Shown: positions 1 to 51,129 of the stretch, one piece after another
How the letters are laid out: the number at the start of each line of letters is the position of its first letter
Position numbering within the stretch: the stretch's first letter is position 1
Origin: an uncultured Clostridia bacterium
Lineage (GTDB): Bacteria; Bacillota; Clostridia; Oscillospirales; Oscillospiraceae
NCBI GenBank assembly: GCA_945836055.1
Contig: CAMAKJ010000001.1
Coordinates: forward strand, 1 to 51,129
Reading direction: 5' to 3'
DNA: 51,129 bases
Made by a program: the position numbers and the translations under genes
The notes under the pieces: generated by a model
Told to the model about the DNA's origin: nothing
What the model saw: the letters and a program-made list of their open reading frames with translations, nothing else
The model's database searches: none

Positions 1-398
1 AGACCTACAAGCCCATGGAGGCCGAGGAGGCCATGAAGGAGGGCTATGTGGTGGTCTGCGTCCAGACCAAGGGCTACTGGACCCGGGGCGGGCATTACCT
101 GCTGCTGGAAAAGATGTTTGAGGACGGTCAGATTCAGGTGCGGGACTCCAACCTCTACAACTACAAACGATTGAAGAACCACCAGATTGACCGCTTTGAC
201 TTCTCCACTGTCATTCCCTCCGGCGTGGGCTACTGGATTTACGAAAAGAAAATCGTGACCATCCCTCAGTGCGCCCGCTGCGGCAGCCCGGAGACGGAAG
301 GGGCGCCTGCGTCCATGTTCCGGGAGGACTACCTGTGCGAAAAGTGCGGCGCGGCCCTGCTCCGGCGCAATACATATCTGAATTACAGCGGTGTATAA
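1..398 (+). CDS. 3' part of a C39-like (papain-fold) peptidase-domain protein with C-terminal CxxC...CxxC zinc-ribbon-like tail; runs off the window start
   Basis: Frame is open upstream of ATG 15 (acc tac aag ccc atg). GYWTRGGHYLLL...IQVRDS resembles the catalytic His/Asp strands of C39-like peptidases; CARC...CEKC at the C-terminus. Confidence 0.55.
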   Translation, partial: TYKPMEAEEAMKEGYVVVCVQTKGYWTRGGHYLLLEKMFEDGQIQVRDSNLYNYKRLKNHQIDRFDFSTVIPSGVGYWIYEKKIVTIPQCARCGSPETEGAPASMFREDYLCEKCGAALLRRNTYLNYSGV

Positions 399-404
399 CG
401 ACAA

Positions 405-444
405 AAAAGCACGCCTGACCGAAAAACGCGGTCAGGCGCGTTTT
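405..444. terminator. Bidirectional intrinsic terminator after the first CDS
   Basis: aaaagcACGCCTGACCG-aaaaacg-CGGTCAGGCGCgtttt, 7 nt after the stop at 398. Confidence 0.8.
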
Positions 445-480
445 GTCCCTCAGGACTGCGCCGCTTTGTCGGATTTGATC
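405..480. repeat. Direct repeat copy 1: terminator hairpin plus degenerate copy of the last ~10 codons of spo0A
   Basis: 66/76 identical by hand alignment to 2106-2181; minus strand reads IKSDKAAQS* versus LKSAEAAQF* in spo0A. Confidence 0.9.
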
Positions 481-523
481 CGAAATCGTCCCGCCCGGCG
501 TCTGGGAGCGAATAGAGCAGAAT

Positions 524-552
524 TTGACAAATCCAGAGACGATACGTATAAT
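524..552 (+). promoter_or_regulatory. Consensus sigma-A promoter of the membrane-protein cassette
   Basis: TTGACA(524-529)-17 nt-TATAAT(547-552); AAGGAGG precedes ATG 587. Confidence 0.85.
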
Positions 553-586
553 ACGGATGTAGCTTTTCATGAAGGAGGATTCTGCA

Positions 587-2014
587 ATGGGAGAGGTCAA
601 GAGGAAGTCCAGGCCGCGCGCATTTCTGGACTGGTTCTTATCTGACCGGCTGTTTGCCCTGCGGCTGCTGATAACACTGGCTGTCACCGGCACGGTGTTT
701 TACTGCTTCAATTATCTGACCCCCCTGGCGGCTGACGACTATTGGTACACTCGCTCCTTTGCCACCGGAGAACGGATTACCTCGGTGAAGGATATTTTTC
801 CATCCCTTTATGCCCACTATTTTCAGATGAACGGGCGGGTTGTCACTCATTTTCTGGCTCAGCTGTTTCTGATGTTCGACAAGCAGGTGTTCAACCTGAT
901 TAACACTGCGGGCTTTCTGCTTCTGGGTCTGCTGATGGGGTGGCACAGCGGTTTCTTCCGGGGGAAGAAGCGGGCAATCCGGTTCGGGCTGATTTACGCC
1001 CTGCTGTATTGGATCGTGCCGGCCTTCGCGGAGGATTTTCTATGGGTGGATGGTGCCTCCAATTATCTATACGGTATTCTGATCATTCTGATCTATCTCA
1101 TTCCCTTCCGCAGATTGTTGGAGGAGTCCCATGTCCAGAAAGCCCCTCATTTCTTTCGGAAGTGTATCCTGGCTCTGGGAAATCTTGTTTTCGGCGTTAT
1201 CGCCGGCGCTACCAATGAAAATACCGGAGCGGCTCTGATCTTCGTAACCGCTTTGATTTTGGTCATTCACAAGCTTCTGTACCACCGTGGCCTGCGCGCC
1301 TGGATGCTGACAGGCTGGGTTGGCAGCGTAGCCGGCTTCCTGTTCATGCTGCTTGCCCCCTCCAATGCCCTGAGAATCTCCGGCGTTGCCCTGACCAACG
1401 CCGCAGAGCCGGGTGGCGCGTTCTCTCTCATTCCTCACAGCCTGTTCCGCGTTCTTCAGAGTGTGGTATCCGCCCTTAGCTCCATTCTCTGCTACCATTT
1501 GCCCGTGTTTCTGCTGTTCGCGGTGGTACTGATGCTCTATTTTCGCCAGAACGAGCAGGAGCCCCGCCAGACAAAATGGCGCCGGCTTGTACCCTGCATC
1601 GTGTTTTTCACTGCGTCCGCCCTGTCCGCCGGTGCCTTTGTGGTGTCCGTCTCTTCGCCCGAGCGGGTGTGGAGCGGGTCGATCATCTTTGCGCTGATCT
1701 CCATCGGCTGCGTGGTTTCCATTCTGGAATTGGACTGCAAATTGGAGCGGCTGACAATTCAGACAATCCTGCCCGCCATTATCGTGGTATGCACACTGGC
1801 AAGCTGTGTCAACACCGCCTGGGAGCTGAACAAGGTTTATGTGCAGCACAACGACCGGATTGAACGTGCCATCGCGCGGAAGGAAGCGGGAGAAGAGAAT
1901 TTCACCATGGAGCCTATCAACAGCGTTTCCCGGTTCTGCCTCTTTGAGACGCTGGGAGACACTACCAGTGGTGACTTCCTGGCAGACTTCTATGGCGGGA
2001 AAGACTCGCAATAA
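587..2014 (+). CDS. Polytopic membrane protein, DUF6056 / GT-C (GtrII-like) putative glycosyltransferase
   Basis: Many hydrophobic segments; LTPLAADDYWY and HYFQMNGRVVTH after TM1, and W-DGASNYL and GATNEN motifs typical of DUF6056. Start moved to 587 because of SD spacing. Confidence 0.7.
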   Translation: MGEVKRKSRPRAFLDWFLSDRLFALRLLITLAVTGTVFYCFNYLTPLAADDYWYTRSFATGERITSVKDIFPSLYAHYFQMNGRVVTHFLAQLFLMFDKQVFNLINTAGFLLLGLLMGWHSGFFRGKKRAIRFGLIYALLYWIVPAFAEDFLWVDGASNYLYGILIILIYLIPFRRLLEESHVQKAPHFFRKCILALGNLVFGVIAGATNENTGAALIFVTALILVIHKLLYHRGLRAWMLTGWVGSVAGFLFMLLAPSNALRISGVALTNAAEPGGAFSLIPHSLFRVLQSVVSALSSILCYHLPVFLLFAVVLMLYFRQNEQEPRQTKWRRLVPCIVFFTASALSAGAFVVSVSSPERVWSGSIIFALISIGCVVSILELDCKLERLTIQTILPAIIVVCTLASCVNTAWELNKVYVQHNDRIERAIARKEAGEENFTMEPINSVSRFCLFETLGDTTSGDFLADFYGGKDSQ

Positions 2015-2105
2015 CACCGGGCGAACCGGTTTTATGAATGGTAACGCCGCCCTGGCTGCTCCCTCGGAAGGACGCGTCCGACGGGCAGCATAGGCGCATC
2101 ATGAC

Positions 2106-2181
2106 AAAAGCACGCCTGACCGGGAAACACGGTCAGGCGCGTTTTGTATCTCAGAACTGCGCCGCTTCGGCGGACTTGAGC
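2106..2181. repeat. Direct repeat copy 2: spo0A terminator plus functional spo0A 3' end
   Basis: Hairpin at 2106-2145 and spo0A stop at 2151-2153; matches 405-480. Confidence 0.9.
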
Positions 2182-2930
2182 TGGAGCTGCAATTTGTCCG
2201 CGATGAGGGCGATGAACTCACTATTGGTGGGCTTGCCCTTGGTGTTGGAAACGGTGTAGCCGAAGAACCTTTGCAGGGTGTCCAGGTCGCCCCGGTCCCA
2301 GGCCACCTCGATGGCATGGCGGATGGCCCGTTCCACCCGACTGGGGGTGGTGCCGAAGGTTTTCGCTACCTGGGGGTACAAGACCTTCGTGATGGCGTTG
2401 ATGACATCCATGTCGTTGACCGCGATGATGATGGCCTCCCGCAGATACTGATAGCCTTTGATGTGGGCAGGGACGCCGATTTCGTGGATGATGTTTGTCA
2501 CCATGGTCTCGATACTGGTCTTGTCCGGACGGCGCTTTTCCGGAGAACGCAGGCTCTCCCCGCCCCGGATTTCCTCCAGCCGCTCCACCAGAGCGGTCAT
2601 GTCGCAGGGCTTCAGCATCAGATACCGAACCCCCAGATTGGCCGCCGCCGTGGATACATATTCGGTCACAAAGGCCGAGGTGGCCAGGGTGACGGGACGG
2701 CGTTCCATGCCGGAAATCGCCTTGAGCACCCCAATGCCGTCCTTCTTGCTCAGCATCAGATCCAGCACCAGTACGTCAGGCTTCCGCTCAGGAATCATGG
2801 CAATGGCCTGTTCCCCATCGTTGGCCGTTCCCACTACCTGAAAACCGTCGGCGCGCTGCAGCGCGGCGCTCAGAGCGGTGCAAAAATCTTCAGCGCTGTC
2901 CGCGATGAATACGGTTGTTACATGTTCCAT
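2151..2930 (-). CDS. spo0A: Sporulation master regulator Spo0A
   Basis: N-terminal receiver domain plus hallmark [50 protein letters not shown]. Confidence 0.98.
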
Positions 2931-2995
2931 TACAGTCCTCTCCTGTCATGTAAAGATAAATTTGCTCCCCATGCCACGGATCACGAAGACCCATG

Positions 2996-3122
2996 TGCGA
3001 CAAATAAAGAATAGCATGAACTTTACACTTTTGCAAGGAAAAACAGACAAAATCGATCGTCAAAAACGGCGATAAATCGACAGAAATCGGATGAAATAAG
3101 AACTATTCAACAATTTTCGACA
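2996..3122. promoter_or_regulatory. Cluster of Spo0A boxes upstream of spo0A
   Basis: TTCGACA (perfect reverse of TGNCGAA) at 3116; one-mismatch copies at 3106, 3076, 3056 and 2996. Confidence 0.7.
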
Positions 3123-3146
3123 AAATAACGCAAAGACGGTTTCCCG

Positions 3147-3175
3147 TTGACGGGACAGCCGATCCGGTGTAGAAT
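3147..3175 (+). promoter_or_regulatory. Sigma-A promoter for pepF and the M18 peptidase
   Basis: TTGACG-17 nt-TAGAAT; AGGAGG before ATG 3206. Confidence 0.7.
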
Positions 3176-3205
3176 ATACGCAAATCCTTACAGGAGGTAT
3201 TTTTC

Positions 3206-4972
3206 ATGAACGAAGTATGGAACCTTGACCCCATTTACCGGGGGTTTGACGACTCGGCATTTGCCGGGGACTTGAAAAAACTGGAAGAACTGACCGGGGC
3301 ATACGCCGCCTTTGTTTCGGAGCTGCCCGGGAAGCAGCCCCTGGAGGGACTGAAAGAAGGCATCCGGCTGGAGGAAGGGCTGACCGTGACGGCCTCCAGG
3401 CTGTTTGAGTACGCGTCCCTGCGCCAGTCGGCCAACACCCGGGACGCTGAGGCCGGGTCCCGCCTGGGACAGGTGATGCAGATTGTCAGCGCCTCCGCCG
3501 GAGCCCAGGCGGCGTGGCGGGAATGGGCGTCGAAGCTCCCCAACCTGATGGCGCTGGTGAACGGCGACGGGGAGCTGAAGGACTACGCCTTCCTGTTTGA
3601 AAACCTGCGGAAAAACAGCACCCATCTGCTGGGTAGTCTGGGGGAGGAAATCAGCGCTCGGATGTCCCTCTCCGGAAGCAATGCCTGGAGCGACCTGCAG
3701 GGGTATCTCACCAGCACCGTGCCGGTTTCCTACAACGGCGGCACCACCAACCTCTCCGCCATCCGCAATCTTGCCTACGACCCTGATCCCCGGGTGCGCA
3801 AAGCGGCCTACGAGGCGGAGCTGGCCTGCTACGACCGGATCAAGGATTCCGTGGCCTTCGCCCTGAATTCCATCAAGCTGGAAACCCTCTCCGACTGTGC
3901 CCTGCGGGGCTACCCCTCGCCCCTTGACCGGACGCTGGAGCAGTCCCACATGAAGCGGGAGACCCTCCAGGCCATGCTGGGGGCGATGGAGGAGTACATG
4001 CCAAAATTCCGGCAGTATCTCAAGGCCAAGGGCAAGGCTCTGGGCCATGAAAACGGCCTGCCCTGGTATGATCTGTTTGCCCCCATGGGCGCCTCTGCGG
4101 CCCGGTATACCGCTGAGGACGCCAAGGCGATTTTGGTGGAGCTGTTTTCCTCCTTCGATGAGGAGCTGGCGCAGATGGTGGAGCGGGCCTTTGACGAGGC
4201 CTGGATCGACTTCTACCCCCGGGACGGCAAAACCGGCGGCGCTTTCTGCGCCGGGGTGGAGTGCCTGGGACAGAGCCGGATTCTCACCAACTTTGACGGA
4301 ACCTTCGGCAGCGTTGTGACCCTGGCCCATGAGCTGGGCCACGCCTTCCACAACCAGTGCCTCCGGGAGCAGCGCCCCCTGAACCGGGACTACTCCATGC
4401 CCGTGGCGGAGACGGCCTCCACCTTCAACGAATGCGTGGTCATGGCCGCGGCCATCAGCCGGGCCAAGAGCCGGGAGGAGAAGCTGGCGCTGATCGAATC
4501 CCAGCTGCAGGACGCCACCCAGATCATCTGTGACATTGATTCCCGCTACCTCTTTGAGAGTATGGTGCTGGAGAACCGGGGGGAGCGGTTCATGGACGCG
4601 GACACCCTGTGCGGCATGATGACCAAGACCCAGGAGCTGACCTACGGCGACGGCCTTGACCCCAACTTCCGCCACCCCTATATGTGGATCTGCAAGAGCC
4701 ACTACTACGGCGCCACCTTCTACAATTTCCCCTACGCCTTCGGCGGCCTGTTCGCCCGGGGGCTGTACGCCCGCTACGAGCAGGAGGGGGCATCCTTCGT
4801 GCCAAAATACAAGCAGCTGCTGCGCACCACGCCTGTGGCCACCGCCGAGGATACCGCCCTGGTGGCGGGCATTGACCTGACCGATCGGGCCTTCTGGCGC
4901 AGCGCCCTGCAGACCATCGCGGATCAGATTGACCTGTTCTGCCAGCTTGTGAGTGAAAAGGAGGAAAGCTGA
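3206..4972 (+). CDS. pepF: M3B family oligoendopeptidase F
   Basis: WNLDPIY N-terminus, GKTGGAFC, HELGHAFH zinc motif, AETASTFNE, FYNFPYAFG. Confidence 0.92.
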   Translation: MNEVWNLDPIYRGFDDSAFAGDLKKLEELTGAYAAFVSELPGKQPLEGLKEGIRLEEGLTVTASRLFEYASLRQSANTRDAEAGSRLGQVMQIVSASAGAQAAWREWASKLPNLMALVNGDGELKDYAFLFENLRKNSTHLLGSLGEEISARMSLSGSNAWSDLQGYLTSTVPVSYNGGTTNLSAIRNLAYDPDPRVRKAAYEAELACYDRIKDSVAFALNSIKLETLSDCALRGYPSPLDRTLEQSHMKRETLQAMLGAMEEYMPKFRQYLKAKGKALGHENGLPWYDLFAPMGASAARYTAEDAKAILVELFSSFDEELAQMVERAFDEAWIDFYPRDGKTGGAFCAGVECLGQSRILTNFDGTFGSVVTLAHELGHAFHNQCLREQRPLNRDYSMPVAETASTFNECVVMAAAISRAKSREEKLALIESQLQDATQIICDIDSRYLFESMVLENRGERFMDADTLCGMMTKTQELTYGDGLDPNFRHPYMWICKSHYYGATFYNFPYAFGGLFARGLYARYEQEGASFVPKYKQLLRTTPVATAEDTALVAGIDLTDRAFWRSALQTIADQIDLFCQLVSEKEES

Positions 4973-6252
4973 TGGACAGCCGCACCCAAGCCCTGTGCGC
5001 CTTTCTGGACGCATCCCACAGCGTCTACCACGCCCAGGCGTATCTGAGCAAAACCCTGGAGGAGAAGGGGTATGTCCGGCTTTTTGAGCAGGAGGAATGG
5101 AGCCTTCTTCCCGGGGGAAAATACTATCTGACCCGGGGCGGTTCGGCTCTTCTGGCCTTCCGGGTGCCCCGGGGAGAGATTACGGGCTTTACCATGAGCG
5201 CCAGCCACTCCGACCGCCCCGGCTTCAAGGTCAAGGAGAATTTTGAACTGACCTCCGCTTACACCCGGGTGGCGGTGGAGCGCTACGGCGGTATGCTCAT
5301 CGCCCCCTGGCTGGACCGCCCGCTGTCCATCGCGGGACGAGTGACGGTGGAAACGGAAAACGGGGTGCAGACGAAGCTGCTGGACATTGACCGGGACCTG
5401 CTGCTGATTCCCAACGTGGCCATTCACATGAACCGCCAGGCCAACGACGGCTATAAGTGGAACCCGGCGGTGGACGTGATCCCCCTCGCCGGCGGAAAGG
5501 ACGCCGCCGGAAAGCTCCCTGCCCTGCTGGAAAGGGAAGCGGGGGGGAGGATTCTGGGGCAGGATCTGTATCTTTACATCCGGCAGAAGGCCTCGGTCTG
5601 GGGTGTAGACGGAGAATATATTTCCGCCGCAGCTCTGGACGATCTGGAATGTGCCTGGGGCTGCACCCAGGGCTTCCTGAACGCAAAGGAAAGCCGGGCC
5701 ATCCCGGTGCTGTGCGTCTTTGACAGCGAGGAGGTGGGCTCCTGCTCGCCCCAGGGCGCGGCGTCCGGACTGCTGGAGGCGGTTCTGGGCAGAATCTGCG
5801 ACGGGCTGAATCTGAACCTGAGCCGGATGCTGGCTCAGTCCTTCCTGGTGTCGGCAGACAATGCCCACGCCGTACATCCCAACCACCCCGAGTACGCAGA
5901 CCCCGCCAACGCCCCGGTGATGGGCGGGGGCATCGTGCTGAAATTCAACGCCAACCTCAGCTACTGCACCGACGCACTGTCTGCGGGAATCTTCCGGAAA
6001 ATCTGCGCCAAGGCGGGGGTGAAGGTGCAGTCCTTCCACAACCGGGCGGACATGCCCGGCGGCTCCACCCTGGGACGCATTTCCCTGGCCCATGTGAGCG
6101 TGCCCACGGCGGACATCGGCCTTGCCCAGCTGGCCATGCACTCGTGCTGCGAGACGGCTGCCGTTTCCGACGAGATTGATCTGGAAACCGCCATGACCGT
6201 TTACTACGGCTCTGCGCTGGAAGCCACCCGGAACGGATTCTCTGTGACCTGA
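4972..6252 (+). CDS. M18 family (aspartyl) aminopeptidase
   Basis: SHSDRPGFKVK, VERYGG...WLDRPLSIAGR, IPNVAIHMNR, FDSEEVGS, SADNAHAVHPN, GGSTLG, QLAMHS; start overlaps the pepF stop. Confidence 0.93.
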   Translation: MDSRTQALCAFLDASHSVYHAQAYLSKTLEEKGYVRLFEQEEWSLLPGGKYYLTRGGSALLAFRVPRGEITGFTMSASHSDRPGFKVKENFELTSAYTRVAVERYGGMLIAPWLDRPLSIAGRVTVETENGVQTKLLDIDRDLLLIPNVAIHMNRQANDGYKWNPAVDVIPLAGGKDAAGKLPALLEREAGGRILGQDLYLYIRQKASVWGVDGEYISAAALDDLECAWGCTQGFLNAKESRAIPVLCVFDSEEVGSCSPQGAASGLLEAVLGRICDGLNLNLSRMLAQSFLVSADNAHAVHPNHPEYADPANAPVMGGGIVLKFNANLSYCTDALSAGIFRKICAKAGVKVQSFHNRADMPGGSTLGRISLAHVSVPTADIGLAQLAMHSCCETAAVSDEIDLETAMTVYYGSALEATRNGFSVT

Positions 6253-6303
6253 AAACCGTCAAACCGACCAAAACAACGGCGAAAGAATTGTAAGACTCTA
6301 CCA

Positions 6304-6332
6304 TTGCGAACCCTTGCCGGATATGGTAAAAT
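6304..6332 (+). promoter_or_regulatory. Sigma-A promoter of msmX
   Basis: TTGCGA-17 nt-TAAAAT with extended -10 TG. Confidence 0.65.
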
Positions 6333-6405
6333 GTGCATATCCAGGTGGATCATGTCTACTCCACACAATAGGCATGGTACCGCTATAATTAAAGGAGGAT
6401 AAAAC

Positions 6406-6512
6406 CGATGGCGCACGGTACGGCAGTGTGGAGACCTGTCGTAATGCTCCCGGAATTTCACCTTCCGGGCAAGCGAGAACGCATGCGAAAATGGTAGGTG
6501 CGTTCAGCGTCG
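6406..6512 (+). ncRNA. Candidate structured cis-regulatory RNA in the msmX leader
   Basis: Three hairpins (tacggcag/ctgtcgta, cccggaa/ttccggg, gaacgcat/gtgcgttc) enclosed by cgatg/cgtcg. Confidence 0.5.
6408..6497 (+). CDS. Candidate 29-aa leader uORF (MAHGTAVWRPVVMLPEFHLPGKRERMRKW)
   Basis: Preceded by AAAGGAGG at 6391-6398; lies wholly within a multi-hairpin leader. Confidence 0.4.
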   Translation: MAHGTAVWRPVVMLPEFHLPGKRERMRKW

Positions 6513-6520
6513 AAAACAGT

Positions 6521-7711
6521 ATGGCAAGTTTGACCCTGAAGAACATCAAGAAGATCTACCCCTTCAACGGCGACGACGCAAAGAAGAAGAAAAAGAAGAA
6601 GGGCGAACCCGAGAAGAAGAGCAACCTGCAGATCACTGACAAGGGCGTCGTGGCTGTGCAGGAGTTCAGCCTGGAAATCGCGGACAAGGAGTTCATCGTC
6701 CTGGTCGGCCCCTCCGGCTGCGGTAAGTCCACCACCCTGCGTATGATCGCTGGCCTGGAAGAGATCTCCGAGGGCGAACTGTACATCGGCGACCGCCTGG
6801 TCAACGACGTGGCTCCCAAGGACCGCGATATCGCCATGGTCTTCCAGAACTACGCACTGTACCCCCATATGACCGTTTACGAAAACATGGCCTTCGCTCT
6901 GAAGCTGCGCCATACTCCCAAGGACGAAATCGACAAGAAGGTTAAGGAAGCTGCTGAGATCCTGGACATCACCCAGTACCTGGGCCGTAAGCCCAAGGCT
7001 CTGTCCGGCGGTCAGCGTCAGCGTGTTGCCATCGGCCGCGCCATCGTCCGTAACCCCCAGGTCATGCTGATGGACGAGCCCCTGTCCAACCTGGACGCCA
7101 AGCTGCGTAACCAGATGCGTGCTGAGATCATCAAGCTGCGTCAGCGCATCAACACCACCTTCATCTACGTTACCCACGACCAGACCGAGGCCATGACCCT
7201 GGGCGACCGGATCGTCATCATGAAGGACGGCTTCATCCAGCAGATCGGCACACCTCAGGAGGTCTTCAATCATCCTTACAACCTGTTCGTCGCTACCTTC
7301 ATCGGTACGCCTCAGATGAACATGTTCGAGAACGCCAAGCTGGTGAAGGTTGACGGCAAGTACGCCGTTCAGCTGGACAACCAGACCGTGGTTCTGTCCG
7401 ACGAGAAGCAGGCTGCTCTGGCCAAGAACAATGTGGCTGAGCAGGATGTGGTTCTGGGCGTCCGTCCCGAGCACGTTGAGCTGACCGCCGGCGGCATCGA
7501 GGGCAAGGTCGACGTGTCCGAAATGATGGGCTCCAGCGTCCACCTGCATGTCACCTCCATGGGCCGCGACGTGGTTCTGGTGGTCTCCACCATGAACATG
7601 ACCGGCGCCGAGGTCGCTGCCCTGTCCAGCGGCTCCACCGTTCACTTCTCCTTCCCCGGCCATGTGTGCCACATCTTCTCCAAGGAGACCGGCATCAATC
7701 TGGAAGCCTGA
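6521..7711 (+). CDS. msmX: Orphan multiple-sugar ABC transporter ATPase (MsmX/MsmK/UgpC family)
   Basis: MASLTLKNIKKIYP start, Walker A GPSGCGKST, AMVFQNYALYPHM, LSGGQRQR, DEPLSNLDAKLR, C-terminal TOBE region (LGVRPEH). No permease adjacent. Confidence 0.93.
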   Translation: MASLTLKNIKKIYPFNGDDAKKKKKKKGEPEKKSNLQITDKGVVAVQEFSLEIADKEFIVLVGPSGCGKSTTLRMIAGLEEISEGELYIGDRLVNDVAPKDRDIAMVFQNYALYPHMTVYENMAFALKLRHTPKDEIDKKVKEAAEILDITQYLGRKPKALSGGQRQRVAIGRAIVRNPQVMLMDEPLSNLDAKLRNQMRAEIIKLRQRINTTFIYVTHDQTEAMTLGDRIVIMKDGFIQQIGTPQEVFNHPYNLFVATFIGTPQMNMFENAKLVKVDGKYAVQLDNQTVVLSDEKQAALAKNNVAEQDVVLGVRPEHVELTAGGIEGKVDVSEMMGSSVHLHVTSMGRDVVLVVSTMNMTGAEVAALSSGSTVHFSFPGHVCHIFSKETGINLEA

Positions 7712-7724
7712 TTTTCCGTCTTCC

Positions 7725-7759
7725 AAACGGGCCTGCCTTTACCGGCAGGCCCGTTTTTT
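7725..7759 (+). terminator. Intrinsic terminator after msmX
   Basis: aaacgggcctgcc-tttacc-ggcaggcccgtttttt. Confidence 0.88.
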
Positions 7760-7920
7760 ACAGGACATACCGGATGCGGGGAGAAAGCTCTGACACTGCG
7801 GCTTCTCCGGCGGCGGGACCGAAACGGTGTCTGGGTTGGTATAGATGCCGGAAAAAGTGGAAATAATCAGGTGGTTCTTACCAAAAATGGGAAAAAGTTT
7901 GTTTTCACGCTTGGTTTTAC

Positions 7921-7949
7921 TTGACAAATCGGGGAAGACGTATTATTCT
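7921..7949 (+). promoter_or_regulatory. Sigma-A promoter of glgP
   Basis: TTGACA-17 nt-TATTCT. Confidence 0.65.
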
Positions 7950-7970
7950 AAATGTGTCTTTCCCTGATTA

Positions 7971-7984
7971 TGGAAACGTTTCAA
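7971..7984. promoter_or_regulatory. LacI/CcpA (cre-like) operator
   Basis: TGGAAACGTTTCAA, a palindrome centred on CG, just downstream of the promoter. Confidence 0.6.
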
Positions 7985-8151
7985 TTTTGAAGGAAGCACC
8001 CTTCCCGCCCGGTAGGGGGGAGACCTTTTCACCGTACCATATTCAACCGGACAGGGCGTCGGGAATAGGATGAGTGCACAATACGGATCCTTGCCAACCC
8101 GAAATGAAAAAGCAACGGCGGTCAATCCGCTTTTAAGAATGGAGAGCGAAC

Positions 8152-10485
8152 ATGAATAACAACTGTCAGAATATCCTGAAATGGACCGAAGCACAGCTGA
8201 AGTACACATACGACGTTTCGTTGCAGCAGGCAACGCCCCAGGAGCTGCATGAGGCTCTGGGCCAGGCCGTTATGATGGCCATTTCCGACGACTGGAGCCG
8301 TTCCAAGAGAACCCGTATGCCCAACCGCAAAGCCTACTACATCTCTGCCGAGTACCTGATCGGCCGGCTGGTATATTCCAACCTGTTTAATCTGGGCATC
8401 CTGGACGAGATGAAGGAGCTGTTTGCCCAGCGGGGCGTGGACCTGGCGGTTCTCGAGGATATCGAGGATGATGCCCTGGGCAACGGCGGCTTGGGCCGTC
8501 TGGCTGCCTGCTTCCTGGACAGCGCCGCTTCCACCAACATCCCCTTGTCCGGCTACGGCCTGCGCTACAAGTTCGGCCTGTTCAAGCAGAGCTTTGACGC
8601 CGAGGGCAATCAGGTTGAAAACGCCGATGACTGGACGAAGTTCGGCGATCCCTGGTCCTTCCGCCGCTACAACCACACCGTAAAGGTCAAGTTCCCCGAT
8701 CACACCGTCCTGGCCGTTCCCTATGACGTGCCCATCATCGGCTACGGCACCAGCAACGTCGGCACCCTGCGCCTGTGGCAGTGCGAGGCCGAGGAGGAGC
8801 TGGACTTCAACGCCTTCAACAACCAGGATTACCTCCGGGCGCTGGATGCCAAGAACAAGGCTGAGGACATCACCCGGGTGCTGTACCCCAACGACTCCAC
8901 CTGGGAGGGCAAGCGCCTGCGCATCAAGCAGCAGTACGTGCTGTCCTCCGCGTCCCTGCAGGATATGCTGCGCACCTATAAAATCGCCCACGGCAGCGAT
9001 CTGAGCCGTTTTGCCGAGTTCTACGCCGTGCAGCTCAACGACACCCATCCCGCCATGTCCATCCCCGAGCTGATCCGTCTGCTGATGGCTGAGGGCATGA
9101 GCTTTGACGATGCCTTCAATGTGGCCCAGAAGACCTTCTCCTACACCAACCACACCGTCATGGGTGAGGCCCTGGAGAAGTGGCCCCTGGATCTGATGCG
9201 AAGTGTGGTGCCCGAAATCGTGGACATCATCTGCCGCATCGATCAGAAGCTCAAATGGGAGCATCCCGGGCTGTTCATTGTCAAGGACAATACCGCCCAT
9301 ATGGCGAACCTGTCCATCTACGTCGGCTCCTACATCAACGGCGTGGCGGAGATTCACTCCCAGATCCTGAAGGACGACTGCTTCAAGGACTGGTACTATG
9401 CCTTCCCCGAGCGCTTCCAGAATAAGACCAACGGCATTACCCCCCGCCGCTGGCTGGGCCTGTGCAACCCCGAGCTTACCGGCATGATCCGGGAGAAGGT
9501 CGGCGGCGACTTCCTGAAGGACCTGGAGCTGATCGGCGGCCTGAAGAATCAGATTACCGACGAGACCGTGGCGGAATTCAACGCCATCAAGCGTGTGAAG
9601 AAGGAGCAGCTTTGCGCCGTTGTCGCAAAGCACGAGGGCGTGACCCTGAACCCCGACTTCATCTTTGATGTTCAGGTCAAGCGCCTGCACGAGTATAAGC
9701 GGCAGCTTCTCAACATCCTGTCCGTTGTGGATATCTATTTCCGCCTGAAGGAAGGCCGTCTGCCGGACTTCCAGCCCACGGTTTACCTCTTCGGTGCCAA
9801 GTCCGCCCCCGGCTACGCCCGGGCCAAAGCCATCATCCGCTACATCAACCGTGTGGCGAAGATGATCAACAACGACCCCGCCGTCGCCGATAAGCTGAAG
9901 GTGGTCTTTGTTCAGAACTACAACTGCTCCTACGCCGAGCACATCATCCCCGCTGCCGACATTTCCGAGCAGATTTCCCCTGCCGGCACCGAGGCCTCCG
10001 GCACCGGCAACATGAAGCTGATGCTCAACGGCGCTGTGACCCTGGGCACCCTGGACGGCGCCAACGTGGAAATCGCCCAGGAGGCCGGACTGGAGAACGA
10101 GTATATCTTCGGCCACACCGTGGAGCAGATCAACGCCGTGAAGGATTCCTACCGTTCCCGGGACATCTACGACGCCAACGCGGATCTCCGCCGGGCGATC
10201 AACACCCTGGTGGACGGTACCGTTCCCACGGACGATGCCCAGCGGGAGCTGTTCCATGCTCTGCTGGACGGCAGCAGCTGGCACAAGGCCGACCATTACT
10301 TCCTGCTGCTGGACTACGCTTCCTATTTCGACACCAAGCTCCGTGCCAACCGGGACTATGCCGACCGCATGGCCTTTGGCCGCAAGTGCCTGATGAACGT
10401 GGCCTCCGCCGCCAAGTTCTCCTCTGACCGGACCATCCGTCAGTACGCCGAGGAAATCTGGCACATCACCCCCACCCAGTATTGA
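8152..10485 (+). CDS. glgP: Glycogen/maltodextrin phosphorylase
   Basis: LGNGGLGRLAACFLDS, QLNDTHP, NKTNGITPRRW, KRLHEYKRQ, PLP-lysine motif EASGTGNMKLMLNG, FSSDRTI. Confidence 0.97.
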   Translation: MNNNCQNILKWTEAQLKYTYDVSLQQATPQELHEALGQAVMMAISDDWSRSKRTRMPNRKAYYISAEYLIGRLVYSNLFNLGILDEMKELFAQRGVDLAVLEDIEDDALGNGGLGRLAACFLDSAASTNIPLSGYGLRYKFGLFKQSFDAEGNQVENADDWTKFGDPWSFRRYNHTVKVKFPDHTVLAVPYDVPIIGYGTSNVGTLRLWQCEAEEELDFNAFNNQDYLRALDAKNKAEDITRVLYPNDSTWEGKRLRIKQQYVLSSASLQDMLRTYKIAHGSDLSRFAEFYAVQLNDTHPAMSIPELIRLLMAEGMSFDDAFNVAQKTFSYTNHTVMGEALEKWPLDLMRSVVPEIVDIICRIDQKLKWEHPGLFIVKDNTAHMANLSIYVGSYINGVAEIHSQILKDDCFKDWYYAFPERFQNKTNGITPRRWLGLCNPELTGMIREKVGGDFLKDLELIGGLKNQITDETVAEFNAIKRVKKEQLCAVVAKHEGVTLNPDFIFDVQVKRLHEYKRQLLNILSVVDIYFRLKEGRLPDFQPTVYLFGAKSAPGYARAKAIIRYINRVAKMINNDPAVADKLKVVFVQNYNCSYAEHIIPAADISEQISPAGTEASGTGNMKLMLNGAVTLGTLDGANVEIAQEAGLENEYIFGHTVEQINAVKDSYRSRDIYDANADLRRAINTLVDGTVPTDDAQRELFHALLDGSSWHKADHYFLLLDYASYFDTKLRANRDYADRMAFGRKCLMNVASAAKFSSDRTIRQYAEEIWHITPTQY

Positions 10486-10491
10486 TTGTTT

Positions 10492-10530
10492 CAAAAATCG
10501 CCCGGTTCCGAAAGGAACCGGGCGATTTTG
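10492..10530. terminator. Bidirectional terminator between glgP and degV
   Basis: aaaatcgcccggttcc-gaaa-ggaaccgggcgatttt. Confidence 0.9.
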
Positions 10531-10545
10531 CGTCTGAAGCAGGGG

Positions 10546-11391
10546 TTATTTCGCGGCGAAGAACGCCACGGCCACGGCACCGGGGCCGACATGGGTTCCG
10601 ACGACGCTGCCCACAATGGTGCTGGGCAGGGCGTCCAGACTGTTCTCCCACAGAGCGGCGCTGTCGGTGATGTATTTGCGCAGCATGGCGTCGCTCAGGC
10701 CGGTGTAGCCCAGCAGAACGGGCTTTTCGAAGTCCACGCCGCCGGCCTTCTGAATCTCCTGTACCAGCAGGTTGTTCGCCTGCTTGGAGCCCCGGGCCTT
10801 GCCCAGCATCTTCACTTCCCCGTCTTCGACGGTGATGACGGGCTTGATATTCAGCAGTCCTCCGGCGAAGGCCACGGTCGCGGAAATCCGGCCGCCCTTT
10901 TTCAGGTACTCCAGGGTATCCACCATGGCGAGAATGCGCACCTTTTCCCGCTTACCCAACAGATTCAGGGCAATTTCCTCGGCGTTCATGCCCCGGTCAA
11001 CCAGCTCCAGAGCGTACTGAGCCAGGACGCCGGTGCCGATGGTGGCGGATTTGCTGTCTACCACAAAGACCTTCCCCGGATACGCCTGGGCGGCGATGAC
11101 GGCGCTCTGATAGGTACCGGAGAGCTTGGAAGCGATGGTGATGCAAACAACGCTGTCCCCGGCGTCGACGGCTTCGCCGAACACCTGCTCAAAGGCAAAG
11201 GGGGTGGGCTGGCTGGTGGTGGGCAGGGTGTCGCTCTCCACCAGCATTTCGTAAAACCGCTGGGCGTCAATGTCCACGCCGGAAACGTACTCTTTCTCTC
11301 CAAAGTGGATGGTAAGGGGAACAATCCCCACCTTCTTTTCCAGGCCGGGGGCCATGTCCACTGTGGAATCTACGATAATTCTTACGCTCAT
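10546..11391 (-). CDS. DegV/FakB family fatty-acid-binding protein
   Basis: IIVDSTVD, PTTSQP, SKLSGTYQSA, YLKKGGRI, LNIKP, VGTHVGPG; start MSVRII overlaps the marR stop. Confidence 0.95.
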   Translation of the reverse strand: MSVRIIVDSTVDMAPGLEKKVGIVPLTIHFGEKEYVSGVDIDAQRFYEMLVESDTLPTTSQPTPFAFEQVFGEAVDAGDSVVCITIASKLSGTYQSAVIAAQAYPGKVFVVDSKSATIGTGVLAQYALELVDRGMNAEEIALNLLGKREKVRILAMVDTLEYLKKGGRISATVAFAGGLLNIKPVITVEDGEVKMLGKARGSKQANNLLVQEIQKAGGVDFEKPVLLGYTGLSDAMLRKYITDSAALWENSLDALPSTIVGSVVGTHVGPGAVAVAFFAAK

Positions 11392-11852
11392 GTTGTTTCT
11401 CCTTCTTTCAGTCCGTTTTTGCATATGGTGTGCAGGTTACCGGCAATCAGAGCCAGCACCCGGTAGAAAACCTCGCGCTGGTCGTCCTCCAGACCGGCGC
11501 CAGCCTGCTCCACGGCCAGCTGAGCCCGGCGGCAGACGGCATCCGCGGCGGCTTTTCCCTGCTGTGTCAGGGTCAGCATCGCCCGATAGCGCACACCTCC
11601 CGGCATGTCCCGCTGAATCATCCCGGCGTGTTCCAGCTCGGAAAGGGTGCGGGAAACGGCGGCCTTGTCCTTTTCGCAGATTTCGCACAGCTGGGAGGCA
11701 GTGATACCGGCGGGGCAGCGGCTCATGGCCAGCAGGCACTGGGCGTGGGGGCCCTTCAGGCCGTATTTTGCCATCTCCACCCGCTCAATCTTCTGAATGT
11801 CGTGGTAAATGCAGGATACGGAAGTGGCGAACAATTCATATCTGCTTTGCAA
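11388..11852 (-). CDS. MarR family transcriptional regulator
   Basis: wHTH ITASQLCEICEKDKAAVSRTLSELE...LTQQG; TTG start after AGGAGG. Confidence 0.88.
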   Translation of the reverse strand: MQSRYELFATSVSCIYHDIQKIERVEMAKYGLKGPHAQCLLAMSRCPAGITASQLCEICEKDKAAVSRTLSELEHAGMIQRDMPGGVRYRAMLTLTQQGKAAADAVCRRAQLAVEQAGAGLEDDQREVFYRVLALIAGNLHTICKNGLKEGETT

Positions 11853-11869
11853 ACCGATTCCTCCTGGTA

Positions 11870-11916
11870 GTTGAGATGTCAACAAGTATACCACATGATT
11901 GTTGACATGTCAACAA
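11870..11916 (-). promoter_or_regulatory. Sigma-A promoter with two overlapping palindromic MarR operators
   Basis: Minus strand TTGACA(11913-11908)-17 nt-TATACT(11890-11885); perfect palindrome TTGTTGACATGTCAACAA at 11899-11916 and GTTGAGATGTCAAC at 11870-11883. Confidence 0.85.
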
Positions 11917-11960
11917 AAAGAAGAGCAGCCTCCCAACCGCAATTCCGGAGACTGCCGATA

Positions 11961-13316
11961 TTAAGCCGCTTGCTTTTCCTGTTTCCGGATCACGACGATA
12001 AACGCCGCAAGCTGAAACAGAAAAGTTACCAGCCAGGAAACGGTATAGGAGAAGAAGAGACACTGGGGCGTGTGGAACTTGGGAACCTGGAATATGGTAA
12101 AGATCCAGAAGATGCGAAGCCCGCATACGCCCAGAACGGAAATCACCATTGGGACGAAGGAAGCGCCCATACCCCGCAGAACGCCGGTGGTCACGTCCAT
12201 CAGGCCGCACAGGAAGTAGGGCAGGCAGATGTAGCCCATCCGGATCATGCCGTAGGATATGGCCTCCGGAGAATCGGTGATGTAAATAGAGAGCAGTTTT
12301 GGGCCGAACAGATAGGCCGCAGAACCCAGGGTCAGCCCCACCACGGTGACACAGCCCAGGCAGATCCACAGGGTTCTGTAAACCCGGTGGAACTGCCGCG
12401 CACCGACATTCTGTCCGGTGAAATTCACCGCCGTCTGGTGGAAGGCGTTCAGGCAGACATAGACGAAGCCCTCAATGTTGGCGGAGGCGGCGCTGCCGGA
12501 CATGAACACGTCGCCGAAGGAGTTTACAGACGACTGAATCAGTACGTTGGAGATGGAAAACAGGGAGCCTTGGATGCCGGCGGGCAGGCCGATGCGGAGG
12601 ATTTTCACCAGCTGGGCCTTGTAAATACGCATTTTCCGAAGCTCCAGACGGCAGGCGTCCTTCCGGCGCATAAGGGCGATGATTACAAGGACGGCGGACA
12701 GGCCCTGGGAAAGGATGGTGGCCAGAGCCACGCCGGCTACATTCATGTGAAACTGGGTGACAAAGATCACGTTGAGAATCACGTTCAGCGTGCCCGCGAA
12801 CAGCAGGAAAATCAGAGGGCTTTTGGTGTCCCCGGCGGCCCGGAGAATGGCGGCGCAGAAATTATACACCATGTTGAAGGTGATGCCCGCGAAAATAATC
12901 CGCATGTATACGGCGGACAGCGGCAATACGCTGTCAGGCGTTCCCATCCAGGCGAGGAAGGTTTCGGAGAAACAGATTCCGAACACCGTCAAAAATACGC
13001 CGCTGAGCAGCGCCGTGGGCAGGGCGGTATGCACGGTACAGTGGACAACCTGATCCTCCCGGCTGCCGAGACCGTGGGCCACGGTCACGCCCGCACCAAC
13101 GGACAGGCCGATGAAGAAGTTGATCATCAGATTGGTAATAGCGCCGGTGGCGCCTACGGCTGCGACGGACACGCTGCCGCAGAACCGCCCGACCACCACC
13201 AGGTCTGCCGCGTTGAACAGCAGCTGCAATAAACTTGTCAGGACGATGGGGACAGTATACCGGATAATGTTCAGAAACAGCGGCCCTTCCAGCATGGTTT
13301 TGTTTTGCTGATTCAA
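11961..13316 (-). CDS. MATE family efflux transporter
   Basis: LQLLFNAADLVVVGRF, ILRAAGDTKSPL, GVALAT, GQNVGA, ~12 TM segments. Start uncertain (TTG 13316 fits the SD; GTG 13325 is an alternative). Confidence 0.92.
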   Translation of the reverse strand: MNQQNKTMLEGPLFLNIIRYTVPIVLTSLLQLLFNAADLVVVGRFCGSVSVAAVGATGAITNLMINFFIGLSVGAGVTVAHGLGSREDQVVHCTVHTALPTALLSGVFLTVFGICFSETFLAWMGTPDSVLPLSAVYMRIIFAGITFNMVYNFCAAILRAAGDTKSPLIFLLFAGTLNVILNVIFVTQFHMNVAGVALATILSQGLSAVLVIIALMRRKDACRLELRKMRIYKAQLVKILRIGLPAGIQGSLFSISNVLIQSSVNSFGDVFMSGSAASANIEGFVYVCLNAFHQTAVNFTGQNVGARQFHRVYRTLWICLGCVTVVGLTLGSAAYLFGPKLLSIYITDSPEAISYGMIRMGYICLPYFLCGLMDVTTGVLRGMGASFVPMVISVLGVCGLRIFWIFTIFQVPKFHTPQCLFFSYTVSWLVTFLFQLAAFIVVIRKQEKQAA

Positions 13317-13452
13317 AATTAGCACCCTCTTTTTTTGCTGGTGAAATATTCTTTGGCAGCTCCCATTGTGCAGTTGCCCATATTATCGGGTAACGATTCA
13401 GCAGCGGCAAAGAATTTTGCGAAATGATTGTTTGTCAAAATGACGGACCCAC

Positions 13453-13600
13453 CGCGTAGGGGCGACCCTTGCGGTCGCCTGGCAGGGAATCGTAGGGTTG
13501 TTCGGCAGCGTTGGGCGAATTCGTGTGCAGGGAAGTCCTCGGCAAACGGACAAATCCGGTGCCTCCGGCAACGGGCGACCGCAAGGGTCGCCCCTACGCG
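13453..13600. repeat. REPIN-like element: inverted pair of GTAG-type REP palindromes
   Basis: 27-bp perfect inverted repeat cgcGTAGgggcgacccttgcggtcgcc at 13453-13479 and 13574-13600, each internally palindromic. Confidence 0.85.
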
Positions 13601-13681
13601 AATTGTTGCGCTATACGATCATTTCTATGAGAAACTCGGGGTACGACTGAATCGACACATTTCAGACAGATTCCGGGGATG

Positions 13682-14857
13682 TCAGCTGTTGAAGGCGACG
13701 GGATCGAAGGTGATGACCGTGTGGTATGTCTTGCACTCCCGGGCGCACAGGGCCTCATCCAGCCTGCGCTGGATGTCCTGCTTCGGCAGCCTGATGTCTG
13801 CGGGAAGGGCAACGTCAAAGATCAGGTTGGTATGTCCGTCCCCGGGCACCATGCGGAAATCGTGGGTTTTCAGCCGGGAGTCCATGCCGGTAAGAATTTC
13901 GTCCACGAGATTGTGCAGCCGGGTCAGCTCCGGGTCGTCGGTGACCACGGGGTCGTAGTGAATGACCAGATGGATATTGTGGCTTTCCAGGCATTCCCGC
14001 TCCATGTCGTCGATGAGCTCGTGGCACTGGAGAGGGTCCTCGCTGCGGTCCATCTCCACATGAATGGAGGCAAAGCGCTGCCCGGGGCCGTAGTCATGTA
14101 CCATCAGGTCGTGGTAGCCCAGAACCTTGGGTTGGGCGCTGATATAATCCACGATCAGCGCCTGCAGCTCCGGGGACGCAGCCTCGCCCAGCAGGGGGCT
14201 GATGGTCTCCTTCGCCAGATTGGCGCCGCTGTACAGGATGAACAGCGACACGGCAAGACCCATGAAGCCGTCGATGGCGACGCCGGAGACGGCCTCGATG
14301 ACGGCGGCCAGGAGCACCGCAGAGGTGGTGATCACGTCGTTGCGGCTGTCGGTGGCGGTGGCCATCAGGGTTGTAGAGTTGATTTTCTTTCCCAGCCCCC
14401 GGTTGAACAGGCACATCCACAGCTTGACGGCGATGGACAGCACCAGCACCAGGGTCAGGGCGGCGGAGAATTCCACACTGGCCGGGGAGATGATTTTCTC
14501 CACGGAGGATTTGGCCAGTTCAAAGCCGATAATGACAATCATGGCGGACACCACCAGGCCGGACAGATACTCAAACCGGGCGTGGCCGTAGGGATGCTCC
14601 GCGTCGGCGGGCTGCTCCGCCAGCTTGAAGCCAACCAGGGTGACGATGGAGCTGGTGGCGTCGGACAGGTTGTTCATGGCGTCGGCGGTGATGGACACCG
14701 AGCCGGACAGGGTGCCGATAATGATCTTCCCCAGAAACAGCAGAAAATTACAGATAATCCCAACAATTCCGGACAAAGTGCCGAAGGCGGCGCGTACCTT
14801 GGGGTCGCCCACCTGGTCGGAATTTTTGACAAACAGACGCAGCAATAACCGTGTCAT
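13682..14857 (-). CDS. Cation diffusion facilitator (FieF-like) transporter
   Basis: SITADAMNNLSD, PADAEHPYGHARFEY, DSRNDV, HDLMVHDYGPG; duplicated C-terminal domain. Confidence 0.93.
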   Translation of the reverse strand: MTRLLLRLFVKNSDQVGDPKVRAAFGTLSGIVGIICNFLLFLGKIIIGTLSGSVSITADAMNNLSDATSSIVTLVGFKLAEQPADAEHPYGHARFEYLSGLVVSAMIVIIGFELAKSSVEKIISPASVEFSAALTLVLVLSIAVKLWMCLFNRGLGKKINSTTLMATATDSRNDVITTSAVLLAAVIEAVSGVAIDGFMGLAVSLFILYSGANLAKETISPLLGEAASPELQALIVDYISAQPKVLGYHDLMVHDYGPGQRFASIHVEMDRSEDPLQCHELIDDMERECLESHNIHLVIHYDPVVTDDPELTRLHNLVDEILTGMDSRLKTHDFRMVPGDGHTNLIFDVALPADIRLPKQDIQRRLDEALCARECKTYHTVITFDPVAFNS

Positions 14858-14968
14858 GCAATGACCTCCTTTTCATATCCGTTCATTGTAGCACAGATTT
14901 TGGAAAAAGGAAAGGAAAATTTCAAACCGGAAGGTTGAAAACCGCGCGATACGTTTCCATTGAAAAGG

Positions 14969-15005
14969 AAAACTCCCGGATACCGCCGAAGCGGTATCCG
15001 GGAGA
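14969..15005 (-). terminator. Terminator after cstA
   Basis: ctcccggataccgc-cgaa-gcggtatccgggag with an A-run on the left (U-tract on minus); lies just past the restored stop at 15020. Confidence 0.85.
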
Positions 15006-15019
15006 GGGAAAACCAATGC

Positions 15020-16743
15020 TTAAGCGTTTGCCTTGGCCTTCTTGTAATCCTTGACGATGGTGGTCACGCCTTCCACGGCCAGAACCAGCGCCAGGACGAT
15101 CAGCAGAACGCCCAGCACACCTGTGCCCAGGGGCCCCAGTCGGCGCCGCCGGCGAGGATGTTGCCGATCTGCGCCTTGGTGTTGATGAACAGGGAAGCGA
15201 TGGTCACGCAGAGCATGAACGCCATGGGAATCAGGAACATCTTATTGTCCTTGCCGATGTTGCTCAGCCAGGTGGCAACCGCCAGCAGGCCCAGAGCGGC
15301 CAGCAGCTGGTTGGCGGAGCCGAACAGCGCCCAGATCTTGCCGTAGCCGTTCATGCCCAGCAGAATGCCCAGCACCACGGTGATGATGGTGGCAACGTAG
15401 GGGTTGGACAGAACCTTCTTGTAGCCGGTGACGTTGTCGGGAGTTTCACCCTTGGAGCCGTCCAGCCAGAACTCCTGGAACATGAACCGGGCCAGACGGG
15501 TGGCGGTGTCCAGGGAGGTCAGGCAGAAAGCGGAGTAGGTCAGAACCAGCAGGGTGTACAGAATCTCGTAGACGGAGCCGCGGCTGGGATCGATCATACC
15601 GGCGATGCCGCCGCCAAAGATGGCGGTTGCGCCCTTCAGAGCCATATCGGGGTTGGCCTTGTTCCAGCTGAAGGCGTAAGCGGTGGCAACCAGAGTCAGG
15701 ATGGCCAGAACGCACTCCAGCAGCATACCGCCGTAGGCGATGGGCTTGGCGTCGGTTTCCTTATCCAGCTGCTTGGAGGTGGTGCCGGAGGACACGAGAG
15801 AATGGAAGCCGGAGATAGCGCCGCAGGCGATGGTGGTGAACAGAACGGGGAACACGGGGGTGGGGTTGCCCGGGGTGTTCAGGACAGGCAGGCTGTCCAT
15901 GGAGGGATGGCCTACCACAACGGCAACGGCAGCCAGCGCCAGCATGGCGTACAGCAGGAAAGAGGACAAATAGTCTCTGGGCTGCAGCAGAATCCACACG
16001 GGAGCGACGGAGGCGACGAGAATGTACGCGCCCACAATCCACATCCAGGTGCTGGAGGACAGGTAGATGGGATGGAAGTTCATGCCGATGGCGATGATGG
16101 CGACGATTGCCAGTACGCCGATGCCGGAGGCTACGCCCATGGGGACGTTGCGGCGGTACACGCAGAAGCCGAACACAATCGCGATGATGATGAACAGCAG
16201 GGAAACCATAGCGACCCGGGCGTTGTTCAGGGAAGCGGCCTTATCCACAACGCCGTCCACGACGGTCGCGCCGAAGGTGCCGGCGACGATGGAGGCAAAG
16301 GCTGCCACGACCAGAATCAGGGTCAGGTAGGAGAAGATAATGAACAGGCGCTTGGCGCGCTTGGACATGTTGACGGAGATGATTTCGCCGATGGACTTGC
16401 CGCCGTGCCGCAGAGAGGCGAACAGGGCGCCAAAGTCATGGACGCCGCCGAAGAAAATACCGCCGATGAGAATCCACAGAGCGCAGGCGCCCCAGCCAAA
16501 GCCCATCGTAACGGCGGTGATGGGGCCGGTAATGGGGCCGGCGCCGGCGATGGAGGAGAAATGATGGCCCATCAGTACGGGGGCCTTCGCGGGGACGTAG
16601 TCAACGCCGTCCTCCATGGTATGAGCGGGGGTGGGTTCCTTGGCTTCGCCGACGCCCCACTTCTTGCACAGGTAACGACCGTAGAAGACGTAGCCGCAAA
16701 GCAGGATGGCGATGCTGAGGATGAGAAGTACGAGTCCGTTCAT
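15020..16743 (-). CDS. cstA: Carbon starvation protein CstA (peptide/pyruvate transporter family) with an apparent 1-nt frameshift near 15116-15120
   Basis: TPAHTMEDGVDYVP, GHHFSSIAGAGPI, GGVHDF, ILLQPRDYL, TIACGAISGFHS, FGSANQLLA. As given the ORF stops at 15100; the shifted frame continues VLGVLLIVLALVLAVEGVTTIVKDYKKAKANA* to 15020. Confidence 0.9.
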
Positions 16744-16747
16744 GAGG

Positions 16748-17284
16748 TTATTTTGCTCCCTTCTTTTTCTTTTCCTGGGGTGCGAAATTGCGCTCCAGAT
16801 TTTTCCGTGCTTCCTTCCCGGCCGGATTGGACAGGAAGCTGTTGCTGCTGCATTCCATAGCTGCCAGGTGATACTCCATCCAGCCGTGGAGTGTCAGAAG
16901 GTAGTTCTTCCGGTAGCGGGTGTGCCTGACCAGTTGCTTCGCTTCCGGATCGATGGTGTTCGCCAGCACCACCAGCGTCACGTAAGAGCACATATGGGTC
17001 TTACTGGGCTTGACGTTGGACAGACCGAGCTGCTGTGACAGCGCAATCTGTTTGCGCAAAGTTGGAACATCCAAGTGGTCACAAAGAAAGAAATACACGT
17101 ATTCATACTGCTCCACCGTGGACAAAACGTGCTGCTTGGAAATCAGGTAATTGTCGTCCCGGAGATAATAGGTTGCCGTGGCGGGAAACGTGTCATCGCC
17201 TGTTTCCTCACTGCGGGAAATGTCGTAGCAGTGGGAATAAGCGTCCAGCAGCTTGTTCAGTCTCTGTGTCAGTGTCAGTTCCAT
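16748..17284 (-). CDS. Hypothetical protein co-transcribed with cstA
   Basis: 178-aa ORF with GAAAGGA SD, ending 4 nt before the cstA start. Confidence 0.75.
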   Translation of the reverse strand: MELTLTQRLNKLLDAYSHCYDISRSEETGDDTFPATATYYLRDDNYLISKQHVLSTVEQYEYVYFFLCDHLDVPTLRKQIALSQQLGLSNVKPSKTHMCSYVTLVVLANTIDPEAKQLVRHTRYRKNYLLTLHGWMEYHLAAMECSSNSFLSNPAGKEARKNLERNFAPQEKKKKGAK

Positions 17285-17338
17285 AGCGGTATCCTTTCCC
17301 TTGGGTGGCCGTCTGCGGATGGGTGTCAGAACGCCATG

Positions 17339-17367
17339 ATTATACACAATGTTTGTGCTTCTGTGAA
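17339..17367 (-). promoter_or_regulatory. Sigma-A promoter of the hypothetical-cstA operon
   Basis: Minus strand TTCACA-17 nt-TATAAT. Confidence 0.65.
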
Positions 17368-17517
17368 GTACAAATGTCGCTGAGCTGAACAATTCGTAGG
17401 AAATGACAGTTTTTTGGTCATACTCTGTTCACATTTGGGCATTTTGCGGGAAGGGAAGGCCAAAGCCGTTTGTCCCTGCTCATCCATGGCGGACGCAGGC
17501 GGAAAACGGCGAATATT

Positions 17518-17547
17518 GAACGCCCCCTCGGAAATGAGGGGGCGTTC
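17518..17547 (-). terminator. Hairpin/terminator after the Na/Pi cotransporter
   Basis: gaacgccccctc-ggaaat-gagggggcgttc; weak U-tract. Confidence 0.65.
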
Positions 17548-17558
17548 TAAAGAGACTG

Positions 17559-19304
17559 TTATTTCAGGCTGTATTTCTGGGCGTAGGCCCTGTAGGCGTC
17601 GCCGAAATCCTCGTTCTCCATCCGGGCGGAGCGGAGGGCTTCATGGGTGTTCAGATCGTGGTTATGCAGATCGATAATGCAGCCGGCAATGTTGGAGCAG
17701 TGATCGCCCACCCGCTCCAGGGCGGTGAGCAGATCCGACCAGACAAAGCCGGACTCGATGCTGCAGCTGCCCTGCTGCAGCCGCAGGATGTGATGAATCC
17801 GCAGCTTTTCCTTCAGATCGTCAATGACCTGCTCCAGCGGCTCCACACGCCGGGCCATTTCCAGGTCATCGTTCCGGAACGCCCGGAAGGACAGGCTCAC
17901 GATATCCTCTACGGCCTGAATCAGAACGGAAAGCTCATGCTTCGCGGCATCGGTGAGAACCAGGCTCTTGCTCCTGAATTCCTCGGCGGATTCCACCAGA
18001 TTCAGGGCGTGGTCGCCGATGCGCTCAAAGTCGTTAAGGGCTTTCAGCAGCATAGCCGCCTCGCTGCTGTCGTCTTCACTGATCTGCAGGGTACTGAGCT
18101 TGACCAGATAGGTGCCCAGGATATCCTCGTAATGATCGGTTTTGCTCTCACCCTCCCGAACTGCCTGGGCAAGCTCCGGGGTGTAGTTCAGCAGGGAGGC
18201 CGCGCCGCTGCGCAGGGTGGCCTCCGCGGTGTCGGCCATTTCACCGGTAAGTCTGCGGCAGCGCTCCAGGGCGATGGAGGGGGTGGTGAGCAGACGCTCG
18301 TCCAGCTCGCTGACGGTTTCCGGACTCTTGGCGTCGGGGACGATTTTACACACCAGCTTCTCAAGAAGACTGCCGGAGGGCAGCATCAGGGCGGTGCAGA
18401 TGACGTTGAAGACGGTGTGGCAGACGGCGATCCCCAGGTGGGTGGCGCTTTCCCCCAGGATGGCAGGGGAGAACAGGCTGCTGACCAGCATAAACAGAAC
18501 CAGGCACACGGCGGTGCCGATGATGTTGAACATCAGGTGGACAACAGCGGCGCGCTTCGCGTTCTTGGTGGTGCCCACGGAGGACAGCATGGCGGTGACG
18601 CAGGTGCCGATGTTCTGACCCATAATAATGGGAATGGCTGCGGCATAGCTCACGGAGCCGGTGGAGGACAGCGCCTGCAAAATGCCCACGGAGGCCGAAG
18701 AGGACTGGATAATCGCCGTCAGAACCGCGCCGGCGATGACGCCCAGCACGGGATTGGTGAACAGCAGGAACAGCTGCTGGAACTCGGGAACGCTTTTGAG
18801 GCCGCTGACCGCGCCGGACATGGTTTCCATGCCGAACATCAGCGTGGCAAAGCCCAGCAGGATCATGCCGGTGTCCTTCTTTTTGCTGTCCTTGAGGAAC
18901 ATATAATAGACAATGCCCACCAGCGCCAGAACGGGGGTGAAGGAGCTGGGCTTCAGGAGGCGGACGAACACGTTGCCGCTTTCAATGCCGCTGAGGCTCA
19001 GAATCCAGGCGGTGACGGTGGTGCCCACGTTGGCACCCATGATGACGTTGATGGCCTGCCCCAGGGTCAGAAGCCCGGAGTTGACAAAGCCTACCACCAT
19101 GACAGTGGTGGCGGAGGAGGACTGAATCACGGCGGTGACGGCGAGGCCCGTGAGGAAGCCCACAATGCGGTTGGTGGTGAGCTTGCTGAGCAAGGTGCGC
19201 AGGGACGCGCCGGCCCGCCGTTCCAGCGCGTCACCCATGATGTTCATGCCGAACAGGAACAGGCACAGGCCGCCCACCAGGGTGAGGATATTAAATATGT
19301 CCAT
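17559..19304 (-). CDS. Na+/Pi cotransporter family protein with C-terminal PhoU repeats
   Basis: Two QSSSA repeats, GANVGTT and GQNIGTC, DFERIGDHA and LERVGDHC. Confidence 0.95.
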   Translation of the reverse strand: MDIFNILTLVGGLCLFLFGMNIMGDALERRAGASLRTLLSKLTTNRIVGFLTGLAVTAVIQSSSATTVMVVGFVNSGLLTLGQAINVIMGANVGTTVTAWILSLSGIESGNVFVRLLKPSSFTPVLALVGIVYYMFLKDSKKKDTGMILLGFATLMFGMETMSGAVSGLKSVPEFQQLFLLFTNPVLGVIAGAVLTAIIQSSSASVGILQALSSTGSVSYAAAIPIIMGQNIGTCVTAMLSSVGTTKNAKRAAVVHLMFNIIGTAVCLVLFMLVSSLFSPAILGESATHLGIAVCHTVFNVICTALMLPSGSLLEKLVCKIVPDAKSPETVSELDERLLTTPSIALERCRRLTGEMADTAEATLRSGAASLLNYTPELAQAVREGESKTDHYEDILGTYLVKLSTLQISEDDSSEAAMLLKALNDFERIGDHALNLVESAEEFRSKSLVLTDAAKHELSVLIQAVEDIVSLSFRAFRNDDLEMARRVEPLEQVIDDLKEKLRIHHILRLQQGSCSIESGFVWSDLLTALERVGDHCSNIAGCIIDLHNHDLNTHEALRSARMENEDFGDAYRAYAQKYSLK

Positions 19305-19431
19305 AAAATTCAACCTTTCCCATGTTTTCTTCAATTTTATCAGGAAAAGGTCAAATCCATTACCGGCGGAATGTAAAATCTGCGTAAAGGAAGGGCGAAG
19401 CCGCAGCGGAGGACCCGTTATCCGGAACGGT

Positions 19432-20427
19432 TCAGGCCAGAAGAAGACCCAGCAGCCTGTCGTCGGTGAAGGCGGGGTGGGAATAGGCCGCGTCGAGGAT
19501 GGCGTCCACATTGTCGGCGTCGTTTTCGATTTCCTTGGAAAACAGCTGCGCCGTGGAGACAATATCGCCGCCCAGCGTTTTGATGAGCAGACAGGAGACT
19601 GTGATGAATTTCACCCGGCAGTACAGGTCGTAATCGGAGACGGCCTGCAGCCAGTAGCGCCGGATCAGATACCGCGCCAGCGCCCGGTGGCCGTCCGCCC
19701 AGCGTGCCGGCCTGGGACTGCGGAGCATGGCTTCCCACCGGGGCGTCAGCAGCTCAAGCTGTAGGAAAAAGTCCAAAAGCGCAGATGGGGTTCCGGGCCG
19801 TGCCAGCTCCCGGGCTTCTGACAGCGCCGCGGCGGTGTCAAAGGGCACCGTTTCTCCGCCGTCCAGCTCCGACTGGGCCTGGCAGCCGTAGAGCAGCACC
19901 AGAGCCAGGGCCTCTCCTACGGGGATGGCTCTCTCTGATATAATGGTAAGCGCAGTTTCCCGGGAGGCTTTCAGCAACCCCATAGTTTCCCGGTCATAGG
20001 CAGGTACTCCGCTGCCCGGACGCTGCCTGGCAATCAGGGGGCCATACGGGGCGCTGAGAATCCACTTCGCCGCCTCCGGGCAGCTCAGCTCCAGACCCAA
20101 CTCAACAAAGTCGCCGTAGTCGTGGGTCAGCCGGGGGAAGTCCCGGCAGGTTCTGCACAGGGCGGATTCTCCCAGCTCCGATTGAATCCGGCACAGGCCG
20201 TCCTCGCGCCACATGGGGCAGCGCCCGTCGACGAGGGTCATGACGGTATCGCCATCCTCTGTGCGCAGAACCTCCCGGAGCCGGTCCCCCAGCGCGCCGG
20301 GAAGGGACCGGTAGTACGCGGCGGCATCAGCGTCCACCTGAACCTCCCATTGCTGGCAGCAGCTGTCCGGGCAAAGTCCGGCGGCACAGCGGAAACGGTC
20401 ATAGTAGTCCGGCTTATAAATCCACAT
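19432..20427 (-). CDS. FliB-like (flagellin lysine-N-methylase family) Cys-rich protein
   Basis: PDYYDRFRCAAGLCPDSCCQQW, CPMW...GLCRIQ, LCRTCRDFPR, LSCPEAA. Confidence 0.85.
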   Translation of the reverse strand: MWIYKPDYYDRFRCAAGLCPDSCCQQWEVQVDADAAAYYRSLPGALGDRLREVLRTEDGDTVMTLVDGRCPMWREDGLCRIQSELGESALCRTCRDFPRLTHDYGDFVELGLELSCPEAAKWILSAPYGPLIARQRPGSGVPAYDRETMGLLKASRETALTIISERAIPVGEALALVLLYGCQAQSELDGGETVPFDTAAALSEARELARPGTPSALLDFFLQLELLTPRWEAMLRSPRPARWADGHRALARYLIRRYWLQAVSDYDLYCRVKFITVSCLLIKTLGGDIVSTAQLFSKEIENDADNVDAILDAAYSHPAFTDDRLLGLLLA

Positions 20428-20484
20428 AAATTGCCTCCATATTCCAGGAAAAGAGCGCATACACACGGTATGCGCTCCGGAAAA

Positions 20485-21036
20485 TCAGAAATTGGGACGG
20501 ATGGTGTTCATCAGGGACGACGCGTCCTGCAGCGCCTGCTTGCTGGCGCTGACGGCCATCTGCAGCTGGGTCAGCTGGGACATAGCGTCGTCGGCCTTGG
20601 CGGTGATTTCGGCGGTGGTGGCGTCCACTCTGGCAATGGCCTCGCTCAGCACGGCGCTGGCCTGATGGTACACAAGCTCCGCCCGCTCCCGGGCGTTCCG
20701 CTCGATGCGATCGGCCCAGCGGTAGGCGTCCAGAGCGTCGGAACTGTCGGCGGGAGCGGCAGCTTCCTCCGCTTCCGGCGCAGGAGACTGCAGCTTCTCC
20801 AGCTGTGCGCGAAGGGCATCCCGCTCCTCCGTGACGGCGGCGAGCCGGGTGTCCGCTTCCGGATCCCTGAGAGGGAGCGCCTGCAGGTGCGACAGCTGCT
20901 GACGCAGCTGCTCCGCCTCAGCGTTGAGTTCGTTTACCTGCTCCTGGTGCTTTGCGTTGATGTATTCCAAATACCGAACCACGTCCTCCCGGTTGAAGCC
21001 GTTGAACGCGGAGCGGAAATTCTGAGGTGCAGCCAT
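20485..21036 (-). CDS. DivIVA-domain coiled-coil protein
   Basis: FRSAFNGFNREDVVRYLE N-terminus followed by coiled coil. Confidence 0.75.
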   Translation of the reverse strand: MAAPQNFRSAFNGFNREDVVRYLEYINAKHQEQVNELNAEAEQLRQQLSHLQALPLRDPEADTRLAAVTEERDALRAQLEKLQSPAPEAEEAAAPADSSDALDAYRWADRIERNARERAELVYHQASAVLSEAIARVDATTAEITAKADDAMSQLTQLQMAVSASKQALQDASSLMNTIRPNF

Positions 21037-21161
21037 AAAAATCCTCCCTTTATGTGTGGAAATAAAGCAATTTTTGAAATTATACCATAGATACACCGGA
21101 AAAACAACCGCTTTCAACCCTGTCGGACAGGAAAACCGCAAAAATTTTTTTGCTGTCCCTC

Positions 21162-21190
21162 TTTACAAAGGGGGAAAAGACTGCTATAAT
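21162..21190 (+). promoter_or_regulatory. Sigma-A promoter of the tRNA
   Basis: TTTACA-17 nt-TATAAT with TG extension. Confidence 0.75.
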
Positions 21191-21206
21191 ACATAGGCTG
21201 TCAGAT

Positions 21207-21282
21207 GCGCCAGTGGCTCAATGGATAGAGCATCGGATTCCGGTTCCGAGGGTTGGGGGTTCGAGTCCCTTCTGGCGTACCA
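21207..21282 (+). tRNA. tRNA-Arg(CCG)
   Basis: Acceptor gcgccag/ctggcgt plus ACCA, anticodon arm tcgga-ttCCGgt-tccga, T-loop GGTTCGAGTCC. Confidence 0.96.
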
Positions 21283-21283
21283 T

Positions 21284-21328
21284 AACGAGTGTTCTTATAG
21301 GATTTGATATCCTGTGAGAACACTCGTT
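21284..21328. terminator. Long hairpin at the islet left end
   Basis: aacgagtgttcttataggat-ttgat-atcctgtgagaacactcgtt. Confidence 0.8.
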
Positions 21329-21331
21329 GTT

Positions 21332-21640
21332 TTATTGCTCATTTTGGGCCGGTTCGTAGGTGACATATACACCTCTGCGGGTATTGACCGTCACATCCGG
21401 GACAGGCAGGGAATCGGTATCCGGGATGAACAGGGCACCGATGCAGTTGTAGTGGATGGTCAGTTTCTGAATCCATTCCCAGTCGATCTTCTCGGCCTGA
21501 TAGACCTCAATGTGATCGATCAGCTCATTCACCATCCTGGGTGTCAGCTTCTTCGCCCGTGTGTATTTTCGCACAGTGGAAAGAAACATATCCGTGGAAA
21601 CCGCTTCGCTGCTGAGCTTGTCCAGCTCTTTGCGGAGCCC
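21332..21640 (-). pseudogene. C-terminal remnant (DUF4368-like) of a TnpX-type large serine recombinase
   Basis: GLRKELDKL...DMFLSTVRKYTRAKKLTPRMVNELIDHIEVYQAEK...QKLTIHYNCIG; no catalytic domain. Confidence 0.8.
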
Positions 21641-21803
21641 GGTGACAGGCTTTTGGGCAGAGAAAACGTCGTCGATGCAAGCAACTCACTCACACCGACG
21701 GCTATTTGAAACCTCAGGACATTCTGTGAAATTGGCAAATGGGGTATTTGTAATCAGCGTCAACTGTGGATCGCTGTGAATGTGGAAAATACTCATATTT
21801 TAC

Positions 21804-21850
21804 TTGACAAACAATTTAGAATGATTATAATATAATTAAAATAATTCTAA
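21804..21850 (+). promoter_or_regulatory. Sigma-A promoter overlapped by two Per boxes
   Basis: TTGACA(21804)-16 nt-TATAAT(21826); TTAGAATGATTATAA at 21816-21830 and TTAAAATAATTCTAA at 21836-21850 versus consensus TTATAATnATTATAA. Confidence 0.85.
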
Positions 21851-21873
21851 AAACGAATGGGAGGGATGCTTCC

Positions 21874-22269
21874 ATGACAAAATACGAAAGAGCAATTTAT
21901 AATATCGTACGAATGTCCCGTGAGCATCTGACTGTTCGCCAGATTTTTGAAAGGCTGAAAATGGACCATCCGAAGGTGGTCCTGGCGACCGTGTATAACA
22001 ACCTCAATAAAATGTGGGAATCCGGTCTGATCCGGAAGGTTTCCGTGGAAGGAATGCCGGACCGGTACGATATTCTCCAGAAGCACGATCACCTGGTTTG
22101 TAAGCGCTGTGGAAAGATACTGGATGTTTCCTTTGAGGACTTGACCGCGCCTCTGCGCAGCCAGCTCGGGCAGGACTTTTTGTTCTACGATCTGAAGGTG
22201 TACTACCTGTGCCCGGAATGCGGGGAGAAGGAAAAAACATCGGAGGAAGCACCCGGTCAATCAATATGA
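21874..22269 (+). CDS. perR: Fur-family repressor, PerR type
   Basis: HLT, ATVYNNL, DRYD, HDHLVCKRC, KILD (Asp in the PerR D104-equivalent position), CPEC. Confidence 0.8.
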   Translation: MTKYERAIYNIVRMSREHLTVRQIFERLKMDHPKVVLATVYNNLNKMWESGLIRKVSVEGMPDRYDILQKHDHLVCKRCGKILDVSFEDLTAPLRSQLGQDFLFYDLKVYYLCPECGEKEKTSEEAPGQSI

Positions 22270-22286
22270 AATAGGAGGAAAATTGT

Positions 22287-23024
22287 ATGTTAACAGGAAA
22301 AACGGCAGTTGTAACCGGCGGAACCAGAGGAATCGGCTTCGCCATTGCGAAGAAGTTTCTGGAAAACGGCGCCAATGTAGCCATTGCCGGGTCCCGGCAG
22401 GAGTCTGTGGATAAAGCCCTGGCGAAGCTGCCGGAGTACGCGGGTCGGGTTATGGGCATCTGGCCGGACATTTGCTCTCCTGAGGAGGTAGCGGCAGCCT
22501 TTGCTTCCGTTAAGGAGAAGTTTGGCAGCCTGGATATCCTGGCCAACAATGCGGGCATTTCTTCCAGAACCAGCCTGTATGACTACACTATTGAGGAATT
22601 CTCCAAGATCATGGATCTGAATGTGAAGGCTGTGTTTGTCTGCACCCAGGCCGCGGCCAGGATCATGAAGGCGCAGGGCGGCGGCGTCATCGTCAATACC
22701 AGTTCCATGGTCGGTGAGTACGGCCAGCCCTCTGGCTGCGGCTATCCCGCCTCCAAGTACGCGGTGAACGGCCTTACCCGGTCTCTTGCCAGAGAACTGG
22801 CCAAGGACAACATCCGTGTCAACGCCGTGGCTCCCGGTGTCACCAGAACCGACATGGTGGCGGCTCTGCCCCAGGAGCTAGTGGACCGGATTTCCGCCGG
22901 AATTCCCCTTGGCCGGGTAGGCGAGCCTCTGGACATCGCCAACGCGTACCTGTATCTGTCCAGTGATCTGGCAAGCTATGTGACCGGCGTTACCCTCCGG
23001 GTAGACGGTGCGGCCATGACCTGA
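22287..23024 (+). CDS. SDR oxidoreductase, probable bile-acid 3alpha-hydroxysteroid dehydrogenase (BaiA-like)
   Basis: TGGTRGIG, NNAG, catalytic S and YPASK. SDR family is certain; specificity inferred from recalled similarity to clostridial 3alpha-HSDHs (GQPSGCGYPASK, DMVAALP, VDGAA). Confidence 0.75.
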   Translation: MLTGKTAVVTGGTRGIGFAIAKKFLENGANVAIAGSRQESVDKALAKLPEYAGRVMGIWPDICSPEEVAAAFASVKEKFGSLDILANNAGISSRTSLYDYTIEEFSKIMDLNVKAVFVCTQAAARIMKAQGGGVIVNTSSMVGEYGQPSGCGYPASKYAVNGLTRSLARELAKDNIRVNAVAPGVTRTDMVAALPQELVDRISAGIPLGRVGEPLDIANAYLYLSSDLASYVTGVTLRVDGAAMT

Positions 23025-23040
23025 TAAGGGGGCGCAGAAT

Positions 23041-23652
23041 ATGGACAAGAAAGCAATGTACAACCTGAGCTACGGCCTGTTTGTGCTGACCGCCCGCCAG
23101 GGAGATAAGGACAACGGCTGTATCATCAACACCGCGGGGCAGGTGACCTCTACCCCCAACCGGATTAGCATCACGGTGAATAAGGATAACTTTACCCATG
23201 ATATGATCCGGGAGACCGGCAGATTCAACATTTCCATTCTGAGCGAAAAAGCGGATTTTTCCCTGTTCCGGCACTTTGGCTTCCAGTCCGGCAGGACGGT
23301 TGACAAATTCGTGGACTATTCCGCCTGTGAACGCAGCGCCAACGGCCTGTATTATATCACGGAGGGAACCAACTCCTATATCAGTGCCAGGGTGGAGCAG
23401 ACCATTGACTTGGGAACCCACACCATGTTTATCGCCGCCGTGGAGGATATGGAGGTCCTCTCCCCGGAGCCTTCCGCGACCTACGCCTATTATCAGTCCT
23501 CCATCAAGCCGAAGCCTGAGAAGAAGGCCGGAAAGACGGTCTGGCGCTGCACCGTGTGCGGCTATGTCTATGAAGGCGAGGAGCTGCCGGCGGACTTTGT
23601 CTGTCCGCTGTGCAAGCACCCGGCTTCGGATTTCGAAAAGGTCAGCGGCTGA
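23041..23652 (+). CDS. Flavin reductase-rubredoxin fusion (Hrb, high-molecular-weight rubredoxin type)
   Basis: LSYGLFVLT...DNGCIINT, FGFQSGR, GTHTMFI, then WRCTVCGYVY...DFVCPLC. Confidence 0.9.
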   Translation: MDKKAMYNLSYGLFVLTARQGDKDNGCIINTAGQVTSTPNRISITVNKDNFTHDMIRETGRFNISILSEKADFSLFRHFGFQSGRTVDKFVDYSACERSANGLYYITEGTNSYISARVEQTIDLGTHTMFIAAVEDMEVLSPEPSATYAYYQSSIKPKPEKKAGKTVWRCTVCGYVYEGEELPADFVCPLCKHPASDFEKVSG

Positions 23653-23663
23653 CCCGGTTCTGC

Positions 23664-23704
23664 AAAAAATCTGCCTCCTGGAATTTCCGGGAGGCGAATT
23701 TTTT
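23664..23704. terminator. Bidirectional terminator between hrb and the thioredoxin relic
   Basis: aaaaaat-ctgcctcctgga-att-tccgggaggc-gaatttttt. Confidence 0.75.
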
Positions 23705-23705
23705 G

Positions 23706-23855
23706 TTACAGCATAGCCAGAATGGCACTCTTGGGTCTGGCGCCTACGGCCTGGGCGACCACTTGGCCGTCCTGCATCACCACCAAGGTGGGGATGCTTA
23801 TGATCCGGAACTGACTGGCCAGCTCCGGCTCCTTGCCCACAATGGGGCTGAGCAA
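23706..23855 (-). pseudogene. Thioredoxin remnant (absent from the ORF track)
   Basis: Minus strand reads LLSPIVGKEPELASQFRIISIPTLVVMQDGQVVAQAVGARPKSAILAML*: SIPT cis-Pro loop and G-ARPK tail of TrxA, with WCGPC and the N-terminus missing. Confidence 0.8.
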
Positions 23856-23865
23856 GCAGTCTCAC

Positions 23866-24072
23866 AGCCAGCGGCTGATCGATACTTTCGTCAATCGTAT
23901 TTATCTCTACGATGACAAGCTGATCATCACCTTCAACCACAAGGATGGCGCCCAAACCATCACGCTGGGTGACATAGAAACCGCTCTTGCTGAACAGGAA
24001 AACGGTTCGGATTTGGTTGGCTCCGCTGTACCAAAAAATGGGAAACACCGCATGATGTTTCCTATTTTTTGA
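23866..24072 (+). pseudogene. C-terminal remnant of a second serine recombinase reading across the att site
   Basis: SQRLIDTFVNRIYLYDDKLIITFNHKDG...GSDLVGSAVP; the VP codons are the GTACCA repeat. Confidence 0.75.
24033..24070 (+). terminator. Probable original tRNA terminator displaced by the islet
   Basis: aaaaatgggaaaca-ccgcatga-tgtttcctatttttt immediately after GTACCA. Confidence 0.65.
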
Positions 24073-24082
24073 TACTCCAGGT

Positions 24083-24150
24083 GGGACTCGAAAGGGCGGC
24101 CTTGCCGAAGGCAAGGTAACAAAGTGTCCACCGGACACTTTGTTGGCCCG
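24083..24150. repeat. Small branched palindromic element beginning with an anti-T-arm sequence
   Basis: GGGACTCGAA is the reverse complement of tRNA 21260-21269; hairpins at 24100-24116 and 24118-24144 are enclosed by gggc/gccc. Confidence 0.55.
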
Positions 24151-24248
24151 TAGGAGCACGCCCCATGCTTTATGGACGGGATTTCAAGGACGGCCTGAGC
24201 GAAGACGTGAACAATCCTTCCCTGCAGCCCCAATTCCTGTTTTGGGTG

Positions 24249-24278
24249 TTGACAAAACGGCCTTTTTCGGGGTATAAT
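24249..24278 (+). promoter_or_regulatory. Sigma-A promoter of metG
   Basis: TTGACA-18 nt-TATAAT. Confidence 0.8.
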
Positions 24279-24293
24279 AACCCAACATAACGA

Positions 24294-24517
24294 GAAAAGC
24301 TGAGAAGAGAAGAGTACGCTTTCTTTCCCGTTCAGAGAGCCCCGGAAGGTGCGAGGGGGTACGGCGAGGGGGGCGGAACATGGCCTCGGAGCTGAACCGT
24401 CGATATTCAGGCGGTTCCGGGTACGCCCGTTACCGCGCCACGAGGCAGCGTCTGCTGCGAAACAAGGTGGTACCGCGTCAATTCTGTCGCCCTTGGGTTG
24501 CCCAGGGGCGATTTTTC
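24294..24517 (+). promoter_or_regulatory. Met-specific T-box riboswitch
   Basis: AGAGA and GGTGnGA stem I motifs, specifier ATG at 24380-24382, T-box AAACAAGGTGGTACCGCG at 24460-24477, terminator at 24487-24517. Confidence 0.93.
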
Positions 24518-24534
24518 ATTTAGGAGGATCTGTC

Positions 24535-26493
24535 ATGTGCGAAAAATGCAAGGGTAATTACTATATTACCACCCCCATCTATTATCCTTCCGCCAAGCTC
24601 CACATCGGCCACGCCTACTGCACCGTGGCGACCGACACCATGGCCCGGTTCAAGCGGCTGCAGGGCTATAACGTCATGTTCCTGACCGGCACCGACGAAC
24701 ACGGCCAGAAAATCGAGGACAAGGCCAAGGCCGCCGGCGTCACCCCCCAGCAGTTCGTGGACAACATTGTCACCGGCGAGCGGGGCGTGCTGGATCTGTG
24801 GAAGCTGATGAACATCTCCTTCGACCGGTTCATCCGCACCACCGACGACTACCACGTCGCCGCCATCCAGAAGATTTTCAAGAGGATGTACGACAACGGC
24901 GACATCTACAAGGGCGTTTACAAGGGCAAATACTGCAAGCCCTGCGAGTCCTTCTGGACGGAGAGCCAGCTGGTTGACGGCAAGTGCCCCGACTGCGGCG
25001 GCGAGGTGCAGGACGCCGAGGAAGAGGCTTACTTCTTCCGCCTGAGCAAGTACGCCGACCGGGTGCAGGATCTGCTGGAGAACACCGACTTCCTGGAGCC
25101 CCGCAGCCGGGTCAATGAGATGGTCAACAACTTCATTAAGCCGGGGCTGGAGGATCTGTGCGTCTCCCGCACCAGCTTCACCTGGGGCGTGCCGGTGGAC
25201 TTTGACCCGGGCCATGTGGTATACGTCTGGATTGATGCGCTGTTCAACTACATGACGGCCTTGGGCTTCGAGAATGACAAGTATGACGATCTGGCAGACT
25301 TCTGGCCCGCGGATGTCCACTTCGTGGGCAAGGAAATCGTCCGCTTCCACTCCATCATCTGGCCCGCCATGCTCATGAGCCTGAATCTGCCCCTGCCCAA
25401 GAAGGTCTATGGCCACGGCTGGCTCCTGCTGGACGGCGGCAAGATGAGCAAATCCAAGGGCAACGTTGTTGACCCCTATGTCCTGGCGGAGCGGTTCGGC
25501 GTGGACGCCCTGCGGTTCTTCCTGCTGCGCTCCTTCCCCTTCGGCTCCGACGGCAATTTCTCCAACGAGTCGCTAATCAACACCATCAATGTTGACCTGG
25601 CCAACGACCTGGGCAACCTGGTCTCCCGCACCGTCGCAATGGCCCAGAAGTATTTTGGGGAGCGCCTGCCGGAAACGCAGACTGCTGACGACGAAAAGGA
25701 CGCTGAGCTGCTTGCCTTGGTTTCCTCCCTGCGGGACAAATATGAGGAGCAGATGGAGAAGTTCGCTTTCCAGAATGCCCTGGCAGAGGTTTTCAAGGTC
25801 ATCTCCCGTGCCAACAAGTATATTGATGAAAACGCCCCCTGGGTGCTGGCAAAGAGCCAGGAGCTTAAGCCCCGTCTGGCTCGGGTTCTCTACAACCTGC
25901 TGGAAACCATCCGCGTCTGCGGCGGCTTGCTGACACCCTTCATGCCTGACACCGCTGCCGAGATCGCCCGCCGTCTGGGCGGCGCCCGGATGGACTGGGA
26001 CAGCCTGAACGGGTTCGGCGTCCTTCCCGCCGACGCGGCAACCGTGGCCGGATCTGCCCTGTTCCCCAGAATCGACGTGGAGAAGGAACTGGCGGCTCTG
26101 GAGGAACTGAACAAGCCCGCCGTCCCGGCGCTGGAAATCGAGCCGTATTCCGAGGAAAAGGTGGATTTCGACACCTTCTGCAAGTCCGATCTCCGGGCGG
26201 TGAAGGTCAAGGACTGCAAGAGTGTGAAGAAGAGCGATAAGCTCCTGTGCTTCACCCTGGACGACGGCACCGGCACCGACCGGCAGATCCTCTCCGGCAT
26301 TGCCAAATACTACAAGCCCGAGGAACTGGTGGGCAAGACCCTGGTCGCCATCACCAATCTGCCCCCCCGGAAGATGATGGGCAAGGAGAGCAACGGTATG
26401 CTCCTGTCCGCCGTCCACACGGAGAAGGGCGAGGAGAAGCTGAACCTGGTCATGGTCAGCGACGCCATCCCCGCCGGCGCGAAGCTGTGCTGA
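24535..26493 (+). CDS. metG: Methionyl-tRNA synthetase with C-terminal tRNA-binding domain
   Basis: YITTPIYY, HIGH, GTDEHG, YVWIDAL, KMSKS, OB-fold tail; AGGAGG before ATG 24535. Confidence 0.98.
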   Translation: MCEKCKGNYYITTPIYYPSAKLHIGHAYCTVATDTMARFKRLQGYNVMFLTGTDEHGQKIEDKAKAAGVTPQQFVDNIVTGERGVLDLWKLMNISFDRFIRTTDDYHVAAIQKIFKRMYDNGDIYKGVYKGKYCKPCESFWTESQLVDGKCPDCGGEVQDAEEEAYFFRLSKYADRVQDLLENTDFLEPRSRVNEMVNNFIKPGLEDLCVSRTSFTWGVPVDFDPGHVVYVWIDALFNYMTALGFENDKYDDLADFWPADVHFVGKEIVRFHSIIWPAMLMSLNLPLPKKVYGHGWLLLDGGKMSKSKGNVVDPYVLAERFGVDALRFFLLRSFPFGSDGNFSNESLINTINVDLANDLGNLVSRTVAMAQKYFGERLPETQTADDEKDAELLALVSSLRDKYEEQMEKFAFQNALAEVFKVISRANKYIDENAPWVLAKSQELKPRLARVLYNLLETIRVCGGLLTPFMPDTAAEIARRLGGARMDWDSLNGFGVLPADAATVAGSALFPRIDVEKELAALEELNKPAVPALEIEPYSEEKVDFDTFCKSDLRAVKVKDCKSVKKSDKLLCFTLDDGTGTDRQILSGIAKYYKPEELVGKTLVAITNLPPRKMMGKESNGMLLSAVHTEKGEEKLNLVMVSDAIPAGAKLC

Positions 26494-26514
26494 ACCGCCG
26501 ATAACCAACAAATC

Positions 26515-26548
26515 AACGCCCTGACTTCCTTTGAAGTCAGGGCGTTTT
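26515..26548. terminator. Terminator between convergent metG and pyrB
   Basis: aacgccctgacttc-cttt-gaagtcagggcgtttt. Confidence 0.85.
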
Positions 26549-26549
26549 G

Positions 26550-27632
26550 TCATGCTCTCTGCTCGCAGTAGACGCACCGGTGGATATCCGCCGCCCTGTC
26601 GGTGCAGCGGAACAGCTGGGGCAGCTCCTGCTCGGTCTGGGTGATGCACTTGGGGTTGTGGCAGACCCGGTTGTATTCCAGACCAGTGGTGTCGATGGCC
26701 TCTTTTTCCGGACGCGCCTGAGCATCCTCCAGCAGCTTCAGTATCAGGGCCATGCGCATATACTTGCCGTTCAGCGCCTGACGGAAATAGGCGGCTCTGG
26801 GGTCGTCGTCTACCTTGACGCTGATCTCGTTCACCCGGGGCAGGGGATGCAGGACGCACATTTTCTCCTTTGCCAGCTTCATCTTTTCCGGGTTCAGAAC
26901 ATAGGTATCCTTCAGCCGCTCGTACTCCCAGGGATCGTCGAAGCGCTCCCGCTGGATGCGGGTCATGTACAGCACGTCCAGGGCGGGCATGGCTTCCTCC
27001 AGAGAGGTCGTTTCCGTGTAGGGAATGCCCTGGTTTTCAAACACATTGTACCGGATAAACCCGGGAATCCGCAGCTCTGCCGGGGAAATCAGAACAAATT
27101 TGATGCCTTCGTAGCGGCTCATGGCCTCGATGAGGGAGTGCACCGTCCGGCCATATTTCAAATCGCCGCACAGACCGATGGTCAAATTGTTCAGCCGCCC
27201 CATTTCCCGGGAAATGGTCAGAAGATCGGCCAGGGTCTGGGTGGGGTGGTTGTGGCCGCCGTCTCCGGCGTTGATGACGGGGATGGTGGCCGCCTGGGAG
27301 GCCACATAGGGCGCGCCCTCCCTGGGGTGGCGCATGGCGATGATGTCGGCGTAGCAGCTGACGATTTTCGCGGTGTCCGCCACGCTTTCGCCCTTGGAGG
27401 CGGAGGAGGAGCTGGCTTCGCTGAAGCCGATGACGCTGCCCCCCAGCTCCAGCATGGCGGCCTCAAAGCTGAGGCGGGTGCGGGTGGAGGGCTCAAAGAA
27501 CAGAGTCGCCAGCTTTTTGTGGGCGCATTTGTCCCAGTAGGCCTCCGGATGGTCGATGATGTCCCGGGCGGTGGCGATGAGCCCGTCCAGCTCTTCCACG
27601 CTCAGGTCCAGAATGCTGATGACGCTTCTCAT
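26550..27632 (-). CDS. pyrB: Aspartate carbamoyltransferase catalytic chain with fused PyrI-like zinc domain
   Basis: [36 protein letters not shown]; tail CHNPKCIT...RCVYCE. Confidence 0.96.
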
Positions 27633-28285
27633 GCCTTGCCTCCGTTCACGGCCAGATAGTTTCTGATCCGGGCGACGTGCTCGGCATTGGCGGGATTCTC
27701 TTCCAGGTACTCGATGATGTCGTATACATCCACCACGGAGTAGACCGGGAAGCCGAATTCCTCCTCAACCTCCTGCATGGCCAGCTTTTCGCCCTTGCCC
27801 CGCTCCTTGCGGTCCACCATGATGAAGGTGGCGGCCACCTTCACGCCCTCCAAATGGCTTAAGATCGCCATGCTCTCCCGGATAGCGGTGCCGGCGGTGA
27901 TGACATCCTCCACGATGACCACTTCCTCACCCGGCTGGGGCACATAGCCCACGAACACGCCGCCCTCGCCGTGATCCTTGGCCTCCTTGCGGTTGAAGAA
28001 GAAGGGAACGTTCAGGCCGTCCCGGCTCAGGGCCACGGCGGCGGACACGGCGATGGAGATGCCCTTGTAGGCAGGGCCGTAGAGGACGGCCTTTTTGTCG
28101 CCCAGCTTTTCACGGTAGGCCCGGGCGTAGAATTCGCCCAGGGTTGCGATTTCGTCGCCGGTTTTGATCATGCCGGCATTGATGAAATAGGGGATTTTCC
28201 GGCCGGATTTGGCGGTGAAGTCGCCGAATTTCAAAACCCCGGCCTTTTCCAGAAACTGAATAAACTCGCGCTTATAGCTTTCCAT
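27629..28285 (-). CDS. pyrE: Orotate phosphoribosyltransferase
   Basis: [40 protein letters not shown]. Confidence 0.96.
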
Positions 28286-28313
28286 GATGCAGTCTCCTTT
28301 ATGCAAATGTATC

Positions 28314-28339
28314 GTAGGGGGCGGCATCCCTGACGCCCC
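28314..28339 (+). repeat. Single GTAG-type REP between pyrF and pyrE
   Basis: GTAG followed by the hairpin ggggcggca-tccc-tgacgcccc. Confidence 0.6.
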
Positions 28340-28355
28340 TCACATGGGAAGAGAT

Positions 28356-29054
28356 TCAGTCGCAGAATTCCGCCACGCACCGCTCATAGGCGGCAACGGG
28401 GTCAGCGGCGGCGGTGATGGGACGGCCCACCACAATGTAGTCCGAGCCGATGGCCTTGGCGGCGGCCGGGGTCATCACCCGCTTCTGATCGCCCACGTCC
28501 CCGTCGGCAAAGCGGACGCCGGGGGTGACGGTGAGGAAATTCTGACCGCAGCGCTCGTGCACCTTTCCCGCCTCCAGGGGGGAGCAGACCACGCCGTCCA
28601 GCCCGGCGTTCTTCGCAGTTTCGGCGTAGTGCATCACCACCCGGTCGATGGGCTCATGGATGAGCAGATCGCGTTCCATGGCCTGCTGATCGGTGGAGGT
28701 CAGCTGGGTGACGGCAATCAACAGGGGGCGGGTGCCGTCGGGACGGGTCAGGCCCTCCAGAGCGGCCTTCATCATGGCGGTGGTGCCGGCGGCGTGGAGG
28801 TTGGTGATGTCCACGTCCAGATTCCGCAGCACGGACATGGCTTTCTTCACGGTGTTGGGAATGTCGTGGAGCTTTAAGTCGAGGAAAATCTTGTGTCCCC
28901 GGGCCTTGATTTCCCGGACAATAGCGGGGCCTTCCGCGTAGTACAGCTCCATGCCGATTTTCACGAAGGGCTTCCGGCCGGTGAACTTGTCCAGGAATGC
29001 GAAGGTCGCCTCAGCGGAAGAAAAATCGCAGGCAACAATGACGTCCTTACCCAT
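28356..29054 (-). CDS. pyrF: Orotidine-5'-phosphate decarboxylase
   Basis: [43 protein letters not shown]. Confidence 0.97.
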
Positions 29055-29965
29055 TAGTGTGCGCCTCCTATGATGTCTTTCAGATTTTGAATTTTGTATT
29101 TTTCCATGACGCCGGGCAGGTCCCGGATGATGTCCCGGCAGGCGTAGGGATTGACCAGATTGGCGGCGCCTACCTCCACAGCGGAAGCGCCTGCCAGCAG
29201 CATTTCCACCACGTCCTCCGCGCTGGAAACGCCGCCCATGCCAACAACGGGGATGCTCACGGCGGAGGCCACCTGATAGACCATCCGCAGCGCCACCGGG
29301 AACACGGCGGGGCCGGAGAAGCCGCCCATTTTGTTGGCGATTACCGGCTTTCGGGTGCGCAGGTCGATGCGCATGCCAAGCAGGGTGTTAATCAGGCTGA
29401 TGCCGTCGGCGCCCGCATCCTCGCAGGCCCGGGCGATGGACACGATATCCGTAACGTTGGGAGAAAGCTTGATAATGACGGGCTTGGTGGTGACCTTTTT
29501 AACCGCGGCCGTCACCTCCGCCGCAGCTTCCGGGCAGGTGCCGAAGCTCATGCCGCCGCCGTGGACGTTGGGGCAGCTGACGTTGACCTCCAGCCAGCCC
29601 ACCTGATCCTCTTTGTCCAGTTTTTCGCAGGTGTAGGCGTAGTCCGCCACGGAAAAGCCGGAGACGTTGGCCATGACCGGCTTGTGAAAGCATTTTTTCA
29701 GCTTGGGCAGTTCCTCCGCAATGACCTTGTCCACGCCGGGGTTCTGCAGTCCCACGGCGTTGATCATGCCGGCGGTGCACTCGGCAATGCGGGGGGTGGG
29801 GTTGCCGAAGCGGGGCTCTTTTGTGGTGCCCTTAAAGCTGAAGGTGCCGAGGATGTTAATGTCGTACAGCTCGGCGAACTCGTAGCCGTAGCCGAAGGTG
29901 CCGGAGGCGGGGATGATGGGGTTATCCAGCTCGATGCCGCAGAGATTGACGCTCAGCGATCCCAT
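29054..29965 (-). CDS. pyrD: Dihydroorotate dehydrogenase family 1B, catalytic subunit
   Basis: [39 protein letters not shown]. Confidence 0.96.
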
Positions 29966-30690
29966 AAAATCTCCTCCTTTTTCATAACGGGGCCGTCCTT
30001 GCAGATGCGCTTGCAGCCGGTGAGGGTCTTGCAGGAGCAGCCCATGCAGGCGCCGAAGCCGCAGCCCATCCGCTCTTCAAAGCTCATCTGCCCGGAGGTG
30101 ACGGTTGCCTTGTAGATGGCCTTCAGCATGGGTTCGGGGCCGCAGGTGTAGAAGTAGGAATAGTCCAGATCGGTAAGGGGGGTGGTGGCAAAGCCCTTGA
30201 CACCGCAGCTGCCGTCGGCGGTGGCGACGATGACCCGGCAGCCCAGCGCCCGGAATTCTTCTTCGTAGAAAACCTCGTTTCCGGTGTTGAAGCCCAGAAT
30301 CACCGTCACATCCTTGCCCATGGCGGTGAGCCTTTTCGCCAGATGGTACAGCGGCGGCACGCCCACGCCGCCCCCCAGCAGCACGGGCTTATCCCCGGCG
30401 GGAGTCAGATCGTAGCCGTTGCCAAGGCCGGTGAGGATGTCCAGCTCTTCCCCCGGAACCATCCGGGACATCATTTCCGTACCCTTGCCCACCACCTTAT
30501 AAACGAGGGTGAGGCTGGTTTTGTCGTAGTCGCAGACAGAAATGGGGCGGCGGAGAAACTTCCCGGCGAGCTGTATACTGACAAACTGCCCCGGGGCGGT
30601 GATGGCGGAGGTGTCACCGGACAGCACCATTTTATAAACGCAGTCCGTCAGAGGGACGTTGGTGAGAATGCGGAAAATACTCTGTTTCAT
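29953..30690 (-). CDS. pyrK: Dihydroorotate dehydrogenase electron-transfer subunit
   Basis: LRRPIS, GGGVGVPP, CGPEPM, EERMGCGFGACMGC. Confidence 0.96.
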   Translation of the reverse strand: MKQSIFRILTNVPLTDCVYKMVLSGDTSAITAPGQFVSIQLAGKFLRRPISVCDYDKTSLTLVYKVVGKGTEMMSRMVPGEELDILTGLGNGYDLTPAGDKPVLLGGGVGVPPLYHLAKRLTAMGKDVTVILGFNTGNEVFYEEEFRALGCRVIVATADGSCGVKGFATTPLTDLDYSYFYTCGPEPMLKAIYKATVTSGQMSFEERMGCGFGACMGCSCKTLTGCKRICKDGPVMKKEEILWDR

Positions 30691-30804
30691 GATTTCTCCT
30701 TAGCAGTCATTGGGCGGCGGCAGGTACGGTGATACCCCCTGCCCACCCATTGGCGTTGGTTTCCGGACGGCGTTCGCAACGCATTGCCGGCGGGCACTGC
30801 CCGC

Positions 30805-33800
30805 TTAAGCGTCTACCGTAGAAATGGTCAGCGTGGTCTCTTCCAGCACGTCCAGCAGGACGCGGATGGTGTCCAGGGCGGTGAAGAGGGTCACATTGTG
30901 CTCCGTGGCAATCTGACGGATGCGGATGCCGTCCCGCTCGCTGGAGCCGGGGGTGCGGGTGTTGATGACGTAGGCAATGTGTCCCTGACGCAGGGCGTTG
31001 GGGATTTCGTCGCTGCCGTCGCTGATTTTCCCCAGAATGTGGGTGCGGATGCCGTTCTCCCGGAGAAACAGCGCCGTGCCGGCGGTGGCCTCGATGTTGA
31101 AGCCCAGACGATAGAACCGGCGGATCAGAGGAAGCGCTTCCTGCTTATCCTTGTCGGCGACGGTGACGAACACGGTGCCGTAGTTCTGCAGCTTCATGCC
31201 GGAGGCCTGGAGGGCTTTATACAGGGCGCGGGTCATGGTGCGGTCGTAGCCGATGGCTTCGCCGGTGGACTTCATTTCCGGCGTCAGGTAGGCATCCAGA
31301 CCCCGGATCTTGTTGAAGGAGAACACGGGCGCTTTGACGTACCAGCGTTCCTTTTCCTTGGGGTAAATGTCGAAGAAGCCCTGTTCCTTCAGACTCAGGC
31401 CCAAAATCACGTCGGTGGCGATGTCCGCCAGGCTATAGCCCGTGGACTTGCTCAGGAAGGGCACCGTGCGGGAGGAACGGGGATTGACCTCGATAACGAA
31501 CACGTTGTCATTCTTGTCCACGATGAACTGGACGTTGAACAGACCCACAATGCCGATGCCCAGGCCCAGCTTTTTGGCATACTGAAGAATGATTCCTTTG
31601 ACCTTGTCGGAGATGGAGAAGGAGGGATACACGGAGATGGAGTCGCCGGAGTGGACGCCGGTGCGTTCCACCAGCTCCATAATGCCGGGGACGAACACGT
31701 CCCGGCCGTCGCAGATGGCGTCGATTTCCACTTCCCGGCCCTCGATATACTTGTCCACCAGAATGGGCTTGTCGTCGCTGATTTCCACGGCGGATTTCAG
31801 GTACTGCCGCAGCTGCTTCTCGTTGGAGACAATCTCCATAGCCCGGCCGCCCAGCACGAAGCTGGGGCGCACCAGAACGGGGTAGCCGATTTCCCTAGCG
31901 GCGGCGATGCCGTCCTCGATGTTGGTGACAGCCTTGCCCTTGGGCTGGGGAATGTTCAGGGACAGCAGGAGCTTTTCAAAGGAATCCCGGTTTTCCGCCC
32001 GGTCGATGGCTTCACAGCCGGTGCCGATGATCTTCACGCCCCGGTCGGCAAGGGGCTGGGCCAGATTGATGGCGGTCTGACCGCCCAGGGTAGCAATCAC
32101 GCCGTCGGGCTTCTCGAAGTCGATGATGTTCATCACGTCTTCGGGGGTCAGCGGCTCAAAGTACAGCTTGTCGGCGGTGGTGTAGTCGGTGGATACGGTT
32201 TCCGGGTTGTTGTTGATGATGATGGCCTCGTAGCCCGCCTTTTTGATGGTCATGACGGCGTGGACGGTGGAGTAGTCGAATTCCACGCCCTGGCCGATGC
32301 GGATGGGGCCGGCGCCCAGCACCACGATTTTCTTTTTGTTTGTCAGGCGGGAGGCATTTTCCCCGGTATAGGAGGAGTAGAAGTAGGGGATATAGGCCCC
32401 GGTGTGGCAGGTGTCCACCATGCGGAAGACGGGGGACAGCTTGTGCTCCCGGCGGAAGTAGGAAACCTCCTGCTCCGTGCACTTCCACAGGCGGGCGACG
32501 TACTTGTCGCTGAAGCCCATTTTCTTGGCATCCAGCAGGGTTTCCGCGTCCCGGACATGGCGCTTCAGGGTTTCCTCCATGTCCACAATGCGCTTGATGG
32601 CGTTCAGGAAGTACACGTCAATGTCGGTCAGCTCGTGGATTTTTTCCACGGTGACGCCCCGGTAAACAATCTCCGCAATGGCGAAAATGTTGTCGGAACG
32701 GAACTTGCTGATGTATTCCAGCAGCTCCTGGGTGGTCATATCGTCAAATTTGTGGTGGTAGATGTGGTTCGCGCCCACCTCCAGAGAGCGGATGCCCTTG
32801 AGCAGGGATTCCTCCAGATTGGCGCCGATGCCCATAACCTCGCCGGTGGCCATCATCTGGGTGCCCAGAATGTTGACGGCGGAGGTGAACTTGTCGAAGG
32901 GGAACCGGGGCAGCTTGGTGATAACGTAGTCCAGCTGTGGCTCAAAGGAAGCGTTGGTGTTGGCAATCCGGATGTCCTCCAGAGCCATGCCCACGGCAAT
33001 CTTGGCGGTGACCCGGGCGATGGGGTAGCCGGAGGCCTTGGAGGCCAGGGCGGAGGAACGGGACACCCGGGGGTTGACCTCGATTAGGTAGTATTTGGAG
33101 GAATTGGGGTCCAGGGCGAACTGGACGTTGCAGCCGCCCTCCACCTTCAGCGCCCGGATGATCTTGATGGCGGAGTCGTTGAGCATCTTCTGGTCGTGGT
33201 CGCTGAGGGTCATAATGGGAGCCACCACCATGCTGTCGCCGGTGTGGACGCCCACGGGGTCGATGTTCTCCATGCCGCAGATGGTGATGGCATGGTCGTT
33301 GGAGTCCCGCATGACCTCAAACTCGATTTCCTTGTAGCCCTTGACGGACTTCTCAATCAGAACCTGATGGACAGGGGAGAGGCTGAAGGCGTTGAGGCCG
33401 ATTTCTTCCAGCTCCGCCTCGTTGTAGGCAAAGCCGCCGCCGGTGCCGCCCAGGGTAAAAGCGGGGCGCAGCACCACGGGATAGCCGATGCGCTTGGCTG
33501 CAGCCTTGGCCTCCTCCAGAGAGTAGGAGATTTCGGAGGGAATCACCGGTTCGCCGATGGACTGGCACAGCTCCTTAAAGAGCTCCCGGTCCTCCGCCTG
33601 CTCAATGGAGCGGCTGGAGGTGCCCAGCAGCTTGACCCGGCACTCCTTCAGAACGCCCTTCTTTTCCAGCTGCATGGCGAGGTTCAGTCCCGTCTGACCG
33701 CCGATGCCGGGGATGATGGCATCGGGACGCTCGTAGCGGATGATCTTTGCCACATATTCCAGGGTCAGCGGCTCCATGTAGACCTTGTCGGCGATCATGG

Positions 33801-33972
33801 TATCGGTCATGATGGTGGCGGGGTTACTGTTGCACAGCACAACCTCGTAGCCCTCTTCCTTCAGAGCCAGACAGGCCTGGGTGCCGGCGTAGTCGAACTC
33901 CGCGGCCTGCCCGATGACGATGGGGCCGGAGCCAATGATCAGAATTTTTTTGATGTCGGTTCTCTTAGGCAT
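30805..33972 (-). CDS. carB: Carbamoyl-phosphate synthase large subunit
   Basis: GSGPIVIGQAAEFDYAG, EVNPRVSRSS, second ATP-grasp GAGPIRIGQGVEFDY, MKSTGE, MGS domain. Confidence 0.98.
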   Translation of the reverse strand: MPKRTDIKKILIIGSGPIVIGQAAEFDYAGTQACLALKEEGYEVVLCNSNPATIMTDTMIADKVYMEPLTLEYVAKIIRYERPDAIIPGIGGQTGLNLAMQLEKKGVLKECRVKLLGTSSRSIEQAEDRELFKELCQSIGEPVIPSEISYSLEEAKAAAKRIGYPVVLRPAFTLGGTGGGFAYNEAELEEIGLNAFSLSPVHQVLIEKSVKGYKEIEFEVMRDSNDHAITICGMENIDPVGVHTGDSMVVAPIMTLSDHDQKMLNDSAIKIIRALKVEGGCNVQFALDPNSSKYYLIEVNPRVSRSSALASKASGYPIARVTAKIAVGMALEDIRIANTNASFEPQLDYVITKLPRFPFDKFTSAVNILGTQMMATGEVMGIGANLEESLLKGIRSLEVGANHIYHHKFDDMTTQELLEYISKFRSDNIFAIAEIVYRGVTVEKIHELTDIDVYFLNAIKRIVDMEETLKRHVRDAETLLDAKKMGFSDKYVARLWKCTEQEVSYFRREHKLSPVFRMVDTCHTGAYIPYFYSSYTGENASRLTNKKKIVVLGAGPIRIGQGVEFDYSTVHAVMTIKKAGYEAIIINNNPETVSTDYTTADKLYFEPLTPEDVMNIIDFEKPDGVIATLGGQTAINLAQPLADRGVKIIGTGCEAIDRAENRDSFEKLLLSLNIPQPKGKAVTNIEDGIAAAREIGYPVLVRPSFVLGGRAMEIVSNEKQLRQYLKSAVEISDDKPILVDKYIEGREVEIDAICDGRDVFVPGIMELVERTGVHSGDSISVYPSFSISDKVKGIILQYAKKLGLGIGIVGLFNVQFIVDKNDNVFVIEVNPRSSRTVPFLSKSTGYSLADIATDVILGLSLKEQGFFDIYPKEKERWYVKAPVFSFNKIRGLDAYLTPEMKSTGEAIGYDRTMTRALYKALQASGMKLQNYGTVFVTVADKDKQEALPLIRRFYRLGFNIEATAGTALFLRENGIRTHILGKISDGSDEIPNALRQGHIAYVINTRTPGSSERDGIRIRQIATEHNVTLFTALDTIRVLLDVLEETTLTISTVDA

Positions 33973-34055
33973 TTTTCGATATCCTCCAAATAATATTGTC
34001 TAATGATATTACGGAAACGGTTCCCATAGGGGTGCCCCCGCGCGGGCGCTGCTTG

Positions 34056-35273
34056 TTACTGCTTCCCGGTGTCTTCCCGATACACAACCTTACCGCCGCA
34101 GACCGTTGCCATGCACTTGCCGTTTACGTTCCAGCCGGCAAAGGGGGTGGCGCGGCCTTTGGACAGAAACTGCGCCGGGTCGATGGTATATTCGGCGTTT
34201 AAGTCCCACACGCTGTAGTCTTCCCCAAGGGGCAGGCCGAACCGCTTCCGGGGATTGACGCAAAGCAACTCCACCAGCCGGTCCAGGGTCACAATTCCGG
34301 GCTTTACCAGATAGGTGTACAAAACGGGGAAGGCCGTCTCCAGCCCCACAATGCCGAAAGCGCTTTTTTCCAGCCCCCGGGACTTTTCCCCGGCAGAGTG
34401 GGGGGCGTGGTCGGTGGCAATCATGTCGATGGTGCCGTCCAGGATGCCCTGCACCAGCGCCTCCCGGTCCTCTTTGCCCCGCAGAGGCGGGTTCATTTTG
34501 AACCGGCCGTCCTCCTGGAGGTCACTGTCGTCCATCGTAAGGTAGTGGGGGCCGGTTTCGCAGGTCACGTCCAGCCCGTCGGCTTTGGCCTTGCGGATCA
34601 GCGCCACGCTTTCCCTGGCGGAGACGTGGCAGACGTGGTAGGCGCAGCCGGTTTTTTTCACCAGCTCCAAGTCCCTGGCAATCTGCCCCCACTCGCTTTC
34701 GGAGCAGATGCCCCGGTGGCCGTGCCGCTTTGCGTAGGCTCCGTCGTGGATATAGCCGCCCCGGAGCAGAGAGTTGACCTCGCAGTGGGCGACGATGGGC
34801 TTGCCCAGGGCCTTGGCCCGGCGCATGGCCTGCTCCATCATTTCGTCACTCTGTACGCCCCGGCCGTCGTCGGAAAAGCCGGCAACCCCCGGCGCCATGC
34901 CTTCCAGATCGGCAAGGGCTTCCCCCTTCTCACCTACGGTGATAGCGCCGTAGGGATAGACGTGGATACAGGCGTCGGTGTCAATAATCGCTTGCTGTAT
35001 TTTCAGGTTGGGTACGCTGTCCGGCACCGGGTTCAGGTTGGGCATGGTGCACACGGCGGTGTAGCCGCCCCGGGCGGCGGCCCGGCTTCCTGTGGCAATG
35101 GTCTCCTTATAAGAAAATCCCGGCTCTCTGAAATGCACATGCACGTCACAAAAGCCGGGAAAAATCACAAATTCAGGAGAATTGAAACAGGAAAGGGCGG
35201 AAACGGAAGCACCGACGGAAAACACGGATCCCAGGGAAGCGGAAACAACCTTGGCTTTGATCTGATCCGTCAT
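34056..35273 (-). CDS. pyrC: Dihydroorotase
   Basis: PGFCDVHVHFREPG, MPNLNP, FSDDG, KMNPPLR, ATDHAPH; GAAAGGAG SD before 35273. Confidence 0.95.
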   Translation of the reverse strand: MTDQIKAKVVSASLGSVFSVGASVSALSCFNSPEFVIFPGFCDVHVHFREPGFSYKETIATGSRAAARGGYTAVCTMPNLNPVPDSVPNLKIQQAIIDTDACIHVYPYGAITVGEKGEALADLEGMAPGVAGFSDDGRGVQSDEMMEQAMRRAKALGKPIVAHCEVNSLLRGGYIHDGAYAKRHGHRGICSESEWGQIARDLELVKKTGCAYHVCHVSARESVALIRKAKADGLDVTCETGPHYLTMDDSDLQEDGRFKMNPPLRGKEDREALVQGILDGTIDMIATDHAPHSAGEKSRGLEKSAFGIVGLETAFPVLYTYLVKPGIVTLDRLVELLCVNPRKRFGLPLGEDYSVWDLNAEYTIDPAQFLSKGRATPFAGWNVNGKCMATVCGGKVVYREDTGKQ

Positions 35274-35292
35274 ACTGTTCTCCTTTCTGCTG

Positions 35293-35383
35293 AAAAAAAC
35301 GCCCTGCCGAAAAAGCGGCAAGACGGGCGGCGAGCCGCTGAACTTATCTCATGAATTTTATCATGGTCTCGGACTGTTGTCAA
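35293..35383 (-). promoter_or_regulatory. pyr operon promoter and short leader attenuator
   Basis: TTGACA(35383-35378)-17 nt-TAAAAT(35360-35355), then a GC hairpin with a 7-U tract (35329-35293) before the pyrC SD. Confidence 0.75.
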
Positions 35384-35396
35384 CAGGGAAATTGCA

Positions 35397-35421
35397 CCGC
35401 CCCGGAGCTTTCCGGGGCGGG
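35397..35421 (-). terminator. Hairpin/terminator after the his operon
   Basis: ccgccccgga-gctt-tccggggcgg, just past the hisIE stop. Confidence 0.7.
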
Positions 35422-35428
35422 TACTCCC

Positions 35429-36076
35429 CTACTTCGTCATTTTCTCCTGCTTGACCTTGTGGTCGATGATGTGGCGGCCGGCAAGCTCTTTGCGGATGTC
35501 CTCCACGGAAATGCCCAGCTGCACCATCAGCACCAGGACGTGGTAGGTTAAGTCGGCGATTTCGTAGATGGTCTCCGCTTTGTCCTCGGCCTTGCCAGCG
35601 ATGATGACCTCGGTGGACTCCTCGCCCACTTTCTTGAGAATTTTGTCCAGCCCCTTCTGGAAGAGATAGGTGGTGTAGGAGCCTTCCGGCAGATACCGTT
35701 TCCGTCCCTGGAGAAGCTGGTACAGCCCTTCCAGCTGGAATGTTTCTTCTGCTTCCCCGAAAATGGGGTTGTGGAAGCAGGAATCCGTCCCTTCATGGCA
35801 GGCTGGGCCGTCCTTCTTCACCCGCACCTCCAACGCGTCGTAATCGCAGTCAGCAGTTATGGAGACGATGTGCTGATAGTTGCCGCTGGTTTCCCCCTTC
35901 AGCCACAGTTCCTGCCGGGAACGGCTGAAAAAGCAGGTCAGCTTCTTTTCCAGAGAGATTTCCAGACTCTCCCGGTTCATGTAGGCAAGGGTCAGTACCC
36001 TGTCCGTCTCGTCGTCCACCACCACGGCGGGAATCAGTCCCTTTTCGTCGAATTTCAGTTTCTCAAGTTCCAACAT
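35429..36076 (-). CDS. hisIE: Bifunctional phosphoribosyl-AMP cyclohydrolase / phosphoribosyl-ATP pyrophosphatase
   Basis: [39 protein letters not shown]. Confidence 0.96.
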
Positions 36077-36077
36077 G

Positions 36078-36836
36078 TTATAACCTCACCAAAATATCGT
36101 TTTCCTTCAATGCCTGCTTCAGCTCCGGGATCCTGACCTGTCCAAAGTGGAATATGGAGGCCGCCAGCCCCGCGTCCACCTTGGGAAGGGTCTGGAACAG
36201 CTCGATAAAGTCCCCGATGCACCCCGCGCCGCCGGAGGCGATCACCGGCACATCCACAGCTTCGCTAACGGCTTCCAGCATGGGCAGATCAAAGCCCTGC
36301 CTGACCCCGTCGGTGTCGATGGAGTTGAGAACCACCTCCCCCGCGCCGTTGTCCACGCAGCGTTTGATCCAGGAGACGGCCTCCATGCCGGTGTCCTCCC
36401 GGCCGCCCTTGGCAAAGACCCGGAACTGCCCGTCCACCCGCTTGACGTCGGCGGAGAGCACCACGCACTGGTCGCCGTAGAGCCGGGCGGCGGCGCGCAC
36501 CAGATCCGGGTCCCGGATGGCGCCGGAGTTGACGCTGACCTTGTCCGCGCCGCATTTTAAGACCCGGTCAAAGTCCTCCAGCGTGTTGATACCGCCGCCC
36601 ACCGTCAACGGAATGAAAATGGTGGCGGCAACCTCTCGCAGAACGTCGGTAAAGAGCTTGCGCCCCTCGGCGGAGGCGGTGATGTCGTAAAATACCAGTT
36701 CGTCCGCGCCGTTGTCGGAGTAGTACTTCCCCAGCTCCACCGGGGAGGATACGTCCCGCAGCCCCTGAAAATTGGTGCCCTTGACCACCCGCCCGCTGCG
36801 GACATCCAGGCAGGGGATAATCCGTTTGGTAATCAC
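36078..36836 (-). CDS. hisF: Imidazole glycerol phosphate synthase cyclase subunit
   Basis: [40 protein letters not shown]. Confidence 0.97.
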
Positions 36837-37546
36837 AGCGCCACCTCCACAGCTTGCTTCAAATCGATTGCGCCGGTGTAATAGGCCTTGCCGATGATGG
36901 CCCCGTACAGCCCCATGGCCTTCAGCGCCGCCACGTCCTCCAGAGACGAAACCCCGCCGGAGGCGATGAGCTGAATGGCAAATTGCTCCGAAAGCTGGCG
37001 GTACAGCCCCCGGTTGGTGCCCTGCATGGCGCCGTCCCGGGAGATGTCGGTACAGATGACGGTTTTGACGCCCAGCGCTTGCATACGCGCCAAAAAGGCG
37101 TCGGCGGTCAGCGCCGAGGTTTCCGTCCAGCCCTTGATGGCGACGTATCCGTCCTTCAGGTCCACGCCCACGGCGATTTTCTCCCCGTATCGGGACAGCG
37201 CTTCTTTCAGAAAAGCCGGGTCGCTGACGGCGGCGGTGCCCAGGATGACCCGATTCACGCCGATGGAAAGATACTGCTCCACCGCGTCCATGGTGCGGAT
37301 GCCGCCGCCTACCTCGGAAAACAGGGGCGCTGCATCCAGAATACGCCGAATGACGGCGAGATTGGCAGGGGCGCCGGTTTTCGCGCCCTCCAAATCCACC
37401 AGGTGGATGTGGGACGCGCCGGCGGCGGCAAAGTCCCTGGCAACGTCGGCGGGGCAGTCGCTGTAGACGGTCATTTGGGCGTAGTCGCCCTTATATAACC
37501 GCACGGCTTTGCCGCCGAAGAGATCGATGGCAGGATAAATGTCCAT
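36833..37546 (-). CDS. hisA: ProFAR isomerase
   Basis: IYPAIDL, HLVDLEGA, VGGGIR, TDISRDG. Confidence 0.96.
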   Translation of the reverse strand: MDIYPAIDLFGGKAVRLYKGDYAQMTVYSDCPADVARDFAAAGASHIHLVDLEGAKTGAPANLAVIRRILDAAPLFSEVGGGIRTMDAVEQYLSIGVNRVILGTAAVSDPAFLKEALSRYGEKIAVGVDLKDGYVAIKGWTETSALTADAFLARMQALGVKTVICTDISRDGAMQGTNRGLYRQLSEQFAIQLIASGGVSSLEDVAALKAMGLYGAIIGKAYYTGAIDLKQAVEVAL

Positions 37547-37556
37547 AGGCGTCCTC

Positions 37557-38159
37557 CTAAAGCGTGCAGAACCGGCGGAGAATGGAAAGTCCCACGTTTC
37601 CGCTCTTCTCCGGGTGGAACTGGCAGCCGAAAATGCTGTCCTTTTCCACCGCTGCGGTGATGGGAATGCCGTACTCCGTCACAGCGGCGAGAGAACCTTC
37701 GCAGCCGTCGGCGAAGAAGGAGTGGACGAAGTACACATATTCTCCGTCCGCCTCCCGGAGCAGCCTGCCGCCTTTCATTTCCAGGCGATTCCAGCCCATG
37801 TGGGGGATTTTCAGACCCTCGGGAAGCCGTCCTTCCATGGAAACGACCTGCCCCCGCAGAAGTCCCAGCCCCTCATGCTCACCGTATTCCTGGCTTTTTT
37901 CAAACAGCAGCTGCATCCCAAGGCAGATGCCCAGCAGGGGCTTTCCCGCTTCCGCCTGTGCCCGGACGAAGCTGTCCAGACCGGTGCTCCGGAGCTTTTC
38001 GGCGGCGTCGGCAAAGGCGCCCACCCCGGGGAGTACCAGCCGGTCTGCCCGGGACAGGGCCACCGCGTCCCCGCTGACGAAAGCGTCCTCCCCGATGGCC
38101 CGGAAGGAGGAGCGCAGGGAGAACAGGTTCCCCACGCCGTAGTCAATGATGCCGACCAT
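37557..38159 (-). CDS. hisH: Imidazole glycerol phosphate synthase glutaminase subunit
   Basis: IDYGVGNL, LPGVGAF, GICLGMQ, PHMGWN, QFHPEKS. Confidence 0.97.
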   Translation of the reverse strand: MVGIIDYGVGNLFSLRSSFRAIGEDAFVSGDAVALSRADRLVLPGVGAFADAAEKLRSTGLDSFVRAQAEAGKPLLGICLGMQLLFEKSQEYGEHEGLGLLRGQVVSMEGRLPEGLKIPHMGWNRLEMKGGRLLREADGEYVYFVHSFFADGCEGSLAAVTEYGIPITAAVEKDSIFGCQFHPEKSGNVGLSILRRFCTL

Positions 38160-38740
38160 CACAGAACCCCCTTTGTGGAGGGGATTTCGTCGGAGCCGTC
38201 GGCTGCTGCCGCCGTCTTCAGCGCCCGGGCGGCGGCTTTGAAGGCGCCTTCCACGATGTGGTGGGAATTTCTGCCGGCCAGCTGCTTTACGTGCAGACTC
38301 ATGGGGCAGTTTCGGACAAAGGCCAGGAAGAATTCCTCCACGAGCTCCGTGTCAAAGGTGCCGATTTTCTCGGAGGGAATGTCCAGGTCGAACACAAGGC
38401 AGCTGCGGCCGGAGATGTCCGAGGCGCAGAGAATCAGCGCCTCGTCCATGGGCAGCAGCATGGAGCCGTAGCGGGTGATCCCCCGCTTGTCCCCCAGTGC
38501 CTCCCGGAAGGCAGTGCCCAGGCAAATGCCGATGTCCTCCACGCTGTGATGGTCGTCCACCTGGGTATCCCCGGCGCACTTGACCGTGAGATCAAATTTT
38601 CCGTGGGCGGCGAAGAGGGTCAGCATGTGGTCAAGAAAGCCGCAGCCGGTATCGACGCTGCTTTTCCCCGTGCCGTCCAGGTTCAGAGACAGCTGAATGT
38701 CGGTTTCCGCGGTTTTGCGGTTTACTTCACAGGTTCTCAT
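38159..38740 (-). CDS. hisB: Imidazoleglycerol-phosphate dehydratase (monofunctional)
   Basis: RKTAETDI, FLDHML, DDHHSVED, NSHHIVE, PSTKGVL. Confidence 0.97.
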   Translation of the reverse strand: MRTCEVNRKTAETDIQLSLNLDGTGKSSVDTGCGFLDHMLTLFAAHGKFDLTVKCAGDTQVDDHHSVEDIGICLGTAFREALGDKRGITRYGSMLLPMDEALILCASDISGRSCLVFDLDIPSEKIGTFDTELVEEFFLAFVRNCPMSLHVKQLAGRNSHHIVEGAFKAAARALKTAAAADGSDEIPSTKGVL

Positions 38741-39798
38741 GGCGTGCCTCCCAAAATGTCTTTGATCGTGGCGATGAAGGTTTCCATCTGTTCCGGGGTG
38801 CCGATGGTGATGCGGTTATACTGGCAGATTCTCGGGTTCGTAAAATGCCGCACCAGAATGCCCCGCTGCTTCAGCTGGGCGTACAGTGTGCCGCCGTCTA
38901 TGGCGGGGGTGCGGGCGAAGAGGAAGTTGGCGGCGCTTGGCAGAACCGTAAAGCCCAGCCTCTCCAGCGCCTGCGCCGTCCATGCACGGGTGCGGATGAT
39001 ATTCGCGCACATGTCCGCATAGTAGTCATTGCAGTCCATGGTCACCTCTCCCAGCAGCAGGGTCAGACGGTTGATGTTGTAGGGGTTGGTGGAATATTTG
39101 ATCTTTTCCAGATCAGCGATGAGCGCGGGACTAGCAAAGGCGTAGCCCAGCCGCCCGCCGGCAAGGCACCGGGATTTGGAGAAGGTACGGGTTACAAGAA
39201 GGTTGTCGTATTTTGCAATCAGGGGCAGGCAGGTTTCCCCGCCAAAATCCACATAGGCTTCGTCAACGAGCACCACGGAATCCAGGTTGGACTTCACAAT
39301 TTCCTCTATTTCTGAAACCGGGACCGTCATGCCCGTGGGAGCGTTGGGGTTGGCGATGACCACCAGCTTCCCAAGACCGCAGTAATCCCGCCAGTCAACA
39401 GAAAAATCGTCCTTCAGAGGGATTTTCTCATACGGAATGCCGTACAGATCGCCGAACACCTCATAAAATCCGTAGGTGATGTCCGGAAACACCGCACCCT
39501 TGCCGCCGAAGGCCATGAAGGCGAAATTCAGCACCTCGTCAGAGCCGTTGGAGACGAATACGTTTTCCGGGGTGACGCCGTAGTGCGCCGCCAGTTTTTC
39601 CTTCAGGCCCTTGGCTGTGGGATCGGAGTACAGCCGAAGGCTCTCCACCTGCCCTGCCGTCATGGCGGCGACCACCTGGGGGGCGGGGGGATAGGGGGAT
39701 TCGTTGGTATTCAGCTTGATGTAGCGCATATCCCTGGGCTGTTCGCCGGGGGTGTAGGCCACCAGAGGCTGGTATTTTTCATCCAGAAACCGGCTCAT
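38737..39798 (-). CDS. hisC: Histidinol-phosphate aminotransferase
   Basis: YTPGEQP, KLNTNESPY, NGSDE, NPNAPTG, DEAYVDF, RTFSK. Confidence 0.96.
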   Translation of the reverse strand: MSRFLDEKYQPLVAYTPGEQPRDMRYIKLNTNESPYPPAPQVVAAMTAGQVESLRLYSDPTAKGLKEKLAAHYGVTPENVFVSNGSDEVLNFAFMAFGGKGAVFPDITYGFYEVFGDLYGIPYEKIPLKDDFSVDWRDYCGLGKLVVIANPNAPTGMTVPVSEIEEIVKSNLDSVVLVDEAYVDFGGETCLPLIAKYDNLLVTRTFSKSRCLAGGRLGYAFASPALIADLEKIKYSTNPYNINRLTLLLGEVTMDCNDYYADMCANIIRTRAWTAQALERLGFTVLPSAANFLFARTPAIDGGTLYAQLKQRGILVRHFTNPRICQYNRITIGTPEQMETFIATIKDILGGTP

Positions 39799-41075
39799 AC
39801 CTGTTCCTCTTTACGTACCATCACGCTCCGGCCGTGACCCTGCAGTCCTTCCTTCCGGGCAAAGCGGTCGATGTCCTCTGCCACTTTGGACAGGGCGTCC
39901 GGGGTATAGTAGGAAAACTGGCTCTTTTTCACAAAATCGTCCACGCTCAGGGGGCTGGAGAAACGGGCGGTGCCGGAGGTGGGCAGGGTGTGGTTGGGGC
40001 CGGCAAAGTAGTCTCCCAACGCCTCGGGGCAGCTGCGCCCCAGAAAAATGGAGCCGGCGTTTTTCACCGCGTCCAGATAGGCAAAGGGATCGTCCACCAT
40101 CAGCTCCAGGTGCTCCGGGGCAATCTCGTTGGCAATTTGAATACCCGTCATGAGGTCGGGTGCGACGATGATTTTGCCGTTGTTGTCAATGGATGCCCGG
40201 GCGATTTCCTCCCGGGGAAGGGTAAGCAGCTGCCGTTCAATCTCCGCACTGACGGCCTGGGCCAGGGGCTCGCTGTCCGTCACCAGTACGGCGCTGGCGA
40301 GACGGTCATGCTCCGCCTGGCTGAGCAGATCGGCAGCCACGTGGACGGGATTGCTCCTGCCGTCGGCAATGACCAGAATTTCGCTGGGCCCCGCGATCAT
40401 GTCGATGGCCACCCGGCCGAACACCTGCTTTTTGGCCTCCGCCACGAAGGCGTTGCCGGGGCCGACGATTTTGTCCACCTTGGGAATGGACTGGGTGCCG
40501 TAGGCCAGGGCGGCGATGGCCTGGGCACCGCCCACCTTGAACACCCGGTCAACCCCGGCGACGCTGGCCGCCGCCAGAATGGCGGGGCTGATTTTCCCGT
40601 CCTTACCCGGGGGCGTCACCATGACAATGCAGGGGCAGCCCGCGATTTTCGCGGGAATGGAGTCCATCAGCACCGTGGAAGGGTAGGCGGCGGTGCCGCC
40701 GGGGACATAGATACCCACCTTTTCAATGGGGGTCACCTTCTGCCCCAGCACGATGCCGGGACGGTCGGCGATTATAAAGCTGTTGCGCACCTGGCGGCTG
40801 TGGAACGCGCGGATATTCTCCGCCGCCTGCCGAAGCACAGCCAGGAATTCCGGCTCCACCAAGGCCAACGCCTCGTCCATTTCCTCCGGCGCGACAGTCA
40901 TGCTCTTTATAACCGCGCCGTCGAATTTTTCCGTATAGGCGGCGACGGCCTTGTCGCCGTTTTCCCGCACGTCCGCAAGAATCTCCGCAACCACCGCCGT
41001 CACGTCGGTTTTCGGCGTGACCCGGGCAAAGATCCGGGAATTGGGAACTTCTCCGTATTTCAGAATCTGAATCAT
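39795..41075 (-). CDS. hisD: Histidinol dehydrogenase
   Basis: YVPGGTA, GGAQAI, IDMIAGPSE, SQAEHD, APEHL, GPNHTLPT. Confidence 0.98.
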   Translation of the reverse strand: MIQILKYGEVPNSRIFARVTPKTDVTAVVAEILADVRENGDKAVAAYTEKFDGAVIKSMTVAPEEMDEALALVEPEFLAVLRQAAENIRAFHSRQVRNSFIIADRPGIVLGQKVTPIEKVGIYVPGGTAAYPSTVLMDSIPAKIAGCPCIVMVTPPGKDGKISPAILAAASVAGVDRVFKVGGAQAIAALAYGTQSIPKVDKIVGPGNAFVAEAKKQVFGRVAIDMIAGPSEILVIADGRSNPVHVAADLLSQAEHDRLASAVLVTDSEPLAQAVSAEIERQLLTLPREEIARASIDNNGKIIVAPDLMTGIQIANEIAPEHLELMVDDPFAYLDAVKNAGSIFLGRSCPEALGDYFAGPNHTLPTSGTARFSSPLSVDDFVKKSQFSYYTPDALSKVAEDIDRFARKEGLQGHGRSVMVRKEEQV

Positions 41076-41701
41076 TTTTCTCTCTCCACCTGCTTTTGCA
41101 GACTTTCCCGGATGGCGCCGATGGCACCGTCCTTGAATTGGAAACTTGCGATATTGGCAATGAGCCGGGCGCTGATGGGGACGATTTCCTCATACACCAC
41201 CAGATCGTTTTCCCGCAGAGTGGTGCCCGTTTCCACGATGTCCACGATGACGTGACTTAAGCCCAGAATCGGGGCCAGTTCGATGGAACCGTTGAGGTGG
41301 ATGATGTCGATGTCCCGGCATTTGCCGCTGTAGTAGCTCTGGGCGATGTTGGGGAATTTTGTGGCCACCTTCAGGGTCTGACCCATTGGCTCCCGGAAGT
41401 CCTTCTTTCCCGCCACCGCCATGCGGCATTTGCCCATGCGCAGATCCAGCAGCTCATACACATCCGGCTGGTATTCCAGCAGAATGTCCTTACCCACGAT
41501 GCCCAGATCCGCCGCGCCCCGCTCCACGTAAATCGCCACGTCCGAGGGCTTAACCCAGAAATAGCGAACGCCCTTTTCCGGGTTTTCGAAGATCAGCTTC
41601 CGGCCGGGCTGCTCCAGAGCCGGGCAGTCGTAGCCGCTTTCTTTTAACATGGCGTAGGCCTTTTCTCCCAAGCGTCCCTTGGGAAGGGCAATGTTAATCA
41701 T
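41072..41701 (-). CDS. hisG: ATP phosphoribosyltransferase, short form
   Basis: IALPKGRL, VATKFP, GSIELAP, DIVETGTTL; start MINIAL at 41701. Confidence 0.97.
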   Translation of the reverse strand: MINIALPKGRLGEKAYAMLKESGYDCPALEQPGRKLIFENPEKGVRYFWVKPSDVAIYVERGAADLGIVGKDILLEYQPDVYELLDLRMGKCRMAVAGKKDFREPMGQTLKVATKFPNIAQSYYSGKCRDIDIIHLNGSIELAPILGLSHVIVDIVETGTTLRENDLVVYEEIVPISARLIANIASFQFKDGAIGAIRESLQKQVEREK

Positions 41702-42764
41702 TCCGAATTGCCCCCTTCCGCAAATCCACCAGGCGCTTCCAGCGCCGCCGCTCCGGAGCAGCTCCGGCAACCAGAACGCTTCCGTCCTTTGCTGCAGCCT
41801 CCGCCGCCAAGGTCAAAGCGGCGGTGTCCGTGGTTCCGTCGTGAAGGATGAGGGTGTCCACGCTGTCGTCCGTTTCCTCCTGCCGGGCTTCCAGCAGATC
41901 CAGGTACACGGCAAAGCCGATGGCCCGGCAGTGCTTACCCATTTTTTCTGCCAGCTTGTCATACTGGCCGCCGGAGAGCACGCTGGCGGGAATCCCTTCC
42001 AGATACCCCCGGAACACCACGCCGCTGTAATAGCCCATGTCGCTGCCCACGGAGAAGTCCAGGCAGACGTTCCCGGCGCAGCCGCTGCCTTCCAGAACCC
42101 GCCACAGACCTTCCAGCTCGGAAAGGGCCTGCCGCTCTTCTTCCGTAGTCAGCACCCGGGATACTGTTTCCAGCACCTTCCGGTCGTTTCCCCGGCAGGC
42201 GGCAAGCTCACTCAGCTTTTTCCACGCATCGTCATTGCCGCCGCACAGCGCTTTCAATTCGTGTGTGTTCTTCCGCCGCAGGTATGCCAGCGCCTGCTTC
42301 TGCTCCACGGGGGTCAGACCGCAGCTGCTCAAAATCGCCGCCACCAGCCCCATGTGGGAGATATCCAGCACGAACCGTCCCCCCAGCAGTTGTAAGCTCT
42401 TCGCCGCCAGCAGCACCACCTCGGCGATTTCGTAATCCCCCAGGTCGCCCACGCATTCCAGCCCGGTCTGCATGATCTCCCGGTAATCCCGGTAGACGTT
42501 CTCATTATAGTAGAGCTTCTGCACCGCGCCGGGGGCGTCCGGGGCGTTTTTCACGATAGACAGCGTTACGTCCGGCTTCAGAGCCAGCAGCCGCCCGCCG
42601 CTGCCGGAAAAGGTGATGATCCGGTCGGACAGCAGAAAGTCCTTGTTGCGGACGTACAGATCGTATTCTTCAAACTGGCTCATTTTGTAGCCGACGTAGC
42701 CGTAGCGCCGGTACAGAGCGCGCAGGGCGAACACCGCCCGTTCTTCATTCTTGAGTAGTTCCAT
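41694..42764 (-). CDS. hisZ: ATP phosphoribosyltransferase regulatory subunit
   Basis: HisRS-like: LALKPDVTLSI, QTGLE, YYSGVVF, GGQYD, AIGFA; adjacent to short hisG. Confidence 0.92.
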   Translation of the reverse strand: MELLKNEERAVFALRALYRRYGYVGYKMSQFEEYDLYVRNKDFLLSDRIITFSGSGGRLLALKPDVTLSIVKNAPDAPGAVQKLYYNENVYRDYREIMQTGLECVGDLGDYEIAEVVLLAAKSLQLLGGRFVLDISHMGLVAAILSSCGLTPVEQKQALAYLRRKNTHELKALCGGNDDAWKKLSELAACRGNDRKVLETVSRVLTTEEERQALSELEGLWRVLEGSGCAGNVCLDFSVGSDMGYYSGVVFRGYLEGIPASVLSGGQYDKLAEKMGKHCRAIGFAVYLDLLEARQEETDDSVDTLILHDGTTDTAALTLAAEAAAKDGSVLVAGAAPERRRWKRLVDLRKGAIRND

Positions 42765-43059
42765 TCCCGATTTTTCCCGCTTCCTTCAGATTATCCAGAG
42801 CCGTGCGGTAGCCGCCGCCGTACTGCAGGCACCGGTTAACCCGGCTGATGGTGGCCGAGCTGGCGCCGGTGGCCTCCGAGACCGCCACATAGTTTTCGCC
42901 GCTGTCCAGCAGGCAGGCCACGCGAAACCGCTGGGACATGGCCTGCAGCTCCTTGATGGTTGACACGTCTTCAAAAAACAGCCGGCAGTCCTCCACCGTC
43001 CGCAGAGATAATATGGCTTCGTAAAACAGCTCGTCGCCGGGATGTCGAATGATACCCAT
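42745..43059 (-). CDS. YerC/YecD TrpR-like repressor (HisR)
   Basis: FFEDVSTIKEL...QRF-VA, TGASSATISRVNRCLQYG-GGY. Confidence 0.92.
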   Translation of the reverse strand: MGIIRHPGDELFYEAILSLRTVEDCRLFFEDVSTIKELQAMSQRFRVACLLDSGENYVAVSEATGASSATISRVNRCLQYGGGYRTALDNLKEAGKIGNGTTQE

Positions 43060-43089
43060 AATCCTGATTCCTTTCCTGAGGTTTGCTAT

Positions 43090-43118
43090 ACTTTACCACT
43101 TTAGCTTATTAAAGTCAA
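43090..43118 (-). promoter_or_regulatory. his operon promoter with HisR-type operator
   Basis: TTGACT-17 nt-TAAAGT; palindrome cACTTTAgcttatTAAAGTc at 43097-43116. Confidence 0.8.
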
Positions 43119-43211
43119 GAGGGCTTTCGGAAAAAGAGAGGAGAGAAAGGACTTGAATTTTTCGGACGGACAAATGTCCTTGAGATAAAAACTTTTTTTC
43201 GCCATGCGGTC

Positions 43212-43240
43212 TTGACCAACGGCGGCGGCGGTGCTAGAAT
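43212..43240 (+). promoter_or_regulatory. Sigma-A promoter of ilvE
   Basis: TTGACC-17 nt-TAGAAT with TG extension. Confidence 0.7.
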
Positions 43241-43274
43241 AGAAAAACCAAAACGATTCGGAGAGGTGTTTCCA

Positions 43275-44288
43275 ATGGAAAGAAAAAATCTTGACTGGGG
43301 CAACCTGGGGTTCGGTTATGTCCAGACCGATATGCGGTATGTCTCCAATTTCAAAAACGGCCAGTGGGACGACGGCTGCCTGACCGACCAGGCCAGCATC
43401 ACCATCAACGAGTGCGCCTGCGTTCTGCAGTACGCCCAGACCTGCTTTGAGGGCCTGAAGGCCTATACCACCGAGGACGGCCACATCGTCTGCTTCCGTC
43501 CCGACCTGAACGCCCAGCGGATGGCAAATTCCTGCCGCCGCCTGAAAATGCCCGTGTTCCCCGAGGAGCGGTTCGTCCAGGCTGTGGTGGAAACCGTCCG
43601 GGCCAACTCCCAGTGGGTGCCGCCCTACGGCTCCGGCGCGACGCTGTATGTCCGTCCCTTTATGTTCGGCAGCGACTCCATCATCGGCGTCAAGCCCGCC
43701 AATGAATATCAGTTCCGGGTGTTCGTCACCCCCGTCGGCCCCTACTTCAAGGGCGGCGTGAAGCCTCTGAAGCTGCGGATCTCCGACCTCGACCGGGCGG
43801 CCCCCAAGGGCACCGGCGACGTAAAGGCCGGCCTCAACTACGCCATGAGCCTGTATAACATTGTGGATGCCCACGAAAAGGGCTACGACGAGAACGTGTA
43901 CGTGGACTCCGCCACCCGCACCCACATCGAGGAAACCGGCGGCGCCAACGTCATTTTCGTGACTAGAGACGGCAAGCTGGTCACCCCGAAGTCTACCACC
44001 ATCCTGCCCTCCATCACTCGCCGCAGCCTGCTGTATGTGGCGAAGGAATATCTGGGGCTGGAAGTGGAGGAGCGCCCCGTTGCGCTGTCCGAAATCGGTG
44101 AGTTCGCCGAGTGCGGCCTGTGCGGCACCGCGGCGGTGATTTCTCCCGTGGGCACCATTGAAGACCACGGCAAGGAAATCCACTACGCCGGTATGGGCCC
44201 CACCATCCAGAAGCTCTACGATACCCTCACCGGTATCCAGATGGGCCGTCTGGAGGCCCCGGAAGGCTGGATTCAGGTCATCGAGTAA
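43275..44288 (+). CDS. ilvE: Branched-chain amino acid aminotransferase
   Basis: LDWGNLGFGY, YAQTCFEGLKAY, LYVRP, KAGLNYA, EETGGAN, ILPSITR, CGTAAVISP. Confidence 0.96.
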   Translation: MERKNLDWGNLGFGYVQTDMRYVSNFKNGQWDDGCLTDQASITINECACVLQYAQTCFEGLKAYTTEDGHIVCFRPDLNAQRMANSCRRLKMPVFPEERFVQAVVETVRANSQWVPPYGSGATLYVRPFMFGSDSIIGVKPANEYQFRVFVTPVGPYFKGGVKPLKLRISDLDRAAPKGTGDVKAGLNYAMSLYNIVDAHEKGYDENVYVDSATRTHIEETGGANVIFVTRDGKLVTPKSTTILPSITRRSLLYVAKEYLGLEVEERPVALSEIGEFAECGLCGTAAVISPVGTIEDHGKEIHYAGMGPTIQKLYDTLTGIQMGRLEAPEGWIQVIE

Positions 44289-44298
44289 GAATACACAG

Positions 44299-44324
44299 AA
44301 CGGCGGCCGCGTGGCCGCCGTTTT
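44299..44324 (+). terminator. Terminator after ilvE
   Basis: aacggcggcc-gcgt-ggccgccgtttt. Confidence 0.8.
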
Positions 44325-44422
44325 CATGGGTGCAGCTATTCAGAGTGCACAATGGAAACAAGCTAAATTTGTCGGATTTGCCTAAAAGCGTCTGACGGTG
44401 GGAGACTTTTGCGCTTCACCGC

Positions 44423-44451
44423 TTGACACAGATGGGAAGAAATGCTATAAT
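44423..44451 (+). promoter_or_regulatory. Consensus sigma-A promoter of the leu operon
   Basis: TTGACA-17 nt-TATAAT with TG extension. Confidence 0.88.
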
Positions 44452-44469
44452 CCACCCGAATTTAGGCAA

Positions 44470-44739
44470 ACGCAATGATGAGGAAAAAGCAGCTTCATTT
44501 CCGTGCCCAGAGAACTGCCGGTTGGTGCGAGGCAGCGGCGGAGGGAGCTGTATACTGGCCTCTGAGCGGCCGGACCGAACGGGAAACCCAGTAGGACGGA
44601 CGGAGCCCGACCGATACAGCGGGAGACGGTTGTCGGACCGTCATGAGCGGCCGCATTGGCGGCAAAAAGAGTGGTACCGCAAGGTTTTGTATGCAAAGCC
44701 CTGTCTCTTTACGGATGTAAGAGACAGGGCTTATTTTTT
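44470..44739 (+). promoter_or_regulatory. Leu-specific T-box riboswitch
   Basis: AGAGA and GGTGCGA stem I motifs, specifier CTG at 44555-44557, T-box AAAAAGAGTGGTACCGC at 44664-44680, terminator at 44697-44739. Confidence 0.92.
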
Positions 44740-44783
44740 GGAAGTCTTCCGGCTTCCCCACAAAAAGTAAGGAGACGAGTCAC

Positions 44784-46448
44784 ATGGATACCTCCAAATA
44801 CGCCGTCGGGTACTATCCGGCGCCGGGAGCACACTGCAAATGGGTACAGAAGGATCACATCGAAAAAGCGCCCCAGTGGTGCAGCGTGGATCTGCGGGAC
44901 GGCAATCAGAGCCTGGTGATTCCCATGAGCCTGGAAGAAAAGCTGGAATTCTACCACCTGCTGCTGCGCGTCGGCTTCAAGGAAATCGAGGTGGGCTTCC
45001 CCGCCGCCTCGGAGACGGAGTACGAATTCCTGCGCACCCTCATCGAGAACCACATGATTCCGAAAGATGTCACCGTCCAGGTGCTGACCCAGTGCCGGGA
45101 GCACATCATCCGCAAGACCTTCGAGGCTTGCAAGGGCGCGCCCAGCGCCATCATCCACTTCTACAATTCCGTCTCCTATGCCCAGCGGGAGCAGGTGTTC
45201 CGCAAAAGCAAAGAGGAAATCAAGCAGATCGCCGTGGAGGGCGCGAAGCTGGTCAAGCGTCTGGCATCGGAATATGAGGGCAATTTCCGTTTTGAGTACT
45301 CCCCCGAGAGCTTCACCGGCACCGAGCCGGAATACGCTTTGGAGGTCTGCAACGCCGTTCTGGATGTGCTCCAGCCCAGCGAAACCAACAACGTCATCAT
45401 CAACCTGCCGGTAACGGTGGAGATGAGTATGCCCCATATTTACGCGAGTCAGGTGGAGTACATCAGTGAAAACCTCAAATACCGAGAGCACGTCACGTTG
45501 TCCCTGCACCCCCACAACGACCGGGGCACCGGCGTCGCGGATACGGAGCTGGCGCTGCTGGCGGGAGCCGACCGGGTGGAGGGCACCCTATTCGGCAACG
45601 GAGAGCGCACCGGCAACGTGGATATCATCACCCTGGCCATGAACCTGTACTCCCACGGCGTTGACCCGGAGCTGGACTTTTCCGACATGCCCGCCATCTG
45701 CAAGACCTATGAGCAGTGCACGCGGATGCATGTCTACGAGCGGACGCCCTACGCCGGAGCCCTGGTATTCGCCGCCTTCTCCGGCTCCCATCAGGATGCC
45801 ATAGCCAAGGGCATGGCCTGGCGGAAGGAGAAGAACCTTCACCGCTGGACGGTGCCCTACCTGCCGGTGGACCCCCGGGACATCAACCGCACCTACGACG
45901 CCGACGTCATCCGGGTCAACTCCCAGAGCGGCAAGGGCGGCATCGGGTATCTGCTGGAGCAGAACTACGGCTACATCCTGCCGCCCAAGATGCGGGAACA
46001 CCTGAGCTACCAGTGCAAGAACGTCTCCGACCACGACCACCGGGAGCTGAAAAGCGAGGATGTGCTGGCAATCTTCATGGATGCCTACCTGAATGTGCAC
46101 AGCCCCATCGCCATCTCCCACATGGCCTTTACCCAAAAGCCCGGCAGTGTGGACGCTGAGGTTACCTTCCTCCGCCACGGCAGAGAGACCACCCTCCGTG
46201 CCAGCGGAAACGGCTCCCTGGACGCGGTGAGCAACGCCCTGAAGGCCTATACCGGCGACAACTACACCCTGAAGGTCTACACCGAGCACAGCGTCCAGGA
46301 GCGCAACTCCGGCTCCACCGCCGCGGCCTACATCGGCCTGGAGGACGCCGCCGGGAACATGAGCTGGGGCGCGGGCACGGACACGGACATCATCAAGGCC
46401 AGCATCTACGCCCTGGTGGGTGCTTACAACAACATGATCAGAAAGTAG
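44784..46448 (+). CDS. leuA: 2-isopropylmalate synthase (yeast/actinobacterial subtype)
   Basis: PQWCSVDLRDGNQ, FEYSPESF, HPHNDRG, GNGERTGN, AFSGSHQDAI, NSQSGKGG. Confidence 0.96.
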   Translation: MDTSKYAVGYYPAPGAHCKWVQKDHIEKAPQWCSVDLRDGNQSLVIPMSLEEKLEFYHLLLRVGFKEIEVGFPAASETEYEFLRTLIENHMIPKDVTVQVLTQCREHIIRKTFEACKGAPSAIIHFYNSVSYAQREQVFRKSKEEIKQIAVEGAKLVKRLASEYEGNFRFEYSPESFTGTEPEYALEVCNAVLDVLQPSETNNVIINLPVTVEMSMPHIYASQVEYISENLKYREHVTLSLHPHNDRGTGVADTELALLAGADRVEGTLFGNGERTGNVDIITLAMNLYSHGVDPELDFSDMPAICKTYEQCTRMHVYERTPYAGALVFAAFSGSHQDAIAKGMAWRKEKNLHRWTVPYLPVDPRDINRTYDADVIRVNSQSGKGGIGYLLEQNYGYILPPKMREHLSYQCKNVSDHDHRELKSEDVLAIFMDAYLNVHSPIAISHMAFTQKPGSVDAEVTFLRHGRETTLRASGNGSLDAVSNALKAYTGDNYTLKVYTEHSVQERNSGSTAAAYIGLEDAAGNMSWGAGTDTDIIKASIYALVGAYNNMIRK

Positions 46449-46460
46449 GGGGAAACGACA

Positions 46461-47720
46461 ATGGGAATGACAATGACACAGAAAATTCTCGCCGCCCACG
46501 CCGGGCTGGAATCCGTCACGGCGGGGCAGCTGATTCGCGCCAAGCTGGATCTGGTTCTGGGCAACGACATCACCACCCCCGTTGCCATCAACGAGTTTAC
46601 GAAAAACGGCTTTTCGGAGGTTTTCGACAAGGATAAAATCGCCATCGTCCTGGATCACTTTGTCCCCAACAAGGACATCAAGGCCGCCCAGCAGAGTAAG
46701 CAGTGCCGGGAATTTGCCTGCCGGCACTGCGTCAGTCACTTCTACGACGTAGGCAAAATGGGCATCGAGCACGCTCTTCTTCCCGAGCAGGGCGTGGTCA
46801 CCGCCGGGGACTGCGTCATCGGGGCAGACTCCCACACCTGTACCTACGGCGCTCTGGGCGCTTTCTCCACCGGCGTGGGCAGCACCGACATGGCTGCCGG
46901 TATGGCAACCGGCACCGCCTGGTTCAAGGTTCCCGCCGCCATCCGCTTTGAACTCACGGGCAAGCTGCCCCCGATCTGCAGCGGCAAGGACGTGATTCTC
47001 ACCATCATCGGCATGATCGGCGTAGACGGCGCACTGTACAAGAGCATGGAATTCACCGGAGACGGGGTCGCCTGTCTGAGCATGGACGACAGGCTGTGCA
47101 TCTGCAACATGGCCATCGAGGCTGGCGCCAAAAACGGCATTTTCCCCGTGGACGACGTGACCCGGCGGTACATGGAGGGCCGCTGTGAACGCCCGCCCCG
47201 GGAATTCACCGCCGATCCCGACGCGGCGTATGAAAAAACCATCGAAATTGACCTGAGCCAGATCGTCCCCACCGTAGCCTGCCCCCACCTGCCGGAGAAT
47301 ACCCACCCCGCCTCCGAGCTTGGCGGCATCAAAATCGACCAGGTGGTCATCGGCAGCTGCACCAACGGCCGGATGGAGGACATGGAAACGGCTTACCGCA
47401 TCCTGAAGGGGAAGAAGATTGCCGACGGCGTGCGCTGCATCATCATTCCCGCCACCATGCAGATTTACCGGGAGTGCGTCCAGCGGGGCTACGTCACCGC
47501 CTTTATCGACGCAGGCGCAGTGGTTTCCACCCCCACCTGCGGGCCGTGTCTGGGCGGCTACATGGGCATTCTCGCGGCGGGGGAGCGGTGCGTCGCCACC
47601 ACCAACCGCAATTTCGTGGGCCGGATGGGCCATGTGGACAGCGAGGTGTACCTTGCCAGCCCGGCCACCGCCGCCGCTTCCGCCCTCACCGGCTATATCA
47701 CCGCTCCTAAGGAGGACTGA
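46461..47720 (+). CDS. leuC: 3-isopropylmalate dehydratase large subunit
   Basis: GADSHTC, GSCTNGR, CGPCLG, TTNRNF-GRMG. Confidence 0.95.
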
Positions 47721-47722
47721 AT

Positions 47723-48208
47723 ATGAACACACAGGGACACGTTTTCAAATACGGCGACAATGTGGATACCGATGTCATCATCCCCGCCCGGTACTTAAAT
47801 ACCGCCGACGCAAATGAGCTTGCCAAACACTGCATGGAGGATATTGATACCTCCTTCGTCGGCCGGGTCAAGCCCGGCGACATTATGGTGGCGGGCTGGA
47901 ATTTCGGCTGCGGCTCCTCCCGGGAGCACGCGCCCCTGGTCATCAAGACCTGCGGCACCGGCTGCGTCATTGCCAAGTCCTTTGCCCGGATCTTCTACCG
48001 CAACGCCATCAACATCGGCCTGCCCATTCTGGAGTGCCAGGCGGCAGCGGAGGAGATTCAGCCGGGGGACGCGGTCAGCGTCAACTTTGACACCGGCGTC
48101 ATCACGGACATTACCACGGGCAAAACCTACCAGGCGGAGCCTTTTCCCGACTTTATCCAGAATATCATCCAAGCGGGCGGGCTGCTGGCATCGCTGAAGG
48201 AGGGATGA
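47723..48208 (+). CDS. leuD: 3-isopropylmalate dehydratase small subunit
   Basis: [35 protein letters not shown]. Confidence 0.95.
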
Positions 48209-48211
48209 GCC

Positions 48212-49288
48212 ATGAAGCGGAACATCGCGGTAATTCGCGGCGACGGCATCGGCCCGGAAATCGTAAATCAGGCACTGCGGGTGCTGGACAGAGTCGCCCG
48301 GCTGTACGGTCATGAATTTACCTATACCGACGTGGACATGGGCGGCTGCGCCATTGACAAGTGGGGCGACCCTCTGCCGGAGGAGATGCTGCAAAGATGC
48401 GTATCTTCCGACAGCGTGCTTCTCGGCGCGGTGGGCGGCCCCAGGTGGAACGAGGTTCCCGGCCCCATGCGCCCGGAAAAGGGCCTTCTGCGGCTCCGGG
48501 CGGGCATGGGGGTCTACAGCAACAACCGCCCCGCAAAAATCTGGCCCCAGCTGGCCGCGGCTTCCCCTCTGAAGCCGGAAATCGTGGACAAGGGCATAGA
48601 CTTTCTCATTGTCCGGGAGTTAATCGGCGGCATTTATTTCGGAAACCATGACACCGTAACGGAAAACGGGGAAAAGGTCGCCATTGACACTCTTCGCTAT
48701 TCGGAAAGTGAGATCCGCCGCATCGGACGCATCGGCTTTGAAACCGCCCGGAAGCGCCGCAGGCAGCTTTGCAGCGTGGAAAAGAGCAACGTGCTGGACT
48801 CCTCCCGGCTGTGGAAGAAGATCATGCATGAGCTGGCGGAGGAATACCCGGACGTGACCCTTTCCGACATGCTGGTGGACAACTGCGCCATGCAGATTGT
48901 GAAGGACCCCAGCCAGTTTGACGTGATTGTAACGGAGAACATGTTCGGCGACATTCTCTCCGACGAAGCCTCCATGATTACCGGCTCCATCGGCATGATC
49001 CCTTCCTCGTCTCTGGGGCAGACTACCTGCGGCCTGTATGAGCCCATCCACGGCTCCGCCCCGGACATCGCGGGCAAAGACATCGCCAACCCCATCGGCA
49101 CCATTCTCTCCGCCGCCATGATGCTGCGCTATTCCTTTGACCTTCCCAAAGAGGCCGACGCCGTCGAAGCCGCCGTCTCCGCGACCCTGGACGCGGGCTG
49201 GCGCACAGCGGACATTTACGACGGAGAAAACGGCAAAAAAACCGGCTGCGCCGAAATGGGCGACCGGATTCTGGAGAATCTGGGATAA
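48212..49288 (+). CDS. leuB: 3-isopropylmalate dehydrogenase
   Basis: GDGIGPE, LLGAVGGP, VRELIGGIYFG, NMFGDILSD, EPIHGSAPDIAG. Confidence 0.97.
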   Translation: MKRNIAVIRGDGIGPEIVNQALRVLDRVARLYGHEFTYTDVDMGGCAIDKWGDPLPEEMLQRCVSSDSVLLGAVGGPRWNEVPGPMRPEKGLLRLRAGMGVYSNNRPAKIWPQLAAASPLKPEIVDKGIDFLIVRELIGGIYFGNHDTVTENGEKVAIDTLRYSESEIRRIGRIGFETARKRRRQLCSVEKSNVLDSSRLWKKIMHELAEEYPDVTLSDMLVDNCAMQIVKDPSQFDVIVTENMFGDILSDEASMITGSIGMIPSSSLGQTTCGLYEPIHGSAPDIAGKDIANPIGTILSAAMMLRYSFDLPKEADAVEAAVSATLDAGWRTADIYDGENGKKTGCAEMGDRILENLG

Positions 49289-49340
49289 ACCGCAGGCCTG
49301 CTTCCGGATAAAACGAATCGGAAAGGCGCCCTTCCGCCGG

Positions 49341-49859
49341 TCAAATTCCATTCCGCCTGTCCTTTGGCGGCTTGACGCAGACATAGGAAGAAATGCTTTC
49401 GGCATAGCACTCCCGAAAAAAGCCCAGCTTCTCAAACAGGGAGAGGCTGGGTTCGTTTTCCCTGTCGATCAGCGCCACAATGTCCATAGCAGGGTGCCGG
49501 GCCTGCACGGCGGCAATCACCGCGCTCAGGATTTCACAGGCGTACCCTCTGCGCTGGTACGCCGGGGCTATGGTGATGCCAAGGGTGACGCAGTTGTCCT
49601 TCTCCGTGTGGAAATAGGCCATATCCCCGACAAGACTGCCCTCCCGGGTGCAGACGGCATAGTGCTGCTCCGGTTTCCGGGACAGAAATGCGTCCTGCCG
49701 GTGCTGCTCAATGAGGGCTTGGATGGCATTCAGGGAGGTGTCCTCCCAGCGCTGGAATTCGTAGCAGCGCCTGTCGTTGCGGTAGGCAAACATGACCGGC
49801 GCGTCCTCCGGGCGCAGATTGCGCAGGAACAGCCGCTGTGTTGTCAGAATTGGGGGCAT
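49341..49859 (-). CDS. GNAT N-acetyltransferase, RimJ/RimL family
   Basis: LTTQRLFLR, LGITIAPAYQRRGYA, N-PS-SLFEKLGF; AAAGGAG SD. Confidence 0.88.
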   Translation of the reverse strand: MPPILTTQRLFLRNLRPEDAPVMFAYRNDRRCYEFQRWEDTSLNAIQALIEQHRQDAFLSRKPEQHYAVCTREGSLVGDMAYFHTEKDNCVTLGITIAPAYQRRGYACEILSAVIAAVQARHPAMDIVALIDRENEPSLSLFEKLGFFRECYAESISSYVCVKPPKDRRNGI

Positions 49860-49953
49860 ACACTCATCTCCTTTTTCCAAAGTATAGCACATTCCGGGTT
49901 TACCTGCAACCGAAAATCTGATAGAATACCCAACATCGAAAGGTGGTGCCGCT

Positions 49954-50460
49954 ATGATCATTCGCCCTCTGTCCGAAGCAGACCAGGATGCCATGCTGGA
50001 GCTGCTGACAAACGAAACCATCAAGCAAACCTATCTGCTGCCGGATTTTGAAAAACCGTCGGATGCCATTCCCTTGTTCCGTCGGTTGCTGGCCCTGTCC
50101 CGGGACGAAGGGCGCTTTGTCCGGGGAATCTGCGCCGAAGACCGGTTGGTGGGGTTTCTCAACGATGTGTCCATGGAAGGTGGGAGCGTCGAGCTGGGCT
50201 ATGTGGTTCACCCCGCTTGCCAGGGCCGGGGGTACGCCACGGCGGCGCTGAAGGCCGCCATTGCGGAATTGTTCCGGATGGGCTTCCGGGAAGTGGTTGC
50301 AGGAGCCTTTTCCGACAACGCCGCCAGCCTCCGGGTTATGCAGAAGGCAGGTATGACCCGCTCGGAAAAAACAGAGGAAATCGAATACCGTGGCGCGCGG
50401 CACCGCTGTGTCTGCTATTCCATTGCTTTCGAAAAGGAATCCACCGGAGGTATGGACTGA
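49954..50460 (+). CDS. GNAT N-acetyltransferase, RimJ/RimL family
   Basis: ELGYVVHPACQGRGYAT, NAASLRVMQKAGM. Confidence 0.9.
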   Translation: MIIRPLSEADQDAMLELLTNETIKQTYLLPDFEKPSDAIPLFRRLLALSRDEGRFVRGICAEDRLVGFLNDVSMEGGSVELGYVVHPACQGRGYATAALKAAIAELFRMGFREVVAGAFSDNAASLRVMQKAGMTRSEKTEEIEYRGARHRCVCYSIAFEKESTGGMD

Positions 50461-50550
50461 CGCCTCCGCTGGGCATAGAACAGGGCGCATCCCCCGCCTT
50501 TTGGAAGAAGGGATCGCCAATTTGCCGTGACAGGAAACGGTATTCCGGCA

Positions 50551-50579
50551 TTGACAATTCCATCGGAATGATTTATATT
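50551..50579 (+). promoter_or_regulatory. Sigma-A promoter of the phospho-sugar mutase
   Basis: TTGACA-17 nt-TATATT. Confidence 0.75.
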
Positions 50580-50634
50580 ATAGCTGGTTAATTTGTATAA
50601 AAAAGCAAATTTCATAAAGGAAAAGGTGATTACA

Positions 50635-51129
50635 ATGTACATGGATGACTACAAGCGCTGGCTGGGCGCCAGCCTGGAGGACCCCGCCCTGACGGAAGAG
50701 CTGAAGAAGATTGAAGGCCAGGAGGAGGAAATCAAGGATCGCTTCGCCGTGGCGCTGAAGTTCGGCACCGCCGGTCTCCGGGGCGTTCTGGGCGCGGGCA
50801 GCAACCGGATGAACATCTACGTTGTCCGTCAGGCTACCCAGGGTCTGGCAAACTGGGTCAAAACCCAGGGCGGCAATCAGCTGGTCGCCATCTCCTACGA
50901 CAGCCGCATCAACTCCGACGTTTTCGCCAAAAACGCCGCCTGCGTTCTGGCCGCCAACGGCATTAAGGTGCGCATTTATGACGCGCTGATGCCCGTTCCC
51001 GCTCTGAGCTTCGCCACCCGGTACTACCATGCCAACGCCGGTATCATGGTGACCGCCTCCCACAACCCCGCCCGGTACAACGGCTACAAGGCCTACGGCC
51101 CCGACGGCTGCCAGATGACCGACGATGCC
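50635..51129 (+). CDS. pgm: Phosphoglucomutase/phosphomannomutase (PgcA-like), 5' part; runs off the window end and is missing from the ORF track
   Basis: MYMDDYKRWL...LKFGTAGLRG...NRMN...YDSR...GIMVTASHNP (catalytic Ser)...YNGYK. Confidence 0.95.
   Translation, partial: MYMDDYKRWLGASLEDPALTEELKKIEGQEEEIKDRFAVALKFGTAGLRGVLGAGSNRMNIYVVRQATQGLANWVKTQGGNQLVAISYDSRINSDVFAKNAACVLAANGIKVRIYDALMPVPALSFATRYYHANAGIMVTASHNPARYNGYKAYGPDGCQMTDDA

What the first reader, a model, noticed from the sequence alone, without database searches (positions are those of the whole stretch)
405..2181. One-gene surface-modification cassette inserted at the spo0A 3' end, flanked by a 76-bp duplication
Seen: 405-480 and 2106-2181 are 66/76 identical and each comprises the terminator plus the last ~10 codons of spo0A. 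Between them lies a self-contained unit: perfect TTGACA-17-TATAAT promoter, strong SD and a DUF6056/GT-C-like membrane gene. Removing one copy and the insert restores a simple convergent pair sharing one terminator. Inference: an attL/attR-like scar or moron showing spo0A's 3' end used as an integration site, with replacement of the gene tail; the repeats could also permit loop-out, giving variable surface glycosylation. No integrase remains.
Basis: partly seen in the sequence, partly recalled or inferred. Interest (0 to 1): 0.72.

Follow-up and report, generated by a model that had tools for sequence, protein, structure and literature searches.

The report
Glycosyltransferase cassette parked in spo0A tail
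A single gene for a predicted surface-sugar transferase sits behind the sporulation master gene spo0A between two copies of that gene's last ten codons and terminator; it was likely placed and spread by the cell's own recombination, at a spot that a widespread family of phage-type integrases uses as its landing site in related gut bacteria.

Summary
The duplication is real (66/76, only two copies in the assembly). spo0A's 3' end is a genuine integration hotspot. A tyrosine-integrase clade lies directly behind spo0A in 64 of 79 loci, from Oscillospiraceae to Clostridium and Brevibacillus, and one phage contig carries the spo0A tail in its attP. In this genus those islands start their displaced copy 248 bp before the stop (10 genomes). 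The window's cassette lacks their hallmarks: no integrase, no element ends, a boundary at -28, and the host terminator in both copies. It best fits an 'insertion with long target duplication' made by host recombination; a fully decayed island is the main rival. A sister species has the same cassette at 3.6% four-fold-site divergence against 19-34% in flanking genes, so it has moved between species, likely by homologous recombination. The cargo has a predicted GT-C fold (Z 15.5). Loop-out switching is unsupported: longest perfect repeat 18 bp, no excision joint in 4 DNA runs. Ten literature searches found no description of spo0A as an integrase target; this scan noted it earlier in two Paenibacillus phages.

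The parts
3..398 (+). 3' end of the upstream gene (PPIase plus C39-like peptidase lipoprotein; 675 aa in sister species G384); convergent on spo0A in empty-site relatives
405..445 (.). left copy of the bidirectional terminator; likely serves the upstream gene; stems identical to the right copy
446..480 (-). displaced, decaying spo0A tail (stop at 450-452 on the minus strand; about 10 codons, SDKAAQS*)
524..552 (+). sigma-70-type promoter TTGACA-17-TATAAT, 12/12
572..578 (+). Shine-Dalgarno AAGGAGG before ATG 587
   Evidence: sequence
587..2014 (+). DUF6056 membrane protein, 475 aa, predicted GT-C glycosyltransferase fold, invariant DD after the first helix
2015..2105 (.). spacer between cargo stop and right terminator; no similarity to the island ends of relatives; last 6 nt probably part of the duplication
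2106..2181 (.). right copy: bidirectional terminator shared by cargo and spo0A, plus the live spo0A tail
2151..2930 (-). spo0A, intact, 259 aa

Best explanation
A one-gene cassette for a predicted GT-C glycosyltransferase sits between two copies of the spo0A tail and terminator, and it was likely put there by host recombination that duplicated its target rather than by an integrase. Steps: (1) shown: the spo0A end is a hotspot in this genus, fed by integrase islands, so DNA from relatives often carries foreign genes right behind a highly conserved spo0A. (2) Inferred: incoming DNA paired through spo0A homology and joined illegitimately 28 bp before the stop (or was copied in by template switching), giving tail+terminator - cargo - tail+terminator. 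(3) Inferred from the mutation pattern: the duplication is kept because both convergent genes and the cargo need a terminator; the coding remnant decays. (4) Shown as a divergence pattern, inferred as mechanism: the finished block later crossed between sister species by homologous recombination in the upstream gene's end and in spo0A. (5) Predicted: the protein is expressed from its own strong promoter and moves a sugar from a lipid carrier onto a cell-wall polymer, changing the surface. The repeats are a fixed scar, not a switch.
For: No integrase, resolvase or element end in the insert: profiles of both island ends hit 12 loci (far end, hit at E<0.05) and 26 loci (integrase end) but not the window, G384 or G175; the non-coding parts match nothing in other loci. 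Genus islands start their displaced copy at -248 in 10 of 10 cases, followed on the spo0A side by element DNA, not a host terminator; the window starts at -28 with host terminators on both sides. An independent parallel case: G175 (L142), -38..+40, 97% identical copies, one lipoprotein gene, no element ends. Other integrase-free boundaries vary (-12, -36, -79, -92, -116, -117, -130). It meets two of the three criteria of Furuta et al. 2010 (repeat >30 bp, insert <20 kb; PMC2853133, passages). G384 shares the cassette: 98.1% DNA, four-fold-site divergence 9/251 against 10/52, 32/127 and 69/201 in the three flanking genes; the high-identity tract runs from about 370 to 2183. G000 encodes an intact ComEC. 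Of 33 local direct repeats in G000 only this one is a gene tail plus terminator flanking an insert. Cargo GC 55% and GC3 0.69 against 0.77-0.84 in neighbours.
Against: No donor locus was found: the closest DUF6056 relatives are 81% and 54% identical, without context; in 400 genus genomes only G384 has a close copy. No empty site with this exact terminator was seen. G358 (L152) shows the same end state (host tail and terminator on both sides, no integrase) and clearly derives from an island, since its HTH and resolvase genes are 74-78% identical to island cargo, so decay of an island can give this pattern. G000 is 84% complete and shows only one partial tyrosine recombinase, so a trans-acting integrase cannot be excluded. 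Glycosyltransferase activity, substrate and expression are untested.
Confidence: 0.55

Rival explanations
1. The cassette is the last remnant of an integrase island. The island entered at -248; later the integrase end was overwritten by the host tail and terminator (gene conversion from the displaced copy or from an island-free relative) and a deletion trimmed the displaced copy to 28 bp, grounding one useful gene.
For: Islands decay often here: an island end follows spo0A in 37 of 400 genus genomes (one DNA query, lower bound) but an integrase match at E<=1e-60 in only 10 of 400. G358 (L152) and G004 (L049) show island cargo between host-terminator copies; in L152 a resolvase gene is cut at the displaced copy. 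G091's cargo lipoprotein is related to the cargo of an island (42% over 76 aa). It explains directly why only spo0A shows such a repeat in G000.
Against: No trace of either island end or of island cargo in the window; DUF6056 was found in none of the integrase loci fetched (profile search); needs at least three events; cargo GC (55%) is higher than in most other inserts measured (37-46%, with 52% in two).
Confidence: 0.3
2. The repeats are true attL/attR sites with the crossover at -28, made by a member of the spo0A integrase clade acting in trans on a non-autonomous cassette. Crossover points do differ between lineages of this clade.
For: Among integrase-bearing loci the displaced copy starts at different codons: about -165, -146, -91, -83, -70, -54 nt relative to the KPTN motif; the high-identity tract shared with G384 ends near the repeat edge.
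Against: The window boundary is +55 on that scale, outside every position seen in 21 loci; within this genus the point is fixed; G175 has -38, not -28; the left copy and the end of the upstream gene are also near-identical between the two species, which points to transfer of the whole block, not two independent integrations.
Confidence: 0.1
3. The repeats serve as a loop-out switch: RecA recombination between them deletes the gene in part of the population and varies surface glycosylation.
For: Direct repeats flank the gene; in run X5 a more abundant related strain (depth 37-55 against 12) does not carry this left junction.
Against: Longest perfect run is 18 bp with 10 mismatches, below the roughly 25 bp recalled as the minimum for efficient RecA exchange (own knowledge). 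No joint skipping the cassette in 4 DNA runs. The X5 strain has a different terminator sequence and 17 differences in 220 bp of flank, so it is another haplotype, not an excision product. Deletion is irreversible.
Confidence: 0.05

Closest known systems
Insertion with long target duplication (Furuta, Abe, Kobayashi 2010, PMC2853133, passages read; first described for H. pylori in their reference 37, not read)
   Same: Genes flanked by unique direct repeats over 30 bp, variable in length, with no other mobile element; their H. influenzae cases have 46-bp repeats overlapping a gene's 3' end; mostly in naturally competent species.
   Different: The cargo there is restriction-modification genes; here a predicted GT-C glycosyltransferase. 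Here the event recurs at one gene (spo0A) that is also an integrase target, and the repeat is a shared terminator plus gene tail.
Tyrosine-integrase elements that enter the 3' end of a protein gene and restore it (e14 and phage 21 at E. coli icd; recalled, also named in earlier notes e1-3459915 and e1-3776888)
   Same: The islands and phages of relatives do exactly this at spo0A: integrase 95-197 bp behind the stop, replacement tail, displaced copy at the far end, attP form in phage contig L137.
   Different: The window's cassette has no integrase, no element ends and a different boundary; spo0A as a target was not found in the papers searched.
[quoted passage not shown] 2017, PMC5635113, abstract and outline seen)
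   Same: Variable cargo behind a core gene; transfer between relatives with crossovers in the flanking genes.
   Different: Here the seeding integrase family can be named and the scar is visible at base level.
GT-C glycosyltransferases (PMT, AftB, ALG12, ArnT) and Gtr-type surface-conversion genes or phage morons
   Same: Predicted GT-C fold, acidic motif after the first helix, own promoter and terminator, weak match to a PHROG annotated as O-antigen conversion glycosyltransferase (E 2e-9).
   Different: Not inside a prophage; no gtrA/gtrB partner in the cassette (a GT2-GtrA fusion lies on contig C104); sequence identity to solved structures about 10%; substrate unknown. One DUF6056 protein tested in E. 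faecalis gave weak to negligible antiphage defence (10.1101/2025.10.07.681051, one passage).

Membership tests
spo0A-targeting tyrosine-integrase island (attL/attR) | Integrase gene directly behind the spo0A stop | tested here: not met
   No integrase in the insert; none like it in the 84% complete assembly
spo0A-targeting tyrosine-integrase island (attL/attR) | Displaced copy begins at the lineage's crossover (-248 in this genus) | tested here: not met
   10 of 10 genus islands start at -248/-251; window and G384 start at -28
spo0A-targeting tyrosine-integrase island (attL/attR) | Conserved element-end DNA after the stop and before the displaced copy | tested here: not met
   nhmmer profiles of both ends do not hit the window or G384 at E<0.05
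spo0A-targeting tyrosine-integrase island (attL/attR) | Target gene left whole, old tail displaced downstream in the same orientation | tested here: met
spo0A-targeting tyrosine-integrase island (attL/attR) | Excised circle or precise empty junction | tested here: inconclusive
   No joint in contigs of 4 DNA runs; contigs drop rare forms
Insertion with long target duplication | Direct repeat over 30 bp, unique in the genome | tested here: met
   76 bp, two copies only
Insertion with long target duplication | Insert under 20 kb with no other mobile-element gene | tested here: met
   1625 bp, one gene
Insertion with long target duplication | Empty-site genome with a single copy of the repeat | tested here: inconclusive
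   Same gene order without insert in 10 of 87 loci, but their terminators differ in sequence; none carries this exact repeat once
Insertion with long target duplication | Restriction-modification genes as cargo (criterion of the original survey) | tested here: not met
   Cargo is DUF6056; it works like this class but is not an RM case
GT-C glycosyltransferase | GT-C multi-helix membrane fold | tested here: met
   Model pLDDT 85, pTM 0.87; best match Pmt4 Z 15.5, rmsd 4.5, 351 aligned; the first 16 rows are all GT-C enzymes; Foldseek top rows GT-C but none at E<=0.001
GT-C glycosyltransferase | Conserved acidic residues in the loop after the first membrane helix | tested here: met
   D56, D57, Y60 (481-aa numbering) invariant in 33 of 33 aligned proteins, just after helix 15-50; the motif's role is recalled knowledge
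GT-C glycosyltransferase | Sugar transfer from a lipid-linked donor | not testable with these tools
   No assay
Phage moron | Own promoter and terminator | tested here: met
Phage moron | Lies within a prophage genome | tested here: not met
   Flanked by core genes on both sides

The most novel reading that the evidence does not exclude
The end of spo0A is a landing pad across spore-forming Bacillota, run by one tyrosine-integrase clade whose crossover slides between lineages over more than 100 bp of the DNA-binding-domain sequence, so that phages and islands supply, and sometimes change, the last 40-82 residues of the sporulation master regulator; the pad then keeps collecting single surface genes without any integrase, and this cassette is one such capture that has already jumped between two pig-gut species.
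Probability: 0.35. Interest if true: 0.65.

Novelty: new variant of a known kind. Interest (0 to 1): 0.46.

Why it matters
The cassette itself is a modest case of gene gain. Its value is what it points to: spo0A, present in nearly all spore formers and very conserved at its 3' end, is a common integration target that I could not find in print. That offers a broad-range attB for engineering Clostridia, a marker for mining cargo (defence, surface and regulatory genes) in gut Firmicutes, and a test case for how an integrase-seeded hotspot is then maintained by host recombination. It also gives DUF6056 a structural assignment (GT-C) and a compact, self-expressing unit with which to test its function.

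Tried and rejected
Dispersed repeat or chance: rejected. General genome-wide tail-duplication habit: rejected, 1 of 33 local repeats in G000. Assembly artefact: rejected; single contigs of independent runs span both junctions with 0-7 differences (X2 1-2283, X5 338-2282, X14 1-2219). Metagenome pattern scan and DUF6056 locus scan of JGI contigs: nothing. Remnants of island ends or island cargo in the insert: none. Integrase of this clade in GenBank phages: no match at E<=1e-40; 14 unannotated records match the Spo0A tail and were not examined. RNA runs X15 and X16 gave no cover of the cassette, and the organism was not shown to be present in them, so this says nothing about expression. Foldseek gave no hit at E<=0.001. 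The integrase tree is the quick tree; the careful search did not finish, and 12 of 79 loci with partial integrases were left out. NCBIfam has no model for the cargo. Literature: searches and text look-ups in PMC6907783, PMC13626063, PMC5027557, PMC10538166, PMC12884075 (passages) and the supplements of PMC8138268 found no statement that spo0A is an integration target; subscription papers and database tables such as TIGER/Islander or ProBord site lists were not seen and may list it.

Full report
Observation. The two 76-bp copies (405-480, 2106-2181) agree at 66 positions without gaps, and a scan of all 208 contigs of the window's assembly finds no third copy at 42/76 or better; chance expectation is about 4e-15. 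Each copy is a hairpin with A/T tracts on both sides followed by the spo0A stop and about ten codons on the minus strand. The right copy is the live end of an intact spo0A (2151-2930, TIGR02875 above cut-off). The left copy reads RIKSDKAAQS* in the same frame. Seven mismatches fall in the 34-nt coding remnant, three in the hairpin loop, none in the stems: the terminator is kept, the coding remnant decays. Between the copies lie a 12/12 promoter, AAGGAGG at 572-578, and a DUF6056 gene (Pfam E 3e-92) that likely starts at 587. Single contigs from three independent pig-gut runs span the cassette with 0-7 differences, and a fourth run covers it in two pieces, so it is not a mis-assembly.

Host. 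Loci with the most similar Spo0A (84-91%) and integrase carry titles such as Oscillospiraceae or Faecousia sp.; the window is likely from that group. The assembly is 84% complete.

Empty sites and hotspot. Many other relatives carry foreign DNA there. In an even draw of 100 genus genomes, 90 loci from 88 genomes had a spo0A tail; 12 carry a shared element end right behind the stop and 5 have a second copy of the tail downstream, two of them (G004, G091) with the host terminator in both copies (17 loci had under 2 kb of downstream DNA). In 400 genomes the element end is found in 37 (one DNA query, lower bound) and an integrase match at E<=1e-60 in 10.

The integrase islands. The shared end is followed at +135 by a 340-aa tyrosine integrase (PF00589). 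In 10 of 10 genus islands with both ends the displaced copy starts 248-251 bp before the stop, at MDVI|NAITK, behind a conserved element end. A single-protein scan of GTDB and IMG/VR gave 79 loci (some overlap the genus set). In 64 the integrase lies 95-197 bp behind a spo0A end; 11 of the other 15 lie within 200 bp of a contig end; one more is adjacent; three are not adjacent. Hosts include Oscillospiraceae, Christensenellales, Clostridium, Hathewaya, Vallitalea and Brevibacillus. Twenty-one loci show a displaced copy within 11 kb. Phage contig L137 has tail and endolysin genes, then an element end, the last 40 codons of spo0A and the integrase: an attP junction. The start of the displaced copy differs between lineages (about -165, -146, -91, -83, -70, -54 nt from the KPTN motif), in part with a ttacataa motif 21-47 nt from the junction (read by eye; some starts could be deletion ends). 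Element-supplied tails differ from the displaced ones by 0-6 residues in the genus, including positions just before [12 protein letters not shown].

This cassette is not a standard product of those islands. It has no integrase; profiles of both island ends miss it; its non-coding parts match nothing in the fetched loci; DUF6056 occurs in none of the integrase loci; its boundary is -28; and the spo0A-side copy carries the host terminator where islands put their own end. The same design recurs independently in G175 (-38..+40, 97% identical copies, one lipoprotein gene). Among 33 local direct repeats in G000, only this one is a gene tail plus terminator around an insert, so the pattern is tied to spo0A and is not a genome-wide habit. 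The simplest route is pairing through the conserved spo0A end and an illegitimate join inside the recipient's tail; G000 has an intact ComEC. Against this, G358 shows host tail and terminator on both sides of what is plainly island cargo (HTH and resolvase 74-78% identical to island genes, resolvase cut at the displaced copy), so decay and overwriting of an island can reach the same end state. I give 0.55 to direct host recombination, 0.30 to a grounded island, 0.10 to a shifted att site used in trans.

Later spread. One genome of 400, G384, has the same cassette and duplication. Identity is 98.1% in the cargo and 93-99% in the non-coding parts, against 85% upstream, 84-92% in spo0A and 83% in the next shared gene; four-fold-site divergence is 9/251 against 10/52, 32/127 and 69/201. 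The high-identity tract covers about 370-2183, both repeats included, so the finished block moved by exchange in the flanking genes, as described for hotspots without mobile elements (PMC5635113, abstract). In G384 the left copy is closer to the live tail (SDEAAQF*). In run X5 a more abundant related strain, about 97% alike in parts of the flanks, continues after the upstream stop with a different version of the terminator, and run X14 carries the cassette on a recombinant flank; where the X5 contig leads is not shown.

Cargo. The model (33-sequence alignment, pLDDT 85, pTM 0.87) matches GT-C enzymes: Pmt4 Z 15.5 (rmsd 4.5, 351 aligned), Pmt1-2 15.0, AftB 15.0, ALG12 14.2, ArnT 12.9; the first 16 rows are GT-C. 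Foldseek ranks GT-C enzymes first but none at E<=0.001. D56, D57 and Y60 after the first helix are invariant in 33 of 33 proteins. A PHROG annotated as O-antigen conversion glycosyltransferase matches weakly, and G000 has a GT2-GtrA fusion that could supply a flipped lipid-linked sugar. Surface glycosylation is thus a prediction; substrate and expression are untested. The one paper found that names DUF6056 reports weak to negligible antiphage activity for an E. faecalis member (one passage).

Loop-out. The longest perfect run between the copies is 18 bp, short for RecA by recalled figures; no contig in 4 DNA runs joins across the cassette (contigs miss rare forms); loss could not be reversed. 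I reject it as a switch.

Novelty. Tail-replacing integration into protein genes, long target duplications and recombination-fed hotspots are known kinds. spo0A as a target was not found in six targeted searches and six paper look-ups (listed under Tried and rejected), but database tables were not seen, and two earlier notes of this scan report it for Paenibacillus phages. New here are the breadth of the integrase clade, the fixed crossover in this genus against shifting ones elsewhere, and integrase-free captures at the same spot. Verdict: new variant of a known kind, interest 0.46.

Noticed in passing
L137:9750-10996: Phage contig with an attP junction: element end, last 40 codons of spo0A, then the integrase; tail and endolysin genes upstream.
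   Followed up: partly
L061-L126, 21 loci: The start of the displaced spo0A copy differs between integrase lineages over more than 100 bp of the DNA-binding-domain sequence, in part with an intact element-side motif.
   Followed up: partly
L031, L032, L061, L153, L156 (last 82 codons of spo0A): Element-supplied and displaced Spo0A tails differ at residues just before the [12 protein letters not shown] helix (Q/E, T/N/A, G/Q) and in the last seven residues.
   Followed up: partly
L062/L154, L033, L064, L066: Tandem or nested insertions at spo0A leave two or three tail copies and truncated integrases.
   Followed up: partly
L153 (G273:C3:6975-7459): A 240-bp mini-island: both element ends joined with nothing between, followed by a full displaced copy.
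   Followed up: no
window 3206-4972: The M3 oligoendopeptidase gene next to the spo0A promoter is missing at this place in sister species G384, where the M18 aminopeptidase follows directly.
   Followed up: no
G000:C104:2857-3912: One 383-aa frame holds both a GT2 and a GtrA domain, a possible supplier of lipid-linked sugar.
   Followed up: no
G068:C5:1625-2418 and C86:2444-3237: Two full-length spo0A genes in one bin; duplication or contamination not resolved.
   Followed up: no
window 1-55 and G000:C151:3818-3872: Identical 55 bp, an assembly overlap; the upstream gene probably continues on C151.
   Followed up: no
window 170-398: Runs X5 and X12 hold a second haplotype about 8% different here but only about 2-3% different further out, which suggests that the flank came in with the cassette.
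   Followed up: partly

Follow-up and report, generated by a model that had tools for sequence, protein, structure and literature searches.

A malK-I leader with a displaced Shine-Dalgarno sequence is probably a domesticated guide-RNA scaffold from an IS607-family transposon

The structured leader of a sugar ABC transporter ATPase gene, found in a 51,129-nucleotide stretch of DNA from an uncultured Clostridia bacterium (the window), is a malK-I RNA that by sequence comparison is homologous to the right-end RNA of IS607-family TnpB transposons. It is probably an omegaRNA scaffold that has been domesticated; its pseudoknot would bring a Shine-Dalgarno sequence (SD) contributed by the element within reach of the ATPase start codon.

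Results

A sequence-only reading of this DNA had proposed that a structured insert separates the SD of the gene from its start codon and might be a known motif. The Rfam search identified the insert as part of malK-I (RF03069), with 107.3 bits against a gathering cut-off of 60.3 and the whole model (positions 1-181) spanned; the gene whose 5′ UTR holds it encodes a malK-type ATPase. The msiK motif (RF01747) gave no Rfam match in the window. In the main text of Weinberg et al. (2017, PMC5737381), malK-I is an orphan riboswitch candidate with structure near the SD, and the few ligands tried did not bind. The features of the region are as follows.

6304..6332, + strand: predicted sigma-70-type promoter, -35 TTGCGA and extended -10 TAAAAT
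6341..6526, + strand: malK-I RNA (RF03069), from the Rfam match
6344..6384, + strand: P1 hairpin, loop 6359-6368 beginning CUCC, from covariation
6391..6398, + strand: Shine-Dalgarno sequence AAAGGAGG, 122 nt before the ATPase AUG, from duplex energy
6405..6418, + strand: nexus-like hairpin S1, CCG 6405-6407 with CGG 6416-6418, its loop 6410-6414 pairing with 6507-6511, from the alignment of 111 homologues
6408..6497, + strand: 29-codon upstream open reading frame (uORF), private to the species, its ATG containing the base that breaks the fourth S1 pair
6419..6443, + strand: P4 stem-loop, loop GGAG 6430-6433, 99% of cells paired
6446..6474, + strand: P5 stem-loop, from folding and the Rfam alignment
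6477..6505, + strand: P6 stem-loop, from folding and the Rfam alignment
6507..6512, + strand: 3′ strand of pseudoknot helix S2, putative former transposon right end, from covariation
6512..6520, + strand: spacer between S2 and the AUG, from alignment and spacing statistics
6521..7711, + strand: probable orphan MalK/UgpC/MsmX-type sugar ABC ATPase, 396 aa, start ATG 6521
7725..7759, + strand: hairpin and U run downstream of the ATPase gene, read from the sequence as a probable terminator

The SD AAAGGAGG has a computed duplex energy of -11.7 kcal/mol, against -0.8 kcal/mol at the start codon at 6521, in agreement with the earlier description of a strong SD and a start without one. All SD energies refer to a generic anti-SD and not to the host's own 16S tail, because the assembly of the window's genome (G000) lacks that tail. 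The displacement is family-wide and far exceeds chance: 110 of the 111 homologues have a strong SD (-8 kcal/mol or lower) 105-127 nt before the AUG, and only one has it beside the AUG. By comparison, ATPase homologues without the element carry an SD adjacent to the start, at -8 or lower in 23/27. A count that weighs the other way comes from a liberal rule taking the best of the possible starts: some in-frame start has an SD of -8 or lower in 24/111 malK-I genes, against 72.5% in the genome.

Of the 110 homologues whose S2 is complete, 109 have a spacer of 6-9 nt between S2 and the AUG. Genome-wide, the GGAGG-to-start spacing peaks at 7-8, and the spacer 6512..6520 likely descends from the host's original SD-AUG spacer. 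The two single-stranded linkers sum to 10-20 nt (median 15), with the helix stack extra, and their lengths anticorrelate weakly (rho -0.27, among kin that are not independent; p 0.08 in the family-level set). Whether folding would bring the effective spacing down to the 5-11 nt or so of the T4 gene 38/25 type hinges on the three-dimensional structure. The leader combines a distant SD, a conserved structure in the interval and a lack of any SD at the AUG, as expected of a split ribosome-binding site of that type. The earlier reading's view of a folded domain inserted into an SD-spacer-AUG site, removal of which leaves a normal ribosome-binding site, was borne out.

The fold of the leader rests on covariation and not on single-sequence folding, which is barely over chance (z -1.55). 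Two-sided changes occur at 6/6 pairs of P1 (77% of cells paired) and at 5/5 pairs of S2 (99.3% of cells paired, 58 sequences), and P4 is invariant within malK-I. The third pair of S1 switches from G-C to C-G in 6 of the 111 homologues; the fourth is kept in 110 (U-A 55, C-G 43, U-G 10, G-C 2) and is an A.A mismatch in the window alone. Three hairpins anticipated by the sequence-only reading are predicted by folding, but their supposed closure by cgatg/cgtcg gives way to a different helix, GGCGC 6410-6414 with GCGUC 6507-6511, which covaries at all five pairs and forms a pseudoknot with CCG 6405-6407/CGG 6416-6418. The P4 loop GGAG 6430-6433 is predicted to kiss CUCC 6359-6362 of P1, and in the transposon form CUCU/AGAG replaces CUCC/GGAG, a compensatory change in these loops. 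Three further candidates were discarded. A pairing of AUGGCA with the 3′ strand of P4 showed no covariation on visual inspection, and among second-codon Ala codons of G000 GCA is the most frequent anyway (17/38); the word UUYYRCY in the P5 region (58/111) had no consistent partner. CsrA sites have the consensus ANGGA, which the leader loops lack.

Weak malK-I matches led to complete elements of 2,043-2,045 bp at three loci (L205, L227 and L235), in which tnpA (MerR and Resolvase domains, a serine recombinase) is followed by tnpB (PF01385/PF07282/PF12323). The right-end RNA of elements of this type has the malK-I fold, and Rfam malK-I matches lie beside tnpB at L206 (E 2e-6), L227 (8e-5) and L235 (0.02). 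In the opposite direction, an RNA model (R1) built from eight tnpB-adjacent and two orphan AT-rich RNAs, with malK leaders excluded, matched the window at 6339-6521 (41.1 bits, E 1.8e-8; next-best window match 10.1 bits). R1 found 26/26 malK-I loci tested, 0/4 element-less ATPase loci and 0/29 other TnpB loci. Judged by the searches in both directions, the two RNAs are homologous; more distant TnpBs carry other RNAs.

A full-length tnpB stands directly before the RNA, where an omegaRNA is expected, at seven loci; the window, in which the left end, tnpA and tnpB are absent, is a remnant and not a transposon. P1 overlaps the last tnpB codons in the active element, and active elements end one base after the S2 helix. 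The omegaRNA plan in the cited part of 10.1101/2023.11.20.567912 comprises a nexus hairpin with a loop that base-pairs to the 3′ end of the scaffold, then three stem-loops and finally the guide; the nexus pairing and three stem-loops are found in the RNA described above. RuvC-type acidic residues are conserved in the TnpB alignment (A2). By eye, the ends of the L227/L235, G382 and G840 copies are sharp between differing flanks, without target-site duplication. The junctions carry mostly TG, some CG, TA or GA, and not GG at both as in IS607 elements, from which we infer a variant core dinucleotide.

The elements lie directly behind host SDs and end 6-11 nt before a start codon in 23/27 copies. 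A long open reading frame starts 6-11 nt after S2 in 13/17 copies in one genome (G382) and in 10/10 copies elsewhere; the other 4/17 G382 copies have no long open reading frame start at the right end, and one G382 copy precedes the genome's only full cysS. In silico removal of the element leaves an SD of -9.5 or better at 9/11 sites and a weak one at 2/11, a slightly circular result in that the choice of left end, to within 1 nt, was guided by the best SD energy. Related IS607 TnpBs read AGGAG or GAGGG (PMC11061315). The elements also contain a strong SD of their own between the tnpB stop and the pseudoknot: different anti-SD-complementary words occupy the same place as AAAGGAGG in different copies (-10.6 to -13.9, with two copies at -7.3). 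At L254 the pseudoknot domain is lost, and 10 nt separate the element's SD from the GTG of a homologue of the L251 gene. Orphan RNA copies precede unrelated genes at L059/L151, L158/L159, L251 and L269. The malK-I leaders share the element's fold, SD place and short spacer, with no tnpA or tnpB nearby. They are kept in 52/151 genomes of the family and 54/61 of the genus, and all 55 element-bearing ATPases fall within one 60-row clade (SH-aLRT 92, quick tree).

Control of the ATPase through uORF coupling or a -1 frameshift, as suggested by the earlier reading, is scarcely credible to us, although its ingredients exist in the window. The uORF runs for 29 codons from ATG 6408, 9 nt behind the SD, to TAG 6497, and may draw some ribosomes. 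Its ATG is a private change that is real in the species, with 0 differences across 6408 in contigs of 4/4 DNA runs; a metagenome pattern scan for the species' leader variant had given 0 matches, and the DNA contigs confirmed it afterwards. The insert, with its covarying fold, is conserved in the 111 homologues, but an ATG 4-12 nt behind the SD recurs in only four of them, with neither frame nor length shared, and it is missing from the nearest relatives. In the window no stop codon interrupts the ATPase frame within the leader, but this is true of only 32/111 homologues. Likewise, the in-frame ATG 6491 and the putative slip site CGA-AAA 6486-6491 are present but unconserved among the 111, and SD-to-AUG distances are spread over the three frames (31/38/42 modulo 3). 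The AAAAC repeats at 6401-6405 and 6513-6517 are there too, but a 5-mer is common to both linkers in only 4/111, and IS607 elements make no target duplication (cited part of PMC6188088). Sugar-dependent control gained no positive evidence, and the same RNA precedes many unrelated genes.

Discussion

Structure-bridged initiation appears to be the best mechanism for the split SD. The leader is read as an omegaRNA leftover because it matches the right-end RNA of elements that sit behind ribosome-binding sites. A single ancestral insertion before this ATPase clade would have been followed by loss of the left end, tnpA and tnpB, and the RNA would have been retained because by then it held the sole ribosome-binding site of the gene. 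The SD of the leader would be that of the inserted element, not the host's original; the 30S subunit would pair with this distal SD, the folded domain would stay outside the mRNA channel and the AUG would enter the P site. Several points tell against this: the summed linkers of 10-20 nt exceed the spacings of 5 and 11 nt reached in the T4 genes discussed below, and their anticorrelation is weak; the search of the window's family for an active element of this type gave only distant TnpB matches, in 11/351 genomes; the change from an AT-rich element to a GC-rich leader has no living intermediate found; and the 4/17 right ends and 2/11 reconstructed sites noted above are exceptions. Since simple deletion gives a normal ribosome-binding site, as at L254, long retention is not explained by bridging alone.

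For a more general proposal we consider the case evenly balanced: an SD-targeting IS607-TnpB transposon would hide a replacement SD in its guide RNA, with the pseudoknot doubling as a ribosome bridge of ~120 nt; hosts would repeatedly keep the RNA without the protein, and in one gut family it would have become the malK-I leader, possibly a switch. This would be an RNA-only domestication of an OMEGA system. A link between malK-I and TnpB transposons was not found in the literature searched, Weinberg et al. (2017) being represented by its main text; neither malK nor msiK occurs as a whole word in PMC7266159, and 10.1101/2021.11.03.467129 names malK-I only in script text.

A leader of the same origin may now serve as a regulatory switch, which we regard as possible but doubtful: a metabolite or the free MsmX ATPase would stabilise or open the fold and turn initiation on or off, and CUCC in the P1 loop could pair at times with the P4 loop and at times with the SD. 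The retention in the family and genus given above, the near-invariant P4 and kissing loops, the failure to find a TnpB partner and the likely service of an orphan ATPase to several transporters favour it; riboswitch candidacy was proposed in the main text of PMC5737381, and for the msiK motif a feedback exerted by its ATPase has been suggested (PMC2864571). Yet the few tested ligands did not bind, the invariant positions are those common to the transposon form, orphan copies persist before unrelated genes, and the transposon-form loop, CUCU, complements the P4 loop and not the SD. Such a switch is compatible with bridging over a domesticated scaffold, from which it differs in what selection now keeps. 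It is improbable that the upstream SD serves as a STAB-SD or as a standby site, at which a bound 30S subunit shields the mRNA or waits nearby while the AUG is used without SD pairing. cry3A has a non-initiating SD at about -129 (cited part of PMC4113751), and the summed linkers are long for direct bridging; however, operon-internal insertions (cysE-cysS, rnfA-rnfB, in G382) put the SD at a great distance from every 5′ end, the S2-AUG spacer keeps to 6-9 nt, the same SD is used directly at L254, and an adjacent SD is the rule, with few exceptions, for such genes in the family. Capture of a cellular malK-I-like leader by an IS607 element, or convergence, is more improbable still. malK-I was far more widespread than the element in the searches, but P1 lies inside the tnpB coding sequence, the fold follows the general TnpB omegaRNA plan, the post-S2 spacer equals a normal SD spacer, as SD insertion predicts, and orphan copies arose before several unrelated genes; likeness at the sequence level speaks against convergence.

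We consider it very unlikely that the leader still works in trans as a guide RNA of TnpB or of a TldR that has lost nuclease activity, the 5′ end of the ATPase gene supplying the guide. Its scaffold is intact and TldRs are known beside ABC transporter genes (PMC13622181), but PF07282 has no match in G000 (84% complete), and the window's family has only distant TnpB matches, in 11/351 genomes, with the RNA following 0/14 such loci scanned. Moreover, the flank from 6513 or 6514 has no second 12-nt match in G000, shorter flank matches mostly lack an SD-like motif in front (among the first 12 listed for each), and no tnp remnant was found upstream of 115 malK-I leaders. Excision of the folded domain by splicing, rejoining SD and AUG, deserves hardly any credence. 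IS607 IStrons do so (cited part of 10.1101/2023.11.20.567912) and deletion of the domain gives a normal ribosome-binding site; against this, a group I intron was unmatched in the loci scanned, and in 2/4 runs RNA-library contigs that show 0 differences extend from 6421-6425 past the AUG. The RNA contigs contain no joint of SD linker to spacer, although contigs do not demonstrate absence and 6340-6415 is uncovered in 4/4 runs; this gap is uninformative because the conserved word at which it falls interrupts DNA contigs too and assembly may drop short 5′ tips. Joints of 6441/6447 to 6518/6521 were set aside, as they occur in DNA runs too and come from other organisms.

The TnpB of the elements described above is only distantly related (E 1.6e-17) to PDB 8iaz, which we take to be the ISFba1 TnpB structure. 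Like these elements, the ISFba1 TnpB/RAGATH-18 reRNA system (Ren et al. 2024, PMC11061315) has an IS607 TnpB followed by a two-pseudoknot scaffold of ~190 nt and an SD-like target motif, AGGAG or GAGGG, and its RNA was likewise an orphan Weinberg motif before it was recognised as belonging to TnpB. It differs in that our loci have no Rfam match to RAGATH-18 (E up to 0.5-1) and a GGTG-like flank, and malK-I RNA persists without the protein; PMC11061315 has 0 matches for Shine, ribosome or malK. The IS607 IStrons, such as CboIStron, share the serine TnpA, the TnpB and an omegaRNA with nexus pseudoknot and three stem-loops, and soften damage to the host gene (cited part of 10.1101/2023.11.20.567912), whereas in our case there is no intron, and the damage falls on the ribosome-binding site, for which an internal SD and folding, in place of splicing, would be the remedy. 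In the split ribosome-binding sites of T4 genes 38 and 25, structure between SD and AUG likewise shortens the spacing, one hairpin taking 22 to 5 and 27 to 11 nt (cited part of PMC3014915). Unlike these, malK-I would bridge 105-127 nt with a pseudoknotted multi-helix domain that is chromosomal and family-wide, and its bridging is predicted. In TldRs (10.1101/2023.11.30.569447; PMC13622181) a TnpB system is also reused by the host after the transposon ends are lost, but they keep the protein and a trans guide on DNA, whereas malK-I keeps only the RNA and would affect translation in cis; neither of those two papers mentions malK (0 matches). The msiK motif (RF01747; PMC2864571) is also a structured leader of a shared sugar ABC ATPase, but is a single bulged hairpin covering the ribosome-binding site in Actinobacteria. 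The main text of PMC5737381, to whose malK-I class the window belongs, gives neither a 120-nt displacement nor a transposon origin.

An orphan riboswitch candidate with failed ligand tests thereby gains a probable origin and a testable mechanism. The predicted SD-led initiation over about 120 nt is four to five times the T4 precedents and bears on how 30S subunits accommodate folded mRNA between SD and P site. If true, a ribosome-binding site carried inside a guide RNA is a new way for transposons to limit harm, and retention of the RNA, not the nuclease, a route of domestication. A compact TnpB clade can be named, with a likely guide RNA and an SD-like target motif, and the same question of origin extends to other orphan motifs beside start codons, malK-II and -III included.

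The ATPase at 6521..7711 is of the UgpC/MalK type, with NCBIfam PRK11650 above its cut-off. It is likely an orphan serving several transporters: in G000, 4/8 solute-binding-protein loci have no ABC ATPase match within 7 kb, and a fifth has only a 27% one. Transcription from the predicted promoter at 6304..6332 would start near 6339-6341; a promoter-like site (score at least 9 of 13) precedes 63/111 homologous leaders, and in 53 of them 26-27 nt lie between the end of the -10 and the P1 loop; an internal promoter with TATAAT at 6384-6389 was rejected, being present in only 2/111. The hairpin and U run at 7725..7759 is a probable terminator, unflagged by the scanner. Among 1,042 crudely called genes of G000, the ATPase gene has the highest C-ending codon bias.

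A distal Shine-Dalgarno sequence and a malK-I leader

The UgpC/MalK-type ATPase gene (6521-7711) starts at an AUG without a Shine-Dalgarno (SD) sequence (-0.8 kcal/mol), and a strong one, AAAGGAGG, is located upstream at 6391 (-11.7 kcal/mol; SD duplex energies were scored against a generic anti-SD). The sequence-only reading regarded the interval as a structured insert; all of its coordinates are present in the window sequence, and the three hairpins it placed there were recovered in the predicted fold, with a closing helix of 6410-6414 with 6507-6511. Its suspicion of a known motif was confirmed by Rfam, which matches malK-I at 6341-6526 (107.3 bits, cut-off 60.3), the only copy in the window's genome assembly. 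The motif itself is the already-known malK-I family, presented in the main text of Weinberg 2017 as a possible riboswitch near an SD (PMC5737381). What is new here is an identity for malK-I RNA and a testable mechanism: a literature search, mostly outside subscription journals, found no paper tying malK-I to TnpB, and none with an SD inside an omegaRNA, the TnpB guide-RNA scaffold.

A promoter-like site lies upstream of the leader, with its 3' end at 6332. Since the ATPase gene has the strongest codon bias among 1,042 genes of the assembly, it is likely to be well translated despite the absent local SD.

Conservation among malK-I homologues

malK-I occurs in 54/61 genomes of the genus, 52/151 of the family, 6/151 of the order and 6/150 of the class. 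A total of 116 elements were extracted, not counting a duplicate, a very weak match and two truncated ones; two below the cut-off were removed, and 111 of the remaining 114 were parsed. In these homologues GGAGG lies 105-127 nt upstream of the start, and an SD of -8 kcal/mol or better is found at the upstream site in 110/111 and in the AUG-adjacent region in 1/111. Among 30 element-less ATPase loci (starts picked by N-terminal likeness, 3 unscored), an adjacent SD of this strength was found in 23 of the 27 scored. With a liberal best-of-starts rule, 24/111 malK-I genes have an SD, compared to 72.5% of 1,011 crudely called genes.

The leader folds as a pseudoknot, in which the loop of hairpin S1 pairs with the 3' end (helix S2) and hairpins P4-P6 are enclosed; a kissing interaction between the P1 and P4 loops is predicted. 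Between S2 and the AUG, 109/110 homologues have a spacer of 6-9 nt, matching the normal SD spacing of the genome (peak 7-8). Examination of orthologous leaders for covariation, as the sequence-only reading had proposed, revealed two-sided changes at 5/5 pairs of S2 (99.3% paired, 58 sequences) and no conservation of the uORF, for which an ATG 4-12 nt past the SD exists in only 4/111. Other features of the leader are likewise unconserved: the SD-AUG distance modulo 3 is spread 31/38/42, the ATPase frame is open through the leader in only 32/111, and the flanking direct repeat is present in 4/111. The window's uORF ATG is real, being present in contigs of 4/4 DNA runs, which come from four studies with the label pig gut or gut, and it supplies the one base that breaks the fourth pair of S1, a pair intact in the other 110 homologues. 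uORF control of the ATPase is a weaker explanation than bridging from the distal SD.

A semi-conserved word, UUYYRCY, was seen in the P5 region (6456-6462; 58/111 homologues), and no pairing partner was found for it. At locus L055:1287-1470 (-), the 5' half of malK-I ends inside P4 and is followed by unrelated coding sequence, a rearrangement or misassembly.

A transposon homologue of malK-I RNA

Sub-threshold malK-I matches in another family of the class have the same fold before unrelated downstream genes, and their CUCU/AGAG kiss is a compensatory change. In one genome, G382, the RNA is present at no fewer than 21 places (90-97% identical); several copies lie 3' of a tnpB remnant, and a shared left end is located directly behind an SD-like word. 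Using the remnant protein as query, complete elements of 2,043-2,045 bp were identified at L205 (an Anaerophilus nitritogenes record), L227 and L235, each with TnpB and a TnpA composed of MerR and serine recombinase, indicating an IS607 plan.

L205, 1000-3044: complete element

The last codons of tnpB and the element RNA overlap, and the RNA terminates one base past S2; a full-length tnpB stands immediately 5' of the RNA at seven loci, and Rfam malK-I matches these RNAs weakly. A model was constructed from 8 tnpB-adjacent and 2 orphan AT-rich RNAs, with the fold supported. It matched the window (E 1.8e-8, E-values being rough; next-best match 10 bits) and 26/26 malK-I loci (26 of the 116), and matched 0/4 element-less ATPase loci and 0/29 other TnpB loci. 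According to a preprint, TnpB omegaRNAs consist of a nexus hairpin, whose pairing partner is the 3' end of the scaffold, and three stem-loops (10.1101/2023.11.20.567912); the RNA described here has this fold. From its place and shape, the right-end RNA is probably an omegaRNA.

The TnpBs of this IS607 clade (L205, L227, L235, L272, L273, L277, L278) are ~400 aa, with 67-89% identity among close homologues. Besides weak malK-I, the right-end RNA gave no Rfam match. The flank consensus is GGTG-like, and the junction dinucleotide is mostly TG, not GG.

Insertion between genes and their SD

A long ORF starts 6-11 nt past S2 in 13/17 G382 copies examined and 10/10 copies elsewhere; of the four other G382 copies, two show an ATG 6 nt past S2 whose ORF is short or cut off, and two have none. 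One copy precedes the sole full-length cysS of G382 (98% complete); other downstream genes, judged from their N-termini, are presumably secA, recR, rnfB, butyrate kinase, an Rrf2 regulator and phosphoglucomutase. When sites were rebuilt without the element (left ends placed within 1 nt by best SD energy), an SD of -9.5 or better was restored at 9/11 sites having both ends. Related IS607 TnpBs read AGGAG or GAGGG (PMC11061315). The landing sites and SD-like target words indicate that the element parts a gene from its SD, and insertion at an SD accounts for the normal spacer length in malK-I. The element also brings its own strong SD just past the tnpB stop, worded differently between hosts.

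The G382 copies (L157-L186) form a burst of at least 21 non-autonomous derivatives before housekeeping genes, many at contig ends and 234-439 bp where both ends are visible.

History of the malK copy

A quick tree covering 85 ATPases puts 55/55 element-bearing sequences in one 60-row clade (SH-aLRT 92). Its five element-less rows comprise one cut at a contig start, one broken long branch, and a three-member subclade whose genes immediately follow other ORFs and have an ordinary SD. This fits a single insertion followed by later loss. No tnpA or tnpB remnants were found upstream of 115 leaders, and no TnpB match in the window's assembly (84% complete); 11/351 family genomes have TnpB matches, all distant. 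The opposite direction, capture of the leader by the element, is a weaker alternative.

Initiation and alternatives

The homology, the insertion site, the distal SD, and the pseudoknot with its short fixed spacer are direct observations. We propose that the 30S subunit would pair with the distal SD, that the folded domain would meanwhile loop out, and that the AUG would enter the P site. Such bridging would resemble that of T4 genes 38 and 25, where distances are much shorter (PMC3014915). The linkers, totalling 10-20 nt, offset each other weakly, which counts against bridging. The upstream SD acting as a STAB-SD (PMC4113751) and the leader serving as a trans guide RNA are both weaker readings than bridging. 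So is splicing-out of the folded domain: RNA-library contigs, from which level, strand and ends are not readable, join the leader 3' domain to the ATPase coding sequence without a skip.

Deletion appears easy. At L254:1484-1574 (-), P1 and the element's SD survive a deletion of the pseudoknot domain, which leaves this SD 10 nt from a GTG start; the downstream gene is homologous to that of L251. Long retention despite this route suggests an added regulatory role, although we consider such a role today rather unlikely.

tnpB-less orphan copies persist before signalling-type and other genes in several genomes (L059/L151 and L158/L159, in G192 and G377; L251; L253; L269). They are kept across species, with P5/P6 shortened and the terminal G absent; the genes behind them are presumably HD-GYP-, PAS- and GGDEF-like. 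These copies are possible independent domestications.

Neighbouring features

A Lys-rich insertion of ~25 residues near the ATPase N-terminus (window 6545-6640) occurs in one subclade and is absent from ~372-aa forms. The gene 3' of the ATPase, at 8152-10485 (+), is presumably glycogen/maltodextrin phosphorylase-like. Further along the window are:

21207-21279 (+): tRNA
24293-24497 (+): T-box leader

The element-less orthologues at L121 and L122 lie directly 3' of maltodextrin-metabolism-like genes, and a group II intron fragment (L122:637-721) is close to the latter ATPase gene.

Follow-up and report, generated by a model that had tools for sequence, protein, structure and literature searches.

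Why should a PerR-like regulator share what appears to be one operon with an SDR that resembles the bile-acid 3alpha-HSDHs of gut bacteria and with a flavin reductase-rubredoxin? The question is raised by a locus in the genome of an uncultured Clostridia bacterium (Oscillospiraceae), analysed here within a single stretch of 51,129 nucleotides (the window; contig CAMAKJ010000001.1, forward strand). A preliminary description of this DNA had proposed that oxidation of bile-acid hydroxyl groups could supply reductant to an oxygen- and peroxide-detoxifying chain. Its account of the layout was accurate: three genes with gaps of 17 and 16 nt lie between one promoter and one terminator, and there are indeed two Per boxes at the promoter, at 21816-21830 with one mismatch and at 21836-21850 with two. 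The features of the unit and its flanks are as follows.

21207..21282, plus strand: tRNA-Arg(CCG), a likely integration site, just upstream of the operon
21332..21589, minus strand: DUF4368 recombinase-associated remnant (domain match), left edge of the shared cassette (21586)
21804..21831, plus strand: sigma-A-type promoter, TTGACA-16-TATAAT, consensus score 12/12
21816..21830, unstranded: operator 1, a Per-box-like 7-1-7 inverted repeat over the spacer and -10; the top Per-box match of the genome, kept in orthologous loci
21836..21850, unstranded: operator 2, 20 bp downstream of operator 1, over the predicted start site; conserved in orthologous loci
21874..22269, plus strand: short Fur-family PerR-like repressor (predicted), 131 aa; Pfam FUR, best PDB match B. 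subtilis PerR 2FE3, metal ligands conserved
22287..23024, plus strand: classical SDR of the BaiA / M. gnavus 3alpha-HSDH-like family, 245 aa; Pfam adh_short, placed by sequence, tree and fold
23041..23652, plus strand: flavin reductase-rubredoxin, Hrb-like, 203 aa; Pfam Flavin_Reduct plus rubredoxin-like, CxxC at 170-173 and 188-191
23662..23704, unstranded: intrinsic terminator, stem 23672-23696, A-tract before and T-tract after
23709..23840, minus strand: C-terminal remnant of a thioredoxin gene, convergent; the whole gene is present in locus L003
23849..24036, plus strand: C-terminal remnant of a serine recombinase, corresponding to the end of the one in L001; here the shared cassette has its right edge

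A ribosome site of the GGAG/GGGG type precedes each of the three open reading frames. The terminator stem (23672-23696) has a folding energy of -27.5 kcal/mol (z -5.8; 0/200 shuffles as good) and is probably bidirectional, since A- and T-tracts flank it on either side. No strong terminator was found between the three genes, the one weak 7-bp match lying within the regulator gene. The stretch is also contained in contigs from four RNA runs, from pig gut and bovine metagenomes. Those of three studies start at 21858-21876; one contig covers all three genes (21865-23997) at a depth of 61 against 2.4 upstream, and in one run the depth drops from 40 to 4 past the terminator. Against this, one contig reads through the promoter and two continue beyond the terminator. 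The contig edges thus fit the predicted transcription unit in part and give a weak hint in its favour, contigs being unable to show a transcript.

The hallmarks of PerR that had been ascribed to the regulator are present: ATVYNNL, H18, D66, H71, H73, D84 and two CxxC motifs. The five putative metal ligands align to 2FE3 and are invariant, or nearly so, among orthologues; we take them to be the equivalents of B. subtilis PerR H37, D85, H91, H93 and D104, in the numbering that we assume for that protein. C76, C79, C113 and C116 form the four-Cys structural zinc site. The recognition helix has Asn and not Arg in ATVYNNL, and Per-box operators lie over the regulator's own promoter; the Asn is presumably N61 of PerR, and we assume that the residue rules linking such features to PerR apply here. 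The protein misses the cut-offs of all the curated PerR models (best NF052545, 68 bits vs 180) and, aligned with B. subtilis PerR, begins some 19 residues further in, for which reasons we call it a short subtype. To judge from these features it works like PerR, as a predicted repressor.

We scanned the 1.73-Mb genome with what we take to be the B. subtilis Per-box consensus. The site at 21816 is the only one with a single mismatch, and there are four with two mismatches, including 21836 and one upstream of a regulator paralogue on contig C173, which carries the same double operator. From the window locus and C173, which are thus not independent instances of it, we derived a refined operator, TTAGAAT-N-ATTCTAA. 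With up to two mismatches it precedes the regulator by no more than 160 nt in 26/27 loci from two genome searches, and in 24 of 25 once the two defining loci are removed. The genome-wide scan and this conservation rule out a chance match in AT-rich DNA. Rubrerythrin, Hrb or AhpC is encoded within 1.5 kb in 16 of the 27 regulator loci, some as Hrb-Rbr fusions, and other loci have a hydrogenase-rubredoxin fusion, a PTPS-like gene or a chemoreceptor. Together these comparisons are good evidence for a peroxide-defence regulator with predicted operators.

What, then, is the SDR? Its best PDB match by sequence is BaiA2 (223 bits, the next 195), which is also its best Foldseek match, by a small margin over FabG folds; the model (pLDDT 91) has a TM score of 0.92 to 4IS3, and FabG structures score alike. 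The catalytic residues N112, S140, Y153 and K157 (N-S-Y-K) sit in a classical SDR fold, and the family-invariant G150, Y153-P154 and T188-D189-M190 are all present. The preliminary description had set the enzyme apart from FabG, and phylogeny and profile scores uphold this by placing it with the BaiA/M. gnavus family. It misses the FabG equivalogs (NF004198, 247.6 vs 296; TIGR01830, 228.9 vs 297.75) and lacks the FabG motif N-x-G-Q-x-N-Y-A-A-x-K, so annotation as FabG was rejected. It marginally passes the subfamily model NF009466 (223.3 vs 222), as do P0379 and P0196, the latter from a thioredoxin-linked lineage of the family; outgroup rows L042 and L044 pass one FabG equivalog cut-off. A tree of 48 rows separates the family, with BaiA, from the FabG-scoring outgroups with 100/100 support for 39 rows and groups the window SDR with P0379 at 96/92; in this tree the long branches of BaiA and the outgroup meet. 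The best tree has the window clade nested between two assayed enzymes, provided that P0379 is Rumgna_02133 (see below). A basal placement is not rejected by the AU test (p 0.237), so the clade is not firmly bracketed by tested enzymes, and the Coriobacteriia rows shift position between two trees. An atlas search returned generic SDR clusters only, one of them auto-named 'Bile acid 7-dehydroxylase 1/3'.

Within the family the closer likeness is to the M. gnavus type. Identity between the window SDR and P0379 is 67%. A Mediterraneibacter gnavus protein belongs to the near-identical cluster of P0379, and we take P0379 to be the 3alpha-HSDH Rumgna_02133, the cluster member having no locus tag. The enzyme had been said to match the M. 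gnavus/BaiA clade motif for motif. All five quoted motifs do occur in P0379, but none occurs in BaiA2 and the match is therefore limited to the M. gnavus type. Residues 139-157 and 183-195 are nearly identical to those of that type; the window clade departs from P0379 at five positions, E144, R201, S203, G205 and M244, which include substrate-loop residues. Rumgna_02133 converts LCA to 3-oxoLCA, as reported in part of a preprint (bioRxiv 10.1101/2021.01.08.425913). L113, the closest relative of the M. gnavus enzyme among the loci fetched, differs from the window SDR in having no redox-defence neighbour.

The BaiA1 and BaiA2 enzymes of C. scindens (4IS2/4IS3) share YPxSK and TDM with the window SDR and form its sister group in the tree. 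Orthology with BaiA was rejected: the identity to the protein named BaiA2 is 49%, the cofactor loop is G-S-R-Q-E-S and not G-E-T-Q-E-E, and the neighbours are Fur and Hrb, with no bai genes nearby. BaiA is described as preferring CoA esters and NAD+, the latter via Glu42, and BaiA2 with Glu42 changed to Ala made better use of NADP+ (passages of PMC12065433). The G35-S36-R37 loop of the window SDR, together with Ser40 at the position of BaiA2 Glu42, predicts a preference for NADP(H), unlike the NAD(H) of BaiA; P0379 has the same G-S-R. According to part of a review, 3alpha-HSDHs generally use NAD(H) (PMC7996314). Taken together, the comparisons indicate a classical member of the 3alpha-HSDH family that is likely to have kept 3alpha-HSDH activity, as predicted from its sequence.

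The third protein has the Hrb-like architecture of an N-terminal Flavin_Reduct domain and a C-terminal rubredoxin with two CxxC motifs. Hrb-Rbr fusions (L228, L230) and an FprA-Hrb fusion encoded in the same genome as the window (C112) suggest that it may carry out the Hrb-type, NAD(P)H-dependent reduction of a di-iron partner. Moorella thermoacetica Hrb, compared here by its description, likewise joins an FMN reductase to rubredoxin and is an NADPH-dependent donor to the flavodiiron protein FprA (part of PMC12288474); here, unlike in M. thermoacetica, its partner is an SDR, and rubrerythrin often takes the place of FprA. On one point the preliminary description needs correcting: no di-iron acceptor is encoded in this copy of the operon, rubrerythrin being present in 7/25 of the close loci. 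Rubrerythrins are encoded elsewhere in the same genome (C7, C12), as are a reverse rubrerythrin, accompanied by another Fur (C62), and the FprA-Hrb fusion; the operator is absent from the stand-alone rubrerythrin genes (C7, C12) and from that encoding FprA-Hrb. C173 and C197, which share an overlap of 126 nt at 98%, likely make up a second operon, comprising the regulator paralogue, the double operator, a PTPS-like gene and a [FeFe]-hydrogenase-rubredoxin-rubrerythrin fusion.

Is the linkage of these genes more than an accident of one contig? A synteny check of SDR-centred loci, for which most but not all matches were fetched and five duplicates dropped before counting, found the perR-SDR-hrb trio conserved in many gut taxa, which removes two of the objections that the preliminary description had raised against itself. 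The close set consists of 25 loci at 75% SDR identity or above, four of them near-identical copies and the kin among them not independent. Hrb lies within 1.5 kb downstream of the SDR in 18 of these; of the seven others, two end within 100 nt and five, with full flanks, stand alone. Fur is present in 14/25, and none of 39 outgroup loci has such redox neighbours. The gene orders Fur-SDR-Hrb, Fur-Rbr-SDR-Hrb, Fur-SDR-Hrb-Rbr and SDR-Hrb-Rbr are distributed over Oscillospiraceae, Lachnospiraceae and one spirochaete, and the SDR-Hrb pair is headed by two different Fur subtypes.

Among the more distant members of the family, 113 of 132 loci have no queried redox neighbour. The other 19 have Hrb in three (L122, L027, L028, of SDR lineages separate from the window clade), thioredoxin in 12 and a doubtful neighbour in four; the thioredoxin-linked loci include PerR-Rbr-Dfx-SDR-Trx-rhodanese and SDR-Trx-TrxR clusters, and the FprA matches beside L185 and L197 are convergent and were not counted as operonic. 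Redox neighbours were found in neither the three BaiA loci nor 30 further loci of the Eggerthellaceae type. On a quick tree, adjacency to Hrb requires at least five changes and adjacency to thioredoxin at least seven, gains being indistinguishable from losses. A class-wide genome sample was nearly empty (6/399). PerR cassettes are thus variable and take up the SDR as an option, while most members of its family have no such company: it occurs at just 3/27 regulator loci, of which the present one and another, a centre picked for its SDR, are not independent, and few of its distant relatives are linked to redox genes.

The unit also bears marks of movement. Positions 21586-24036 are 99% identical in L002, L205, L209 and L211-L213, with similarity ending at those edges. 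In L001 the shared part is 21262-24100, and an intact serine recombinase lies beside it. The operon has recombinase-type remnants on its flanks and the tRNA-Arg(CCG) gene just upstream. In the sole same-genus genome searched (G057, 99% complete), neither the SDR nor the regulator had a match at the thresholds used. From these sequence comparisons the unit is evidently mobile cargo, transferred recently among gut bacteria.

The sequence thus supports the predicted gene identities, the operon layout, the operators, the family placement of the SDR and the conservation of linkage. Beyond this, we favour, at rather less than even confidence, a PerR-repressed operon in which oxidation of bile-acid 3-OH groups by the SDR would feed NAD(P)H to Hrb and on to rubrerythrin or a flavodiiron protein. 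The repressor would be bound to the two boxes and leave on encountering peroxide. The SDR would then oxidise the 3alpha-OH of bile acids to yield 3-oxo bile acids, preferring NADP(H), and electrons would pass from NAD(P)H to the FMN of Hrb, to rubredoxin and to rubrerythrin or FprA, reducing H2O2 or O2; for this copy the acceptors would be encoded elsewhere in the genome. At neutral pH an alcohol is oxidised by NAD(P)+ only against the energy gradient, and Hrb, by draining the reduced cofactor, would pull the reaction. A shift of aerobic P. hiranonis cells to bile-acid oxidation has been reported (part of PMC12065433). Against the favoured reading, bile acids would be a small pool that yields two electrons per molecule.

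It is unlikely, though it deserves weight, that the genes answer a shared stress with no electrons passing between them, the SDR lowering bile-acid toxicity by way of 3-oxo or iso forms. Detoxification is the standard proposal for HSDHs (part of PMC7996314), and co-regulation with redox defence would follow from the oxidative and disulfide stress that bile acids impose at the same sites: in C. difficile, DOC and cholate provoke a disulfide stress that needs thioredoxin systems (part of PMC10880999), and it is to thioredoxin that a second SDR lineage is tied in the 12 loci described above. Such a division of labour sits less well with the most constant partner of the clade being the NAD(P)H-consuming Hrb (18/25) and not the regulator (14/25), or with an operator that accompanies peroxide-defence genes; nor was a bile salt hydrolase found in the 84%-complete assembly. 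That the SDR does feed NAD(P)H to Hrb, but from another alcohol such as a polyol, a sugar or a non-bile steroid, seems rather unlikely. The specificity of SDRs is poorly predicted at 67% identity, the clade-specific changes lie near the substrate loop (R201/S203/G205, E144, M244), and the position of the clade is not fixed, as the AU test and the shifting Coriobacteriia rows illustrate; the near identity to the M. gnavus type at 139-157 and 183-195 and the fact that the carriers are gut bacteria count against this reading.

We consider it improbable that the SDR works as a reductase, clearing reactive carbonyls or 3-oxo steroids that arise from oxidative stress and competing with Hrb for NADPH. 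In favour of that role, reductases typically have a loop of the NADP(H) type. R. gnavus cells, moreover, reduce 3-oxo-DCA to DCA (bioRxiv 10.64898/2026.08.11.743107). Yet the enzyme would be spending reductant when it is scarce, and carbonyl-detoxifying relatives are absent among its top PDB matches. Equally improbable is a passenger, captured once beside hrb on a mobile cassette and carried without a functional link. A cassette that is 99% identical across contexts and bounded by recombinase remnants would suit a passenger, as would a regulator that is usually without the SDR and the five close homologues that stand alone with full flanks; but SDR and Hrb have stayed together, at 75-100% SDR identity, despite rearrangements with Rbr and a change of regulator, and Hrb or thioredoxin neighbours recur in other branches (at least five and at least seven tree changes). 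The bile-acid-fed chain remains the reading that we prefer.

How much of this operon is new? In C. acetobutylicum, a PerR-controlled GapN supplies reductant. Clostridial PerR regulons include rbr3AB, dfx, rd, nror and fprA of C. acetobutylicum and rbr-perR-sor-CD0828 of C. difficile (parts of PMC3828012 and PMC11980386), and like the unit described here they place a PerR-type repressor over an NAD(P)H-fed chain to rubrerythrin, SOR or flavodiiron proteins. They differ from it in that here the donor is of the Hrb type, the regulator is short, the operator is TTAGAAT-N-ATTCTAA and an SDR of the 3alpha-HSDH family is built in. The parts are therefore known, as are clostridial PerR operons with an electron donor; the combination with the SDR is a real, conserved and mobile operon. 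The preliminary description knew of no such module. As far as the operon goes this agrees with our search, in which no such operon was found in the literature covered, subscription journals and bioRxiv supplements falling outside its scope; the general idea, by contrast, was already in print, part of a review having proposed that HSDHs supply hydrides for O2 detoxification, as speculation without a genetic example in the passage concerned (PMC7996314). The same part of that review calls the role of many gut bile-acid HSDHs unclear and O2 detoxification one unproven possibility, and part of another source has HSDH genes usually scattered and not clustered (PMC12345280).

The question of what HSDHs are for thereby gains a regulator, an operator, an enzyme and an acceptor chain, and becomes testable with four purified proteins. 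In its widest form the proposal is a possibility that we hold only tentatively: a peroxide-inducible module that is mobile and has come together in gut bacteria on more than one occasion, in which bile acids would serve as an electron reserve for the removal of O2 and H2O2, so that mucosal or inflammatory oxygen would give rise to immunomodulatory 3-oxo bile acids, with a second branch of the family feeding the thioredoxin system likewise. Because 3-oxo and iso bile acids inhibit TH17 differentiation (part of bioRxiv 10.1101/2021.01.08.425913), gut oxygen would, if this is true, control a host-active metabolite by means of a horizontally moving cassette.

The family of the window protein, an SDR, contains a second, thioredoxin-linked lineage that stands at 57-58% to the window protein and in which one 90% cluster alone has 3131 members. 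Its genes lie in clusters of the types PerR-Rbr-Dfx-SDR-Trx-rhodanese (Rbr, rubrerythrin; Trx, thioredoxin), SDR-Trx-TrxR or SDR-Trx-Bcp-like, and YaaA adjoins the SDR once. The further SDR in the window's own genome (assembly G000, contigs C) belongs to this lineage; no full-length FabG was found in that assembly at the TIGR01830 cut-off. L denotes homologous loci fetched from other genomes.

G000 C88:2-535, second SDR-family gene, at 56% identity, cut off by the contig end
G000 C29:1167-1508, FabG-like gene, C-terminal half only
L168:21-3469 and L172:1264-4585, second-lineage SDR clusters (also L103, L169, L170, L173, L095, L187, L094, L193, L199)

Around the mobile cassette, a repeat-like stretch (window 24060-24240) with several hairpins and a tRNA-3'-end-like sequence on the minus strand separates the cassette from a T-box leader. 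L082:823-1056 comes from a different genome within the same bacterial family; there the cassette directly follows an apparent tRNA-Arg, without the recombinase remnants.

24293-24497, T-box leader of a methionyl-tRNA synthetase-like gene

The window-type regulator also precedes other genes, among them natural Hrb-rubrerythrin fusions immediately behind it and, with the operator, a CZB-domain chemotaxis protein (L218 by Pfam check; L229 and L226 by resemblance to L218). Under a PerR-like operator of the window type, a conserved PTPS/QueD-like protein of 187 aa is found repeatedly.

L228:291-1493 and L230:1131-2300, Hrb-rubrerythrin fusion proteins
L218:1969-3372, L229:68-1498 and L226:2756-3370, methyl-accepting chemotaxis protein with CZB domain
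L014:5393-5953, PTPS/QueD-like protein under PerR-like operator (also L206, L207, L224, L235, L237, L243)
G000 C173:2210-3214 and C197:344-2724, likely operon of a regulator paralogue (also L221, L223, L235)

This paralogue carries the same double operator as the window operon and is the first gene of a likely operon. A PTPS/QueD-like gene follows it, as does a fusion of [FeFe]-hydrogenase, rubredoxin and rubrerythrin, and this layout suggests peroxide removal driven by H2.
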